Assembly (NCBI RefSeq): GCF_018977255.1
Contig: NW_024704743.1
Location: 17,982,001-18,046,000, forward strand
Length of the DNA: 64,000 nucleotides
Source: Callorhinchus milii
Taxonomy: Eukaryota
Direction of reading: 5' to 3'
Shown: in pieces, positions 1 to 64,000 of the stretch
Layout: every line of letters begins with the position of its first letter
How positions within the stretch are numbered: the first letter of the stretch is position 1
Position numbers and translations under genes: made by a program
Notes under the pieces: model-generated
Seen by the model: the letters and a program-made list of their open reading frames with translations, nothing else
What the model was told of the DNA's origin: nothing
The model's database searches: none

Positions 1-2611
1 ATAACCAGGAGGTCGAGACAATATGAGTGGAAATAAAAAATAATAAAGGGCAGAAAATATTAATGGGAGTGGTTTATAGACCCCCAAATAGCGATGACAA
101 TATAGCACAGGGTATCAATCAAGAAATCAGTGGAACATGCAGGAAAGGTAAAGCGATAATAGTGGGTGATTTCAATCTCCACATAGATTGGGAAAACCAA
201 ATCGCAAAAGTAGGTCAGAAGAAGAGTTCGTTGAGTGTATGAGAGAGAACTTTCTAGAGCAGCATGCCGAGGAACCAACTAGGGGACAGGCCATCCTAGA
301 CCTTGTTTTGTGTAACGAAACAGGGCTAGTTGGCAGTGTAGGTATTAAGAATCCTCTAGGGCAGAGTGATCACAATATGATTGAATTCTGCATTAAGTTA
401 GAGAGGGATATAGTTAAATCCGAGGCAAGTATTCTGAATTTAAATAGGGCTAATTTTGTAGGTATGAGGAAAGATTTAGGTAAAATAGACTGGAGAATAA
501 GATTAAGAGGTAAAAATGTAGACCAACAGTGGCAAATATTTAAGGATGTAGTGCAAAATTCTCAGCGGTCGCATATTCCCTTGCGGAATAAGAGCATCAC
601 AGGGAAAGCAATTCATCCGTGGCTAACTAGAGCAGTTAGGGAAAGCATCAAATTAAAAGAAAAGGCTTATAAAACTGCCAAGAAAAGCAGCAAATCTGAA
701 GATTGGGAGAGTTTTAGAAACCAGCAAAATAAAACTAAAAAACTCATTAAGAGCGAGAAAAAGGAGTATGAGGGTAAGCTAGCTAGGAACATTAAGTCTG
801 ATTGTAAAAGTTTTTATAAATATATTAAGAGGAATAGGCTAGTGAGGGTAAATGTAGGTCCACTTCAGTCAGAGACAGGAGAAGTTGTAACGGGGGATAA
901 GGACATGGATAAATGGGTACTTTGCATCTGTCTTCACCCTAGAAGTCTGCCAAAAATAGAGATGCACCAAGGGGATAAGGATAGGGAGCAACTTAGGGAA
1001 ATTTTCGTTAGTAGAGAATTGGTGCTAGGGAAACTGTTAGCACTAAAAAGTGACAAATCCCCTGGTCCGGATGGCTTGCATCCCAGGGTTTTAAAAAAGG
1101 TAGCTTATGAAATAGTGGAGGCCCTATGTCTGTTCTTCCAAAATTCCTTATTCTGGAACAGTCCCCATGGATTGGAAGATCGCAAATGTCACACCACTAT
1201 TTAAAAAAGGTGGAAAGGACAAGATGGGGAGTTAGTCTCACATCAGTGATAGGAAAAAATTTAGAATCATTGATTAAGGATGTGGTAGTGCGGTATTTAG
1301 GGGAGCACAACATAATTAGCCAAGTCAACATGGCTTTACAAAAGGGAAGTCATGTTTGACAAATCTCATAGAGTTTTTTGAGGATATTTCCAGTAAACTA
1401 GATAAGGGTGAATCAGTGGATGTGGTCTATTTGGACTTCCAGAAGGCATTCGATAAGGTGCCGCATAAAAGGTTAGTCCAAAAGATAAGGGCCCATGGAA
1501 TTGGGGGGAGCATATTAACGTGGATTGGGGAATGGTTAACGGGTAGGAAACAAAGAGTAGGGATAAACAGGTCCTTTTCAGATTGGCGGGATGTGACTAG
1601 TGGAGTGCCACACGGATCAGTCTTTGGGTCTCAGCTATTTACCATCTACATCAACGATCTAGATGAGGACGTCAAAGTTAATATATCTAAATGACACAAA
1701 ACTAGGAGGAAGTGTCAACACAGAGGACGACATTAAAAAAATGCAGTGAGACATAGATAGGTTAGGTGATTGGGCAGGTAGGTTGCAGATGAAGTATAAT
1801 GTAGGGAAGTGCGAAGTCATCCACCTAGGTAGCAAAAACAGTAGAGCGGGTTATTTTTTAGAAGGGGAGAGATTGGAATGTGTTAGCGTCCAGAGGGACT
1901 TGGGTGTCCTTGTACACCAATCACAGAAAGTTAGTCTGCAGGTGCAGCAACAATTAGGAAGGCGAACGGTATGTTAGCATTCATTATGAAAGGATTAGAG
2001 TATAAGAGTAGGGAAGTCTTGCTGCAACTGTATAGGGCCCTGGTGAGACCACACTTGGAATACTGTGTGCAGTTTTGGTCTCCTCATTTAAGGAAGGATG
2101 TTCTTGCCTTGGAGGGGGTGCAGCGTAGATTTACTAGGTTAGTACCAGGGATGAAGGGGTTGAGTTACAAGGATAGGCTAACCAATTTGGGCCTATATTC
2201 TCTAGAATATAGAAGAATTAGAGGGGATCTTATAGAAACCTATAAGATCATCAAAGGGCATGATAGAGTAGATAGTGGGAGATTGTTTCCCCTGGTTGGA
2301 GAAACTAAAACCAGGGGTCACAACCTTAAAATCAGAGGCCAGCCCTTTCGCACTGAGTTGAGGAAGAACTTCTTCACTCAAAGGATGGTGAATGTATGGA
2401 ACTCGCTAACCCAAAGAGCTGTTGACGCTCAGTCCTTGAACATATTCAAGACTGAGATAGATAGATTTCTTATTGCAAAAGGGATTAAGGGATATGGGGA
2501 TAAGACAGGGTCAGGTTATTAGCTGGAGTTAGATTAGAAGATCAGCCATGATTGAATGGCGGGGAAGGCTCGAAGGGCCGAATGGCCTACTCCTGGTCCT
2601 ACATGTTATAT
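1..2611 (+). mobile_element. CR1-clade LINE, ORF2 (APE endonuclease + RT) plus 3' UTR; frameshifted, 5' end outside window
   Basis: Successive ORFs carry APE motifs (VYRPP, GDFN, LDLVL, SDH) and RT motifs (KSPGPDG, LDFQKAFDKVPH, GVPHGS), then the C-terminal [11 protein letters not shown]...[13 protein letters not shown]...TRGH. The FADD motif is lost by a small deletion near 1690. The 3' UTR (gaagggccgaatggcctactcctg) ends in a short ttat repeat. Confidence 0.96.
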
Positions 2612-2755
2612 TATAGATAGATAGATGAATAGATGGATGGGTGGATGGGTGGGTGGGTGGGTAGGTAGGTAGGTAGATAGATAGGTGGGTAGATAGATAG
2701 GTGGGTAGGTAGATAGGTGGGTAGGTAGATAGGTGGATAGGTAGATAGGTAGATG
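2612..2755. repeat. Compound (AGAT)n/(GGGT)n/(AGGT)n microsatellite at the CR1 tail
   Basis: Tetranucleotide arrays directly visible. Confidence 0.95.
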
Positions 2756-2779
2756 GCGATATGAATGGGTCAAGAATGG

Positions 2780-3500
2780 GAGTGTCAGAAGTTAGGGGCA
2801 TAGAAGCAGAAAGCTCTGTTCCTGAGAGTAGGGCAGCAAGCTTGAGTTAGTCAATAGGATGGGGTTGAGTACAATAGTGGGGTATGAAGAAATCAGAGAG
2901 TTAGGGAGATGCTAGGGCATGAAGGACATAAGGCAGGATGAGGACCGTGACATTTTTTTTGGTCAGCCGGAATCTGACACATGCGGAAACCCATCACCAT
3001 GTTTCGCAGTATCCAAACCAAGCTGAGATTTCCAGGCATCCCACCTACACATGGAAATTCCAGCGATAGATTGTTGGAATGGAATGCGCACTCTCTCCCT
3101 GGAGGAACGGATCCTGCTTATGCGATTCCAGAAAGTATTAGGCGCAGGTTGGCAAGAACTAAGGCTTGGGGACCCTAGAGTGTGCATTGGGGGTACTGTT
3201 GAGTCTCACCAGGTAATACTGCATAGCTTGCCATTGATATCTCTGTCTGGCAAGCTTTCCCGCTGCTGTCCAGCTAGGACCACCCTACCCGAATGGGCTT
3301 TGGCTTGCAGGGTTAACAGGAGTTGAATGGGATAACTCCTTGCCCCCAATGACTGGTCTGCCATTCCATGCCCTATCAATGAGCCTTGAAATCAGTCTGC
3401 TGAGAGATAGGGAGTCAGTGGAACCTGGTGAGGACTAGAGTGATGGACATGCAGAGTTGGTGCAGGTGAGGTTGTGAATAGTACAGCTTTGAATATGATG
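2780..3500 (-). mobile_element. Old L2 3' fragment, split by the poly(A) retroposon insertion
   Basis: 2780-2950 and 3396-3500 resemble contiguous parts of the L2 reverse complement (gagtcagtggaacctggtgagg...). Confidence 0.55.
2953..3395 (-). mobile_element. Unclassified poly(A)-tailed retroposon 3' region (copy 1)
   Basis: Reverse complement ends in ...gtgtcagattccggctgacc-A8. Homologous to seven other segments in the window. Confidence 0.8.
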
Positions 3501-3692
3501 AAGTTAGACCCCAATTATAGCAATAACAGTGAACTCATATCAGATAAATCTTAATATTGGATGGGATCTTGGGATGATCTCCCGATATGAAAGGAACTAT
3601 ATAATGCAATTTGTTGTTGTTGCAATTAACATTGTTGGGTATATTTAAGTGTGTTATTGGAATAACCTAGAATATAGGACAGATTTGATGAT

Positions 3693-4029
3693 TAATAATA
3701 ATAATAAATAATAATAATAATCCTTGCATTTGATATAGCGCTTTTCACGTCGGGAGGACGTCCCAAAGCGCTTCACAGAACACACTGTAAAGTGAATTGA
3801 CTGTATATTTGTGGGCGAACGCGGCAGCCAATTGCGCACAGCAATGTCCCACAAACAGTCGGAGATTGAAAATGACCAATTTAATTATTGTTTTTGTTTT
3901 TTTGGAGGGATTATTATTAGGCGTGTGGAGTAAGGAAACTTGCCCAAGGTTTCGCCCTCTGCCTGGAATTGAACTCAGGTCTCTCACTTGCAAAGCGAGT
4001 GCTCTAACCACTGAGCTACAGGACTCCAC
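3693..4029 (-). mobile_element. tRNA-derived SINE, young short subfamily, full length
   Basis: Head gtggagtcctgtagctcagtggttagagc (A box) and gagttcaattcc (B box); Deu-like 3' segment; L2-like tail; (tta)n. Confidence 0.93.
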
Positions 4030-4219
4030 ATTAAACAGCTAAAGCGAAATACTCAAATTGTTAGAGTGCATTATTGACCCTTTTAATTGCGGCAAAGTTT
4101 AAATGTAGATACAATACAATACAAAATTACATTAGGATGTCCCCAGGTGTTGGATAAAGATACAGAACACAAAATAGTTTAAGACAGTTTAATGCTAATA
4201 ATTTAGAGGGATTCCTGAA

Positions 4220-4420
4220 CCTCTGGAACTCCCTTCCTCAATCCCTTTGCTTTGCCCTCTCTTTTCCCAACTTCCAAATGCACCTGAAGACGTTCCTCTT
4301 CAACTGTGCGTATGGTTATCTCCCTGCTTTGACGTCATTCCGCCATTGTTAAATGCTCTGAATGCATTTTTATGTAGCGCCTTAAAAAGGGTACTATATA
4401 AATGCAAGTTGTTGTTGCTT
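4220..4420 (+). mobile_element. Degraded L2 3' end
   Basis: ctctggaactccct ... tatataaatgcaagttgttgttg tail. Confidence 0.65.
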
Positions 4421-5119
4421 AACAAAATCTATGCCTGGGAATGATTGAACTTTAAGCCAGTCCTACTAAATGGTATTAATAATGGAATCAATTGATATGC
4501 AACAATCACACATCCTCATTGCTAAACCTTTAACTGTAGCTTCCACCAGAAGAGGATTAAAAAGGCTGCAAACAGGAATTTTTTTTACAGTAATATCAAA
4601 AATTAAGTTTACAACACATCCTGCCTGGTAATAGCCTTATCATGAAGTTCCTTCTGCTTGTTTTGATAATGAGCTTACGGATGGACAGTATCTCTTTAGA
4701 GTCTGTAAGGAGCCTTCTCTGATACACTATACTTCTATAATACAGTCTATATGATCCAAGCATAACTTTGATCCATGCGTAGAATTGCAATGCCCCCAAT
4801 CTTTTTCTGTCCATGTCATTGTACAGAATTCCTAGTGCAAGCATCAGATATTATTAAACCCCAGATCTACTCGCAGGCAATCGCACAATTTAGAAATCTA
4901 ATCATATTTATGTAAAACACTGTGGAATTGGGGTTATATATTGCATGTTATTGCAATTATTGCTGAACTATTGTGAAAGTCACTTTTTAAATGACTGCTT
5001 CTTTTGGAAAAAAAACAGTTTTATTGCTGTGGAAATCATAACCTTGTATTTAGAAGATGATAAACCATGTATTGGGTGTGACACATCATGTTCCACAGTG
5101 TGCTTTTAACTGTATGCTT

Positions 5120-5770
5120 GTACGGAGGTGGCGTCCTTCGGATGAGACATTAAATGCAGGTACCATCTGCCCATTCAGGTGAATGCTAAAGATGCCATGG
5201 AACAATTCAACAAGAAAAGGAAATTTTTTCCCATGTCCTGGCCAACAATCTCGCTAATAATATTGATCATTCACTTCTTGGCTGTTTGGGGGACATTGCT
5301 GTGCAACAAATTGACTACAGTATTTTCCTACAAAATACAGACATTACATATTACAATAAATCCTGTGAAGGGCTTTTATACATAAATAATAATAATAATA
5401 ATAATCCTTGCATTTGATATAGCACTTTTCACGTCGGGAGGACGTCCCAAAGCGCTCACAGAACACACTGTAAAGTGAATTGACTGTATATCTGTGGGCG
5501 AACGCAGCAGCCAATTGCGCACAGCAATGTCCCACAAACAGTCGTAGATTGAAAATGACCAATTTATTATTGTTTTTGGTTTTTGGAGGGATTATTATTA
5601 GGCGTGTGGAGTAAGGAAACTTACCCAAGGTTTTGCCCTGCCTGGAATTGAACCCAGGTCTCTCACTTACAAAGCGAGTGCTCTAACCACTGAGCTACAG
5701 GACTCCACGTCCTGCAGCATCCTACATCCTACTGATGTGAAAGGCACTATATCAAATGGAAGGATAAATA
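5120..5770 (+). mobile_element. Old DeuSINE-like element (5120-5378 plus tail 5709-5770), interrupted by a young SINE
   Basis: ggaggtggcgtccttcggatgagacattaaa...caggtgaatgctaaagatgccatgg...gtcctggccaa...gctgtttgggggacattgctgtg follows the Deu-domain pattern. The tail resumes after 5708. Confidence 0.75.
5384..5708 (-). mobile_element. tRNA-derived SINE, young short subfamily, full length
   Basis: Near-identical to 3693-4029. Confidence 0.93.
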
Positions 5771-7005
5771 TTTTTTACATAACAAAGAAGTTCCAATGTC
5801 TCGATTTGATCGAATTAATGAATACCTGGCTGAGCAAGCTTTAATACAAAGATTTATAGAGTTTAGGATAACATTTTCTTTGCCAAACAGAAAATGTGAT
5901 TGTCAAGATTCAACCATTCCGAATAATTCAAAACACTGCCTAAAATATTGGAACCTTTCTGTTTTTAAGAGTGCTAGTGGTGTCTGAAACTCTGGCATAC
6001 TTCAAAGACCCAAAGACGCAACATCTTTAAGCATGAACTTAGTAAGTAATATTTTGCTTGTAAAGCTGTAGTAATGCTTGCTCTCTGATTTACTGCTAAA
6101 TGCTAGGAAAATTGTAGTTCAATTTGCTAGCATTGTACATCAAACAGTACCTTGCCAAACATTTATTGATAACGCTTTCAACATTTGTTTATCATCCTCA
6201 AATATATTCTGCTGATGGGGGAGAGACAGTGGTTGGGTCAAAGAACAATAGCAGGAGGAGATAGATGAGAAAAGCGTATTCAGCAGAGATTTGATAACTG
6301 TCATCACTGCAGCAATGTCCTGACAATTGGAAAAATGACTTTCTCTGGAGCAACATGGGAAACACATTAAAGGCAGTGCTGGAAGAATATGGGGCGCTAT
6401 AAGCAGGGTTACCAATTAGATTTCAACTTATTGAACAGGTAAACACTAGCTGTTAATTGAGTTGGAGGGCAGCTGAAAAGGTCTATTAGATAACACAGTC
6501 CTCTTTTTCTAATACTCTTTTCGGCAAGTAATGCTGTGAGTTGGAGAGAAAATTGCCATGTTATAAAGATATCTCACTGTATTTAACGCTGGGTGATTTA
6601 TTTTACTTCAATTCTTGCTGTGCTTTAACAGAATAAATTAATTGCCACCGTCACTAACTGTACTTATAGGTGAAAGAATTATTGTGTCCTAAGTAATACA
6701 GTAAAGACAATTTGCACTTTTATACAGTGTTTCTATGTGATTCTCCTCAGGGTTCCAGGTAATGGATTTCTCTCCAGCAATACGAGTTAATATCTCGTTT
6801 GTGGTCAAAGTTTCTCCCTCTTGCCAAGGATTTAAAACTTTGCTTGTGGGCTGGCTGTCAGAGCTGTGCCTATCATTTTCAGCTGGCCCCAATGGGTAGA
6901 TGATCTGGGTTCAGATTATATTTTTTGCAGGGAGCTTTTGTTGGAACTCATCAAGGTTTTAGATTTGAATTCTGGAGAATGGAATCATTTCCAATTTCAG
7001 CTATG

Positions 7006-7348
7006 GTGGAGTCCTGTAGCATGTTATTGAGAGCACTCGCCTCACAAGAGACAGGACCCGGGTTTGATACCCGGATAGTGCGAAGCGTTAGGCAGATTTT
7101 GGTACCCCACACGTCTCTGTTTACCCAGCAGTAAGTAGGAACTCGGTTGTTAGTCGAGTGGCGGATTGCTTTTCCGGGGGTAATAATCCCTTGTAATAAT
7201 ACATGACTGTTTGTGGGACACTGCTGTGCGCAATTGGCTGCTGCGTTTCACCCACATAATATATAGTTATTTCACTTTACAGTATATTCTGTGAAGCACT
7301 TTGAGACGTCTTGAAGGTGCTATATCAAATGCTGGGATTATTATTATT
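7006..7348 (+). mobile_element. tRNA-derived SINE, long subfamily
   Basis: Same head; extra internal block gtttacccagcagtaagtaggaactcggttgttagtcg...; tail ggattattattatt. Confidence 0.9.
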
Positions 7349-7588
7349 TTCATGGGAATTTTGCAATTTAAAGCTGCTTTTGCTACGCCCCAGTAAAGTG
7401 GCTCAGCCCCAGGCTCAGCAGAGTACCTTCTACCTCATCAATGACATTTCCACTTCCTACACCAGTCATCTTGGTGACCTTTAGGAAGGAGTTTGCCAAT
7501 TATTATCAGATTAGGGTAGCTCTGTGCTGTTTACTCACAGTCACTGAGAACAGTATCAATTGCTTTCAGATACATCCGGACAGCAGAG

Positions 7589-9010
7589 CAACAACCACAA
7601 CCTGCATTTATACAGTGCCCTTCACGCGGGGTAGTGTCCCGGAGAACTTCACAGTGACAGAGTTTGATCCCGAGCCAGGGTGAGAGGGAGGGGAAGGTGA
7701 CTGTAAGCATGATCAAAAGGGAAGGTATTTAGGTGGGGATTTGAAAGTGGGGAGGGAAAGGGCAAGGCAGAGGGATTGAGGGAAAGAGTTCCAGAGTTTG
7801 GGGGCGTAGTGGCTGAAGGCACGGCCACCGATGAGGAACAAACAGGAGGCCGGAGGCAGAGAGTGGTGGAGTGGGGGGTAAGCAAATTACATAAGTGGGT
7901 AGTGCGAGGGCATGAAAGGACTTGAAAATAATTGAGAGGATATTGAAATCGATCCATTCGGTAATTGGGAGCCAGTGGAGCCTGGCAAAGACTGGTGTGA
8001 TGCGGGTACGGAGTTCTGTGCGGGTGAGAATCCGGGCGGCGGAGTTCTGAATTAGTTGTATTTTGTGTATTGTGGAGCTGGAGGGCATTGGAATAGTCCT
8101 GCTTTTGTTGAGAGGTATGGACGGAGGCGGACAATGTGACGGAGGTGGAAAAAAGCAGTCCTGGTCAGGAAACGGATGTGGGGTAGAAAGGAAAGCTGGG
8201 GATCGAACCTGATGCCTAAGTTGCGCACGGGTTTGGTGTCTCTGAGGGAGAGCCCGGGGAGGTTGAGGAGTTCAGACCCGCATGAGAGAAGACGTTGACG
8301 GGAGCCAAAGAGTATGGCTTCCGTCTTGCCGACATTCAGCTGCAGGAAATTTGCGCCCGTCCACACCTTGATGTGCATCAAGCAAGTTGACAGGACATCA
8401 GCTACAGGAGGGAGCATGTAGATAAGGACTTTCCCTTAAGGAGGCCAAGGCTAGAGCCTTGGGGTACCCAGCAGGTGACCAAATGGGGGCGGGAGGAGAA
8501 ACCATTTCTGAAATGTGTTGATGGCAATTATTTAAGTAGGACTCGAACCAGGCTAGTGCGGTCCCACTAAGGTGGACGAGGGAATAGAGGTGGTGGAGGA
8601 GGATAGCGTGATTGAATGTGTCAAACACAGTGGAGAGATTCAGGAGAACAAGGAGTTAGAGGGAGCCTTGATCACAGAGAGAGATGTCATTTGTTACTTT
8701 GATGAGCGTTGTCTCTGTGCTGTGGGCAGGGCGAAAACTGGACTGGAGGGTTTCGAGTAGGGAGTGGAAAGAGAGGTGAGAGCAAAGTTGATTTGCGATG
8801 ATGGGTTCCAAAACTTTGGCCAGGAAGTCTAACGTTTGTGGGGTTGGAGGGAACGAGGGTGGGTTTCTTAAGCAGAGGAGTGATGACAGTGGTTTTGAGG
8901 GGGAGTGGGACAGAGCTTGAGGAGAGGGACTGTTTGATTGTGTCAGCCGGCAGTGGGCAGAGGAGGGGGAGTTGAGTGACCAGAAGCTCAATGGGGAGGG
9001 GTTAGGATGA
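7589..9010 (-). mobile_element. L2-clade LINE (second tail subfamily), 5'-truncated, RT remnant
   Basis: Minus-strand ORFs LQSSFRPAHSTET, FDTFNHAILL, NFLQLNVGKTE, NLGIRFD, QLIQNSAARIL; (caa)n tail at 7589. Confidence 0.92.
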
Positions 9011-9759
9011 TTAATAACTTTAGAACAAGTTAGCAGAAAAGGTTGTTGAGGCCAGGATACTGGACTGATTTAAGAACCAACTTGACTCTGTAAAGGAAAG
9101 AGAGTAGGGTGGGTATTCTGGAATGATGAGATCAAATGGGACCTAGACTTTCTTCACGTTGGGAGGACATCCCAAAGCGCTGAGTGATCATTCTTATGAT
9201 CATGGATGATCTTGTGAAGAATGTCCAAACTCATTTCAGTTAGAACCCTTACTTAGAATCCAACTGTCAAAGGAGACACCCATCCCGTCTGGTGAAAACT
9301 CAAACCCCAAATGTGAAAGGACATTGCACTAACCCACTGACCACTGGTTGCTTTTTTTCTTTGGGGGAGGGAGGGGAGGGTGAGAATGAGGGTTGGTAAA
9401 GGTGAGGGGGAGATCAGACACTGGTTCCAGAGAAACCACATCAGCAGTAGAGAATTCTGCAATCTGGGGATGAAAAAAAGGCCCATGGAATCACCTCAAA
9501 TATTTGATTTTTTCATAAGAAATATTATAATAAATATATATATTAAGCCTTCCATTTGATATTAGTGGAAGTCTCAAAGTGCTTCACGGAATATACTGTA
9601 AGATGTAGTGACTATGCATGTTGTAGGCAAACATTGTTACATGTGTTCCATGGCATGTAATGAATGTTACATGTCAAATTGAGTGCTTGACGAACACAGC
9701 TTCTTGGGATTAATGGGAAACAGGTCTAAATCACTAGCACTGGATAGCAGTCGTATTAC

Positions 9760-9810
9760 CTTTCAGGGCCGCATGTATGAAACCCTTTGTTGTCAATTTC
9801 ATTCTCGTCC
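9760..9810 (-). other. Candidate exon (51 nt) of an unidentified minus-strand transcript
   Basis: Acceptor gtgtttctgtccacag, donor aag|gtaata; length divisible by 3. Confidence 0.22.
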
Positions 9811-10334
9811 CTGTGGACAGAAACACACTGAGCACAGGAGGACTCTAATTTAGACAGATCTCACCTTTGCAAAATCAAACTGCTTAAGTTGACAACACTG
9901 TTAGAGTTGTGAGCATATTTTGTGGACTAGGATGTATTGTCAGGGCAATGTCTTAGGCCTTTAAAGTGCTACTTCCTGTATTGCACCACACTAAGAGGTA
10001 CAGTATTAATTATCAAACTGGAAGGAGATTGTGAGGTGGAGTTGATCTTTGGAAATGATGTGAAAGGAAAATCTCCATGTGTGCAGCTGATACTAAATTA
10101 AGAAGCACAACAAATAATGAAGAACAATATATTCAGGCTGAATAGGATTTGAATCATTCCTATGGGTGTGCCAGATTCAGTTCAATCTGATTCATGTAAA
10201 ATAATTAGTGTGAGATCAATCCGGCAACAGAAGGAAGTCTGTGTTAGATGGGACAATATGCAAATATAAAAAAGTATAGTATACTTTTTATACTGTATGA
10301 TTACAGTATTAAAAGGAACCATTTCTGGCTTACA

Positions 10335-10530
10335 TAAATAATAATAAAAACCCTTATATTTGATATAGTGCTTCTCAGTTTGTCTCAAAGCACTTCACAG
10401 GATATACTGTAGTATAATGACTGTATTTTGTAGGCAAACGTGGCAGCCCATTGTGCATAGCAATGTCTGACAAACAGTCACAAAGTAACTACCCAATGTA
10501 TTTGCGGGATTATTGACCAGGAAACCTGGG
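10335..10530 (-). mobile_element. Old SINE 3' fragment (Deu/L2-tail type)
   Basis: aataataa...atttgatatagtg...aaagcacttcacagg...gcagcccattgtgcatagcaatgtc. Confidence 0.7.
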
Positions 10531-10551
10531 GAATCTCCATTCTTCATTAGT

Positions 10552-11976
10552 ACCCCTTCAGTCAGGTTTCCGTGCTGCCCATAGCACAGAAACTGCCCTG
10601 GTCAAGGTCACCAATGATATCCTGACCATCTGTGACCAGGGCTCCCTCTGCCTCCTCGTCCTCCTCGACCTATTGGCAGCATTCGATACGGTCGACCACT
10701 CTATCCTCCTCCACCGCTTGTCCTCCCACCTCAACCTTCAAGGCACTGTCCTTGAGTGGTTTAGGTCGTACCTTTCTCACCGTCTTCACTTTGTCTCTAC
10801 AAATGGCTTCTCCTCCACCCCCCGCACTGTCTCATGTGGTGTCCCTCAGGGCTCTGTCCTCGGTCCCCTCCTCTTCACCCTCTATATGCTCCCCCTTGGT
10901 GACATCATCCGCAGATATGGAGTTAACTTCCACATGTATGCGGATGACACCCAACTCTACCTTTCCTCCTCGACTCTCAACTCCACGACCACCGATGTCG
11001 TGACAGCTGCCTGTCCGACATCGAGTCCTGGACGAGAAACAACATTCTTCAGCCCAACATGCGAAAAACCGAGGCCCTCCTGATTGGCTCACGTCAACGC
11101 CTCCGCACCTCAGGCGCTGACACCATCAGCATCCAAGGCTGCACTCTCCACCTCTCAAAGCCAGTCAGGAACCTCGGCGTTTTGTTCGACCCTGAGCTGT
11201 CCTTTCTCCCTCACATCCGCACCACAACTGGCACCGCCTTCCATCACCTCCGGAACATCGTCAGACTACGGCACTACCTCACCCCTCACGCTGCTAAAAC
11301 CCTGGTCCACGCCTTTGTCACCTCAAGGCTGGACTATGGGACTCTCTCCTCGCCGGCCTTCCCGCCACCTCCCTCCACAAGCTGCAGGTCATTCAGAACT
11401 CTGCAGCTCGTGTACTGTCCCGCACCAGGCTTCGGGACCTCATCACTCCCACCCTCGCTCGCCTCCACTGGCTCCCCATCCCCCAGAGGATTGATTTCAA
11501 GCTCCTCATCCTCACCTATAAGGCCATCCACGGCCTTGCTCCCTCCTACCTCTCTGACCTACTATCCCCCTACCTACCTGCCCGTACCCTCCGTTCCTCC
11601 GGCTCCGGTCTGCTCCACGTCCCCCGCCCCAATCGCCCTACCATCGGTGGTCGGGCCTTCAGCCTCTCAGCCCCCAGGCTCTGGAACTCCATCCCCCAGT
11701 GCCTTCGCCACCTCCTCCCTTTCCTCCTTCAAGGCCGGTCTCAAAACCTTTCTCTTTGACCGTGCCTTCAGCTCCCCTCTCGACTCTCTTCCCCCTCCTC
11801 GCTCCCTCCCTTCCCTCCCCTCACCCTGACCATTTCCCCCCTCCTCGCTCCCTCCCTTCCCTCCCCTTACCCTAACCATTTCCCCCTGCTCGGGTCCTGA
11901 CCCAACTGTGCAGCGCCTTGGGACGTCCTCCTGACGTGAAAGGCGCTTTATAAATGGAATCTTGTTGTTGTAGTAG
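10552..11976 (+). mobile_element. L2-clade LINE, young, 5'-truncated
   Basis: [48 protein letters not shown]. The 3' end is agcgccttgggacgtcctcctgacgtgaaaggcgct...(ttg)n. Confidence 0.96.
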
Positions 11977-14900
11977 AAAGATTGAATACAAATCATTATT
12001 GTCACTGTATACAATGTTGGTTAGTTCCCAGTACCTGCAAAACTACTCTTTCCTGGTCATCTAATTCTAGCTAGAATATCTACGTTCTTGAGAAAGCACA
12101 GCACAAAATATTTCTGGGAATAAGAAAAGTAAATTTCAAATAAAGTGAAGGAAATTGGACTTGTTCTATTCGGAAATGAAACATTCTGCTGCTGAATACT
12201 TCATTGAAGATGAAGATGAAGATTTCATTGGGATGTTAAGGGATATGGAGAATCCGCATTCCACACTGTACTGGACAGGATCGGAGGCATTTAGCCAAAA
12301 TTAATTTAAGTTTGAACTTTATTATTGGGGTGTTTCTTGGTTTGTTGATAAATATACTAAGAGTTGCTCTCCGCTGGTTGGTAACATTACTCACTCGTGT
12401 GATGTGAGCATTCAATGGGGATTCCTCATCATAAGCTTAAAGCAAATAGGCAGTAAATTTATTGACCCCTGGAGAATAACATGTACTTGCCTGCTGATGT
12501 GATTTTTATAACAGAACAACAATAGCAACAACTTCACTTACATGACAATTTTCACATAGTGGATCATCTCACAGATTTACCCTGTAGAATGTGAGGAACT
12601 GGAGAGGAGGTGGGGGAAAAGGGAAAGACGTAGGGTTTTAGCAGTGTCTTGAAGTCACGGAAATGGGGTGTGGGATGAAGGGCAACATAAATGTGTCCAT
12701 GTTAGAGAATGTAAACAAATGCTTTACAGAAGTTCCATTCTGGATAGTAATATTAACCTAATACTTTAGCTATTGTATGCCTTACGTTTCTACCTCCTGT
12801 TATTATCATTGCCAATATTGCAGCACCATATGGCTTGGGAAACAATTATACTTAACTGAAAAGAGCTTGAAGGAACTTGACACTTTGCCATAATCTATTT
12901 ATATTTGAGATGCGTTAACTTTCAAAGTAACTAGAGACTGGGGCTAAGCTTGCTGTTAATTAAGAGACTCTTACAAGGATTGTCAGTAATTGCTTCCCTC
13001 CAGAGTTTAAGAGCTTTTGATAAACATCTTGTGACATATCGCTGCAGCTCAAAAAATCTGAATTGGAAGGTTGTCTGTAGTGTTTTCCTTCTGTAGAATC
13101 TAACTATGGCCAATGATGTTACAATGCTTCTATTCAAAGATCACTGAATACCAAAAAATAATGAACCTGCTATTTGTATCAAATAAAAATATATAATCAT
13201 TGCCAGTTAGGACAACACATAACTTTGCATATGATTTCAGCTGTAGCTTCCAAAATCGTGCCCTTGACATAGTCTGAACCTACTAACTCCTTCCTCTATT
13301 TGTGAAAATAATATAAAGAATGATAAAGGAAAAGCATGCATTTTAATAGCATCTTATCTCACCAAACATTTCAACGTGCTTCACAGTAATTACTATGAAC
13401 TGTTTTGAAAAGCAAATATGGCAGTCATTATCTCAACAGGGTTCCACAAACACTGATGAGACAATGCTAAATTCTGAAATAAATAAATGCTAAATAGATA
13501 ACTGCTAAATAAATGAAATAAACCCATGTCACCACACTCCAGCAGAAAGTGAAATTGATAATCTAGGGCACTTACATTAGAACAACAATTTCCCCCCACC
13601 ACACCAAGCCCCCCCTCCACCCCCACCTCTCCCCCGCCGAATTGCTGTTGTGGTTCACCAATGTCCAGGCACTTGACAGGAGCTTCAAGCAATCTTCGCC
13701 CACAAAACACACAGTAAATATTATTACCAGAGGTAATATAATATTTTATAGTATATCCTGTGAAGCACTTTGTGACATCCACCCAATGTGAAAGGTGCTA
13801 TACCAAATGTAAGGATTATTATTATTACCTTGCCAAAACAGGCACTCACTCTATTCGCCTTCAATCATACTTGGTGGCACTGCAGCTTTCAAAATATATA
13901 AAATAAGTGGCTCATTTCAGAGAAGTATCACTTTGTATTTAACACTGAAACATTTTCATAGAAAAAAATAAAAATGTCAAGTGTTCAATAATTACTAATG
14001 GCTTTGTAAATGCTTATCATGAGAAGAAATCTTGATGCTGTGAAACCTGTCAACAGTGTAGGTAGGTAACTGAATATTAGAGGATTTCTCTGGGATGCTA
14101 CCCCGCATAAAGGGTGCTATACAAATGCAAGTTGTTGTTGCTGTTGTTGTACTTCGATCCAGATTTCAGTTTGATTTTTGTAAATTTCACAAAATTAAAA
14201 TTATGGTTGAAAATGCCACTGAACAGCCATGGAGAATTGTAATGAAATGCGCTTTGGGTGAATCTCAGCTCTAAACGTCACAAGTTTATCAATACTGTCA
14301 GCTGAGTAGGGCAAGGAAATCTAGAGTATTAGTGAATGAGCATGAAGTGGCCCACATCACAGGTGCAAACAACTCACAATATAATCCTCGAGCAAATATC
14401 TGCTTAAGCTGTACGACAAACGGCTGTTGGATCTCTACCCTTGCTTGAATGTCATTCTCAAAATCTTCAACCGTTGTTCACTGAATTGAAGCAAGATGCT
14501 TAGCATTAGATAAGGAAAGCTGGAGACCAATGCCTAAATATTAACACACAAGTGTGAAAATGTGATTTAATGACGAATTTACTAACTCTGGAGTCCAATG
14601 TTTAATCCGCGTGATATTTGTCAGATTGAATACAACAACGACTTGCATTTATATAGCGTCCTTCACGCTGGGTAGCATCCTGGAGCGCTTGGACTGGAAG
14701 TACACCCTGTCCCAACACCCCCCCCAGTGGCCAATATCGCTGCTGATGTTCAAGACGTCGGATCGACTGCTTTGTTTAGCAGACAAACAATCCAGAAATA
14801 CTCAAAAGTCCGTTTCCATGTTAACCAGCAGTCAAAGGACATTATCTGCAAAACCAGACATTGTACGACGTGAAGCCGTGTTTCTGTACCGCTTACTGTC

Positions 14901-15068
14901 TGAAATGTCTTGTACTGCATTAACCTTGAATGAATGCACACTCCGTGAACAGGGTCAAGGTAGAAATCTCCCCATTTCTACATCAGTGGGGGAGAATTCC
15001 ATTGTTTGGCAGTTCCAAATACTTTTTAAATGATGCTCCGTGTGCAGTGAGTTGACTGCACTTGGATG

Positions 15069-15408
15069 ATAATAATAATAATACTTGCATTTGACATAGA
15101 GCCTTTCCACGTCTTCAAGATGTCTCAAAGCGCTTCACAGAATATACTGTAAAGTGAATTGACTGTATATTTTGTGGGCAAAACACAGCAGCCAATTGCA
15201 CACAGCAGTGTCCCACAAACAATCGTAGATTGAAGTGACCAATTTATTATTTTTTTTGAAGACATTATTACCCCCGAAAAAGTGATCCACCAATTGACTA
15301 ACGACCAGATTCCTACTTACTGCTAGGTAAACAGAGTGAGGAAACTTCGATTCCCAGGCAGGTTTGTTTTGCCCTGCCTGGGAATCGAACTTGGGTCCTC
15401 TCACTTGG
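15069..15408 (-). mobile_element. tRNA-derived SINE, long subfamily, head partly lost
   Basis: Homology to 7006-7348 and 16062-16425. Confidence 0.88.
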
Positions 15409-15590
15409 GAGCCGATATATTATATATTGTGATAATGGGATATCCCCCTTAAGGTTCTTGGATCAGCTTGACGCATATCCGTTTACCGTCAGAATTCAAT
15501 ATTAACAAATCCAGGTTGCAAATATTGTATTTCTATATCCACTGCCTTCCTGTGCAGTCTGTTCCTTACAATCACCACTTTCTGTGTAAA

Positions 15591-15915
15591 ACAACAACAA
15601 GATTACATTTGTATAGCGCCTTTCACGTCGGGAGGACGTCCCAAGGCACTGGACAGTGTACAGCATTTTAGACTCGAGCTGGGGTCGGGGAGGTGGGAAG
15701 GGAGGGGAGGGGAAGAGGGGTGGCTGATGGCATGGTTGAAGAGGAGGGTCTTGAGGCGGGACTTGAAGGAGGCTAAGGAGGGGGCGAGGCAGAGTGATTG
15801 GAAGATGGAATTCCAGAGGTTGGGGGCTGCGTGGCTGAAGGCTCTCCTGCCAATGGTGGGGTGGGTGGGTCGGGGGATGTGGAGCAGGCCAGAGCCGGCT
15901 GAGCGGAGAGAATGG
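15591..15915 (-). mobile_element. L2 3' end
   Basis: (caa)n tail, agcgcctttcacgtcgggaggacgtcccaagg; translated PTIGRRAFSHAAPNLWNS...FKSRLKT. Confidence 0.92.
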
Positions 15916-16061
15916 GCGAAACAGTTGAATCTAAACTCTCTGTTCACTTTCTGCTTCAGATTTTTTGCTTTTGTCAATTGACTATTTAACTCTTCAAGTT
16001 TGTGAGGCAGTATGATTGGATTTAAAGTTTCAAAATGTAAAATTTTATTCACAGATTAAGA

Positions 16062-16425
16062 AATAATAATAATAATCCTTGCATTTGATATAGTGCCTTA
16101 TCACAGTTTCACAGAATATACTGTAAAGTGAATTAACTGTATATTTTGTGGGGGAAACCAGGCAACCAATTGTGCACAGCAGTGTCCAACAAACACTAGT
16201 GGATTGAGTGACCAAATTATTATTGATTCATTACTTTTTTGAAGTGATTATTACTGCTGGAAAAGCGATCCACCAATTGACTGACAACCGGGTTCCTGCT
16301 TACTGCTTGGTAAACAGGCATGTGGAGTAAGGAAACTTGCCTAACGTTTCACCCTGCCGAGAATCAAACCCAAGTTCTCTCAATTGTGAGGCGAGTGCTC
16401 TAACCAATACGCTACAAGACTCTAC
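16062..16425 (-). mobile_element. tRNA-derived SINE, long subfamily
   Basis: Head to tail homology with the other copies. Confidence 0.9.
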
Positions 16426-16473
16426 AGGACTGCAAGTTGTGGGTGACTGAATTAGCTCACAATTGAATAGACA

Positions 16474-16667
16474 AATAATAATAATAATAATCCTTGCATT
16501 TGATATAGCGCTTTTCACGTCGGGAGGACGTCCCAAAGCGCTTCACAGAACACACTGTAAAGTGAATTGACTATATATTTGTGGGTGAACGCGGCAGCCA
16601 ATTGCGCACAGCAATGTTCCACAAACAGTCGTAGATTGAAAATGACCAATTTATTATTGTTTTTGGT
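16474..16667 (-). mobile_element. Young short-subfamily SINE, 3' half only
   Basis: Near-identical to the 3' half of 3693-4029. Confidence 0.9.
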
Positions 16668-17029
16668 AGAACCAAAAAGGCCATTTTAGCTTCAAATTCC
16701 AGCTTGAAGCTGCTTTTCAGCAAGTGTTAATTGTTAGCATCAAATATTTTTTTTAATGAATAAACAATGAAGGAATGCAGGTAAGTTGCTTTCCTCAGTG
16801 GACGACTCAGCGATCTGAGTCCATCTGTCTCCCTGCACACCTACTATGCTTGGCTTATTGCAGAACATCTGACACAGCACAGATGTGCAACAAAGATTTT
16901 CTTGAAGGGTAACTAATTATTACTGAGGACACAGAACAATTCTTCATTATGCTTGTCAGAAAATATAGTTCAACACCTGCCTCTTTCTCTTCAGTTTAGC
17001 AGCTACTGTACTTACACCGTGGAGTTTCT

Positions 17030-17255
17030 CTGCCCCCATTCTCTGTCAACTCCATCCTGGAGACCCTTCGCCTTGCTGCTTCCCTTGCTTCCCTCAAGGT
17101 CCAAATCGACTTCCTCTTTGAACACACCTTCGGTCATCTTTTTCCCGCTTGATCCTCACCCCTCCTGAATCAAACCCCCAGAGTGGGATGCAAACCCTCA
17201 ACTGTCCAGTGCCTTGGATACCTTGGATGTCCTCCTTACGTGAAATATAAATGCA
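17030..17255 (+). mobile_element. Degraded L2 3' end
   Basis: aactccatcc...gtccagtgccttgga...cgtgaaatataaatgcaa. Confidence 0.6.
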
Positions 17256-17569
17256 ATCGGTTATTCCTTCCATCTTGTTAATCTATACGTTCTTTAGAAC
17301 AGTTGGAATGCTCTGGCTTTCTCACAAAATAACTTCCCTGTATTTAGAATAGGGCTTGAACTTTCAAAATACACCTTTCAATTGTTTAATTACTAATCCA
17401 GGCTGTTGTCAGCCTTACTGAGTCACATTACGCTGAATTGTGGAGACCTCGAGCTCGGAACAAATTACACTGACCGAAAAGTTAAGGTCAGATCATATTG
17501 GTATTAATTTTGTGGTTGGGTTGGTTGGATTTCAGGAAGCCATTGTTGGTGGGAGGAGAGGAATCCACC

Positions 17570-17960
17570 TCCATCACATTCAGAAGGTTGTCAGTTCAAG
17601 CCCCACATCGGGACTTTGAACTCGAAGTCTAGCCTGACACTCCAATACAGTCCTGGGGCTGTGCTACATTGTTAGTGATGTTATACTTCAGTTAGATGTA
17701 CAACTGAGGTCCGGTCTACCTGTTTAGGTGGATGTTAAAGATCACATGGCACTGCTTGAAAAGAGAAGGGAATTTCTCCTGATGTCTTGGTCTACAATCT
17801 CCTCCCCATATAAAATTGGTCATTCTGTCATTGTTGTTTGTGGGGCATTGCTATGGAAAATTCACCTACAAATAAAGTCACTGCACTCTGCAGTAAATCC
17901 TGTGAAGCACTTTGAGACATTTTGATGATGTGATAAGGAGCTACAATATATTAAATTATT
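17570..17960 (+). mobile_element. Old DeuSINE-like element, near full length
   Basis: cagaaggttgtcagttcaagccccac...tctagcctgacactcca...ggtggatgttaaagatcacatggcact...gtttgtggggcattgct matches the SacSINE1/AmnSINE1-type layout as I recall it. Confidence 0.8.
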
Positions 17961-18954
17961 ATCGTTATGTAGTTCAATGTAATAAATAATGAATGTGACC
18001 CCAGTCTTTCACACCTTGACATCTCTACCAGTACAAAGTTACGATTGCACGTTACCAAGAAAATATACTATTTTTTAAATAAACCAAACTAATGTAAAAC
18101 TTCTTCTAATTAGTCTTGAATTGACATTAACACTTGGTTATTTCTGCTAATAGTGGCCACAGGGCTTCAAACTGTGTGTGGATACTCCAGGTGAAGTTAC
18201 ACAGAAAGTGTTAATGAATTGTGGACGTCCTACAGATCTTGCCATATAAATAGCTCCAAGCTAGTTAACGTCTTGGGTTTGCAACCTATTGGAAACAGAA
18301 TTCAATATTGAAATTAAACACTGGGTGGTGGTTCACAATCCTGCTTGTCATTTATAGCATTGGAGATATAACAAGTTATTTTCAAATTGGCAAATGGTTC
18401 AAAATATTGTAGGTTGAAATTTTCTCATGTCCCTGATCTTTGTTGTCTAATGGGAAGAAACAATCATTTTCATGTCATCTAATTCTTTGCAACTTCAGTC
18501 GTGATTTCTAGTGAGTTAAACAACTCATATTTATTACAAAGTTCAATAATAATTCTTGCATTTGATATAGCTCCTTTCACATCATCAAAATACCTCAAAA
18601 TGCTTCAGAGGATTTACAATAGCATAGAGCTCATAAATGGGTATAAGTAGTGTATTCAGAGTTCTGAGACGCTATCCTGTCTGAAAATCACTATATAAAT
18701 GCAAGGTGGTGGTGTTTAATGATAGGTGTAGTAACAAGCACTCTGATAGCTAAAAGCCACTCAGTCATCACTTCATTTAATTGGAAATTATTGCACAAGA
18801 AATCTGAGAAGTTATAACCAAGTATTGTGCATCTTTTCAACAACGACAACTTGCATTTATATAGCGCCCTTCACACGGGGCAGTGTACTGAAACGTTTCA
18901 TCCAAGCACCTTGCAGTTAAGTAAATCTAATAAGATTTCTGAATTGCTATATTT

Positions 18955-19222
18955 TAACAACAACAACAAAATTACATTTATAGAGCCCCTTTCATGTTGG
19001 GAGGATGTCCCAAAGCGCTGATCAGTCAGGTGGCGGGACCCGAGCATAGGGGAGGGGTGGTTAGGGGTGAGGGAAGGCAGAGAGGTCGGAGGGCTATAGG
19101 CACGATAGAAGCGAAGGGTCTTGAGACCGGCCTTGAAGAAGGCAGAGGAGGAAGCGAGGCGAAGGGACCGTGGGATGGAGTTCCAGAGCATGGGGGCAGA
19201 GAGGCTGAAAGCCTGGCCACCG
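18955..19222 (-). mobile_element. L2 3' end
   Basis: (caa)n tail and LWNSIP...FKAGLKT translation. Confidence 0.9.
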
Positions 19223-20104
19223 ATTTAAGGATTATTATTATTTTCAAAGCATCACAGTGTGACTGGTGGACTGAAGACTGATTCTCATCTCTGGCTGCCA
19301 CTTGTACTTGAGCGTACCCTACAGGCTGTTTTGTCATGTGTCTGGTTTTCAGAGAAAAAATGAGCAAAGAGAATCCGTGCGGTCATATTTACTTGTGTAT
19401 CACTTAAGTATATCTCGTGATAGCGCAAAAGCCAAATAGTGCTATTAAAAGTGTAATGGAGGCGCTCTAACTTTTAGCCATTTTATTCCCTTAACTGAGG
19501 AGGATTAAAATTCATGCAGGATGGGTAGGTGGAGTGGGGGCTGCGGGCTAGGAGAATAAAAGCAATAAAATAGAAACTGAAAACAACACATCCTATAATA
19601 TTTCAGAAACATTGTTTTTCTCCTAATGGCAATAATAAAAAAGTCAATAACTTCTGAAACAGTTTGGGGAACAAATAATGCTTGTGATTGGGAAGCCTAT
19701 GTTTAAGACTCCCCACAGGACTATATCATACTATTTCTCATTAGGTCCTTTCTTCTGTAGTTGGAGACTCTTTTCTAAACTGTGTTTTGTAATTCCAGAA
19801 CACAGCATTTGTGCACTTCAAAAGTTTAGAAGACTGCTCCAGGATTTCTCCATATATGGGTCTGAAACTATATTGTTGTGATAGCAGGGGTAAAAAAATT
19901 AACATTCTTTCTATGTAACATCATCAGAAATACATCACCATCCAAGCTGAAACAAAACTCACTGACCAGAAAACCTGCTGTGAAACTTTTTTTGAGGTGG
20001 GGAGGGTAATTGTGACTCTTTACTTGTCAAATAAATGTGCTGGCCTTGATAAAGAGCATTTATAATGGTAAAATCTAGAGGCAACATAATGCTTAAGCGT
20101 CCAA

Positions 20105-20445
20105 TGCAAATCACAATGCCACAATGTTTATTGAACCAAGCCCGGATCTACCCACCAGCCTATACCAAACTGTTACTTTGCTCCCTGGAGGCGGAGATAT
20201 CTTCCAATTCATTTACGAATATTGATAGCACTATTGATAGCACTGTCTGGCAAGCTTCTCACTGCTTGTCCAGCTCGGACTACCCTACACTTTAGGGCTT
20301 TGGCTTATGATGTTAACAAAATCTTAGTAGGAATAATCCCTTCCTCCAATGTAGTCTGCAGTTTGTAGTCTTCCCTTCTAAGTCCTATCACTGAGTCAAG
20401 CTGGCTGGTTTGTTATCGGCAGTGTTCTAGAGTACTGTGGACTAA
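20105..20445 (-). mobile_element. Poly(A) retroposon family, internally deleted copy
   Basis: gcactgtctggcaagcttctcactgcttgtccagctcggactaccctac...ggctttggctt matches 3240-3320. 20340-20445 matches the reverse complement of 36970-37050. Confidence 0.72.
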
Positions 20446-21919
20446 CTCAGTATCTTGTGATCTTGTGAAATGCTTTAGTTAAATTATATTCACTATAATT
20501 TGCTTATTATTTCTGAAAAAAAATCACAACTGAGAGTAGAACATTTTTAAACAAGATAATCCCTTCAATATATGTACACCTTCCTATTCATTATTACCTG
20601 AGTGATTGTTGTAAATATAGTAAAGGGAAGCTGCCTCCGGCTATCTCACATGACCAAAGCCAGGGAATCTCTGTAATACACAGTGGTTTTATTTTTATAC
20701 ACTTTCAATTATATAATCTAGATCTCAATCATCAATGTTACAAGTTCAGAAGTGTGCTCACTGTGGCTTTTTCACTATTGGCTTGTTTGATATATTAGCT
20801 CTGTTTCAACATCAATGTAATGTAAACCACGCCGCTGTTAAGTGCTCCGAGACGCTATCTGCATGAAGTACGCTATATAAATGCAAGTTGTTGTTGTAAT
20901 ACCTCCTGCCCCTATTCTGAAGGTTTTTTTTTCTGAACTCAGGAAATTAATTCAGATTGTGTGTGGAGTCACTGATTTCTCGGACCTTTTGTTTAGTGCG
21001 CTATATCTCCATTTCATCGCAGCTTGAAACATGGTAATGAAAAATAGAATGCTTCATAATAGAGTCAATATCATAATTATCACAGTTTTGCCCCATTGTT
21101 TTAAAACTAGAGCTTCTAAAGTACATAACTGTTCAGAGATGATACTGAATTTATACCGCTCCTAGGATGGATCTCGCGACACTATTATGCTGATGTCCAT
21201 GAAACCAGTTTGTACATTTGACCTTTGGCTTGTGGATATCATGGCTGGAAGAAAAATCCATATCCCACATTGAAAATACTTCAGGTGGTGGGGATGGGCG
21301 GAGGGGGATGAGGGAGTCTGCCATCAGTACATCTGGGTAATCCATATGTGTTACTGAAGGAATTTCTCAATTTAGACTGCATATTAGACCCTCAATTATC
21401 TTACTTCTGGGCAGCATTTGTACTGTTTTAAAGAAAGGTGCTGACATTGAAATATCCAGTTTCTCCAAATACTTTCAAGATTATGTGAAATGTCTCTCAG
21501 CCACTGAGAATTGTTTCCACCAGGATAGCACTCAGTGATGTCTTTAATCTAATAGATAATAAGTTAACAGACTAATTATGAAATCTCTGACACTGGGTCA
21601 CTTCCACTTGTATATTAGAGTGTCTTCCTGAATGTTAATTCACAATAAGTTTATTTTGATAGCTGCAATATATTTAAATTAAAATTTATTAGATCCTCAT
21701 CCTTGAGTAGTTCTTTCTAGGATATAAAGCAAATGAAAAGATGTTGGGGGGGGGAGAAAAAAAACAACATGCTGCTGAGTTATTTTTGTCACATTTATAT
21801 GTTGCACAAGTGAGGTGATCATGTGTTTTTATGTAACCTGGATCAGTGCATCACATATTTATAAACAAATGAAAAATAACATCTCAGGATGCAGAAATAA
21901 TATCTCGGTATTTAATGTA

Positions 21920-22017
21920 CAGTTTGGGGCATGGCATGTCATGCGACTGCCAGGACGGTGGAAGGCAAACTGGATGGACCCCGGTTTTCTTTCGCCTAAC
22001 AAATTCTTATGTTCTTG
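21920..22017 (+). mobile_element. CR1 3' terminus (older subfamily)
   Basis: catgcgactgccaggacggtgg...gatggac...ttcttatgttctt matches 33755-33830. Confidence 0.85.
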
Positions 22018-22059
22018 AATAGATTTGCTGGCTACCCAATGGACCTCCTGTGCAGCATT

Positions 22060-23180
22060 AGGTCATTCAGAGTGGAAGATTACAGGTTTGAATCATGGTG
22101 TGTGCTGAGCTAGTTGATCTCAGCCAAGGCGCCAGCTGAGACACTACGATTTGCCACATTTGTATCCATTCCCACCTTCCCAAACCCCTCACTTGGTTTG
22201 GGAGAAGAAAATCGCTAATCTTCCTGCTTCTAATCACTAGTCTATGATCACTCTTTTTGTGGGAGCAGAGAAGTTTGATGTGTCATATTATAGAGATACA
22301 ATACTAATTTACATTTATATTGCACCTTTTGTGTCAGGAGAACGTCCCATTACTGTCTGGGCATCTGAGCTGGGTGTGGGAGCTGAGAGGAGTGAGGATG
22401 GGAAAGATGACCAAAACATCATCAGAAAGGTAGGTCTCGACGTGTCTTAAATGAGACGAGGGAGCACGTGAGTCAGAGGGAATCCGGAATGAAGTTTCAG
22501 AGAGTGGTTGCAGAAAGACCGCTAATAGTGGTGTGGCGCACATGAAGCAGGCTGGTGCTTGTTAACCAAAGCAAGCGTCTGGTTCGGTAGGATTTAAGAA
22601 ATTCACAGAGGGAATCAAAAGTGAGAATGAGGATCATGATCTTCTGGGAAAGAAAAGGGAAGATAAGGAAAGAGTTTGAATGAATTAATCGTGAAAAACT
22701 TTCCATCGGTGGGGATTTCAAGGACAAGAGGGCATGAACTCAAGTTTGTAAAAGGAGAGGGTCAGAAGGTCTTCTTCATGCAGAGGGTGGTCAGACTATG
22801 GAATGATTTGACAAGGATGCCCGTTGAGCAGAGTTGATTGGGGCATTGAAAAGAGAATTGGGCAAGCACATTTGGAGGACGGGTATTTGAGAGTAAGGGA
22901 TAGAACAGATGTGGGATAAATGGCTTCTGGAAGAACAAATAGGTTGAATCACTTCCTAAAGTGTTGCACATTCTATAGTTCGTGGTGTGTGCCTGGATGT
23001 TGGGTAAACACAGGATCATACTTGACTGTTTCAGAAACTTCCACCACTGTGTAAACTGCCAACCATGACTTGCTCACATGTGAATGATGGCCACTTGAAC
23101 AAAGTACTGAGAAGAGCTGAGAGTAGCATTGGAGTCATGCTCCTTGAAAACAGAAGAGTGGGGGAGGAAAGTGAGGTGAA
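22060..23180 (+). mobile_element. Ancient SINE-like element in two pieces (22060-22270, 23050-23180), separated by an old L2 (-) piece (~22310-22510) and a CR1 3' fragment (~22700-22980)
   Basis: gtgtgctgagctagttgatctcagcc matches the reverse complement of 39110-39125/39435-39460. atgtgaatgatggccacttg matches the reverse complement of 23575-23595 and 38895-38920. Confidence 0.55.
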
Positions 23181-23504
23181 AGGTTAACAAAGAGATAAAA
23201 CAAAGCGAAAAAGGAAAAGCCTAGCCGAGCACTTTTTCATCTTCAGGATATCCTAATTCATCTTCATACGAATACCTCTGTTTCTTTACAAACTAAAAAT
23301 AGACTAAACTGATAAATAAAAAAAGTGGCGGTCTCATTATTAATAGTGGTCTGTTCATCCACTTTCTAATCCATTTCCTTTTCACAGTCAACAAATGATC
23401 AATTATCCTCCCTGAGTATTTTTTGTAAATTAAAATTCAATGTGGGATATTCTGTGGATAAACAATAATTATCAGATTTCAACTTTTTTTTTAAATTTAG
23501 TGTA

Positions 23505-23770
23505 AATTAATTATCTTTTCTAATTTTTTCCCCCATTGGCTTCTCCTTGCTGGGCACTGGTTGTTTGTCAGTAACTTGCCCAAGTGACCATTGGTTATGC
23601 AGGAGTCTTGGCATCTCAGCAGTGGGGCCTGAGCGAAGCCTGACCTCTCCCCAACCAGCTGCCACATATAAGCACAACCAGTGGAGGGTGCTGCAGAGAG
23701 ACAATTAGCGTAGAATCCCTGAGGCCAATTTAGCTTTCCCACGCAGCGCAGCTCAAAGCAGAAAATTCAG
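23505..23770 (-). mobile_element. Ancient SINE-like element (same family as 22060/38870/52440)
   Basis: cttgcccaagtgaccatt...ctgaggccaattt motifs shared with the other copies. Confidence 0.5.
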
Positions 23771-24184
23771 TAAGGACCAAGATGCAAACTAGTGATGTCT
23801 TGGTCCCTAAACTGCACTTCCATCCACTACACTCTTTGGACGGCCCTGATTCCAAATTCTTTAACAATTTCGTTATTTTAATCTCACAAGAGAAGTTCAG
23901 TTCATTTGATCTCATTCTCTCACCTTGCCCTCCTACCATTATAGCATCAAGTTGTTTCTTGTATCTGCTCCAGCTAATGATTACGCTATAATGAAATATA
24001 ACAATACTAATCCTTGCATTTGATGTAGGTCCTTATCTCATCATGGAGATGTTTCAGATCTCTTCAAAGCAAGAATATACTGTAAAGTGGTGTGACTGTG
24101 TGTATTTTGTGGACGAACATGGCAGCCAATTTGTCCACACCAATAGTACTTCCTATTGTCCTGCCTAAACTGGCCCTTCACCTT

Positions 24185-24792
24185 TCCCTTTAATCCTCAT
24201 ACATGCCTTCATTACATCGAGGCTCAACTATGTAAAGTCACTGCTTGTTGGTCTCCCCAACTCCTCCCTCCACTGCAGATCATCCAGAACTCTGCAGCCC
24301 GTGTCCTCTCCTGCACTAGGCTGCGTGATCCTATCACCCTCATCCTTGCCTAACACCACTGGCTTCCATCACACAGAGGATACAGTTCAAGATCCTGGTC
24401 CTCCAAAGCCCTCCATGGTCTTGCTCCCCCCTACCTCTCCAACCTCCTAGCCCCCTAACACCCTGTTTACTCCCTCTGCTCAGCGGATTCCAGTCTGCTT
24501 CATTTCCCCCGCCTTGCTCGCCCAACTATTGGCGGGTGGGTGGACCTTCCGCTACTTTGCACCCACCCTCTGGAACTCCATCCCGCAGTCCCTCCATCTT
24601 GCCCTCTCCCTCGCACTTCAAGACTCACCTCAAGACCCTCCTCTTCGACCGTGCTTTCGATCTCCCTACTTCCGTCCCTGCCCTCCCACCTTCCCACCCC
24701 TCCCCCCAGCTTGAGTCCGTAACTCTATGTGTCCAGCGCCTTGGGACATCCTCCCGACGTGAAAGGTGCTATACAAATGTAATTTTGTTGTC
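24185..24792 (+). mobile_element. L2 3' portion
   Basis: LQIIQNSAARVL, TLWNSIPQ, L2 tail at 24730-24792. Confidence 0.92.
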
Positions 24793-25479
24793 ATTGTCCT
24801 TTTGTCTTGACATATCTGAGACAATTATTCTGAGGTTAGTTTCTTTATCCTGTTAAAAATCTTAAAATACATCTCTATAAGATCCCCCTTTAAACGTCTC
24901 CTTCTGGTGCTGAATTATTGAAATGTTTTCAATATTGCCAGTAACTGCACTGAACAAGGTTTTGAGTGTCATTAATATGACGGAATGCATGCCAGTTTGC
25001 CACAAGTGCTTAATTGCTGCTCCCATAGTGATGCTATTAATCTTTACTTGTGCAATGATTGATCAAAACAGTGTTGGCAGCTTCCTTTGATATATTTGTG
25101 TCTATTTAAAATAAATCTGTTGAATATATTTCTTGTGAATTTATGGAAAATGTTTTTTTNAAATACCGAAAATCTAATTCTGTTGCAATACTAAGCAGTT
25201 TATACAAAGTTGCATGAATTAGAAATATACACAGAAGCATTGTTAAAACACAGATTATGTATAACACAGCTCTCAGTCAACTAAACACTTTGAATCTTAC
25301 AGTGAGTTTTCCATAATGCAGCATAGCTTAACAAGTGAAATAAGCACAGTATGGCGAAAATGCAGTATGTGATGTGCCTACAAATGCAGTCACCACACTT
25401 GCTTTACACTTTGTCAATCACTTTGAGATGTTCAACATTATAGTACTATACAAAATGCAAAGATTAATATTATTATATA

Positions 25480-25872
25480 ATAATATAATAATCCTTACAT
25501 TTGAAATAGTGTCTTATCATGTCTTCAAGGCGTATCAAAGCGCTTCACAGAATATACTGCAAAGAAAATTGAATGTATATTTTGTGGGTGAAATGCAGCA
25601 GCCAATTGCGCACATCAGTGTCCCACAAACAGTCATGGATTGAGTGACCAAATTATTACTATTATTTTTCTTTTGAAGGGATTATTAGCCCCGGAAAAGC
25701 AATCCACCAATCGACTAATAAATGGGCTTCTACTTACTGCTATGTAAACAGAGGCACGTGTAGTAAGGAAGATCGCTCAACGTTTCACCTTGCCCAGGAA
25801 TCAAACCCAGGTCCACTTGCTTGCAAGGCAAGTACTCTAACCTTAGTAACTCCTTAAGCTACAGGATTCCAC
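25480..25872 (-). mobile_element. tRNA-derived SINE, long subfamily
   Basis: Tail aataatccttacatttg, internal block, head gtggaatcctgtagct. Confidence 0.88.
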
Positions 25873-25959
25873 AATGATAAATAGCATTGCATTTTCCACC
25901 CCAGAAATGCATAACACAAAAAGTGATTAATTAAACCCCAATTTCTATGTAATAATTAA

Positions 25960-26170
25960 AAACATGGAAATCTACAGTGCAGAAGGAGGCCATCAGCCCA
26001 TCGAGTCTTCACTAGCTCACAGAACAAGCAGATCAATTCAATCCTGCTTTATCCCCCTACCCCTTCAAGCCCCTCTCTTACACATGCCTGTCTACTTCCC
26101 TCCTGAATGCTGCAATGGACTCCACTTCCATCACCTTACTTAGTAGGGCATTCCACATTTCACCATTGTC
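25960..26170 (-). mobile_element. Old CR1 3' fragment
   Basis: gaaggaggccatcagcccatcgagtc...agggcattccacatttcaccatt, typical of a CR1 3' end read in reverse. Confidence 0.65.
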
Positions 26171-27329
26171 GTCTCTTATTTGCTATGGACTTGGATCAAT
26201 GATGTGAATGGTACGGAGGACCATGTTGCTTTCTATGATGTGTCAGATTTACCAGAATTGCTGTTTCTGTGACTGTACTGTCACCCTGCAAACAAGTGAG
26301 CTGGGTGTTACTGGAAGTGGATGGACTCTTGCAATATGTTGCCAAATAGTTCATAAAGGCAGATATCATGACATAGACGAGCAGTTTAAATTCAATAGGA
26401 GGCTTACTTTAGAAGCCAATTAGAACAAATCCATATTTACTAAATATGTACTAAATAATATAATTAAAACGCAGTGTTGCATCTCACCACATTTGGTTAT
26501 CCAATGTGCTTAACTCACAGTCCTTTTAGCTGCCTCAGTGTGCTTCTTTCATATCCTGTCCAGAGTATTCCTTCCTTCCCTGACAGAGGAATCTCTTTAG
26601 CTATCATAGCAAGTAATGATACAGTGATGAATGCGTGGATGAGGGTCTCAGTGGCCTTAGGGAAGAGGCAGTGGTAGAGCGGGGCAACATTGCGGAGGTG
26701 GGAGAAAGCAGAACGGGTCAGGACAGATGTGGGGTAGAAAGGAAACGATATCCTGTCAAGTTGTGTGACTGTGCGTATTTTGTGGCAGCCAATTTGCGCA
26801 CAGCAATGGTACTTCCCATTGTCTGGCCTAAGCTATACCTAACACTGAACTGCTGAATATGGTCACAGTTCTCATTGATCAGACTTAAAATTAGATGTCA
26901 ACATATTGGCTTACGTTCAAAACTAGCTGCTTTCTGCTGACATTTATTGCCCAATTAGTGTAGCAGTCTTTTTTTGTAGAGGCCTCATCAGAATTTTGGC
27001 CATTAAAAGTAATTTCTGACAACATAAAAGAAACACAGAAATAAAATGAAAACTAAATACAATGTAAAGTTCTCGCCTGAGGAGAAATACACGAATAATA
27101 AAACTCAGATTTACAATAAAATACATTTTATCAACCATAACTAAATGGAATAGTCTGATGTCTCATGAACAAGAACATTTTATAATGTAAGAATCAGTTT
27201 CATTGATGTCAGCTATTGATACTATCAATCTCCTACTAGAGTCGACGTCTCTGAGGTGCTGGTTTTTGCTGAAATGGGGGAGGCATTGCATGGGAGTGCC
27301 TCAGGCGTCTGTGCTGAGATGCTTCAGGT

Positions 27330-27590
27330 TTCGACCTCCTGCTTGTCCCTCATGCCCCCTATCCCACCATCAGTGGCCACGCTTTCAGGCACTATGCCCT
27401 GAAACTCTGGAACCCGCTCCCTCCGCCTTTCCCCTCCTTACCTATCTTCAGGTCACGCCTGAGGACTTTCCTCTTTGACTGTGCCTACAGTCACCTCTCC
27501 CCAGCTTGGCGTTGTGCTCTGCCATTGTCAAATGCTCTGGGATGCTACCCTGTGTGAGGAGCACTATATAAATGCAAGGTGGTGTTGTTG
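27330..27590 (+). mobile_element. L2 3' end (second tail subfamily)
   Basis: cccaccatcagtggccacgctttcagg...gcactatataaatgcaaggtggtgttgttg. Confidence 0.8.
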
Positions 27591-27829
27591 TTTATGGTAC
27601 ACATAATGAACTTGGATTTGTGTACTCAGTGCATACAATTAATATGGCAGTTAATGACTACAAGATTATAATAATAAGTTATAATAATCTTTCCATTTGG
27701 TATAGCCCCTTTCGCATCAGGAGGATGTCCCAAAGCACATCACAGGATATACTGTAAAATGCAGTGACTATGTTTTGTGGGCAACTGCAAAATCAGAGGA
27801 GACTGAATTTGAAATACCACATCCAATTT

Positions 27830-28487
27830 ATCACATCTCCGACACTGCTTCACCCATCAGGCCACTGAAACCCTCATACATGCCTTCATTACATCTAGGC
27901 TCGACTATGCTAACTCCCTGCTTGTTGGCCTTCCCAACTCTTCCATCCACAAGCTGCATATCATCCAGAACTCTGCAGCTCATGTCCTCTCACGCACCAG
28001 GCTCTGTGACCCCATCACCCCCACCCTCGCCCGGCTCCACTGGCTCCCCATCACTCAGAGGATAGAGTTCAAAATCCTCGTTCTCATGGCAATCCATGGC
28101 CTCGCCCCCTCCTACCTCTCCAACCTGCTAACCCCTTATCATCCTGTCCACTCCATCCACTCAGCAGGCTCTGGCCTGCTCCATGTCCCCCAACCAGCCC
28201 GCCCCACCATTGGTGGTCGGGTTTTCACCCTCTGTGCCCCAACTCACTGGAACTCCATCCAGATTCCCTTTGCCTTGTTCCCTCCCTTGCCTCCTTCAAG
28301 GCTCGCCTCAAGATCCTCCTCTTCGACCGTGCCTTTGGCCAACCTCATACCCTCTCTGCCCTCCACCCTCCCTGATCTCAACACCGCAAGCCCCCTACTT
28401 GGATCCTAATCCCTGACTGTTCAGTGCCTTGGGACGTCCTCCCTCCTAACACGAAAGGCACTTTACAAATGTAATTTTGTATTGTAT
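27830..28487 (+). mobile_element. L2 3' portion
   Basis: SRLDYANS, IQNSAAH, IHGLAPSYLS; L2 tail at 28420-28487. Confidence 0.92.
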
Positions 28488-28699
28488 TGAATCTCACATG
28501 GAAATATCCAGTCTAAATGTTACCCTTCATCTAATTGACTATAAATCTGACTATTATGATGTTAATGCTACTGTTAGTGTAATTGCCTGAAATGTGTATT
28601 CACTGCAGTAAGGTTGAATGCAGGAACATATTCTCAGGGTCATTTTATTGCTAAATGAAATGATCTTTTTGTTAGGGAAATGTCTTCATTTACGGCTTT

Positions 28700-28970
28700 A
28701 CACCGAGATCCTGTCTGGCTGTTCTAAAAAACATTAAACACCCTAAGGCACTTTTGATAAGAAAAGGGAATTTCTCCCAGTGTCTTGGATAACAATCCTC
28801 TGGATAAATTTGCTTTAGTTCTCTTTGAGACTTTTTGTGGGACATTGCTGTGTGTAAATTAGTTGCTGTGTCTGCCTACAAGTACAGTCACTACGCTTTA
28901 CAGCAAATATCTGTGCCACTCTCCAAGGTGTTTCACCGTGTTCAGTACTCTATCAAATGCAGGAATTATT
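28700..28970 (+). mobile_element. Old DeuSINE-like 3' half
   Basis: gggaatttctcccagtgtcttgg...ttgtgggacattgctgtgtgtaaatt...tatcaaatgcaggaattatt. Confidence 0.7.
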
Positions 28971-28971
28971 G

Positions 28972-29206
28972 TGAAACAAAAACATAAGTCATTGGGAACA
29001 CTCAGCAGATCAGGCAGCATCTATGGAGAAAGGAAACTGAGTCAACGTTTCGGGTCCACCACCCACCGTCAGAACTGATGAAGCGTCAAGGACCCGAAAC
29101 CTTGACTCACTTTCCTTTCTCCGTAGATGCTACCTGACTGCTGAGTTTTCCCAGCGACTTCTGTTTTTGTTTCAGATTTCCAGCATCTGCAGTATTTTGC
29201 GTTTTG
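28972..29206. mobile_element. Palindromic Penelope-like pLTR-derived element with hammerhead-like cores
   Basis: Arms 28972-29057 and 29090-29174 are ~85-bp inverted repeats. CTGATGA (29075-29081)...GAAAC (29096-29100) on +, mirror core on -. gaattatt flanks both sides. Confidence 0.8.
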
Positions 29207-29763
29207 TAAGAATTATTATTGTCTGTCACACTGGGTAAACTGGTGAGCAGACTTGTTGGTAATCAGGAAGAAATTAATTTCTTCAATGAATGGTATTATT
29301 CTGTTTAGGCTGAAAGGTGTTCAGTAAAGCAATTTGTGAATTTCTGTTAAAAGGCAATTCAGCTTGTTAGAGCCTAACCAAAGGCTGTTTGTAATGAAGG
29401 CAAGTAATTCTGTGCAGGTGGAAACCTTGGGTTATTTACTGCAGTTCTGACCTTTTGCTGAAACCCATGGTGAATGGGAACCTATTGGGATTGGAGGTTG
29501 TCAAATGTAACTAATTTTATGATGTGCAGTATCCACCCGATTCTCTTGGGTTCCAGTTTTGGTTTGTGTGCAGAAAGACTTTGCTATGTCACTTTTATTT
29601 CCTGCCCCCAGTAAAAGTGAGCTTTAAATCGATCACACATTTGGAATCATAGTATAATGCTGTGCAAAAACTCTGGCTTTTTTTCCAATGAGCCGGTATT
29701 GGTGAGGAGCAAGTTAGCAGTACACCATCCATAGCCACGTGCTTGACACAACCTATGTGTATT

Positions 29764-30102
29764 ATAATAATATTAATCCTTGCATTTGATATAGTGCCTT
29801 ATCACATCTTTGAGATGTCTCAAAGCGCTTCACAGAATATACTGTAAAGTGAATTGACTATATATTCTGTGGGCAAAACGCAGCAGCCAATTGCATACAG
29901 CAGTGTCCCACAAACAGTTGTGATTGAAGTGACCAATTTATCATTTTTTTGAAGAAATTATTACCCCCGGTTCCCACTTACTATTAGGTAAACAGAGGCA
30001 TGTGGAGTAAGGAAACTTGCCCAACATTTTGCTCTGCCGGGAATCGAACCCAGGTCTCTCGCTTGCGAGGCGAGTGCTCTAACTACTGAGCTACAGGACT
30101 CC
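29764..30102 (-). mobile_element. tRNA-derived SINE, long subfamily (partial internal deletion)
   Basis: Head ggagtcctgtagctcagtagttagagcactcgcctcgcaagcgagagacctgggttcgattccc. Confidence 0.92.
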
Positions 30103-30284
30103 GTATTGGAGACTGAAGTGCCTATTGAAGGTTGGTACTCATATACTGGATAAAAAGTGTGGTATTTCCTTAGAGATTAGCTCTGAAATATTGCACTATT
30201 CCATCCAATTCCAACGACTGGTCAGATAAGTGAATAACCCTCACCAAATTCCTACTTTATTCTGTTCCTTCACTTCTGGCTGTG

Positions 30285-30655
30285 AGTAGTAATGGGGGAG
30301 TGTTGCATAATTGGAGAAGCCATCTTTCAAAATGGGGTGTTAAATTCAGGTACCGTCTGCCTGCTTTTCAGGTGGACCTTAAAGATCCCCCAACACTATT
30401 TGAATGGAGAAGAGAGTTTTGCCTGTTATCCTGGTGACTAATCCTCCAAATTAATTGGACTGTTTGTAGCGCTTTGTACAGTGCCTTGTGACGTCCTCCG
30501 ACGTGAATGGCGCTGTACGAATGTAATCTTGTTGTTGTTGTTGTGTGCAAAATAGCTGCTGTGTTTGTATGCAAAGAAGTCATCATACGTGACTTTCATA
30601 ACTACGATGCATTTTGAAACATTGTGATGTTATAGGTACTATTAAAATGCAGCTT
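30285..30655 (+). mobile_element. Old DeuSINE-like element with an L2 tail (30470-30542) inserted
   Basis: ggggagtgttgcataattggagaagccatctttc...caggtggaccttaaagatccc...; L2 tail gtgccttgtgacgtcctccgacgtgaatggcgct(ttg)n sits inside. Confidence 0.72.
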
Positions 30656-31059
30656 CTCGATTTCCTATAGAGGAAGGAAGGGAATAAAAGTAGATGATTG
30701 CCTACAGGGATCTCTGATGCACGTTCACTCACAATACACGGTCACTGCACTTTACAGTATATCCTGTGAAGTACTTTGTGACTTCCTCTGATGTGAAAAA
30801 TGCTATTCCAAATGTAAGGATTCTTATCCTTATTCTCCGAAAGCCCAGTTTAGCAGTCTTCCCAGAAGCCAATGGGCAGGTAAGAGTAAAATAAATAAAA
30901 TACTTTGAACATGGGGAAATCAAATAGAAAGCTAGGAATGTTGCCAAATCTGATGGTAGCTCCCAGGTAAATTGTTTCAAGATATATATTAAAGATTTTT
31001 ATGTGTGAAGCTTGTGTAGAAGTAAAATTGCCATTAGGTCCCAGCGCAGCACACATCAC

Positions 31060-33830
31060 TGGTGCTGCGGATGTATTTCTAGTGCCTGAAAATAGACATG
31101 GTAGAATGAATCCAATCAATGGGATATGCACCTGGAAGGTTATAAACTGTTTAGGAGGGACTGTATTGGGAGAAGAGGAGGTGGTGTGGCATTGCATATA
31201 AGGTCCATTATTGAGACATGAGTGAGAGAGGATATAAAAAAGGAAAAGGCAGACACAAAATCACTTTGGGTAGAATTAAAAGATGGCAACAGAGGTAAGC
31301 TATTACTGGGGGTTTGCTATAGACCCCCAAGCCAGGGTGAAAGCCTTGATCTGGAGTTGGAGATTTTAACTTACCTGAAATTGATTGGGATAATAATGTA
31401 TCTACTAGTAAGATAGGGAAGGGGTTTCTAGAGTTAAAAGAAGACTGTTTTATGACTATGTTTGTAAAAGAGCCAACAAGGGGAGATAACATCCTGGATT
31501 TGATAATGAGCAACAGGGACGACCAAATCTCCAACATAAAGGTGGGAGACGCATTAAGCAACAGCGAACACAATGCGGACACATCACAAGAGTTGGTGAG
31601 GCTATAAAAACCCAAACAAAACTGCCAAATTTCAAGAGGATTGGTTTTTGTATGCTTGAGAAGCCTAGTCGCAGTGGGCCTGGCAGGTTTAAATATGGCA
31701 ATGGGAGTGCAGGACCAATGGAGTTCCTTCAAGGAGGTGATTATGAAGGCAATGGAACAATGTATACCCATGTGAAAAACAAAGGTACCAAGCTTAAAGG
31801 CATTCCTGCCTGGTTGGACGGGGCTACAAAGCAAATCATAAAGAGGGGGAAAAAAAGCATTTAAGGCCATGAAGGAAAATGGTACGGAAATAAGTCAGAT
31901 TCAATACCAGAAGGCATGCCAGGACTGCAAAAAAGGCATCAGAATGGCAAAGAAAAGCTTTGAATTGAATATGGAAAGAGATGTGAAGGATTAATAACAA
32001 AACATTTTTTAAGTTACATTAAGAGTAAAAGAAAAACAAACAATGGAATAGGGCCACTGCAGGTGGGTTCAGGAGAAAACATGACAAAATAATGCTGCAC
32101 AGGCTGCAATAGCGCTAAATAAGTTTTTTGCATCAGTCTTTACGAAGGAGGAGACGGGTAACCTATCTGATTGATCTGGAAAGAGAACTCAAGGATGTCA
32201 CAGAGAAAAGTTGAGACACTATTCATATCACTACCAACATGGTTGCCAAACAGCTGTGTAAACTTGAGGTAAATACATTTCAGGGGCCAGATAAATTGCA
32301 TTTGAGGATCCTTAAGGAACTAAGGGAGGAAGTAGCTGAAACGCTAGCACAAATCTTTCAAAAATTATTGAATACTGGAGAGATGCTGGGGGACTGGAAA
32401 AAGGCAAATGTTACTCCTATTTTTAAGAAAGGTAACAAAAGTGACCCAGGAAACTAGAGGCCAGTAAGTTTGACATTGATTGTGGGTAAAATTATGGAAA
32501 CTCTTATTAGAGATAAAATCATGGAACATTTGGACAGAAATAAAATCATAACTGATAGCCAATATGGATTCATAAGGGGAGGTCTTGCCAAATTAATTTA
32601 CAAGTTTTCTTTGACAGTGTGACAAGGGAGCTTGATAAGCGTAAGGCTGTGTATGTTGTATATCTGGATTTCAGTAAGGCCTTTGATACAGTTCGTCTTG
32701 AGAGGCTGCTACTGTAAGTAAACAAAGCAGGAATCAGTGGAGGTATATTACAATGGCTATGCAATTGGTTGACCGGAAGAACCCAGAGGGTGGTGGAACA
32801 GGGAATGTCATCAGACTGGGAAAATGTCACTAATAGAGTTCCACAATGGTCTGTTTTGAGACCTCTTTTGTTTAATATTTTTATAAATGATCTGAAACTA
32901 GTAGTTGCAAACACAATGACTAGGTTTGCAGATGACACCAAACTAATGAAGGAGGTAGATTGCGAAGCTGAACAAGACAGGTTACAGGAGGATTTGAACA
33001 TACTTGGGAATTGGACAGATTGATGCAGATCAAATTCTCTGTGGTGAAATGTAAAGTACTTCACATGGGGACCAAAAATCCAGGAAGGGACTATTATTTG
33101 AACGGAAGGAAAATAATATGTATGGACAATGAAAAGAACCTGGCAGTCCTGATTGACAATAAATTGAAGCTCCCAACAATGCTCTCTGGCAGTGAGTAAA
33201 GCAAACCAGATGTTGGGATATATCAAAAGATCAATAGCAAGCCGAAATAGTGGGGTAATCCTGCCACTGTATAAATCATTGGTGAGATCATACTTAGAGT
33301 ATTGGGTACAGTTCTGGTTGCCGCAGTACAAAAAGGATATGGGAGAAATTGAGAAGATACAGAGGGCAATCAAAACGATTGAGGAAATGGAGGGACTGGA
33401 CTATGAGGAGCGACTAAATAAATTGGGCATGTTCACGCTGGAAAAGAGAAGATTGAGAGGCGATTTGATTGCTGTCTTTAAGATTCTAAAGGGGCGAGAC
33501 AATATAGATCACTACAGGCTGTTTCAACTTGTCCAGAATAGTAAAACCAGAGGACATGGCCTGAGATTGAAGGGGGGTAAATTCAGAATGGATCTATGCA
33601 AACACTATTTCAGTAAGTGAATAGTGAACCTGTGGGAAAGGTTCCCTAGGGAGATGGTTGAAGCAGGAAGTGTTGATTCTTTCAAACACAGATTATGTAG
33701 TTTTCTTTTAGGAAATTACATTATGGGATATAGTACATAGGTAGTTTGGGACATATGTGCATGCGACTGCCAGGAAGGTGGCAAACTAGATGGACTTTGT
33801 TTTTTTTTGTCTAGCATTTCTTATGTTCTT
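31060..33830 (+). mobile_element. CR1-clade LINE, older subfamily, near-complete degenerate ORF2 plus 3' UTR
   Basis: GYKLFRRD, GVCYRPP, QGPDKLH, WKKANVTPIFKKG, LDFSKAFD, FADDTKL, RRLRGDLI, TRGH; many stops and frameshifts; tail ttcttatgttctt. Confidence 0.94.
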
Positions 33831-33848
33831 AAATAATAGGCACATTGT

Positions 33849-34199
33849 GTGGAGTCCTATACCTCAATGGTTAGAGCACTTGCCTCATAAGTAGAGACCT
33901 TGGTTTGATTTCTGGCAGGGCAAAACATTGGGCAAGTTTCCTCACTCTACACGCCTGTGTTTACCGGTTGTTAGTCGATTGGTGGATCACTTTTCTGGGG
34001 TTAATAATCCCTTAAAAATAATGGTAATGATTTGGTCACTCAATCCATGACTGTTTGTGGGACACTACTGTGCGCAATTGGCTGCCGTGTTTTGCCCACA
34101 AAATATAGTCAGTTCACTTTACAGTATATTCTGTGAAGTGCTTTGGGAAGTCTCGAAGTCATGATAAGGTGCTATATCAAATGCAAGGATTATTATTAT
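33849..34199 (+). mobile_element. tRNA-derived SINE, long subfamily
   Basis: gtggagtcctatacctcaatggttagagc...caaatgcaaggattattatta. Confidence 0.92.
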
Positions 34200-34319
34200 A
34201 CGGAGGCATTCTATTTTGCTTTCACTTGTTTGGCATTGCAATATACTTTCTCTTCCTTTATACATAGGGGTGTCATTTTTAACTGATTCTTAATCAATTT
34301 CTCAGAGGAAATATGTAAT

Positions 34320-34540
34320 TATAATAATCCTTGCATTTGGGATTCATGGCAAGAGGTGGTCTCAAAACGTCTCACAGGATTGTGTCCCATAAATAACCAT
34401 GAAGTGAATGACTGAGTTTTATCTGGAGGACTGAAGTCCAGGGCACCAGAGGAATCTTCATTTTCTTTTAGATAGTGCCATGGGATCTTTAACATCTATC
34501 TGTACAGGCACATGGGACCTCAGTTTAACATCCCATATTA
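34320..34540 (-). mobile_element. Old DeuSINE-like fragment
   Basis: atagtgccatgggatctttaacatc...cctcagtttaacatc, the reverse complement of the Deu domain. Confidence 0.7.
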
Positions 34541-34734
34541 GATTTCTAAAACATTGAACTTTTTTAAAATTCGATAAAAGATTCTTCAGCACATCCAATA
34601 TTTATTGAGAAATTTGTGAGAAATATCACAATTTGGAGCTTGCAGTTATAAACCTCAGTAAAGTAATGGAGAGTAGCATAATAAGTGGCAACAATCAACT
34701 GGGATACCTTGGAGGCATTTATTCTTTTGTTACT

Positions 34735-35320
34735 ATGGTTTCTTGGTAATGTTCTTCACTCTGGGTCAAAAGATTGTGCATTTAAGCCCAGGTCAGGATT
34801 TGAGAATACAGTCTAGGGCAGTGTTGGCCAACCTTTTTGGTAGACCAACAAAATAAATGTTCTTGATTGAATATTTCTTGATTTATGCCACAAATCAAGA
34901 AATATTTATTCCAAAAAAAAATAAACAAATCATTGATTTAAAACAGACTCACCTGGACTAGTGCAAATGTTTGGCAGGCCAATTCTTGAAGACCCCACAG
35001 GCCAGTTCCACCTGTGGGCCATGGGTTGACCACCACTGTTCCAGGGTGGCAGTCAAAGTCCAGTATTGGTGAGTGTTGTATTGAAGGAGGTACCATCTTC
35101 TAAGCCTGTTTATGGTAAAGATCCCAAGATGGCTTTACCATATTCGAAAAAGAGAAGGGAGTTTCTGCCAGTGTCCTGATGAAAAATCCTCTAGATTAAT
35201 TGATCATTTACTTTATGGCTGTCTGTAGGTTTCTACAGGCACAAATGGCTGCTCTATTTGCAAAAGCAGTTATTAAATCTGTCAGTGATCGCTTTTCGAC
35301 GTGATGGGGAACAACACGAA
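34735..35320 (+). mobile_element. Old DeuSINE-like element hosting a MITE
   Basis: Head ctctgggtcaaaagattgtgcatttaagccc...gtctaggg. The Deu sequence resumes after 35046 (aaagatcccaagatggc...gggagtttctgccagtgtcctg). Confidence 0.7.
34819..35038 (+). mobile_element. Non-autonomous hAT (Charlie-like) MITE
   Basis: Terminal inverted repeats cagtgttggccaacc / ggttgaccaccactg. 8-bp flanks gtctaggg / ttccaggg fit an NTCTAGAN-type target. Confidence 0.82.
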
Positions 35321-35472
35321 TGCAACTTCTTATTCTCCCTCTTTCAGACTTTCTAGGTAGTTTAATAAGAAAAACAAAGCTGTGTTATAATGGAGTTTAC
35401 ACTGGGGTGTAGTTTGCAGTGATTTCTAAAGGGATTCCTTAATTCTGAAAACCTAAAATACATTGTGCTAAC

Positions 35473-35550
35473 CTGCGGGAACTTTCCGCCAACTCCATCT
35501 TCTTTCAACCTGGATTCCCACGGGTTGGTGAATCTTGTGGTGTGATGAAC
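35473..35550 (-). other. Candidate exon (78 nt) of an unidentified minus-strand transcript
   Basis: Acceptor cctccttcctttaaccag, donor cag|gttagc, two open frames. Confidence 0.25.
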
Positions 35551-36596
35551 CTGGTTAAAGGAAGGAGGCTCCACTTGATTCTTTAATTGAAGAATTTGAT
35601 TAGAAACCCCTGGATACGAGACCCATTAATTATTTTCAGGAATGCAAAAAGAGCATAGTCACGCAGACTGGAGGATCTTGCCAACCAATGATAACAGAGC
35701 TCTGTGCCTTCTAATTCTCCAACAACTCCTTGGTGACCAGTGTTTCTATGGTAACCAAATTGATATTGACCGTTGTTAAATTCACATCGCGATTTACAGC
35801 CCGTGGCTTAAAATTGTTTCAGTAATATTTGGTGCTGAAAGGCACACAATTATTTCTATATTCCAAAGTGAATATGACATCTGACCCAGTTTCATTTCAC
35901 TGACTGCGCTCATCCATGATGTTTCCTCAGTGCCTTGTTTTGCTGGGTGTGGGCCATTTATCACTTTCTAAGATCACACTCTGGACTGCTCAAATAAGGA
36001 GCCTTACATAAGCTGCCGACCAGGGTTTATGCACACAGCAGCCACATTACAAAGCTGTTCCCGAGAGGTAAATTAAGCTATAATCTTTATCATGTTGTGA
36101 ACACGGAAAAGGACTTAATAAGATCCATCAATAGAAAACCTTGTCTAAAGATCAGTGATGGTTTCTTCTTTCCACTCGGATTGTTACTAGGATTATATAT
36201 TACTTGCAAACTATACAGCTGCATCACATCTTAATTGTAATGAGGCTTACATGGAATTACTTCTTTTGACACAAATACCAATCTGTGTACCTGTCAGTAA
36301 ACATTCAAGGTGATTAATGTGCAGTTAATGATTTTACTGGTGCTCCGTTTCCTCAATGGACTCACTGCATTGTGTAAGGTAATTAATTGCAAAACATTAT
36401 CCCGTACCTCATTACGTAAAGCTATAGGTTGGCAGATGTTGTGGGCAAAACAGGAATAAGTAAGAGAGATCTTGCCTTTTTAGAGTACTTATAGCTTCAA
36501 TATCTCAATGCACACCAGATTAATTTAGTAGGCAAATGCAAGAGCCATTTTACACAGAATCCCACTAGGTGAACGGCTAATTAATCTGGTACATTT

Positions 36597-36815
36597 GCCA
36601 ACCTGGCTCAGTTGATATCTCTCTCACCTCTGAGTCAGAAAATTGTGGTTTCAAGCCTCATGTCCGGACTTTGAGCTCACACTCTGAGATGGCACTCTAA
36701 CACAGTATTGGGCTGTGCTGCATTGTTGGAGTTGCCGTACTTTGGATGAGACGTTAAACTGAAGTCTTGTCTGTGCCTGTTCAGGGGGTTGATAACGATC
36801 CCATAAAACTATTTG
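36597..36815 (+). mobile_element. Old DeuSINE-like element, 5' half (3' half at 38635-38830)
   Basis: cctggctcagttgatatctctctcacctctgagtcagaaaattgtggtttcaagc...ggatgagacgttaaact...gatcccataaaactatttga. Confidence 0.82.
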
Positions 36816-36849
36816 ACCTTTTGGGCAGTGGGGGGAGGGTGGGGGGGTG

Positions 36850-37382
36850 GATTTGGTAAGCGGGGTGTCACTGGAGCTAAACTGGCTCCAAGATTATATG
36901 ATTGGCAATGGAATGTTGGGATTGAGTCAATCTTTTATGGCAGTCTCCGTCGTCCGGTTCCTGATTCAGGCAGGTCTACAGTGCTCAAGGGCACTACTAA
37001 TGACAGACTAATCAGGCAGTTGGCTCTTCGGCGGGATTTGGAAGGACAAACTGGTCAATGGGAGCAGAGATTATTCCCTATCGGTTCAGGTTAACTCTGC
37101 AAGCCAAAGTCCTAACAGTAGGGTGACCCTAGCTGGACAAGAGACGGGAAGCTTACCAGATAGTGCATTCAATAACAAGCTGTGTGGTTTTAGCTGCTTA
37201 AACTCAGTATCACAATGCACACTCTGGGGTCCCCAAGCCTTGCCAAGCTGTGCCTAATACTCCACTGATTTAGGTAAACAAGGTGCGTATTCCATTCCTG
37301 ACATGGGAACTCCGGTGTGTGTAGGTGGCATGAATGGAGCTCTCTGGCCTATTTAGAATTGTGATGGGTTTCTCTTTGTGTC
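36850..37382 (+). mobile_element. Poly(A) retroposon family copy; terminus displaced to 38606-38640 by an L2 insertion
   Basis: Homologous to the reverse complement of 2953-3395 up to gtgatgggtttc. The missing end gtgtcagacacctggctgaccaaaacaaaaaaa lies right after the L2 tail. Confidence 0.8.
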
Positions 37383-38609
37383 CTCCTTGACCTCTATGCT
37401 GCTTTCGATACCATCGACCAGTCTATCCTCTCACCTCAACCTTCACAGCTCTGGCCTTGACTGGTTCAGATCATACCTCTCTCACCGCCTCCACTTCATC
37501 TCCACAACTGGCTTCTCCTCTAACCCCTGGACCATCTCGTGTGGTGTTCTTCAGGCCTCTATTCTTGGTCCCCTCCTCTCCAATATCTATATACTCCCTC
37601 TTGGTTACATCATCCGCAGACATGGGATCAACTTCCACATATATATGGATGACACCCAACTCTACCTCTCTGTCTCCTCCCTTGACCCCAGGACCACTGC
37701 TGTCCTGACTGAATGTTTGGCGGACATCAAGTCCTGGATGAGAGCTAATTTTCTTCAGTTGAACATCAACACGACCGAGACTCTCCTGATTGGGTCCTGT
37801 CAGTGCCTTCTCATCTCAGGCGCTGACAGCATCACCATCCACAGTTGCACCCTCCACTTTACTAAGCCAGTGCAGAACCTTGGGATCTTGATCAACCCTC
37901 AACTATCCTTTCTACCCCACACCTGCGCCATGACCCACTCTGCCTTCCCTCACCTCTGCAATATTGCCCGGCTCCGCCACTGTCTCACACCACAGGCCAC
38001 CAAAACCCTCATATATGCTTTCATTACATCGAGGCTTGACTGTGCAAACTCATTGCTTCTCGGCCTCCCCAGTACCTACCTCCACAGTCTGCAGATCATC
38101 TAGAACTCTGCAGCCCTTGTCCTCTCTCGCACCAGACTCCATGACCCTATCACTCCCATCCTTGTCTAACTCCACTGGCTTCCCATCACACAGAGGATAC
38201 AGTTCAAGATCCTGGTCCTCACCTTCAAAGCCCGCAATGGTCTTGCTCCCCCTCTGTGATCTCCTAATCCCCTACCATCCTGCTCACTCCCTCCGCTCAG
38301 CGGGCACTGGCCTGCTTTACGTCCCCCGCCTTGTTTGCCCCACTAATGGTGGGCGGGCCCTCTGCCACTTTGCCCCCATATTCTGGAACTCCATCCCGCA
38401 GTCCTCCACCTCGCCTCCTCGCTTGCCTCCTTCAAGACCCATCTCAAGGCCCTCCTTTTCGACCATCCTTTCGATCTCCTTGCTTCACCGCCTGCCCGAT
38501 TCCGACCCTCAGCTCGGGTCCATAACTCTGTCTGTCCAGTGCCTTAGGATGTTCTCCCAACGTGAAAGATGCTTTACAAATGTAATTTTGTTGTTGTTGT
38601 TGTTGTTGT
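37378..38609 (+). mobile_element. L2-clade LINE, 5'-truncated
   Basis: ORF 37378-38103 (GVLQASILGPLL, YMDDTQLY, NFLQLN, SRLD); tail (ttg)n. Confidence 0.95.
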
Positions 38610-38634
38610 GTCAGACACCTGGCTGACCAAAACA

Positions 38635-38830
38635 AAAAAAAAGAAGGCAGTTTCTTCTGGTGTTCTTGGCCAACAATCTTCCAGATAAAATTGGCCACTC
38701 ACTTCATGGCTGTTTGTTGCACATTTATGAGTACAAATTGGCTACTGCATTCACCTACAAATGCAGTCAGTGCGCTTGACACTGAAATCTTGTGAAGCGC
38801 TTTGATCAATTCGACAACAGGATAAGCCTC
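38635..38830 (+). mobile_element. Old DeuSINE-like element, 3' half
   Basis: aagaaggcagtttcttctggtgttcttggccaac...ggctgtttgttgc...aaattggctactgcattcacctac...gtgaagcgctttga. Confidence 0.78.
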
Positions 38831-38869
38831 TCTATCGTATACCAATCATTTTTCATCCCTTAGGAAATC

Positions 38870-39530
38870 AATCATGTGCTGACCACTCTCTGGTACCTGT
38901 CCCAACTGGGCATTTTCATGTATAAATCCAGGCGGACAATTTGACCACAGATGATGTTGCAGCAATTTTATCCTTTCTCAAACTCCCCACAGCTAAACTT
39001 TCCAGCACAAGTCACTGGGTAGCAGTCTGGAGAAGGAAAGCTAGCTGAATATTTTTTGTCTCTTTACCCCAAAGTAAAACCAATGGTCCCAATGGTTCCA
39101 CTGCTGCCAAAGCTAAGATCAGTTCTCAGAAAGAACCGATTTCCAAATTAAGACTGAATTTAAACACTTTCTAAATTCTGTTTGATTTCCAATTCTAAGA
39201 TAAAATGGCCGTACACCTCTAAAGCAGTGGTGGCCACCCTGTGTTTTGCCATCAAGAAACATCCCCCGAACATTCGCATGAGTCTAAGTAAGTTTATGTT
39301 CAATTGTTGTTGATTAAATATTCCTTGATTTATGCCATAAGTCAAGAAATATTCAATCAAGGACACTTATTTTGTTGGACGACCATAGAGATTGGCCAAC
39401 AAAATAGGTGGTTGGCCACCACTGAGCTAAATGGTAACTCAGCACAGACCAGGGATCGAACTGGAAAACATCTGGGCCTTTTTGAATCAACTTCACACTA
39501 AGCAGTATCTTTAACACTTGTGCCATTGAC
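38870..39530 (-). mobile_element. Ancient SINE-like element with tRNA-like head, interrupted by a MITE
   Basis: B-box-like gttcgatccc (reverse complement of gggatcgaac, ~39451-39460) followed by tggtctgtgctgagtt; body continues at 38870-39125. Confidence 0.6.
39225..39424 (-). mobile_element. hAT-like MITE, second copy (opposite orientation to 34819-35038)
   Basis: TIRs cagtggtggccacc / ggttggccaccactg. Internal 39315-39378 is the reverse complement of 34846-34906. Flanks ctctaaag / agctaaat. Confidence 0.8.
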
Positions 39531-39619
39531 AGAATTAGTTATTTTTAATTTTGGTTAAAATTACGGTATTCATGGATGTGGTCTATTCATTAACGTTCAG
39601 CTTCAGAGAGGGTGAATAA

Positions 39620-39850
39620 CAGTCCCAACATATCACTCTGGGATCTTCAAGCCTTGGATCTTGCCAAACTGAGCTGAACATTCTTCGGAATTAGGTAAAT
39701 AGGATGTGTTTCTCCAGGCAGAGTGTGCATTCCATTCCAGATACGGAAATTTCTGTGCGTGGGTGGCATACATTGCAACTCTCAGTCTGGTTTGCCTAAT
39801 CTTAAACATGGTTGTGGGTTTCTGCATGTGTCAGGCTGATCCCCAAATAA
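39620..39850 (+). mobile_element. Poly(A) retroposon family 3' end
   Basis: cactctgggatcttcaagcc...ttgccaa...gcattccattccag...catggttgtgggtttctgcatgtgtcaggctgatcccc. Confidence 0.75.
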
Positions 39851-40430
39851 TTAATGATCACCTGGATAAATAAGGGTTGATCCAGAGCAGAAATGATGGT
39901 TTGAAACGTGCCTTTTTACAGGTGTTTTTTATGACAGATTTTGTCTGGAATTCAAAATCTTAGCTCTGGCTAAAAATGCCATTTTGGGAGTTGAGAATCA
40001 AATTCTTACCTCTGGCTACATTTGCTTTTCATACGTATAAAAATGGTGATCAAACTAACTGTGAGAAGCCATAGGGAGAAACCATTGTCTCGAATTTAGT
40101 AGTTTAGTCCCAGACCTGTCATTAAGGAGAGCTTTCAGTTGATAAAACAATCCGAAATTATCCCCGGAGGTGATTAAAGAACATAATGAATTTAGGAACA
40201 TTGTACTACAATGTTGACTCTCATATATTTGAGCAGCACTTACCTATTAACAGGTCTGTGGTAAATAACAGTGAAGAAATATTTCCCTGTTCCACTGACT
40301 TTTTTTACTTTGAATTTCGCATTCTCAGTACTTCTGGTTTTACACATAAATAAGCCTTAGCCTGACCCACTCTTGCAATCACCATGATAATAACATGATG
40401 TTCATAAGAGCGATAGGATTTAGTACTTAC

Positions 40431-40518
40431 CATTCGCCGCTGGAAGCCTGCATAAACCTGCTTTGAAATTCCCTATCACTTCAGAGTCGTTTCTGATGTA
40501 AATGAGACTTCTGACAGA
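40431..40518 (-). other. Candidate exon (88 nt) of an unidentified minus-strand transcript
   Basis: Acceptor ttgttatttgcttgcag, donor gtaagt, unique sequence, one open frame (SVRSLIYIRNDSEVIGNFKAGLCRLPAAN). No protein family recognised. Confidence 0.3.
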
Positions 40519-40689
40519 CTGCAAGCAAATAACAAACATTCTCATTATTTTTTTTAAAAAAACTCTCAAGATCCAGCAATCTGGAAACACAACCAGTTTT
40601 CAAGATCCCATTACTGCTGATCGGGGATGGGGACAGGCAGTATCAAGAAGTTGGAGCAGAATAAAGAAAGCTTTTAGGACAATGGCAAC

Positions 40690-40820
40690 CTTTCTCTGAC
40701 ATAAGATCATTGACCTGAAACATAAACTCACTTTCCTCTCCATAGATACTGCCTGAACTGCTGAGTGTTCCCAGCGACTTCTGTTTTAATTTCCAGCATC
40801 TGCAGTATTTTGCCTTTTTG
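40690..40820 (+). mobile_element. Solo arm of the Penelope-like pLTR element, degenerate hammerhead core
   Basis: ctgacataagatcattgacctgaaac...ctttcctctccatagatactgcctgaactgctgagtgttcccagcgacttctg...ttccagcatctgcagtattttgc matches 29075-29206. Confidence 0.82.
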
Positions 40821-41261
40821 TTTCTTGTTTCTCCTCTATGGTTCACTCCTCAAACACTGCTTTGCTGTTGTAACTGCTTAGGCTCAGTTTTAGAAACACC
40901 ACTTAGGAACATCCAAAATTAGGAGTATTTCTTTTTAAATAATACAGTTTACGTAATACTGCAGTGTAAACTGATTGGCTAGCCACAGAGCCCTAAATGT
41001 GAATGGTTGTTTCCGTGGGAATACCGTTTGACAATCAGAATTATTTGACACACAAAGTGCTGTATGTAAAACTATTAGTTGTTTAGGTGTGAAATAAAAG
41101 TCACCTGAGGATCCACTAACTAACAGTAGATCTGAATCAATAATTAATTTCTACAGCACAGGGCAATCTTCAAGCCAATGCTCCAATTGGTAGGGTAATC
41201 CTAGTTACATAAGTACAATTCTGAGCGTTGGATGCTTCTCATGTCCTTCTGACTATTCGGG

Positions 41262-41398
41262 ATTGGGTAGGTTGGTTGAATGGGGTGGGGGTGTGTGTGT
41301 GTGGTGGGTGTGTGGTGGTGGGTGGGTGGTGGGGATGTGTGTGTGTGGTGGGGGTGTGTGTGTGTGGTGGGGGTGTGTGGTGGGGGGGTGGGTGAGGG
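41262..41398. repeat. G/T-rich low-complexity (GT)n/(GGT)n repeat
   Basis: Directly visible. Confidence 0.92.
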
Positions 41399-41499
41399 TA
41401 GTACTCGCTTCTTCATGCTCCACTGGTAAACACTACACATTTGGTGCAATAGCCATCCTGTGAGGTGTATCACTGCGGTGCATCATTGCTTACCTCCAA

Positions 41500-41805
41500 C
41501 ACTGCCTCGGACTGAGTGAGACCTATGAGCAGACAGTGCTATCAATGGCAAGCTGTGTAGTTTTAGTTGGTTAGACTCCAGCAGTACCAACACACACACT
41601 CTGGGGTCCCCAAGACTTAGCTCTTGCCAACCTGCGCCTAATATTTTCTGGAATTAGGTAAGCAGCGGAGAGAGTGCGCATTTTATTCTAATAATCTAAC
41701 TCTGGGCTTTCCATGTATAGGTGGGATGCGTGGAATTCTCAGTTTGGTTTGGATACTCTTAAGCATGATGATGGGTTTCCGCATGTATCAGACACCCAGC
41801 TGACA
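41500..41805 (+). mobile_element. Poly(A) retroposon family 3' end
   Basis: tatcaatggcaagctgtgtag...cactctggggtccccaag...cttgccaacctgcgcctaata...gatgggtttccgcatgtatcagacacccagctgac. Confidence 0.82.
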
Positions 41806-41888
41806 TCTCATCTTACGACAATATCTGAAGTGTTGTTTTAGTTTCCCCATAACATGTCATTTTGCAAATGCAGCAATGATTTGCACTT

Positions 41889-43298
41889 AGAATATAAGAA
41901 CATAAGAATTAGGAGCAGGAGTAGGCCAATTCGGCCCCTCGAGCCTGCCCCGCCATTCGATAAGATCATGGCTGATCTTCAGACCTAACGCTAATTACCT
42001 GCCCTATCCCCATATCCCCTAAACCCTCTTTTTTAAAAAAATCTACCAGTCTCAGCCTTGAAGATGTTCGAGGACTGAGCATCTACAGCCTTCTGGGGTA
42101 GTGAATTCCATAAATTCACTACCCTCTGAGTGAAGAAATGTTTCCTCAACTCTGTTCTAAAAGGCTGACCCTTAATTTTAAGACTGTGACCCCTGGTTAT
42201 AGATTCTCCTACCAGGGGAAACAGACCCTCAGTGTCTATGTTATCAGCCCTTTAAGAATCTTATATGTTTCAATAAGATCTTCCCTAAGTCTTCTGTACT
42301 CTAAAGAATATAGCCCTAGTTTATTCAGCCTATCCTCAGAGGTCAGTCCCCTCATCCCAGGAACTAACCGAGTGAATCTACGCTGCACCCCCTCTAGGGC
42401 AAGTATGGCCTTTTTTAAATAAGGAGACCAAAACTGCACACAATACTCTAGGTGCGGTCTCACCAAGGCCCTATACAGTGCACCAAGACTTCCCTACTCT
42501 TGTACTTTAAACCTTTTGCAATGAACGCTAACATGCCGTTCACCTTCTTAATTGCTTGCTGCACCTGCAAACTAACTTTTTGAGACTGGTGTACAAGGAC
42601 ACCCAAATCATACTGAACATTAACACTATCTAATCTCTCCCCCTCTAGAAAATAATCTGTTTTTCTATTTTTGCTACCTAGGTGAATAACTTCACACTTC
42701 CCCACATTAAATTCCATCTGCCACCTACTCGCCCACTCCCCTAGCCTATCTATATCCCATTGCAATCTTTTTGCATCATCCTCAGAGCTTACTCTCCCAC
42801 CTAGTTTAGTGTCATCCGCGAATTTAGATACGTTACATTCAATGTCCTCGTCTAGATCATTGATGTAAATTGTAAATAGCTGAGGCCCACAACTGATCCT
42901 TGTGGCACTCCACTAGTCACATCCTGCCAATTCGAGAATGACCCGTTTATCCCTACTCTCTGTTTTCTACCCGTTAGCCACTCTTCAATCCATGCTAATA
43001 TGTTCCCATTAATCCCATGGGCCTTAACCTTGTGCAATAGCCTTTTGTGTGGCACTTTGTCAAATGTCTTTTTAAAATCTAAATATACTACATCTACTGG
43101 TTCCCCCCTATCTAACCGGCTAGATACATCTTCAAAAANCTCTAAAAGATTCGTTAAGCATGACTTCCCTTTTGTAAAGCCATGTTGACTCTGCCTAATC
43201 TTGTTATGGTTTTCCAGGAATCCCATAATGACATCCTTAATTAAGGACTCAAGAATTTTCCCCACCACTGAAGTCAGACTAACTGGTCTATAGTTCCT
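41889..43298 (-). mobile_element. CR1-clade LINE, 5'-truncated RT plus 3' UTR
   Basis: Minus-strand ORFs [43 protein letters not shown]; tail is a (ttatgttc)-like repeat. Confidence 0.96.
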
Positions 43299-44399
43299 TA
43301 TACAGTTCCTTTCACTGGAATAAAATCCACTTTCTCAGGGGAGAGCCTGATAATACTGACCCATATGAAGAATGGAAATACTACAGATGCAAAGTAACCC
43401 AGGCAAAGGCACTCAGCACAAATAAACAAAAGAGGATACCTTCAAACAAAAAATACTACATGGCAATGTTTCCATTTGCCACTAGCTTCAATGCCAGGTC
43501 AGACCTGAATTAAACAACCTAATATTAAATTAATCTTCCCACTTCTATGTATTGACTTACCTTCAACAAGACCTTAATTTGCTGCTTCTGAAAGGTCACG
43601 AATCATGTAACAGTGACAATGTTACAGCTTGAGATCACATTTAGTCTTGCTCTTTTTTCACCTTCAACCTCTCCAGAGCAGAATGACCAAAATAGCTATT
43701 AATAATGAAAGTGCAGTAGCATAGATTCTGTAACAAATTCTGAGCTGACATAACTGGGGCTTCGGCAATTAGAAAATATATTTCAGACTGAATCTCATCT
43801 CTCTAACACCTCCTTGACACAAAAAGATGGTTTTATTAATTTGTGCAAGACTTTGACCACAATATTTTAAAACATGCAATTTTCTTTAGTTATTGTAAAA
43901 TTACAATGAAACTATGTTTTCATATTTGATATTGCATACAATAATTAAGGTAACAATAATAAAAGGACCACCAGGTGTGTATTGCCATTATTTTCTCAAT
44001 AAGGTACAAGCGATAATGCTGTTTATAGCTAACTTTTATGGAGTGCCAGCATTTAAAAGATGAGAGATGTTTTTGGAGATAAATGAGAAATTGTCTGGGA
44101 GTTGACCAAAGTGGCATCTGTCATGTGTTAGCTTCTAACTTTGATTCTCTGTAGCTTTTCTCTGCTGCAGATCACTGACATAAATATATATCAAAACAGA
44201 GACGAGCGAATCTCAGTCTAGAATGTGGGACTACTCGTGGGATTCTATATTGGAGAATCCTTTAGAAATCCCACTGAACCATTACAACTCTTCTCTGAAT
44301 TCCCATTACAGTCAAACCTGTTTAAACAACCACCTCCATTCAGCAATGGCTGAAGGGGGCAATAGTCTTTGCGAGATTCTTGATGGCCCAGTGACCACT

Positions 44400-44535
44400 T
44401 ACACTGTTGTCCTGACGGAATGCCTGTCAGACATCAAACCAATTTTCTCTAGTTGAAAGTTGACAAGACTGAGGGCCTCCTGCTTGGCTCCCGTCAACGC
44501 CTCCTCACCTCAAGAGCTGACAGCATCACCATCAC
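44400..44535 (+). mobile_element. L2 internal fragment
   Basis: [10 protein letters not shown]...KTEGLLLGSRQRL, matching 37700-37840. Confidence 0.75.
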
Positions 44536-44721
44536 ATCAGTTTAAGAAAATTGTAAACAAGAAGATAGGGAGGTTAGGAAATTTTTCCATTTGCTTTTTT
44601 GACCTCTTTGTCAACCTGTCTTCCCACCTTTAAAGATTTATGTACGTTAACCTCAAAGTCCCTCTACTCTTCCACTTGTTTTTAATATTTTACCACCTCC
44701 GAAACTTCACATTTGTCTACC

Positions 44722-44817
44722 TTTTCTTTTTGAATAGTGCCATTGGATGTTTAACGTCCACCTGATAACAGTGCTACCAGCTGAGCCAGGCTGACACATG
44801 CTGAGCCAGGCTGACAC
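44722..44817 (-). mobile_element. DeuSINE-like remnant with large internal deletion and duplicated 5' tip
   Basis: Reverse complement reads gtgtcagcctggctcagc (x2) tggtagcact, joined directly to caggtggacgttaaacatccaatggcactattc. Confidence 0.65.
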
Positions 44818-45094
44818 CTCAGATAGGGTGGCATTGGGATTGCTCCATTCGTGACAAGAGCAAAGATGGGGAGAAATTCAAATCCACTTCAAAGTTTCCA
44901 AAGTGAAGCTTGCACCTCATGTACAAATCTGCCCTGGTAAATGCAGGTTTTTACATTGAATTGAAAAATGATAATTTTGCCAATGTAAAGCAAAAAACTG
45001 TAACTCTTATACCCTTCAATTGATTTCTTGACAAAAAATCCAATTCCCACTTAAATTCACTCATTCATTCTCAGAGGTAGGGTGGGGCATGAAC

Positions 45095-45698
45095 TCTTGT
45101 TAATGCCTTCATCACATCCAGGCTCGACTATGCAAACACCCTGCTTGTCAACTTTCCCAACTCCTCCCTCCACAAGCTGCAGATAATCCAGAACTCTGCA
45201 GCCCGTGTCCTCTCCTGCACCAAACTCCGTGACCCCATCTTCCCCATTCTTACCCGACTCCATTGGCTCCCTATCCTTCAGGGGATCCAGTTCAAGATCC
45301 TGGTCCTCACCTACAAAGCCCTCCATGGCCTTGCCCCACCCTCCCTCTGCGACTTCCTAACTCCCTCCAAACCCGCCCATTCCCTCCGCTCAACCTGCTC
45401 CGGCCTGCTCCACGTCCCCCGACCCACCAACCCCACCATTGGCGGGAGAGCCTTCAGCCACTCTGCCCCCAACCTCTGAAACTCCATCCCCCCAACCACT
45501 CCGCCTCACCCCCTCCTTAGCCTCCTTCAATTCCTGCCTCAAGACCCCTCCCTCATCGACCATGCCATCGGCCACTCCCCTCCCCTCCCTTCTCTCCCCC
45601 TGACCCCTGCTCGGGTCTGAAATTCTGTACTCTGTCCAGAACCTTGGGACATCCTCCCAATGTGAAAGGCGCTATACAAATGTAATCTTGTTGTTGTT
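45095..45698 (+). mobile_element. L2 3' portion
   Basis: SRLDYANT, LQIIQNSAARVL; L2 tail gtgaaaggcgctatacaaatgtaatcttgttgttg. Confidence 0.93.
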
Positions 45699-46029
45699 AT
45701 ACAATCTACCTCCTTGTGTCATATATTCATCATTCCTTTTTTAGAGTAAATTAATCAGAACCCTTCATTCACCTTTCTTCTTCTTAGCTTCAGTCTGTAT
45801 CCTTTCTTCTAATTGTGTTTTCAACATTATTAGGCTTCAATTTATCTTTGCCTTTTGCTTCTGAAGACTTCAATAAGATCTCCTCTGGGCCTTCTCTTCT
45901 ACAATGTCAACATTCCCAACTTCTGTAGATTTTTTTTGTACGTTAGATGAAGATGCAACTCTTGTGGTGACATAATATAATTTGCCGTCCAAGAGATAAA
46001 CAGCTTAAGTGAAATGTAAATGCCACGAA

Positions 46030-48896
46030 TGCCGCATTGGCCTACAAAATGTCCACTCCCTCTCCAATAAAACACTCACCACCAAAGACCTCATTGTCGA
46101 AGAAAACATTGACATTCTCACCCTCACTGAAACCTGGATCACTCCAGGTGACAGCTTCCTCCCGATAGAGGCCTCACCACCCAGCTACACCTTCCATCAT
46201 ACCCCATGACCTAACCGTAGTGGTGGCGGGGTGGCTCTCAACTCCGGGTCCCTGCTCGGCCTATTCCCTTACTCCTCTGGAACCTTCCCCTCCTTTGACC
46301 ACCTTACTTTATATCACCCCTCCAACCTTTCCCTCAAAATTTTCCTTACTTATTACCACCCCCCCATCCAGCCCTCCCCCACCTTCCTCCCCAACATCTC
46401 CACCTCCTATCTTCCCACTCCTTCTGCTCAGAACGCCTCCTCATCCTTGGCGACTTCAACCTTCACTTTACCACCTCCTGCTCTACCTCTGCTGACTTCT
46501 CCTCCCCTATCTCCTCCCTCAAACTCTTCCTGCACATCCACTCCGCCACCCCCTCGACCTGGTGATCACTCGGGGCCTCACCGTCTTGGACCTCACCACC
46601 ATCGACAAAGCGATCTCGGACCAATATTTCATCTCTCTTAACTCCTCAATCCCACCGCCACCCAACCCAATTCCATCTCCTACTACCCTTGGAAAAAAAT
46701 CTCCCCTCCCTCTCTCTCAGCCTTGGAGTCATCTGAACTCCTTCCCCTCTGGACTTCCTCCCGCAATGATCTATCCTCCTCCGTCATTCTTCTCCACAGC
46801 TCCTTCTCCTCCAATCTCGATTCCCTTGCTCCCCTCGCTTCCTGAACCATCTCGTACTCATGTAAGTCACCATGGTACATCAGCCACCTCTGCTCCCTTA
46901 AAGCACAAATGAGTGCCGCTGAAGGCACTTAAATCGAAGTTAACCGCACTCTCCTCCTCTAAATCGTTGTCCTACTCCAAGACAATCTTGGAGGCCAAGG
47001 ACACCAGGCTTCTCTTCTCCATCACCAACCGGCTCCTCTGACCACGCTTTCATGCCTCACCCATCCTCAGCTCCAATTCCAACTGTGATGCAATGCTGAA
47101 CTTTCTCGAATCAAAAGTTGAGAGGATTTGCTCATCTTCCTCTGCCCTTCCATCTATTACCCTTGCCCCATCTCTCCCTCTCATCCCGGCCCCTACCCAT
47201 CCCTCCCTCCACACCTTCAACCCTGTCTCCCCATTCTCTCTCGCCACCACTATAACCCACATGAAACTGACCACCTGCTCCCTCAATCCCATCCCTACCC
47301 TTCTCCTTTCCTCCCAGCTCCAACTGCTTGCCTATCTACTCACAGACATCATAAATCTCTTGCTGTCCACTGGCACTGTTCCCACCCCATTAAAAATGGC
47401 TGTCATCACTCTTATCCTTAAAAAACCCTCCCTGGTCCCATCACTGATCTCAAGCTACTGCCCCATCTCCAGCCTCCCTTTCCTCTCCAATGAGTTGTGG
47501 TTTCCCAGATTCGTTCTTTCCTCTCCTGCCACTCACTTCACAAATCCCTGCTCTCGGGTTTCCGCCTACAGCACAGAAACAGTTCTAGTCAAAGTGACAA
47601 ATGACATTCTGTCCATCTGCAACCAGGGCTCCCTCTGACTCCTTGTCCTCCTTGACCTCTTTGCTGCCTTCGACCCCGTTGACCACTCTATCCTCATCCA
47701 CCGCCTCTCCTCTCACCTCAACCTTCACAGGTCTGTCCTTGAATGGTTCAGATTGTACCTCTCACATCGCCTCCACTTCATCTCCACAAACGGTTTCTCC
47801 TCTAGCCCCCGCACAGTCTCATGCAGGTTCTTCAGGGCTCTATCCTTGGTCCCCTCCTCTTCAATATCTATATGCTCCTTCTTGGTGACATCATCCTCAG
47901 ACATGGGGTCAACTTCCACATGTATGCGGATGACACCCAACTGTACCTCTCTGCCTTCACCCTTAACTCCAGGATCACTGCTGTCCTGACTGAATGTCTG
48001 TCGGACATCAAGTCCTGGATGAGAGCTAACTTTCTTTAGTTGAACCTCAACAAGTCTGAGGCTCTCCTGATTGGCTCTCGTCAGCATGTCCACACCTCAG
48101 GCGGTGACAGCATCACCATCCATGGATGCACACTCCACCTTACTAAGGCAGTCTGGAAGTTTGGCATCCTTTTTGACCCTCAACTATCCTTTCTACCCCA
48201 CATCCGTGCCATTACCCGCTCCATCTTCCCCCACTTCCGCAACATCTCCCAGCTCCGCCACTGTCTCAAACCGCAGGCTGTGAAACCCTCATACTTACAT
48301 TCATTACATCGAGGCTTGACTATGCAAACTCCTTGCTTGTCAGCCTCCCCAGCTCCTCCCTCCATAGGCTGCAGATCATCCAGAACTCTGCAGTCCGCGT
48401 CCTCTCCCGCACCAGGCTCTGTGACCCTATCACCCCCATCCTCGCCCGTCTCCACTGGCTTCCCATCACACAAACAATGCAGGTCAAGATCCTGGTGCTC
48501 ACCTTCAAAGCCCTCCAGGGTCTTGCTCCCCCTACCTGTGCGACCTCCTAACCCCCTATCATCCTGCCCACTCCTTCCGCTCAACGGGCTCCAGCCTGCT
48601 TCACGTCTCCTGCCTCACCCACCCCATCATTTGCAGGTGGGCTTCCTGCCACTCTGCCCCCACCCTCTGGAACTCCATCCCACAGTTCCTCTGACTCGCT
48701 CCCTCCCTTGCCTCCTTCAAGACCCATCTCAAGACCTCCTTTTCAACTGTGCTTTTTTCACCCTACTTCTCCCCTGCCCTCCACCCTCCCCAATCCTGAC
48801 CCCCAGCTTGGGTCCGAAACTCTGACTGTCCAGCGCCTTGGGACATCCTCCCGACATGAAAGGCGCTTCACAAATGTAATTTTGTTGTTGTTGTTG
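46030..48896 (+). mobile_element. L2-clade LINE, near-complete degenerate ORF2 (APE + RT) plus 3' UTR
   Basis: IGLQNVHSLSNK...DILTLTETW (APE), [39 protein letters not shown]; tail (ttg)n. Confidence 0.95.
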
Positions 48897-48916
48897 AGCA
48901 CAATGACTGTGTGACT

Positions 48917-49470
48917 ACATAATATAACATAATGTGTAGGAGCAGGAGTAGGCCATTCGGCCCTTCGAGCCTGCCCCGCCATTCAATCATGGCTGATCTT
49001 CTAATCTAACTCCAGCTAATAACATAACCCTGCCTTGTCCCCATATCCCTTAATCCCTTTTACAATAAGAAATTTATCTATCTCAGTCTTGAATAAGTTC
49101 AAGGACTGAGCATCAACAGCCCTTTGGGGTAGCGAGTTCCATACATTCACCATCCTTTGAGTGAAGAAGTTCTTCCTTAACTCAGTGTGAAAGGGCCTCT
49201 GATTTTAAGGTTGTGACCCCTGGTTTTAGTTTCTTCAACCAGGGGAAACAATCTCCCACTATCTACTCTATCATGCCCTTTGATGATCTTATAGGCTTCT
49301 ATAAGATCCCCTCTAATTCTTCTATATTCTAGAGAATATAGGCCAAATTGATCAGCTTATGTTCGTTACTCATCCCCTTCATCCCTGGTACTAACCTGGT
49401 AAATCTACTCTGCAACCCTCCAAGGCAAATACATCCTTCCTTAAATGAGGAGACCAAAACTGCACACAGT
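48917..49470 (-). mobile_element. CR1 3' end, same subfamily as 1-2611
   Basis: Reverse complement closely matches 2063-2611. gtgact is present at both ends (48911-48916, 49469-49474), a candidate TSD. Confidence 0.95.
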
Positions 49471-49859
49471 GACTGCTGGAATGGTACTGAGGGCTGCAAT
49501 TGATTGCTAAGTTGTGGATGTCAAAATTTGCTGACCTCGTATATTTCTCAACACATCCAAAACACCCAGCACAGGCTCAGGGATCACTAGGGGATGCTAG
49601 AGAAATGGTAGACCATGCAAGTAAAATCAAACAAAATGATCGATCTGACAAGGGAATTGTGGAAAGTGTAAGGGCCATGAGGTTAGGAGGCAATTAAAAT
49701 TGTCTTCCCTCACTTTACCCCATCCACAGAAAGTTAACAGGCAATTTATGTTAGACAGCACAGATTGGACAAGTGTGGTGCTCCACAATGGACCCATGGG
49801 GGGGGGGGGGGCCTTGCGGTCAGGAGGAAGCATTATGTTATATTCACATCTGACCCAAA

Positions 49860-51195
49860 AGGCAATAGCAGATCTGCGCAGAGGTTGGCAGGAAGAGTTA
49901 AACAAATTGAAGGCCTTAATGATCCAACAACAACAGCAAATTGCATTTGTACAGAGCCTTTCACGTTGGGAGGATATTCCAGTTTGTTGAGAGGAAATGG
50001 CCTTTGCACTGTTTTACCTTGCTAATGGTAAGGCAGCAGGTTTGGACAACATTAATGCTTTGAGTTCCTAAAATAAACATTGCATTAACCAACTCTTGCA
50101 GAGAATAGTGAGGGTCTTTGATGTCAAGCTAGCACCCTTCAACTTGACTTGGAGCTGTCTTCTAAGGCTGGCCAATGGGATCTGTTTGATCTGACACACT
50201 ATTAGTGTATCAGAGTGCAATTGTGGCATCATGAGGTAAAAAAAAATATTAGAGGTGGTGCTTCATGTAGATTAGTTGTATTGGGGATCCATGGTTTAAT
50301 CAGAAATGAACAGTCTTGATTTTGTTCTCATGAGGAGTACATGAGGCAGCTTTGTATGAGATCCCAGAGTATTGTAAAGGTCAAGGGTTTTAACCTAAAG
50401 TTTTCAACCTGAAATCTAGATGAATGCATGGCCAAATCTTGGATATTATCCAGGATGTGTAGGTCAGCTCCAAGATTTGAGTAAAGGTGACTCAAGACTC
50501 ATTGAGCCTATCCTTTTTGAAAAACGGGTAAAACAAGGTTGTCCATTGTCATTCATTCTATTCAATGTATTCACACATGATGTATTGGATGGCATTGAGG
50601 GATTTGACTTGGAGTGTCTATTGACAGAATTACTAATAGAATTGTGGTGTTTCTGTTTGCAGATCATGTTGTGTGTTCGGTAGATGCACCTGGGGATCTG
50701 TGCAATGCACTCCCCATCTTGAACATTGGGCCACTCAATGGGACATGGTAGTCGATACCCCCACATGCAATATTGTGACTACTTGAGAGGGGACATTGAA
50801 GATAGTCGGGTGATTCGTATTAATATTTGGGGATTATGGTGTTCACCAAATTTGGCTTGAACACTGTCCTTTGCCTACTACTGTTATCGTTGCAAGCAAA
50901 AGCCTCAACAGGTAGGATGGTCATAGCTGGACAAGCAATGGGAAACTTGCCAGACAGTATACACAATGGCAAACTATACGGTTTTAGCTGGTTAGACTCC
51001 AGCAATACCCCAACGCACATTCTGGAATACCCAAGCTTTGGCTGTTACCAATCTATGCCTAATCCTCTCCAGAATTTGGCAAGCACAGAGATTGCACATT
51101 CCACTCCAGGTACATGGAAATTTCCAGGTATCTCTATGTGAAATTCTCAGATTGGTTTGGATGCACTGTTTGATTCAGACGTTTGACTGACCAAA
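49860..51195 (+). mobile_element. Highly decayed non-LTR RT (RTE-group-like, not CR1/L2) joined to the poly(A)-family 3' end
   Basis: Remnant motifs in order: GKAAGLDNI (~50026), LIRNEQS*F (~50300), RVKQGCPLSFILFNVF (50525-50570), LFADH (~50653), HWATQWDM (~50724), YLGI (~50824). 50890-51195 then matches the poly(A) family. An L2 tail (-) is inserted at ~49925-49980. Confidence 0.7.
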
Positions 51196-51829
51196 ATCAA
51201 TGTAGTCCAGAATATTAAAGTAAGAATAGATCAGAGCTCTGAAGGACACATTCTCAGAAATGTTACACTCTGCAAATTGCCTCTCAGAGTTGCAATGATT
51301 TTGAAAATCATTTTAAATCTTCAGCATACAAGAAATTAAAAATAACCACAAAGTTTTACTTTGAATCATGATAGCCAATTTGACAATACTATTGTAGAGA
51401 ATATGTGTTTGGCAATTAATTTCTGCGTGGCTCTGGCAATTGCTCTTGTAAAAGATATAGTACTGACAGGAAGCTGTACAAATTATTTCAGTGTTTATTC
51501 AGTGAGGACCACTGAATATTAGCTCGGGTAGGATCAAATCCTGCTTAAGTAGTTTAAACAAATTAAAATAGAGAAGTTTTATTCATTCGATTTAATCAGT
51601 TTTCTCAGATCAGTTTCATTTATAGGGATACTGTTAGCACAGAAACATCTTTGAGAAACTTTTTTTGTTTATTTTTTCGAACCTGCAATGGAATTATATA
51701 ATTCATATTAAAGTTGTATCTTTCCATCATCTGCTGTTAAAATAATTAATGATGGGGGCTTCCCTGATGAATCATTGGGTTTGAGGCAAACATAGAAGGA
51801 TTGTCCCAGGTTTGACATCTTGTTTGCAG

Positions 51830-51906
51830 ATCCTTGACTATCCAGCGCCTTGGGACGTCCTCCTGACGTGAAAGGAGCTATACAAGTCAAATTTGTTGTT
51901 GTTGTT
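51830..51906 (+). mobile_element. L2 tail only
   Basis: ccagcgccttgggacgtcctcctgacgtgaaaggagctatac...(ttg)n. Confidence 0.88.
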
Positions 51907-52059
51907 TTGGTCTCTGTTGATTCAACTGGGCAACAGTGCAACACACAATAAATAATGATACTAATTCTCTCAGTGTTCTCTCCTATCCATATTTGGCAGG
52001 CGAATTGATCATTCATCTTATTTCTGTGGAATGTTACTTGCATAGCCTCTTCTTGACAA

Positions 52060-52165
52060 TAATAATAATAATAATCCTTGTATTTGATATAGCATCTTGT
52101 CATTGAGTCTCAAAGCACTTCACAGAATATATTGTACAGTGGATAGACTGTGTATTTTGGGGCGA
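52060..52165 (-). mobile_element. SINE tail fragment
   Basis: (taa)n-tccttgtatttgatatagc...aaagcacttcacagaatat. Confidence 0.8.
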
Positions 52166-52439
52166 AATTAATAATAAATAAATTAATTAAGAAATTAAAT
52201 AAATTAATATAATTTATTTGAAGAAAAACACCATATTGCCAAGTACTCCTTTAAAATCCAAACTTATAGGCCAATAGTGCATGATCAATTTCTCTGTTCT
52301 TATATGCTACAAATGTGGAATGCTCTGCCTAGAAGACTCCACAGACAGTGTTGATTGGGTTGTTGAAAGGATTTGTGGTGGTTGCGCATGAAAAGACACC
52401 ATAGTGATCGATACTAAAACTAAACAGATGGTGACTTAT

Positions 52440-52640
52440 TTGTTTTTCTCCCTTCAATTTTCTTTCCTCTCATGAAGACACCAATGTCTGAAGACTTGGG
52501 TACAGTTCCATTGGCTCCAGACATCCTTCTGTACTTTATTGGCTGTTCTTCACAGGTGAATGTCAACACGCTGTTGAGAGTTGGTGATTTCCTTTAGGAA
52601 ACCTGCTCCGTCCCATCACAATCCAGCAAACATCAATTGA
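52440..52640 (-). mobile_element. Ancient SINE-like family fragment
   Basis: caattttctttcctctc...gggtacagttccattggctcc...ggctgttcttcacaggtga resembles the reverse complement of 23060-23180. Confidence 0.45.
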
Positions 52641-53989
52641 AAATTTCTCAACTACTAGGCTCTGTAATTTCCAATCATCTGAAACAAAATCAGTGTATCT
52701 GGTATATATTCAGGAGGGTCAGCTGGCTACTCCATTAATTGAACTCACTTAAATGCACTGATCTTGGTAATAATAATTTTCTTCTACGTAAAAATAGCTT
52801 GAAATTTCACCTAGCCGATAAGACTATTTTGCTTTAAAATTTTCGATTGTGCAGAATTGTGGAAAATTTGCAAATTCAAGTCTTAATTTCAAAGCTGGTT
52901 TTCAACAACTCTCAAAAAGAACTAGGCTTCTGAATTAAATCAGAATTCAGTGCAATCTTAAATTTAAGATGAAGTGAAATTTGGGATCTCACAGATCTCC
53001 ATGAAAACTGCTAGCTAACCCATCATTAATGTTTTCCATAATGTTTTGTGCCATCGATTTAGATTGACTCAGAGTTAGATGGATTCAGTCTAAACTACTT
53101 TATCTACACACCATTATTTTGATTGCGCACACTTGCTTTGTCAGAAATATGTTTACCCTTCCTATCATAGAGGGATAAATTCAATATAATGTGGTGATTG
53201 ATTATCTCTATCATGGCAAGCCATTGATATTTGGGTTGAAATGAGCAATGATCAAAATCAATATTTTTTCTTTAGAATGCACGACCCATCAAATATAAAA
53301 CTCTGTGACAGCTCATTAATAGTTCACTGTTTGCAAAACTTGTCATGATTGATTTTGAGGCATGCTGACAAATATTTTCTTTGTGCTGAGATCACATTTG
53401 AAGACATTGGAATTGTACTTCTCAGCCTGTTTACTTGATTGACTTGTTGTCATTTGCCACAATCAATGCCTTAAAGTCCTCTAGTGTCAGGTGAAGATGT
53501 CCTCCAGAAACATCTGAGTTAAATAGGCTTTGGATGATGGGACAGTGTGAAAAATTAATGGGGTGTCCATTTTGATGTGTGGTGTGTTAATCAACATTGA
53601 TGGTGCTAATTTGCTAAGTAACACATCTTTTTAAAAAAGTGGTCAGTCAATGGTTTAATTATTGACCAGTCCACAAATATGCTGAAGGCACAATTCATTC
53701 CTCTTTCCTGCCCTCCCCAGTACCATCAAAACCTCAATGGCCTGAATAAGATCCTTCTGTGTTGTAATTTCTGTGATTCTCTGATTTATTTTCCCACGAT
53801 TGCTATAAAACCAAAACAATGTCTTCCTTCCTTCTTCTTCTTCTTCTTCATAAGTACTTCTAATATTATTATTTAGTGATTTAGACTTTCCGAGATCATC
53901 ATAGAAGTACAAAGCCCAAAACATTTAGCTTCTCAAACTATCCCCATCTTATTTACAGTATAATGTTTCCTGATTATAGATTGGCATAT

Positions 53990-54120
53990 GAGAGAGAGGT
54001 GGTTGAAGGGGTATGGGGATAAGGCAGGGTAATGGATTGAAGTGGTAACATTGCTCACTGAGCAGGTGCAGGCTTGATGAGCCAAATGGCCTCCTTCTGC
54101 AATGGAATGTTTCTATGTTT
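53990..54120 (+). mobile_element. CR1 3' terminus fragment
   Basis: gaaggggtatggggataaggcaggg...gatgagccaaatggcctccttctg...ttctatgtt. Confidence 0.8.
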
Positions 54121-54724
54121 CCATCAAGGTCTCAATTGGTACTCAGTTAGCATCAATGACAGAATGGACATCAGGATTCTTTCGGCATCTGAAAACAATC
54201 AACCACTTCTGATCGTTCCCAAAACTGGGTTCTGGCAAAGTACATTGCAGGACTAAAAAGTGACTGGGTTAGGAAATGCCTAAGAGCTGCTGTGACAACT
54301 CCTGATTGACATCCAAGAACATAAAGAAGCTTGTTGTTCTCTATTGCATTGGAGCTGGCATTCACTGAGTGAGCTCATGGATGATGTTTACTGAATATGA
54401 ATCAAAGTCTGTAGCTACCCTGAAGTGAGAGGTCTCTTCGAAGAGTGATGCAAAAATGCTGTAATCCTGACTTCTCTTAACAGGTAAGAAACGTTTTCTA
54501 AAGTCTATGAGAGGTTGAACTAGAAATTACTTAGAATTCAAAGTACTTCCCTAAAGATAACTCTGCCTTCGTTAGCTCTGAATGAAAGATGTCTGTAGCA
54601 AACTCAGTCCAGTCAATCATTGAATCCCAGTGAACATCACAACTCACTGCACATGATTTAATTCCATCTCAAATAGGGTCCAACACTATCTTGTGGGTTT
54701 TATTACCAGTTTACTGTTCGTTTG

Positions 54725-55060
54725 GTGGTTGAGGCCTCATCTGCCTGTTCAGATGGATGTTAAAGGTCTCACGCTACTACTTAAAAAGAGGAGGAAGTTT
54801 CTTCCAGTGTCCTGGCCAAATAAAATTATTCACTGTATGGTTGTTTCTGGGATATTGCTGTAGGCAAATTAGCTGCTGCGAGATGTGGGTGGTGAAGGGA
54901 GGGGCAGGGAGATGAAAATCTTGAGGCAGACTTTGAAGGCGGTTAGAGAAGGGATGAGTAACAGGGACAATGGAATAGAGTTCCAGAGAGTGTGGGCAGA
55001 TAGACCCACGATGGTTAGGCAGGGGACGTGAAGCAGGCCAGTGCCTACTGAGCGAAGGGA
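54725..55060. mobile_element. DeuSINE fragment (+, 54725-54880) abutting an L2 3' fragment (-, 54885-55060)
   Basis: ctgcctgttcagatggatgttaaagg...ccagtgtcctggcca; then cttgaggcagactttgaagg...gagttccagagagtgtgggcaga. Confidence 0.65.
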
Positions 55061-55379
55061 GCTTTTGGGTTCGTATGGTTTGAGATTGAGATATTAATTA
55101 AACATTTAAATCCTAGAAATGTGTGAAAGGAAGAAAAATGTTCCACATTAGCTAGCATTGATGTGACATTGTGGAATGTGTATTGGTGTTCATAACAAGG
55201 TGAAGCTGCCAGGTTGTCAGCTGTGAAAGCTTAGAAATGGAGCATGGCTTACGCAGCACGGGGCCGAGCAAGTTAGATATCACCATCTATAATGGGTGGG
55301 GGAGAGAGAACAAAGCCAGTGAAGTGATAAGTGGACTATCACTGCTATTATTGTAAATCTTAAATCTATAAGTAAAAAT

Positions 55380-56178
55380 ATGTGGCTGAATATGGACAAG
55401 ACGGAAACCATATTCCTTGGCTCCCGTCAACGTCTTCATTCCTGCAGATCTAAACCTCCCTCAGACTCACCAATCCAGTGTGCAAACTAGGCATCCAGTT
55501 CGACCCCCAACTGTCCTACCTCCCCCACATCCAGTCCCTGTCTAGGACCGCTTTCTTCCACCTCTGTCACATTGCCTGCCTCCGACTGTACCTTACCCCA
55601 AATGTTGCCGAAACCCTCGTGCATGCATTTGTCATCTCCCTCTTGGATTACTCCAACTCACTCCTCACCGGTCTCCCCAGCTCCACTATTCACAAGTTCC
55701 CTTTCATTCAAAACTCTGCTGGCCACATGCTTACCTGAACCAAACTCCGTACCCACATCTCACCAGTTGTGGCCAGGCTCACTGCCTCTCCATCACTGAA
55801 TGGATCGGCTTCAAGATCCTCACACTCGTGTTCAAATCTAGCACCTCCCGTCCACTCCTACCTCCTCACATCGCAATCCACCACCTGGCATCTTTGCTTG
55901 ACTGGCACCGGCCTCCTGTTTGTCCCTCGCACCCTCCGCCCCACCATCGGAGGTCGTGCTTTCAGCCACTATGCTCCAAACTCTGGAACACTCTCCTTCA
56001 ATCCCTCTGCCTTGTCCCCTCTCTCCCCTCTTTCAAGTCCTGCCTGAAACGTTCCTGTTCGACCGTGCTTACGACCACTTCCCACCTACCCCCAGCTCGG
56101 AATCAGGCTCTGCCTCTGTTAAGCACTCTGAGACACTTCCCTTCATGGAAGACGCTATATAAGTACAAGCTGTTGTTG
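55380..56178 (+). mobile_element. L2 3' portion (second tail subfamily)
   Basis: KLGIQFDPQLS, LVHAFVISLLDYSNS, PTIGGRAFS; tail agcactctgagacac...gacgctatataagtacaagctgttgttg. Confidence 0.92.
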
Positions 56179-56314
56179 TAAAACCAACTGCTTTTCCACA
56201 TTCATTCAAGGAAGCAGGTAAATACTGCCGTGAGGTTGAGGGTTGTTGTGCTTATTGTTAACGGTTTCAATCTCCTGGGCAACAGCCACATCAGTTGGAT
56301 GATTCTTCTTCCAG

Positions 56315-56550
56315 ACATCCAGTGTCTTGGGATGCCCTCCCAATGTGAAAGGCACTATATAAATGCAATTTGCTGTGCTTGTTGTTTCAAAAGGAAGTAT
56401 CTCACCGTCCGTTCTATCTCCATGTTATATTAGAGAGACTTTGCCCACAAAATATACAGTCAATTCACTTTACAGTATATTCTGTGAAGCACTTTGAGAC
56501 ATCACGAAGATGTGATAAGGGGCTATACCAAATGCAAGGATTATTTATAT
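56315..56550 (+). mobile_element. L2 tail (56315-56385) and SINE tail (56440-56550)
   Basis: Direct match to the respective 3' termini. Confidence 0.78.
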
Positions 56551-59469
56551 TATGATTTACTTTCAGTATTTCATTGTTACAAAGTGCTCCCGCTATCAGT
56601 ACTTGCATTAAATATACAGTAAGAATCTGCTTTTTGTCGTAAATATTTAAGATAGGAATCTTCTATTAGTAATTATCAAATCACAAACTAACCAATATCC
56701 ATTTATTTAAGTCTGATTCGTATCAGGCTCCATCGAACCCTTGGATTTCTTATCCAGAGTTCCTTGCGTCCATGAATACAGGGAATGATTTGGTTATCCT
56801 CAGTACAGCATTTTCTGTGGATTTTCTTAACTACATAATGACTTAAGAATCTTACTGTTTATTTTTTTGATCTTCTTAATCACAGTGTCCCACATATTGT
56901 CAAAGGGTGTTGAGTCTAAGGCAATTATTAGCTATGTTAAATTCTTGCTAGACTACACTGTTCGAACAATTGAACTGGAGCAAGCAACTACCCTAAATTG
57001 ACAAATAATTTCACTGGCTTTGGCTGTTCTCTATATGTTGCCTTCATATCATATCTCATCACTATGCTTGACGAGGTGCAAGCATAGTGATAAACACACA
57101 ATATCTGCTCCAATCAATACAATATTTATTGGGTTATTATGAATAGAATGCTATTTAGGTTTAATATTTCTGTATTACAACTTGATTCATTCTCTGTATT
57201 ACAAAAAAAAATCAAGACACCTGAGCAATGTTCGTGTAAGATAAGAAAAAAAAGTATTCCGATAGGAAAGACACTAACCGCTCATATTGTCACTTTTCTC
57301 TTGTGTGCTTTTCTTTCCTTTGTTTTCTTCCTTGCCTGAATGCGATGGCTAATGCTGGCTGTTCTTTCACCCCTTGTTCAGTGACAAGGTGCAATCAGTT
57401 AAGCTTGGATGGTCAGGCGTCAGGAGGGGATTCAACTGAAGGGTATAAATTGATACATGCAGTTTCTTCAGGATGCAAGTGCAGTAACTGAATGTCTGGA
57501 ACTGATATTCACCAGTGAGATGTCCTGTTCATTCTTTGAATGCATGTGTCTCAGTAGTGTCTTGAACAACAACCTCTCAAACATTGTCGATTATTTTATT
57601 CATGTGAATTAGTAGTTTTGATTTCAAGCATGATGACCTCCTAGAAATGACCAGATCGCCCCACAGAATAAATTTATCCACCTATATAATACAATCTGTG
57701 AAAAGCAAAAATCCTTTTTTGCATTTAAGACGTTAAAAACATCTGCTTCAGTTGTCATTCTTAAAGGGTTAATATTGGAAGAATATTCTGTACCCTTTGA
57801 GAATTTTTCTTGTAAATTAGGCCTGTTTGGTATTGGTATTTTCACAACAACGGTGCCCTAATGAATAACAAATTCCCTGCTCTGTCCATTTTGATGTAAA
57901 TTGGTTTTGCATGAGTTATTTAGATGGGTCACATATGCCCTGTAATTGCTCAAGTACAAAAAAAATCATATTTAATTTGAGCAGATGTGCTAATGCTAGG
58001 ATTTAATGTATTAAATTCCAAATGCCACTCCAGATTATTTGTTTCATAAAGAAATAAAAGTATATATTAACTACTGAAAATATATAGTTCTTTATTCCTT
58101 GTGAATTCTTTAAAATTTACGTTTCAAATGACCCATATTTTGTAGTGTTGAAACCTTTTTTAATAATAATAATTACATTTGGTATAGTGCCTTTCACGTC
58201 GGGAGCATGTCTCAAATTGCTTCGCAGGATATGCTGTGAAGTGTAATGACTGTTTTGTGGGCAAACACGGCACCCAATTTGCAAACCTTCTTTAGAATTT
58301 ACAAACCTTGTGAATGATTGGGCTCCACCCATTCAATCTATCATGATTTCTCTCTTGTTCTGCCTTGTTCCTCCGCCCTCTCACTGATTGACCTCCCAAC
58401 TCCAGCCGCTTGTGAATGGATGGAGTCCGCTGCCAACTGCAATTTGACTCTCCCATCTACATCCGGGAGATCCTCGTGACTGAATGGAGGTGCTCGACAC
58501 CACAGAAGGTCCGAGTCAGTAAATGCAGTGGCAACCAGTGCACCATTTTGACTGGAGTACCTGGATTTTCGTCCGAGTTAGCAGACATATTCAAAATAGG
58601 TAAGAATGCAAATGAATCAGGGCCAGGTGTTTTGTAATAATAATAATATAATAATCCTTGCATTTGATATAGTACCTCATCACTTTATTGAGACTTCTCA
58701 AAGTGCTTCACAGAATGTACTTCAAAGTGGTTGCATCTTGTGGGCAAAAAAAATTAGTTTTGTTCAATTTACCCTACATTTAGGTTTAGCTGTTGTCTAG
58801 CAAAAGGGATTTCACTGTGTGTATGTATATAAAATATACACATATGTATAATTAGATAAAACATAATGGTTTAATGTTAAAGCAGGTATATTTGGGTTTC
58901 CAATCCTTTCTGGTTCAGCATATTTCACCGAAAAGGGTTTTATTGGACTTGCCATATCAAGACAGTTTCTACTAGTCTACTTTATTGATTTATTTAACAA
59001 AAGAAATCCAAAGGCCCATGAAAACCTATTCATATTTGTACATTCTTGAAGAAAATTTTTATATGGTATTTGTAGTAAGCTGGCACTTCCTTAGAACTTA
59101 CAAACCTGTGCTATTCTAAGTTTTGTGCTTATTTATTTTGCTCATCTTAGTGGGGATAATATGATTTGCAGTATTGAATTCAGATATTGTTCTTTTCTGA
59201 TGAATGCCAACTTGAGCAGGAAGGAATGAATGTCTGTGCACTTTAAAACTTATATAGGAACATTGCTTTCAAACAACATGGGAGCAAAGTCTACTCAGGT
59301 TATCCTCTATCAATGTCACATCATAATAATAATAATTATTATTTTGATCCATGCTCAGCACTTTAGCGTGGGGATCTGACAAATATAACTAAGTCACACA
59401 GTTGGTTATGAACAGGATTACCCTGTTAGTGTCTGAGTTATTGTAGATCATTACAAAACACTATCTCGT

Positions 59470-59690
59470 TCAACAACAACAACTTGCATTTATATAACGC
59501 CCTTCCCGTGGGGTAGTGTCCTGGAGTGCTTGACAGTGGTGGGGTCTGACAATGAGCCACGGGGAAAGGGAAGAGCACAATCAAAGAGGAATGTCTTTAG
59601 ACAGGATTTGAAGATGTGGAGGGAGAGGGCAAGGCGGAGGGATTGAGAAAGAGAGTTACAGAGTTTCGGGGCATAGTGGCTGAAGGCACA
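59470..59690 (-). mobile_element. L2 3' end (second tail subfamily)
   Basis: caacaacaacaacttgcatttatataacgcccttcccgtggggtagtgtcc; AFSHYAPKLCNSL. Confidence 0.88.
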
Positions 59691-59749
59691 GGAAGCTGGA
59701 GCCAGCCGAGCAGAGGTAGCAGTTTCTACTCCAATGTCAAGAACTTTGT

Positions 59750-59813
59750 CCCTCTTAAGCATGGTGATGGGGTTCCACATGTGTCAGACACCGGGCTGAC
59801 CCCCAAAAAAAAA
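59750..59813 (+). mobile_element. Poly(A) retroposon family terminus
   Basis: cttaagcatggtgatggggttccacatgtgtcagacaccgggctgacccccaaaaaaaaa. Confidence 0.82.
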
Positions 59814-60177
59814 TTGTTTTAGACTGATGGCCACACCAATTGTCATAAGCTTGGCATTATTTCCGTCCTTACAAATCTGGTCATTTATTAGGACATATTA
59901 ACTATTAACATTCACTCTTTCAACATTTCATTTACTAGAATTTCTGGATGACCATTCTTAAGATTTTAGTGACCAGCCTATAATCAACCCTATCGCATTT
60001 GTATTCTTCAAAAAGTAGAATAATAACAGCAGAACAGTTCTCCTATTTATTACCCAGGGTCTAATTCTCTCCCCCTCCTCTGCAGGTGTTGGTCAGTCTA
60101 GTCACCAATCTATGGCAGAGACGGTGGGAAAGCTTTTGCTCCTGGGCCGTTACAAATCTTTCCGTTGATTGAAGCAT

Positions 60178-60391
60178 TAATAATAATAATCCTTGTATTC
60201 GATATCACGTCTTCGAGATGTCTCAAAGCGCTTCACAGAATATACTGTAAAGTGAATTGACTGTATATTTTGTGGGCAAAATGCAGCAGCCAATTGCACA
60301 CAGCAGTGTGTCACAAACAGTAAACTTGCCCAACGTTTCACCCTGCCGGGAATCAAACAAGTGCTCGAACTACTGAGCTACAGGACTCCAC
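60178..60391 (-). mobile_element. tRNA-derived SINE with internal deletions
   Basis: Tail, Deu-like block and head (ctgagctacaggactccac) present; middle missing. Confidence 0.88.
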
Positions 60392-60914
60392 ATTAAGACT
60401 TATGTGAGAGTGATCTGGGCTCATGGAACAACACTAATCCATTTAGACCTCAACATTTATTACCAAGGTTTATCCGTGCACAGAATCTCCCAGACAAAAT
60501 TGAGAAGCAAACAAGTATTTCAGTCTGTTCAGGAGCGTTTAAAGCTCACTCTTCAGAAGCATTTGTGTTGCTGTCTAGTCCATCACCAGACAGGTTCGAC
60601 AGAAGAATTTTTTTCAGCCCATTTGATCTCTCCCTTTCAGAATGCCATTGTAAACTAAAAATAATAACTTGCATTTGATATAGCGCCTTTCATGTCGGGT
60701 GGACATCTGGAAGTGGTTCAAGGGAATTTAGTGTAGTGTTGTGACTGTATTTCGACACCTTGGGTCCTCCTGATGTGAAAGGGTTAGATAAATACAATGT
60801 GTTGTTGTGTATTTTGTAGGCAAACATGGTAGCCAATGTACACACAGAAATGTTCTACAAACAATCATGAAGTGCATAATCAATTTAATTATGGGGATTG
60901 TTGGCCAGGACATT

Positions 60915-61235
60915 GTGGAGTCCTGTAGCTCAGTGGTTACAGCACTCGCTTTGCAAGTGAGAGTCCTGAGTTCGATTCCAGGCAGGGCGAAACCTTGGGC
61001 AAGTTTCCTTATTCCACACGCCTAATAATAATCCCTCCAAAAACCAAAAAAAAATAAAAAAAAATTGGTCATTTTCAATCTACGACTGTTTGTGGAACAT
61101 TGCTGTGCGCAATTGACTACCGCGTTCGCCCACAAATATACAGTCAATTCACTTTACAGTGTTCTGTGAAGCGCTTTGGGACATCCTCCTGACGTGAAAA
61201 GCCTTATATCAAATGCAAGGATTATTATTATTATT
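60915..61235 (+). mobile_element. tRNA-derived SINE, young short subfamily, inserted in an old DeuSINE (-) (60790-60914, resuming ~61236)
   Basis: Full head to (tta)n tail. Flanks read gttggccaggaca | ...tgccctctcttttcaaa, the continuous Deu reverse complement. Confidence 0.93.
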
Positions 61236-61782
61236 AAGATTGCCCTCTCTTTTCAAATGATGATATCAATGTAAGCTTCATTATGTACATAATCTAGCTC
61301 TGCTTCGAGTTCCTTTTAAGGTCATGTTTGTATTTAAACTGCTGGAATTTATTCTCACGTATGTCTCCTGCCCCACATGGTATTTTTTAAATGCTGAAAA
61401 TGTACTTATTTTGCTTTGGTCTCTCTAACCAAAGATTTCACTACTTTACTCTTAACAATCTCTTGACTTGAATTTACAAAGAATGTACAACATGGAAACA
61501 AACCACTTGGCCCAATCAGTCGTTGCTGGTGTTTATACTCCACCTGAGTCTAATTTATCTTCAAGTCAAATTTATGTTCTCTACTCATTATTTTCTCCCT
61601 TTATTTTTAACACTTCTTATTCCTAGTTAAAGATTAGAAGTGCTTTAACAATGCTAGCTGAATATCGATGTAACTGTACTTTATCATTTGCATAAGAATA
61701 GTTGGATCACTTATTTTCTTTTTGGTGACAAAATATATTAAGAATAAAATGTATTATTTGACCACCAATATATTTATAGTTT

Positions 61783-61955
61783 TCAGTCTGATACATGCAG
61801 AAACCCATCTCCTTCAGGAGCTTAATGGTTGAAGACTCCAAAATGTGTGTTCAGGTGATGCTGAAGTTTAACCATCTAAAACCAAACAGCTTTCCTTTGA
61901 GAGCATTGTCCAGCAAGCTTTCCGCTGCTTGTCCAGGTAGGACCACTAAACCAAT
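61783..61955 (-). mobile_element. Poly(A) retroposon family, internally deleted copy
   Basis: tctgatacatgcagaaacccatc...gcaagctttccgctgcttgtccaggtaggaccac matches 2973-3000 and 3250-3285. Confidence 0.72.
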
Positions 61956-62404
61956 AAGAAACTGAGAGGCGAGAGGAATTTGAAGCAGTCTTGTATGAAC
62001 TGTTTTACACTGGAAGCTTGGTCCTGACTACACAATTAGATTGGGGCATGTTAGTGTATCGAGGGCCAAATGAATGAATAACATCTGTAGAAAATACCTC
62101 AGGAAAAATATTCAGTGCTGGCAATTTCCCCACTGATGTGCATTTAATATTTGTTCATGTCTGTTAATCATGAAGAGGATTTGCAGATTTCTTCTTTCTT
62201 TCTCTCAGCACCTGGGCTCATTCAGTGAAAGGTAGCAAGGTTATTAAAACGAATAGAAATTCTCTGTATATCAGGACTCTACAAACATAAAAGGCTACTT
62301 TCTCTAATCTGTGCATAGAAAGTTCTTCTTTCCTCCCATATTTTGGAAACAGGTGAAATAGTGTTCCTTAGTATACAGTGGTCATATTTATGATTCAAAT
62401 TATG

Positions 62405-63505
62405 GTTTGTCAAAGTAACAAATGACATCTTCTGTCTGTGCCAGGCCTCGCTCTGCCTCTTCGTCCTCCTGGACCTCTCCACTGTGTTTGACACAGTCAA
62501 CCACATCATCCTCCTCCACTGCCTCTCCTCCCTCATCCACCTTCATGGAACCGCACTCACATGGTTTGAGTCCAAGTTAACAAACTAATAATCTCGGCCA
62601 ATAGTTTTTCCTCTCGTCCCTGCCTGGTCACCTGGGGGGTACCCCAAGCTCAGTCCTTGGCCCCCTCCTCTTCCTCATCTACATGCTCCCTCTCGATAAT
62701 GTCATCCGCAGACATGGGGTCAACTTCCACAAGTATACAGATGACACAAAAAAATCTACTTCTCCTCCTCCAGTTCGCTGATGTTCTGTCAGCTTGTTTG
62801 ACAGACATAAAGGCCTGGATGAGCACAAATTTCCTGCAGCTGAACGCTCATGAGACAGAAGCCATACTCTTTAATTCCCGTCAATGTTTTCTATCCTGCG
62901 GTTCTGACCTCCTCACCCTCCTCGACGTCCTCGACACCCTCCCTGACGTCCTCGACACACTAAACCCATCCCCAGCTTCATATCCCGCACTGATCCCTGG
63001 CCAGAACTTGCACTTCTACCTCCACAACATTGCCTTGGCCAGGACCTCCACCACATTGTTGCCTCCATTCTTACCTCACTCCAAAAGCTGCCCAGACGCT
63101 CATCCATGCCTTCATCCCCTCCCACTTCGACTATCAAACACCCTCCTCGCTGGTCTTCCCTGCTCCACTGTTCACAAGATTCAATTAATACAAAACTCCA
63201 CCTCCCGCATTCTCAACCTCACTAAACTCCGGACCACTATTACCCCATTCCTTGTCAAACTCCTTGTCCCCTGGACCCTCCGTCCCACCATCAGCCAACG
63301 TGCTTTCAGCCACCTGAAGCTGTGGAACTCTCTCCTTCAATCACTTCGCTTTGCCCTCTCTCTCCACATTTTCAGATTGTGCTCTTCAACTGTGCCTGTG
63401 GTCATCTTCCCCCTGGCTCGGGATCAGGCGCCGCCACTGTTAAGCGCTTTGAGATGCTGTCTGGTGTGAAGGGCGCTATATAAATGCAAGTTATTATTGT
63501 TGTTG
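62405..63505 (+). mobile_element. L2-clade LINE (second tail subfamily), 5'-truncated
   Basis: [31 protein letters not shown]; tail gtgaagggcgctatataaatgcaagttattattgttgttg. Confidence 0.92.
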
Positions 63506-63509
63506 TGGT

Positions 63510-63705
63510 GGTGGGAGGTGCTATCCTTTAGATCATGTGTCTTGTCTGCCTGTTCAGATGGATTACACTATATGGAAAACAGAGTTTCACTAAAAAAAAA
63601 CCTCCAGAGGAATGAATCATTCAAATTGTAACTGTTTGTGGGACCTTCTGTGTGCAAATTGCTTATTATGTTTGCTACTATTACAGTCACTACACTTTAC
63701 AGTAA
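63510..63705 (+). mobile_element. Old DeuSINE-like fragment
   Basis: ggaggtgctatcctttagat...gtctgcctgttcagatgga...ctgtttgtgggaccttctgtgtgcaaattg. Confidence 0.65.
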
Positions 63706-64000
63706 CTAGATCTGACTTTGATCCATTTCAACTTTAGAGGCACTGTTAATTAATACCTATTGTCAGCTGAATTAGTCAAAGTACGGCTTGTCTCTGGTGG
63801 AAATGTTCAAAATTTAAATATGGAATACTGTGTAAGGATTTTACATTTCGATCTTGATGTCACACCATTTGATTCTTGACTGTAAATAACTGGGCAATCG
63901 GAACAAAGCAGACAGTTACTGCACGCTGCTTTCTAATTTCGCAACCAGGAAATACGCAGTGATTAAGTGAATACAGTCAATTCTCTTTACAGTATATTCT

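Follow-up and report, generated by a model that had tools for sequence, protein, structure and literature searches.

The palindrome of about 240 bases around positions 28972-29207 raises the question of whether it spreads as a unit in its own right or was left behind by the integration of another element. It lies in the window (the whole 64,000-nucleotide stretch of Callorhinchus milii DNA analyzed here), which is rich in LINE fragments and SINEs and in which self-matches cover 37%. Our analysis showed that the palindrome consists of two copies, joined head to head, of a repeat end that is very abundant (Table 1). We read it as a 232-237 nt two-copy head-to-head insertion with a tail on one side only and a target duplication of 10-15 bp, whose very probable origin is the abortive integration of an endonuclease-bearing (EN+) Penelope-like element (PLE) encoded elsewhere; it is most likely an ordinary PLE stub and not a new self-spreading element.

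Table 1. Coordinates of the palindromic insertion, its hammerhead motifs, its target site and related copies (window positions unless a contig is named).
Feature	Position	Strand	Description
Inverted tail-less pseudo-LTR arm	28972..29076	-	105 nt; 5' end at hammerhead helix I
Direct pseudo-LTR arm	29075..29174	+	100 nt; lacks 1 nt near 29137 that the other two copies have
Head-to-head junction	29073..29076	.	29075-29076 common to both arms (2-nt microhomology)
One-sided tail, family 3' end	29175..29207	+	31-33 nt; present in the solo copy, lacking in the inverted arm; loose ends 29205-29207
Minus minimal type I hammerhead motif	29040..29076	-	Core 29072-29044; A9 changed to G; CG palindrome
Plus minimal hammerhead motif, truncated at C3	29075..29107	+	Core 29075-29103; CUGANGA and GAAA intact
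Target-site duplication, left copy	28961..28970	+	Exact 8-bp core 28963-28970; 9/10 over 10 bp; up to 28958-28972 (12/15)
Target-site duplication, right copy	29208..29217	+	Core 29210-29217; up to 29205-29219 in the longer register
Host repeat: decayed tRNA-SINE-type remnant whose ATT-repeat tail is the target	28759..28960	+	Left limit approximate; many copies in the window
Solo copy of the same family	40696..40818	+	Decayed hammerhead core, body and tail; no inverted partner
PLE ORF 3' part (zinc-finger-like linker, GIY-YIG) with intact-looking minimal hammerhead core	L122 118-1297	-	Metagenome contig

First, we compared the two arms. The original prediction had described two inverted arms of roughly 90% identity, and pairwise alignment of 28972-29057 with 29090-29174 bears this out, with 77 of 86 aligned columns identical (89.5%). 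Comparison of both arms from the core to the arm end gave 85 identical columns out of 101; loop II differs between the arms, and the 16 differing columns overall may stem from separate templates or from later decay, which cannot be separated on sequence grounds. Beyond the inverted repeat, an extension of 31-33 nt is present on the right arm only. This one-sided tail, absent from the first reading of the locus along with the solo copy and the loss of helix I from the plus core, is the most diagnostic feature of the element, and its length at a single end falls within the 30-40 nt of PLE tails. The extreme ends of the element show a complementarity of only 11/30, so that the inverted repeat is not terminal.

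A third copy of the family, the solo copy, is approximately 79% identical to the plus arm, and no clear target-site duplication was found flanking it. Its first stem II pair is A-U, the corresponding pair being G-C in both arms of the palindrome, which suggests that these sequences may belong to two subfamilies; this is the only two-sided stem II change seen among them, too little to count as covariation. All three arms in the window begin at most 4 nt from hammerhead C3 (at 29076, 29075, and 40696). Two side observations concern the tail. The boundary between arm and tail (29158-29175, plus strand) coincides with a polypyrimidine-CAG stretch resembling a 3' splice acceptor; intron retention is known in PLEs. 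In addition, folding predicts an 8-9 bp helix between the tail and the arm body (29125-29190, plus strand), which may be a structure at the sites where reverse transcription starts.

We then analyzed the hammerhead motifs, which lie back to back, with start positions of 29075 (plus core) and 29072 (minus core), 2 nt apart. The minus core has a helix I of four pairs and a stem II with four of five pairs, followed by GAAA-C-G-U-U. The plus core reads CUGAUGA-A, also with four of five stem II pairs (C29084 stands opposite C), followed by GAAA-C-C-U-U; its 15.2/16.2 palindrome is broken, and it has no contiguous helix I pairs because the copy is cut at C3. Apart from these defects and the A9 change of the minus core, both agree with the published consensus of minimal hammerhead ribozymes (min-HHRs; PMC4209133 Fig. 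S3), and neither copy combines an intact core, stem II, helix I, and the 15.2/16.2 palindrome. Inspection of cores and stem II thus matches the earlier description of a hammerhead-like core with a defect on each strand, as does a relaxed descriptor of core plus stem II, which has two matches in the window, both at the element (mean of 0.033 and maximum of 1 in 60 block shuffles). This descriptor was written after both sites had been seen, leaves position 9 free, and misses the more decayed solo copy. An Rfam search of 27000-31000 (E ≤ 10), by which the original prediction was to be verified, returned no hammerhead, its only matches being chance miRNA hairpins and a tRNA-like SINE head.

The contigs of four sequencing runs, aligned on the 801-nt stretch 28700-29500, allowed us to place the A9 defect. 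At 29066, the letter corresponding to the canonical A9 accounts for 17,417 of 17,689 depth units in run X1, and the other three runs are similar (approximately 98%), from which it follows that the defect is private to this copy. The presence of a min-HHR within the pseudo-LTR (pLTR) is therefore supported by both the fit of the cores to the consensus and the family-majority A9. As described in excerpts from Cervera and De la Pena (2014), most min-HHRs of fish PLEs reside in truncated copies that stand alone, and dual motifs are found on opposite strands approximately 100-700 bp apart (PMC4209133). The motifs analyzed here share with these metazoan PLE min-HHRs the CUGANGA-H core, the extra nucleotide before stem II, the G10.1-C11.1 pair, the absence of helix III, the palindromic 15.2/16.2 positions, and the short helix I; in contrast to those excerpts, the two cores at this locus are back to back and each carries mutations. 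The supplement file of that paper that was searched yielded no shark entry.

The element is a real insertion. This is established by an empty site, since the flanking repeat taken alone is weak evidence: one organism B contig (run X8, record 25) aligns to 28705-28960 and 29208-29469 with record positions 686 and 687 contiguous, and therefore lacks exactly 247 nt at the element, both flanks being approximately 83-85% identical. The empty site thus corresponds to a single contig, of one run, from a second species at that level of identity. Contigs of organism A, which may include the source sample, cross both junctions (run X1 record 2 over 28835-29013 with 0 differences; records 8 and 24 over 29181-29500), and none of the contigs listed spans the whole stretch. 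The motif GAATTATT, proposed in the original prediction as a possible target-site duplication, is exact (8/8) at both flanks and is confirmed in this role by the organism B contig. The match extends to 9/10, 11/13, or, in a shifted register, 12/15, so the length of the duplication is ambiguous at 8-15 bp at this single locus. The duplicated 10-mer is weak by itself, as 8 of 63,990 plus-strand positions, in SINE tails, match at least nine of its ten letters. Divergence between the arms (10-16%) is at or below that between the flanks of organisms A and B (15-17%), and because of this the insertion probably occurred after the A/B split.

The target is the tail of a host repeat whose tail motif is common to more than 10 other copies in the window. 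A tRNA-like match of 58 bits at 30029-30100 (minus strand) heads a repeat of approximately 340 nt with many window copies that end in ATT repeats; this repeat is a tRNA-derived SINE family, and the palindrome inserted into a target of the same kind as the tails of this family. Two further inverted matches were noted in the window. Two opposed SINE tails, outside the element, form an inverted 22-nt match (28947-28968 and 29774-29795), and another small palindrome, 37 nt long and 92% self-complementary, lies at 34870-34906 in a repeat also present at 39297-39401.

These features agree with the published insertion pattern of EN+ PLEs. In excerpts from Arkhipova et al. (2013), an inverted pLTR with a 31-bp tail, duplications of 8-10 bp, and head-to-head junctions are reported (PMC3846280), and excerpts from Craig et al. 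(2021) describe an adjacent, inverted, 5'-truncated copy at the 5' end of PLEs and a tail of 30-40 bp at one end (PMC8557442). Such a 5'-truncated inverted neighbor, joined head to head, is present at the locus, together with a short duplication in an AT-rich target, of 10-15 bp with decay. Our reading as a PLE stub rests on this combination, since a head-to-head inverted copy, a one-sided tail of 30-40 nt, and a short duplication constitute the published EN+ PLE signature. Within the text of those two sources, the likeness comprises the head-to-head copy, the one-sided tail of 31-33 nt, the short and variable duplication, the AT-rich simple-repeat target, and the small junction overlap. In contrast to those insertions, the element is extremely 5'-truncated and without an ORF body, both arms being approximately 100-135 nt long; it may belong to either the Neptune or the Poseidon clade.

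The repeat family is very abundant. The number of contigs aligned on 28700-29500 was 14,473, 15,784, 25,113, and 4,527 per run, counts to which the SINE remnant on the left contributes. In run X1, summed depth, which is not a copy number, reaches 350,000-510,000 on the arms versus approximately 8 on the right flank, and drops at approximately 28970 and 29207. The family 3' end is identified at 29205-29207 by the heterogeneous loose ends there. In run X16, guessed to be RNA, the family is present and the right flank of this locus is absent, which speaks neither for nor against expression of the locus. The family presumably resembles abundant cartilaginous-fish repeats and may well be catalogued in Repbase or Dfam; a literature search for this repeat family in sharks returned nothing relevant.

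These data bear on a first alternative, namely that the palindrome is a non-autonomous PLE derivative that is transcribed and re-mobilized in trans as one unit. Among the contigs listed, eight from other loci span a similar centre (0-9 gap letters, at least 80% identity), although two of them may represent one locus in two runs; such contigs are present in both organism A and organism B (records 3-5, 12, 20, and 26-29), and a palindromic master could also produce them. The start points of the two arms almost coincide, as expected from such a unit, and excerpts from Arkhipova et al. (2013) indicate that pLTR sequences can be mobilized in trans (PMC3846280). Against this, the range of gap letters suggests that the centres vary, depth at the centre is roughly one tenth of that on the arms, a solo arm exists at 40696-40818, tandem units are lacking, and the RNA of such a unit would be a duplex of approximately 100 bp that buries the cores. 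The centre data make it more likely that palindromes are built anew at each insertion, at a preferred stop, than that they spread clonally, and we consider trans-mobilization of the palindrome improbable.

Far less credible is a fold-back DNA-transposon derivative (a MITE of Mutator or hAT type) in which the hammerhead likeness is incidental. The long inverted repeat and the exact 8-bp core of the duplication, which could be 9-10 bp, would suit it, but the terminal inverted repeats at both extreme ends that a MITE or fold-back transposon should have are absent (11/30), and we largely rejected this candidate. Moreover, the 31-33 nt overhang at one end is the conserved 3' end of the family, one copy stands alone, the catalytic A9 is retained in most of the family, and chance matches to the descriptor are rare. 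Almost no credence can be given to a solo pLTR stub later duplicated in inverted orientation by fold-back repair, or to an assembly artefact, since even if palindromes are hard to assemble and no listed contig covers the stretch in full, arms 10-16% diverged are not expected of an artefact, organism A contigs show both outer junctions, and the duplication flanks the whole unit, all 247 nt of which the empty site lacks.

We also rejected a non-LTR retrozyme, which requires direct tandem units, as no direct-repeat family was detected in 28400-29800. According to excerpts from PMC7229834 and bioRxiv 10.64898/2026.07.22.740005, animal non-LTR retrozymes resemble the element in being non-coding, in having a type I hammerhead, and in their kinship to PLE pLTRs; they differ in consisting of direct tandem repeats with a hammerhead per unit and a circular RNA, the element being an inverted pair with broken cores. 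The original interpretation is retained in one part, that of two inverted PLE pLTR ends with minimal hammerhead cores and a true target-site duplication, non-coding and with the PLE protein elsewhere. The other part, a retrozyme- or MITE-like unit spreading as a palindrome, is not supported in view of the lack of tandem direct units, the non-terminal inverted repeat, the solo arm, and the seemingly varying centres.

Returning to the reading as a PLE stub, we searched for the protein that it implies. As stated in the original prediction, no Penelope RT or GIY-YIG sequence is present in the window: analysis of ORFs, tblastn, and Pfam found no PLE protein sequence, and thus no adjacent PLE ORF, within it. 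In tblastn, 29 PLE-related proteins gave two matches to the window, both from a single fused protein through its LINE-type endonuclease region, and no meaningful match to the element; Pfam analysis of 140 of the 217 unmasked reading frames of the window identified only LINE-type RT and endonuclease domains and no host gene. Translation of the plus arm found no protein relative, which is weak evidence, and no coding frame could be shown in the element.

Outside the window, a family-style core pattern matched one record (L122) of a metagenome collection and none of the viral contigs. The L122 core follows, after approximately 160 nt, the stop codon of a same-strand ORF that encodes a GIY-YIG domain (E = 4.9e-5), and 17 of 28 longer relatives of this ORF have an RVT_1 domain. 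The link is at the level of the motif only, as the match is guaranteed by the pattern and blastn found no further similarity to the element; the independent point is that the sole match of this type sits at a PLE 3' end. These searches recovered no autonomous PLE bearing exactly the end seen in the palindrome. A generic core pattern gave 121 loci in viral contigs, which were dropped as unrelated. No match was obtained by blastn of the arms against the 122 stored pattern loci (E ≤ 0.01), by tail patterns in viral and metagenome contigs (0 loci), or in a plasmid search.

Regarding ribozyme activity, the element is predicted to fold into a long single hairpin on either strand (z = -18.7 on the plus strand and -16.1 on the minus strand; none of 200 shuffles as good). 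In the predicted full-element fold the GAAA of both cores is fully paired, with an unpaired probability of 0. Imposing the hammerhead shape on the full element by constraints costs 23-27 kcal/mol, a rough test in which single arms also pay approximately 11. Transcripts of the locus are therefore predicted to make a long hairpin and not an active ribozyme, and self-cleavage here is unlikely, because the fold-back would bury both cores and each transcript would contain a single sense core. Dimer cleavage, which the original prediction had envisaged, is predicted to be blocked in this arrangement, as every transcript would contain one of the cores in antisense orientation, base-paired with the other. 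By these predictions, the hammerhead is a passenger at this locus.

How such a stub could arise is suggested by work on the green anole Poseidon element, for which excerpts from Frangieh et al. (2024) report that both strands are nicked and extended with a preference for ATT, that two start sites bound the tail, and that uncleaved RNA is the main template (PMC11167929). The ATT target, the tail delimited by two start sites, the uncleaved template, and the extension of both strands all have likely counterparts here; on the other hand, the anole element is a different family whose tail, per those excerpts, lies 111-118 nt into the ORF, and no coding frame is demonstrable in our element. By analogy with this in vitro work (PMC11167929), a GIY-YIG endonuclease would nick both strands of the ATT-rich SINE tail, and each nick would prime reverse transcription on uncleaved PLE RNA. 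One cDNA, begun at the outer start site, would produce the arm with the tail, and the other, begun approximately 32 nt further in, the tail-less arm. Both would stop where the hammerhead begins on its 5' side, and the 2-nt overlap at 29075-29076 would allow the two cDNA 3' ends to anneal; fill-in would then generate the palindrome and the target duplication, and the copy would later decay. The template would be uncleaved because the arms reach approximately 30 nt beyond the putative cleavage site on its 5' side. An alternative route to the same product may be the self-priming fold-back put forward in PMC3846280.

A further proposal is that the 5' ends of the stubs are non-random and mark a defined RNA 5' end, or a stop of the reverse transcriptase at helix I, and that the family is copied from a SINE-like PLE RNA of approximately 135 nt. 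We regard this as rather doubtful. Depth falls well before the hammerhead, which counts against a fixed short master, and 39 contigs show a weak loose-end consensus upstream of helix I (agreement 0.58) that resembles a splice acceptor, suggesting that some copies extend further upstream of helix I.

As it stands, this finding matters little, being one decayed copy among very many and the insertion pattern having been described in 2013-2021. It provides a compact example, with its empty site, of the geometry of arms, tail, and duplication predicted by the 2024 in vitro work on PLEs. Were the proposal of a defined 5' end and a short template RNA correct, thousands of such palindromes would document in the genome how priming on two strands from two start sites is followed by annealing of the cDNAs, and both the in vivo mechanism of PLEs and the role of the hammerhead fold would be testable from sequence alone. 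The clustering of truncations at helix I across the family, if real, would bear on what PLE hammerheads do.
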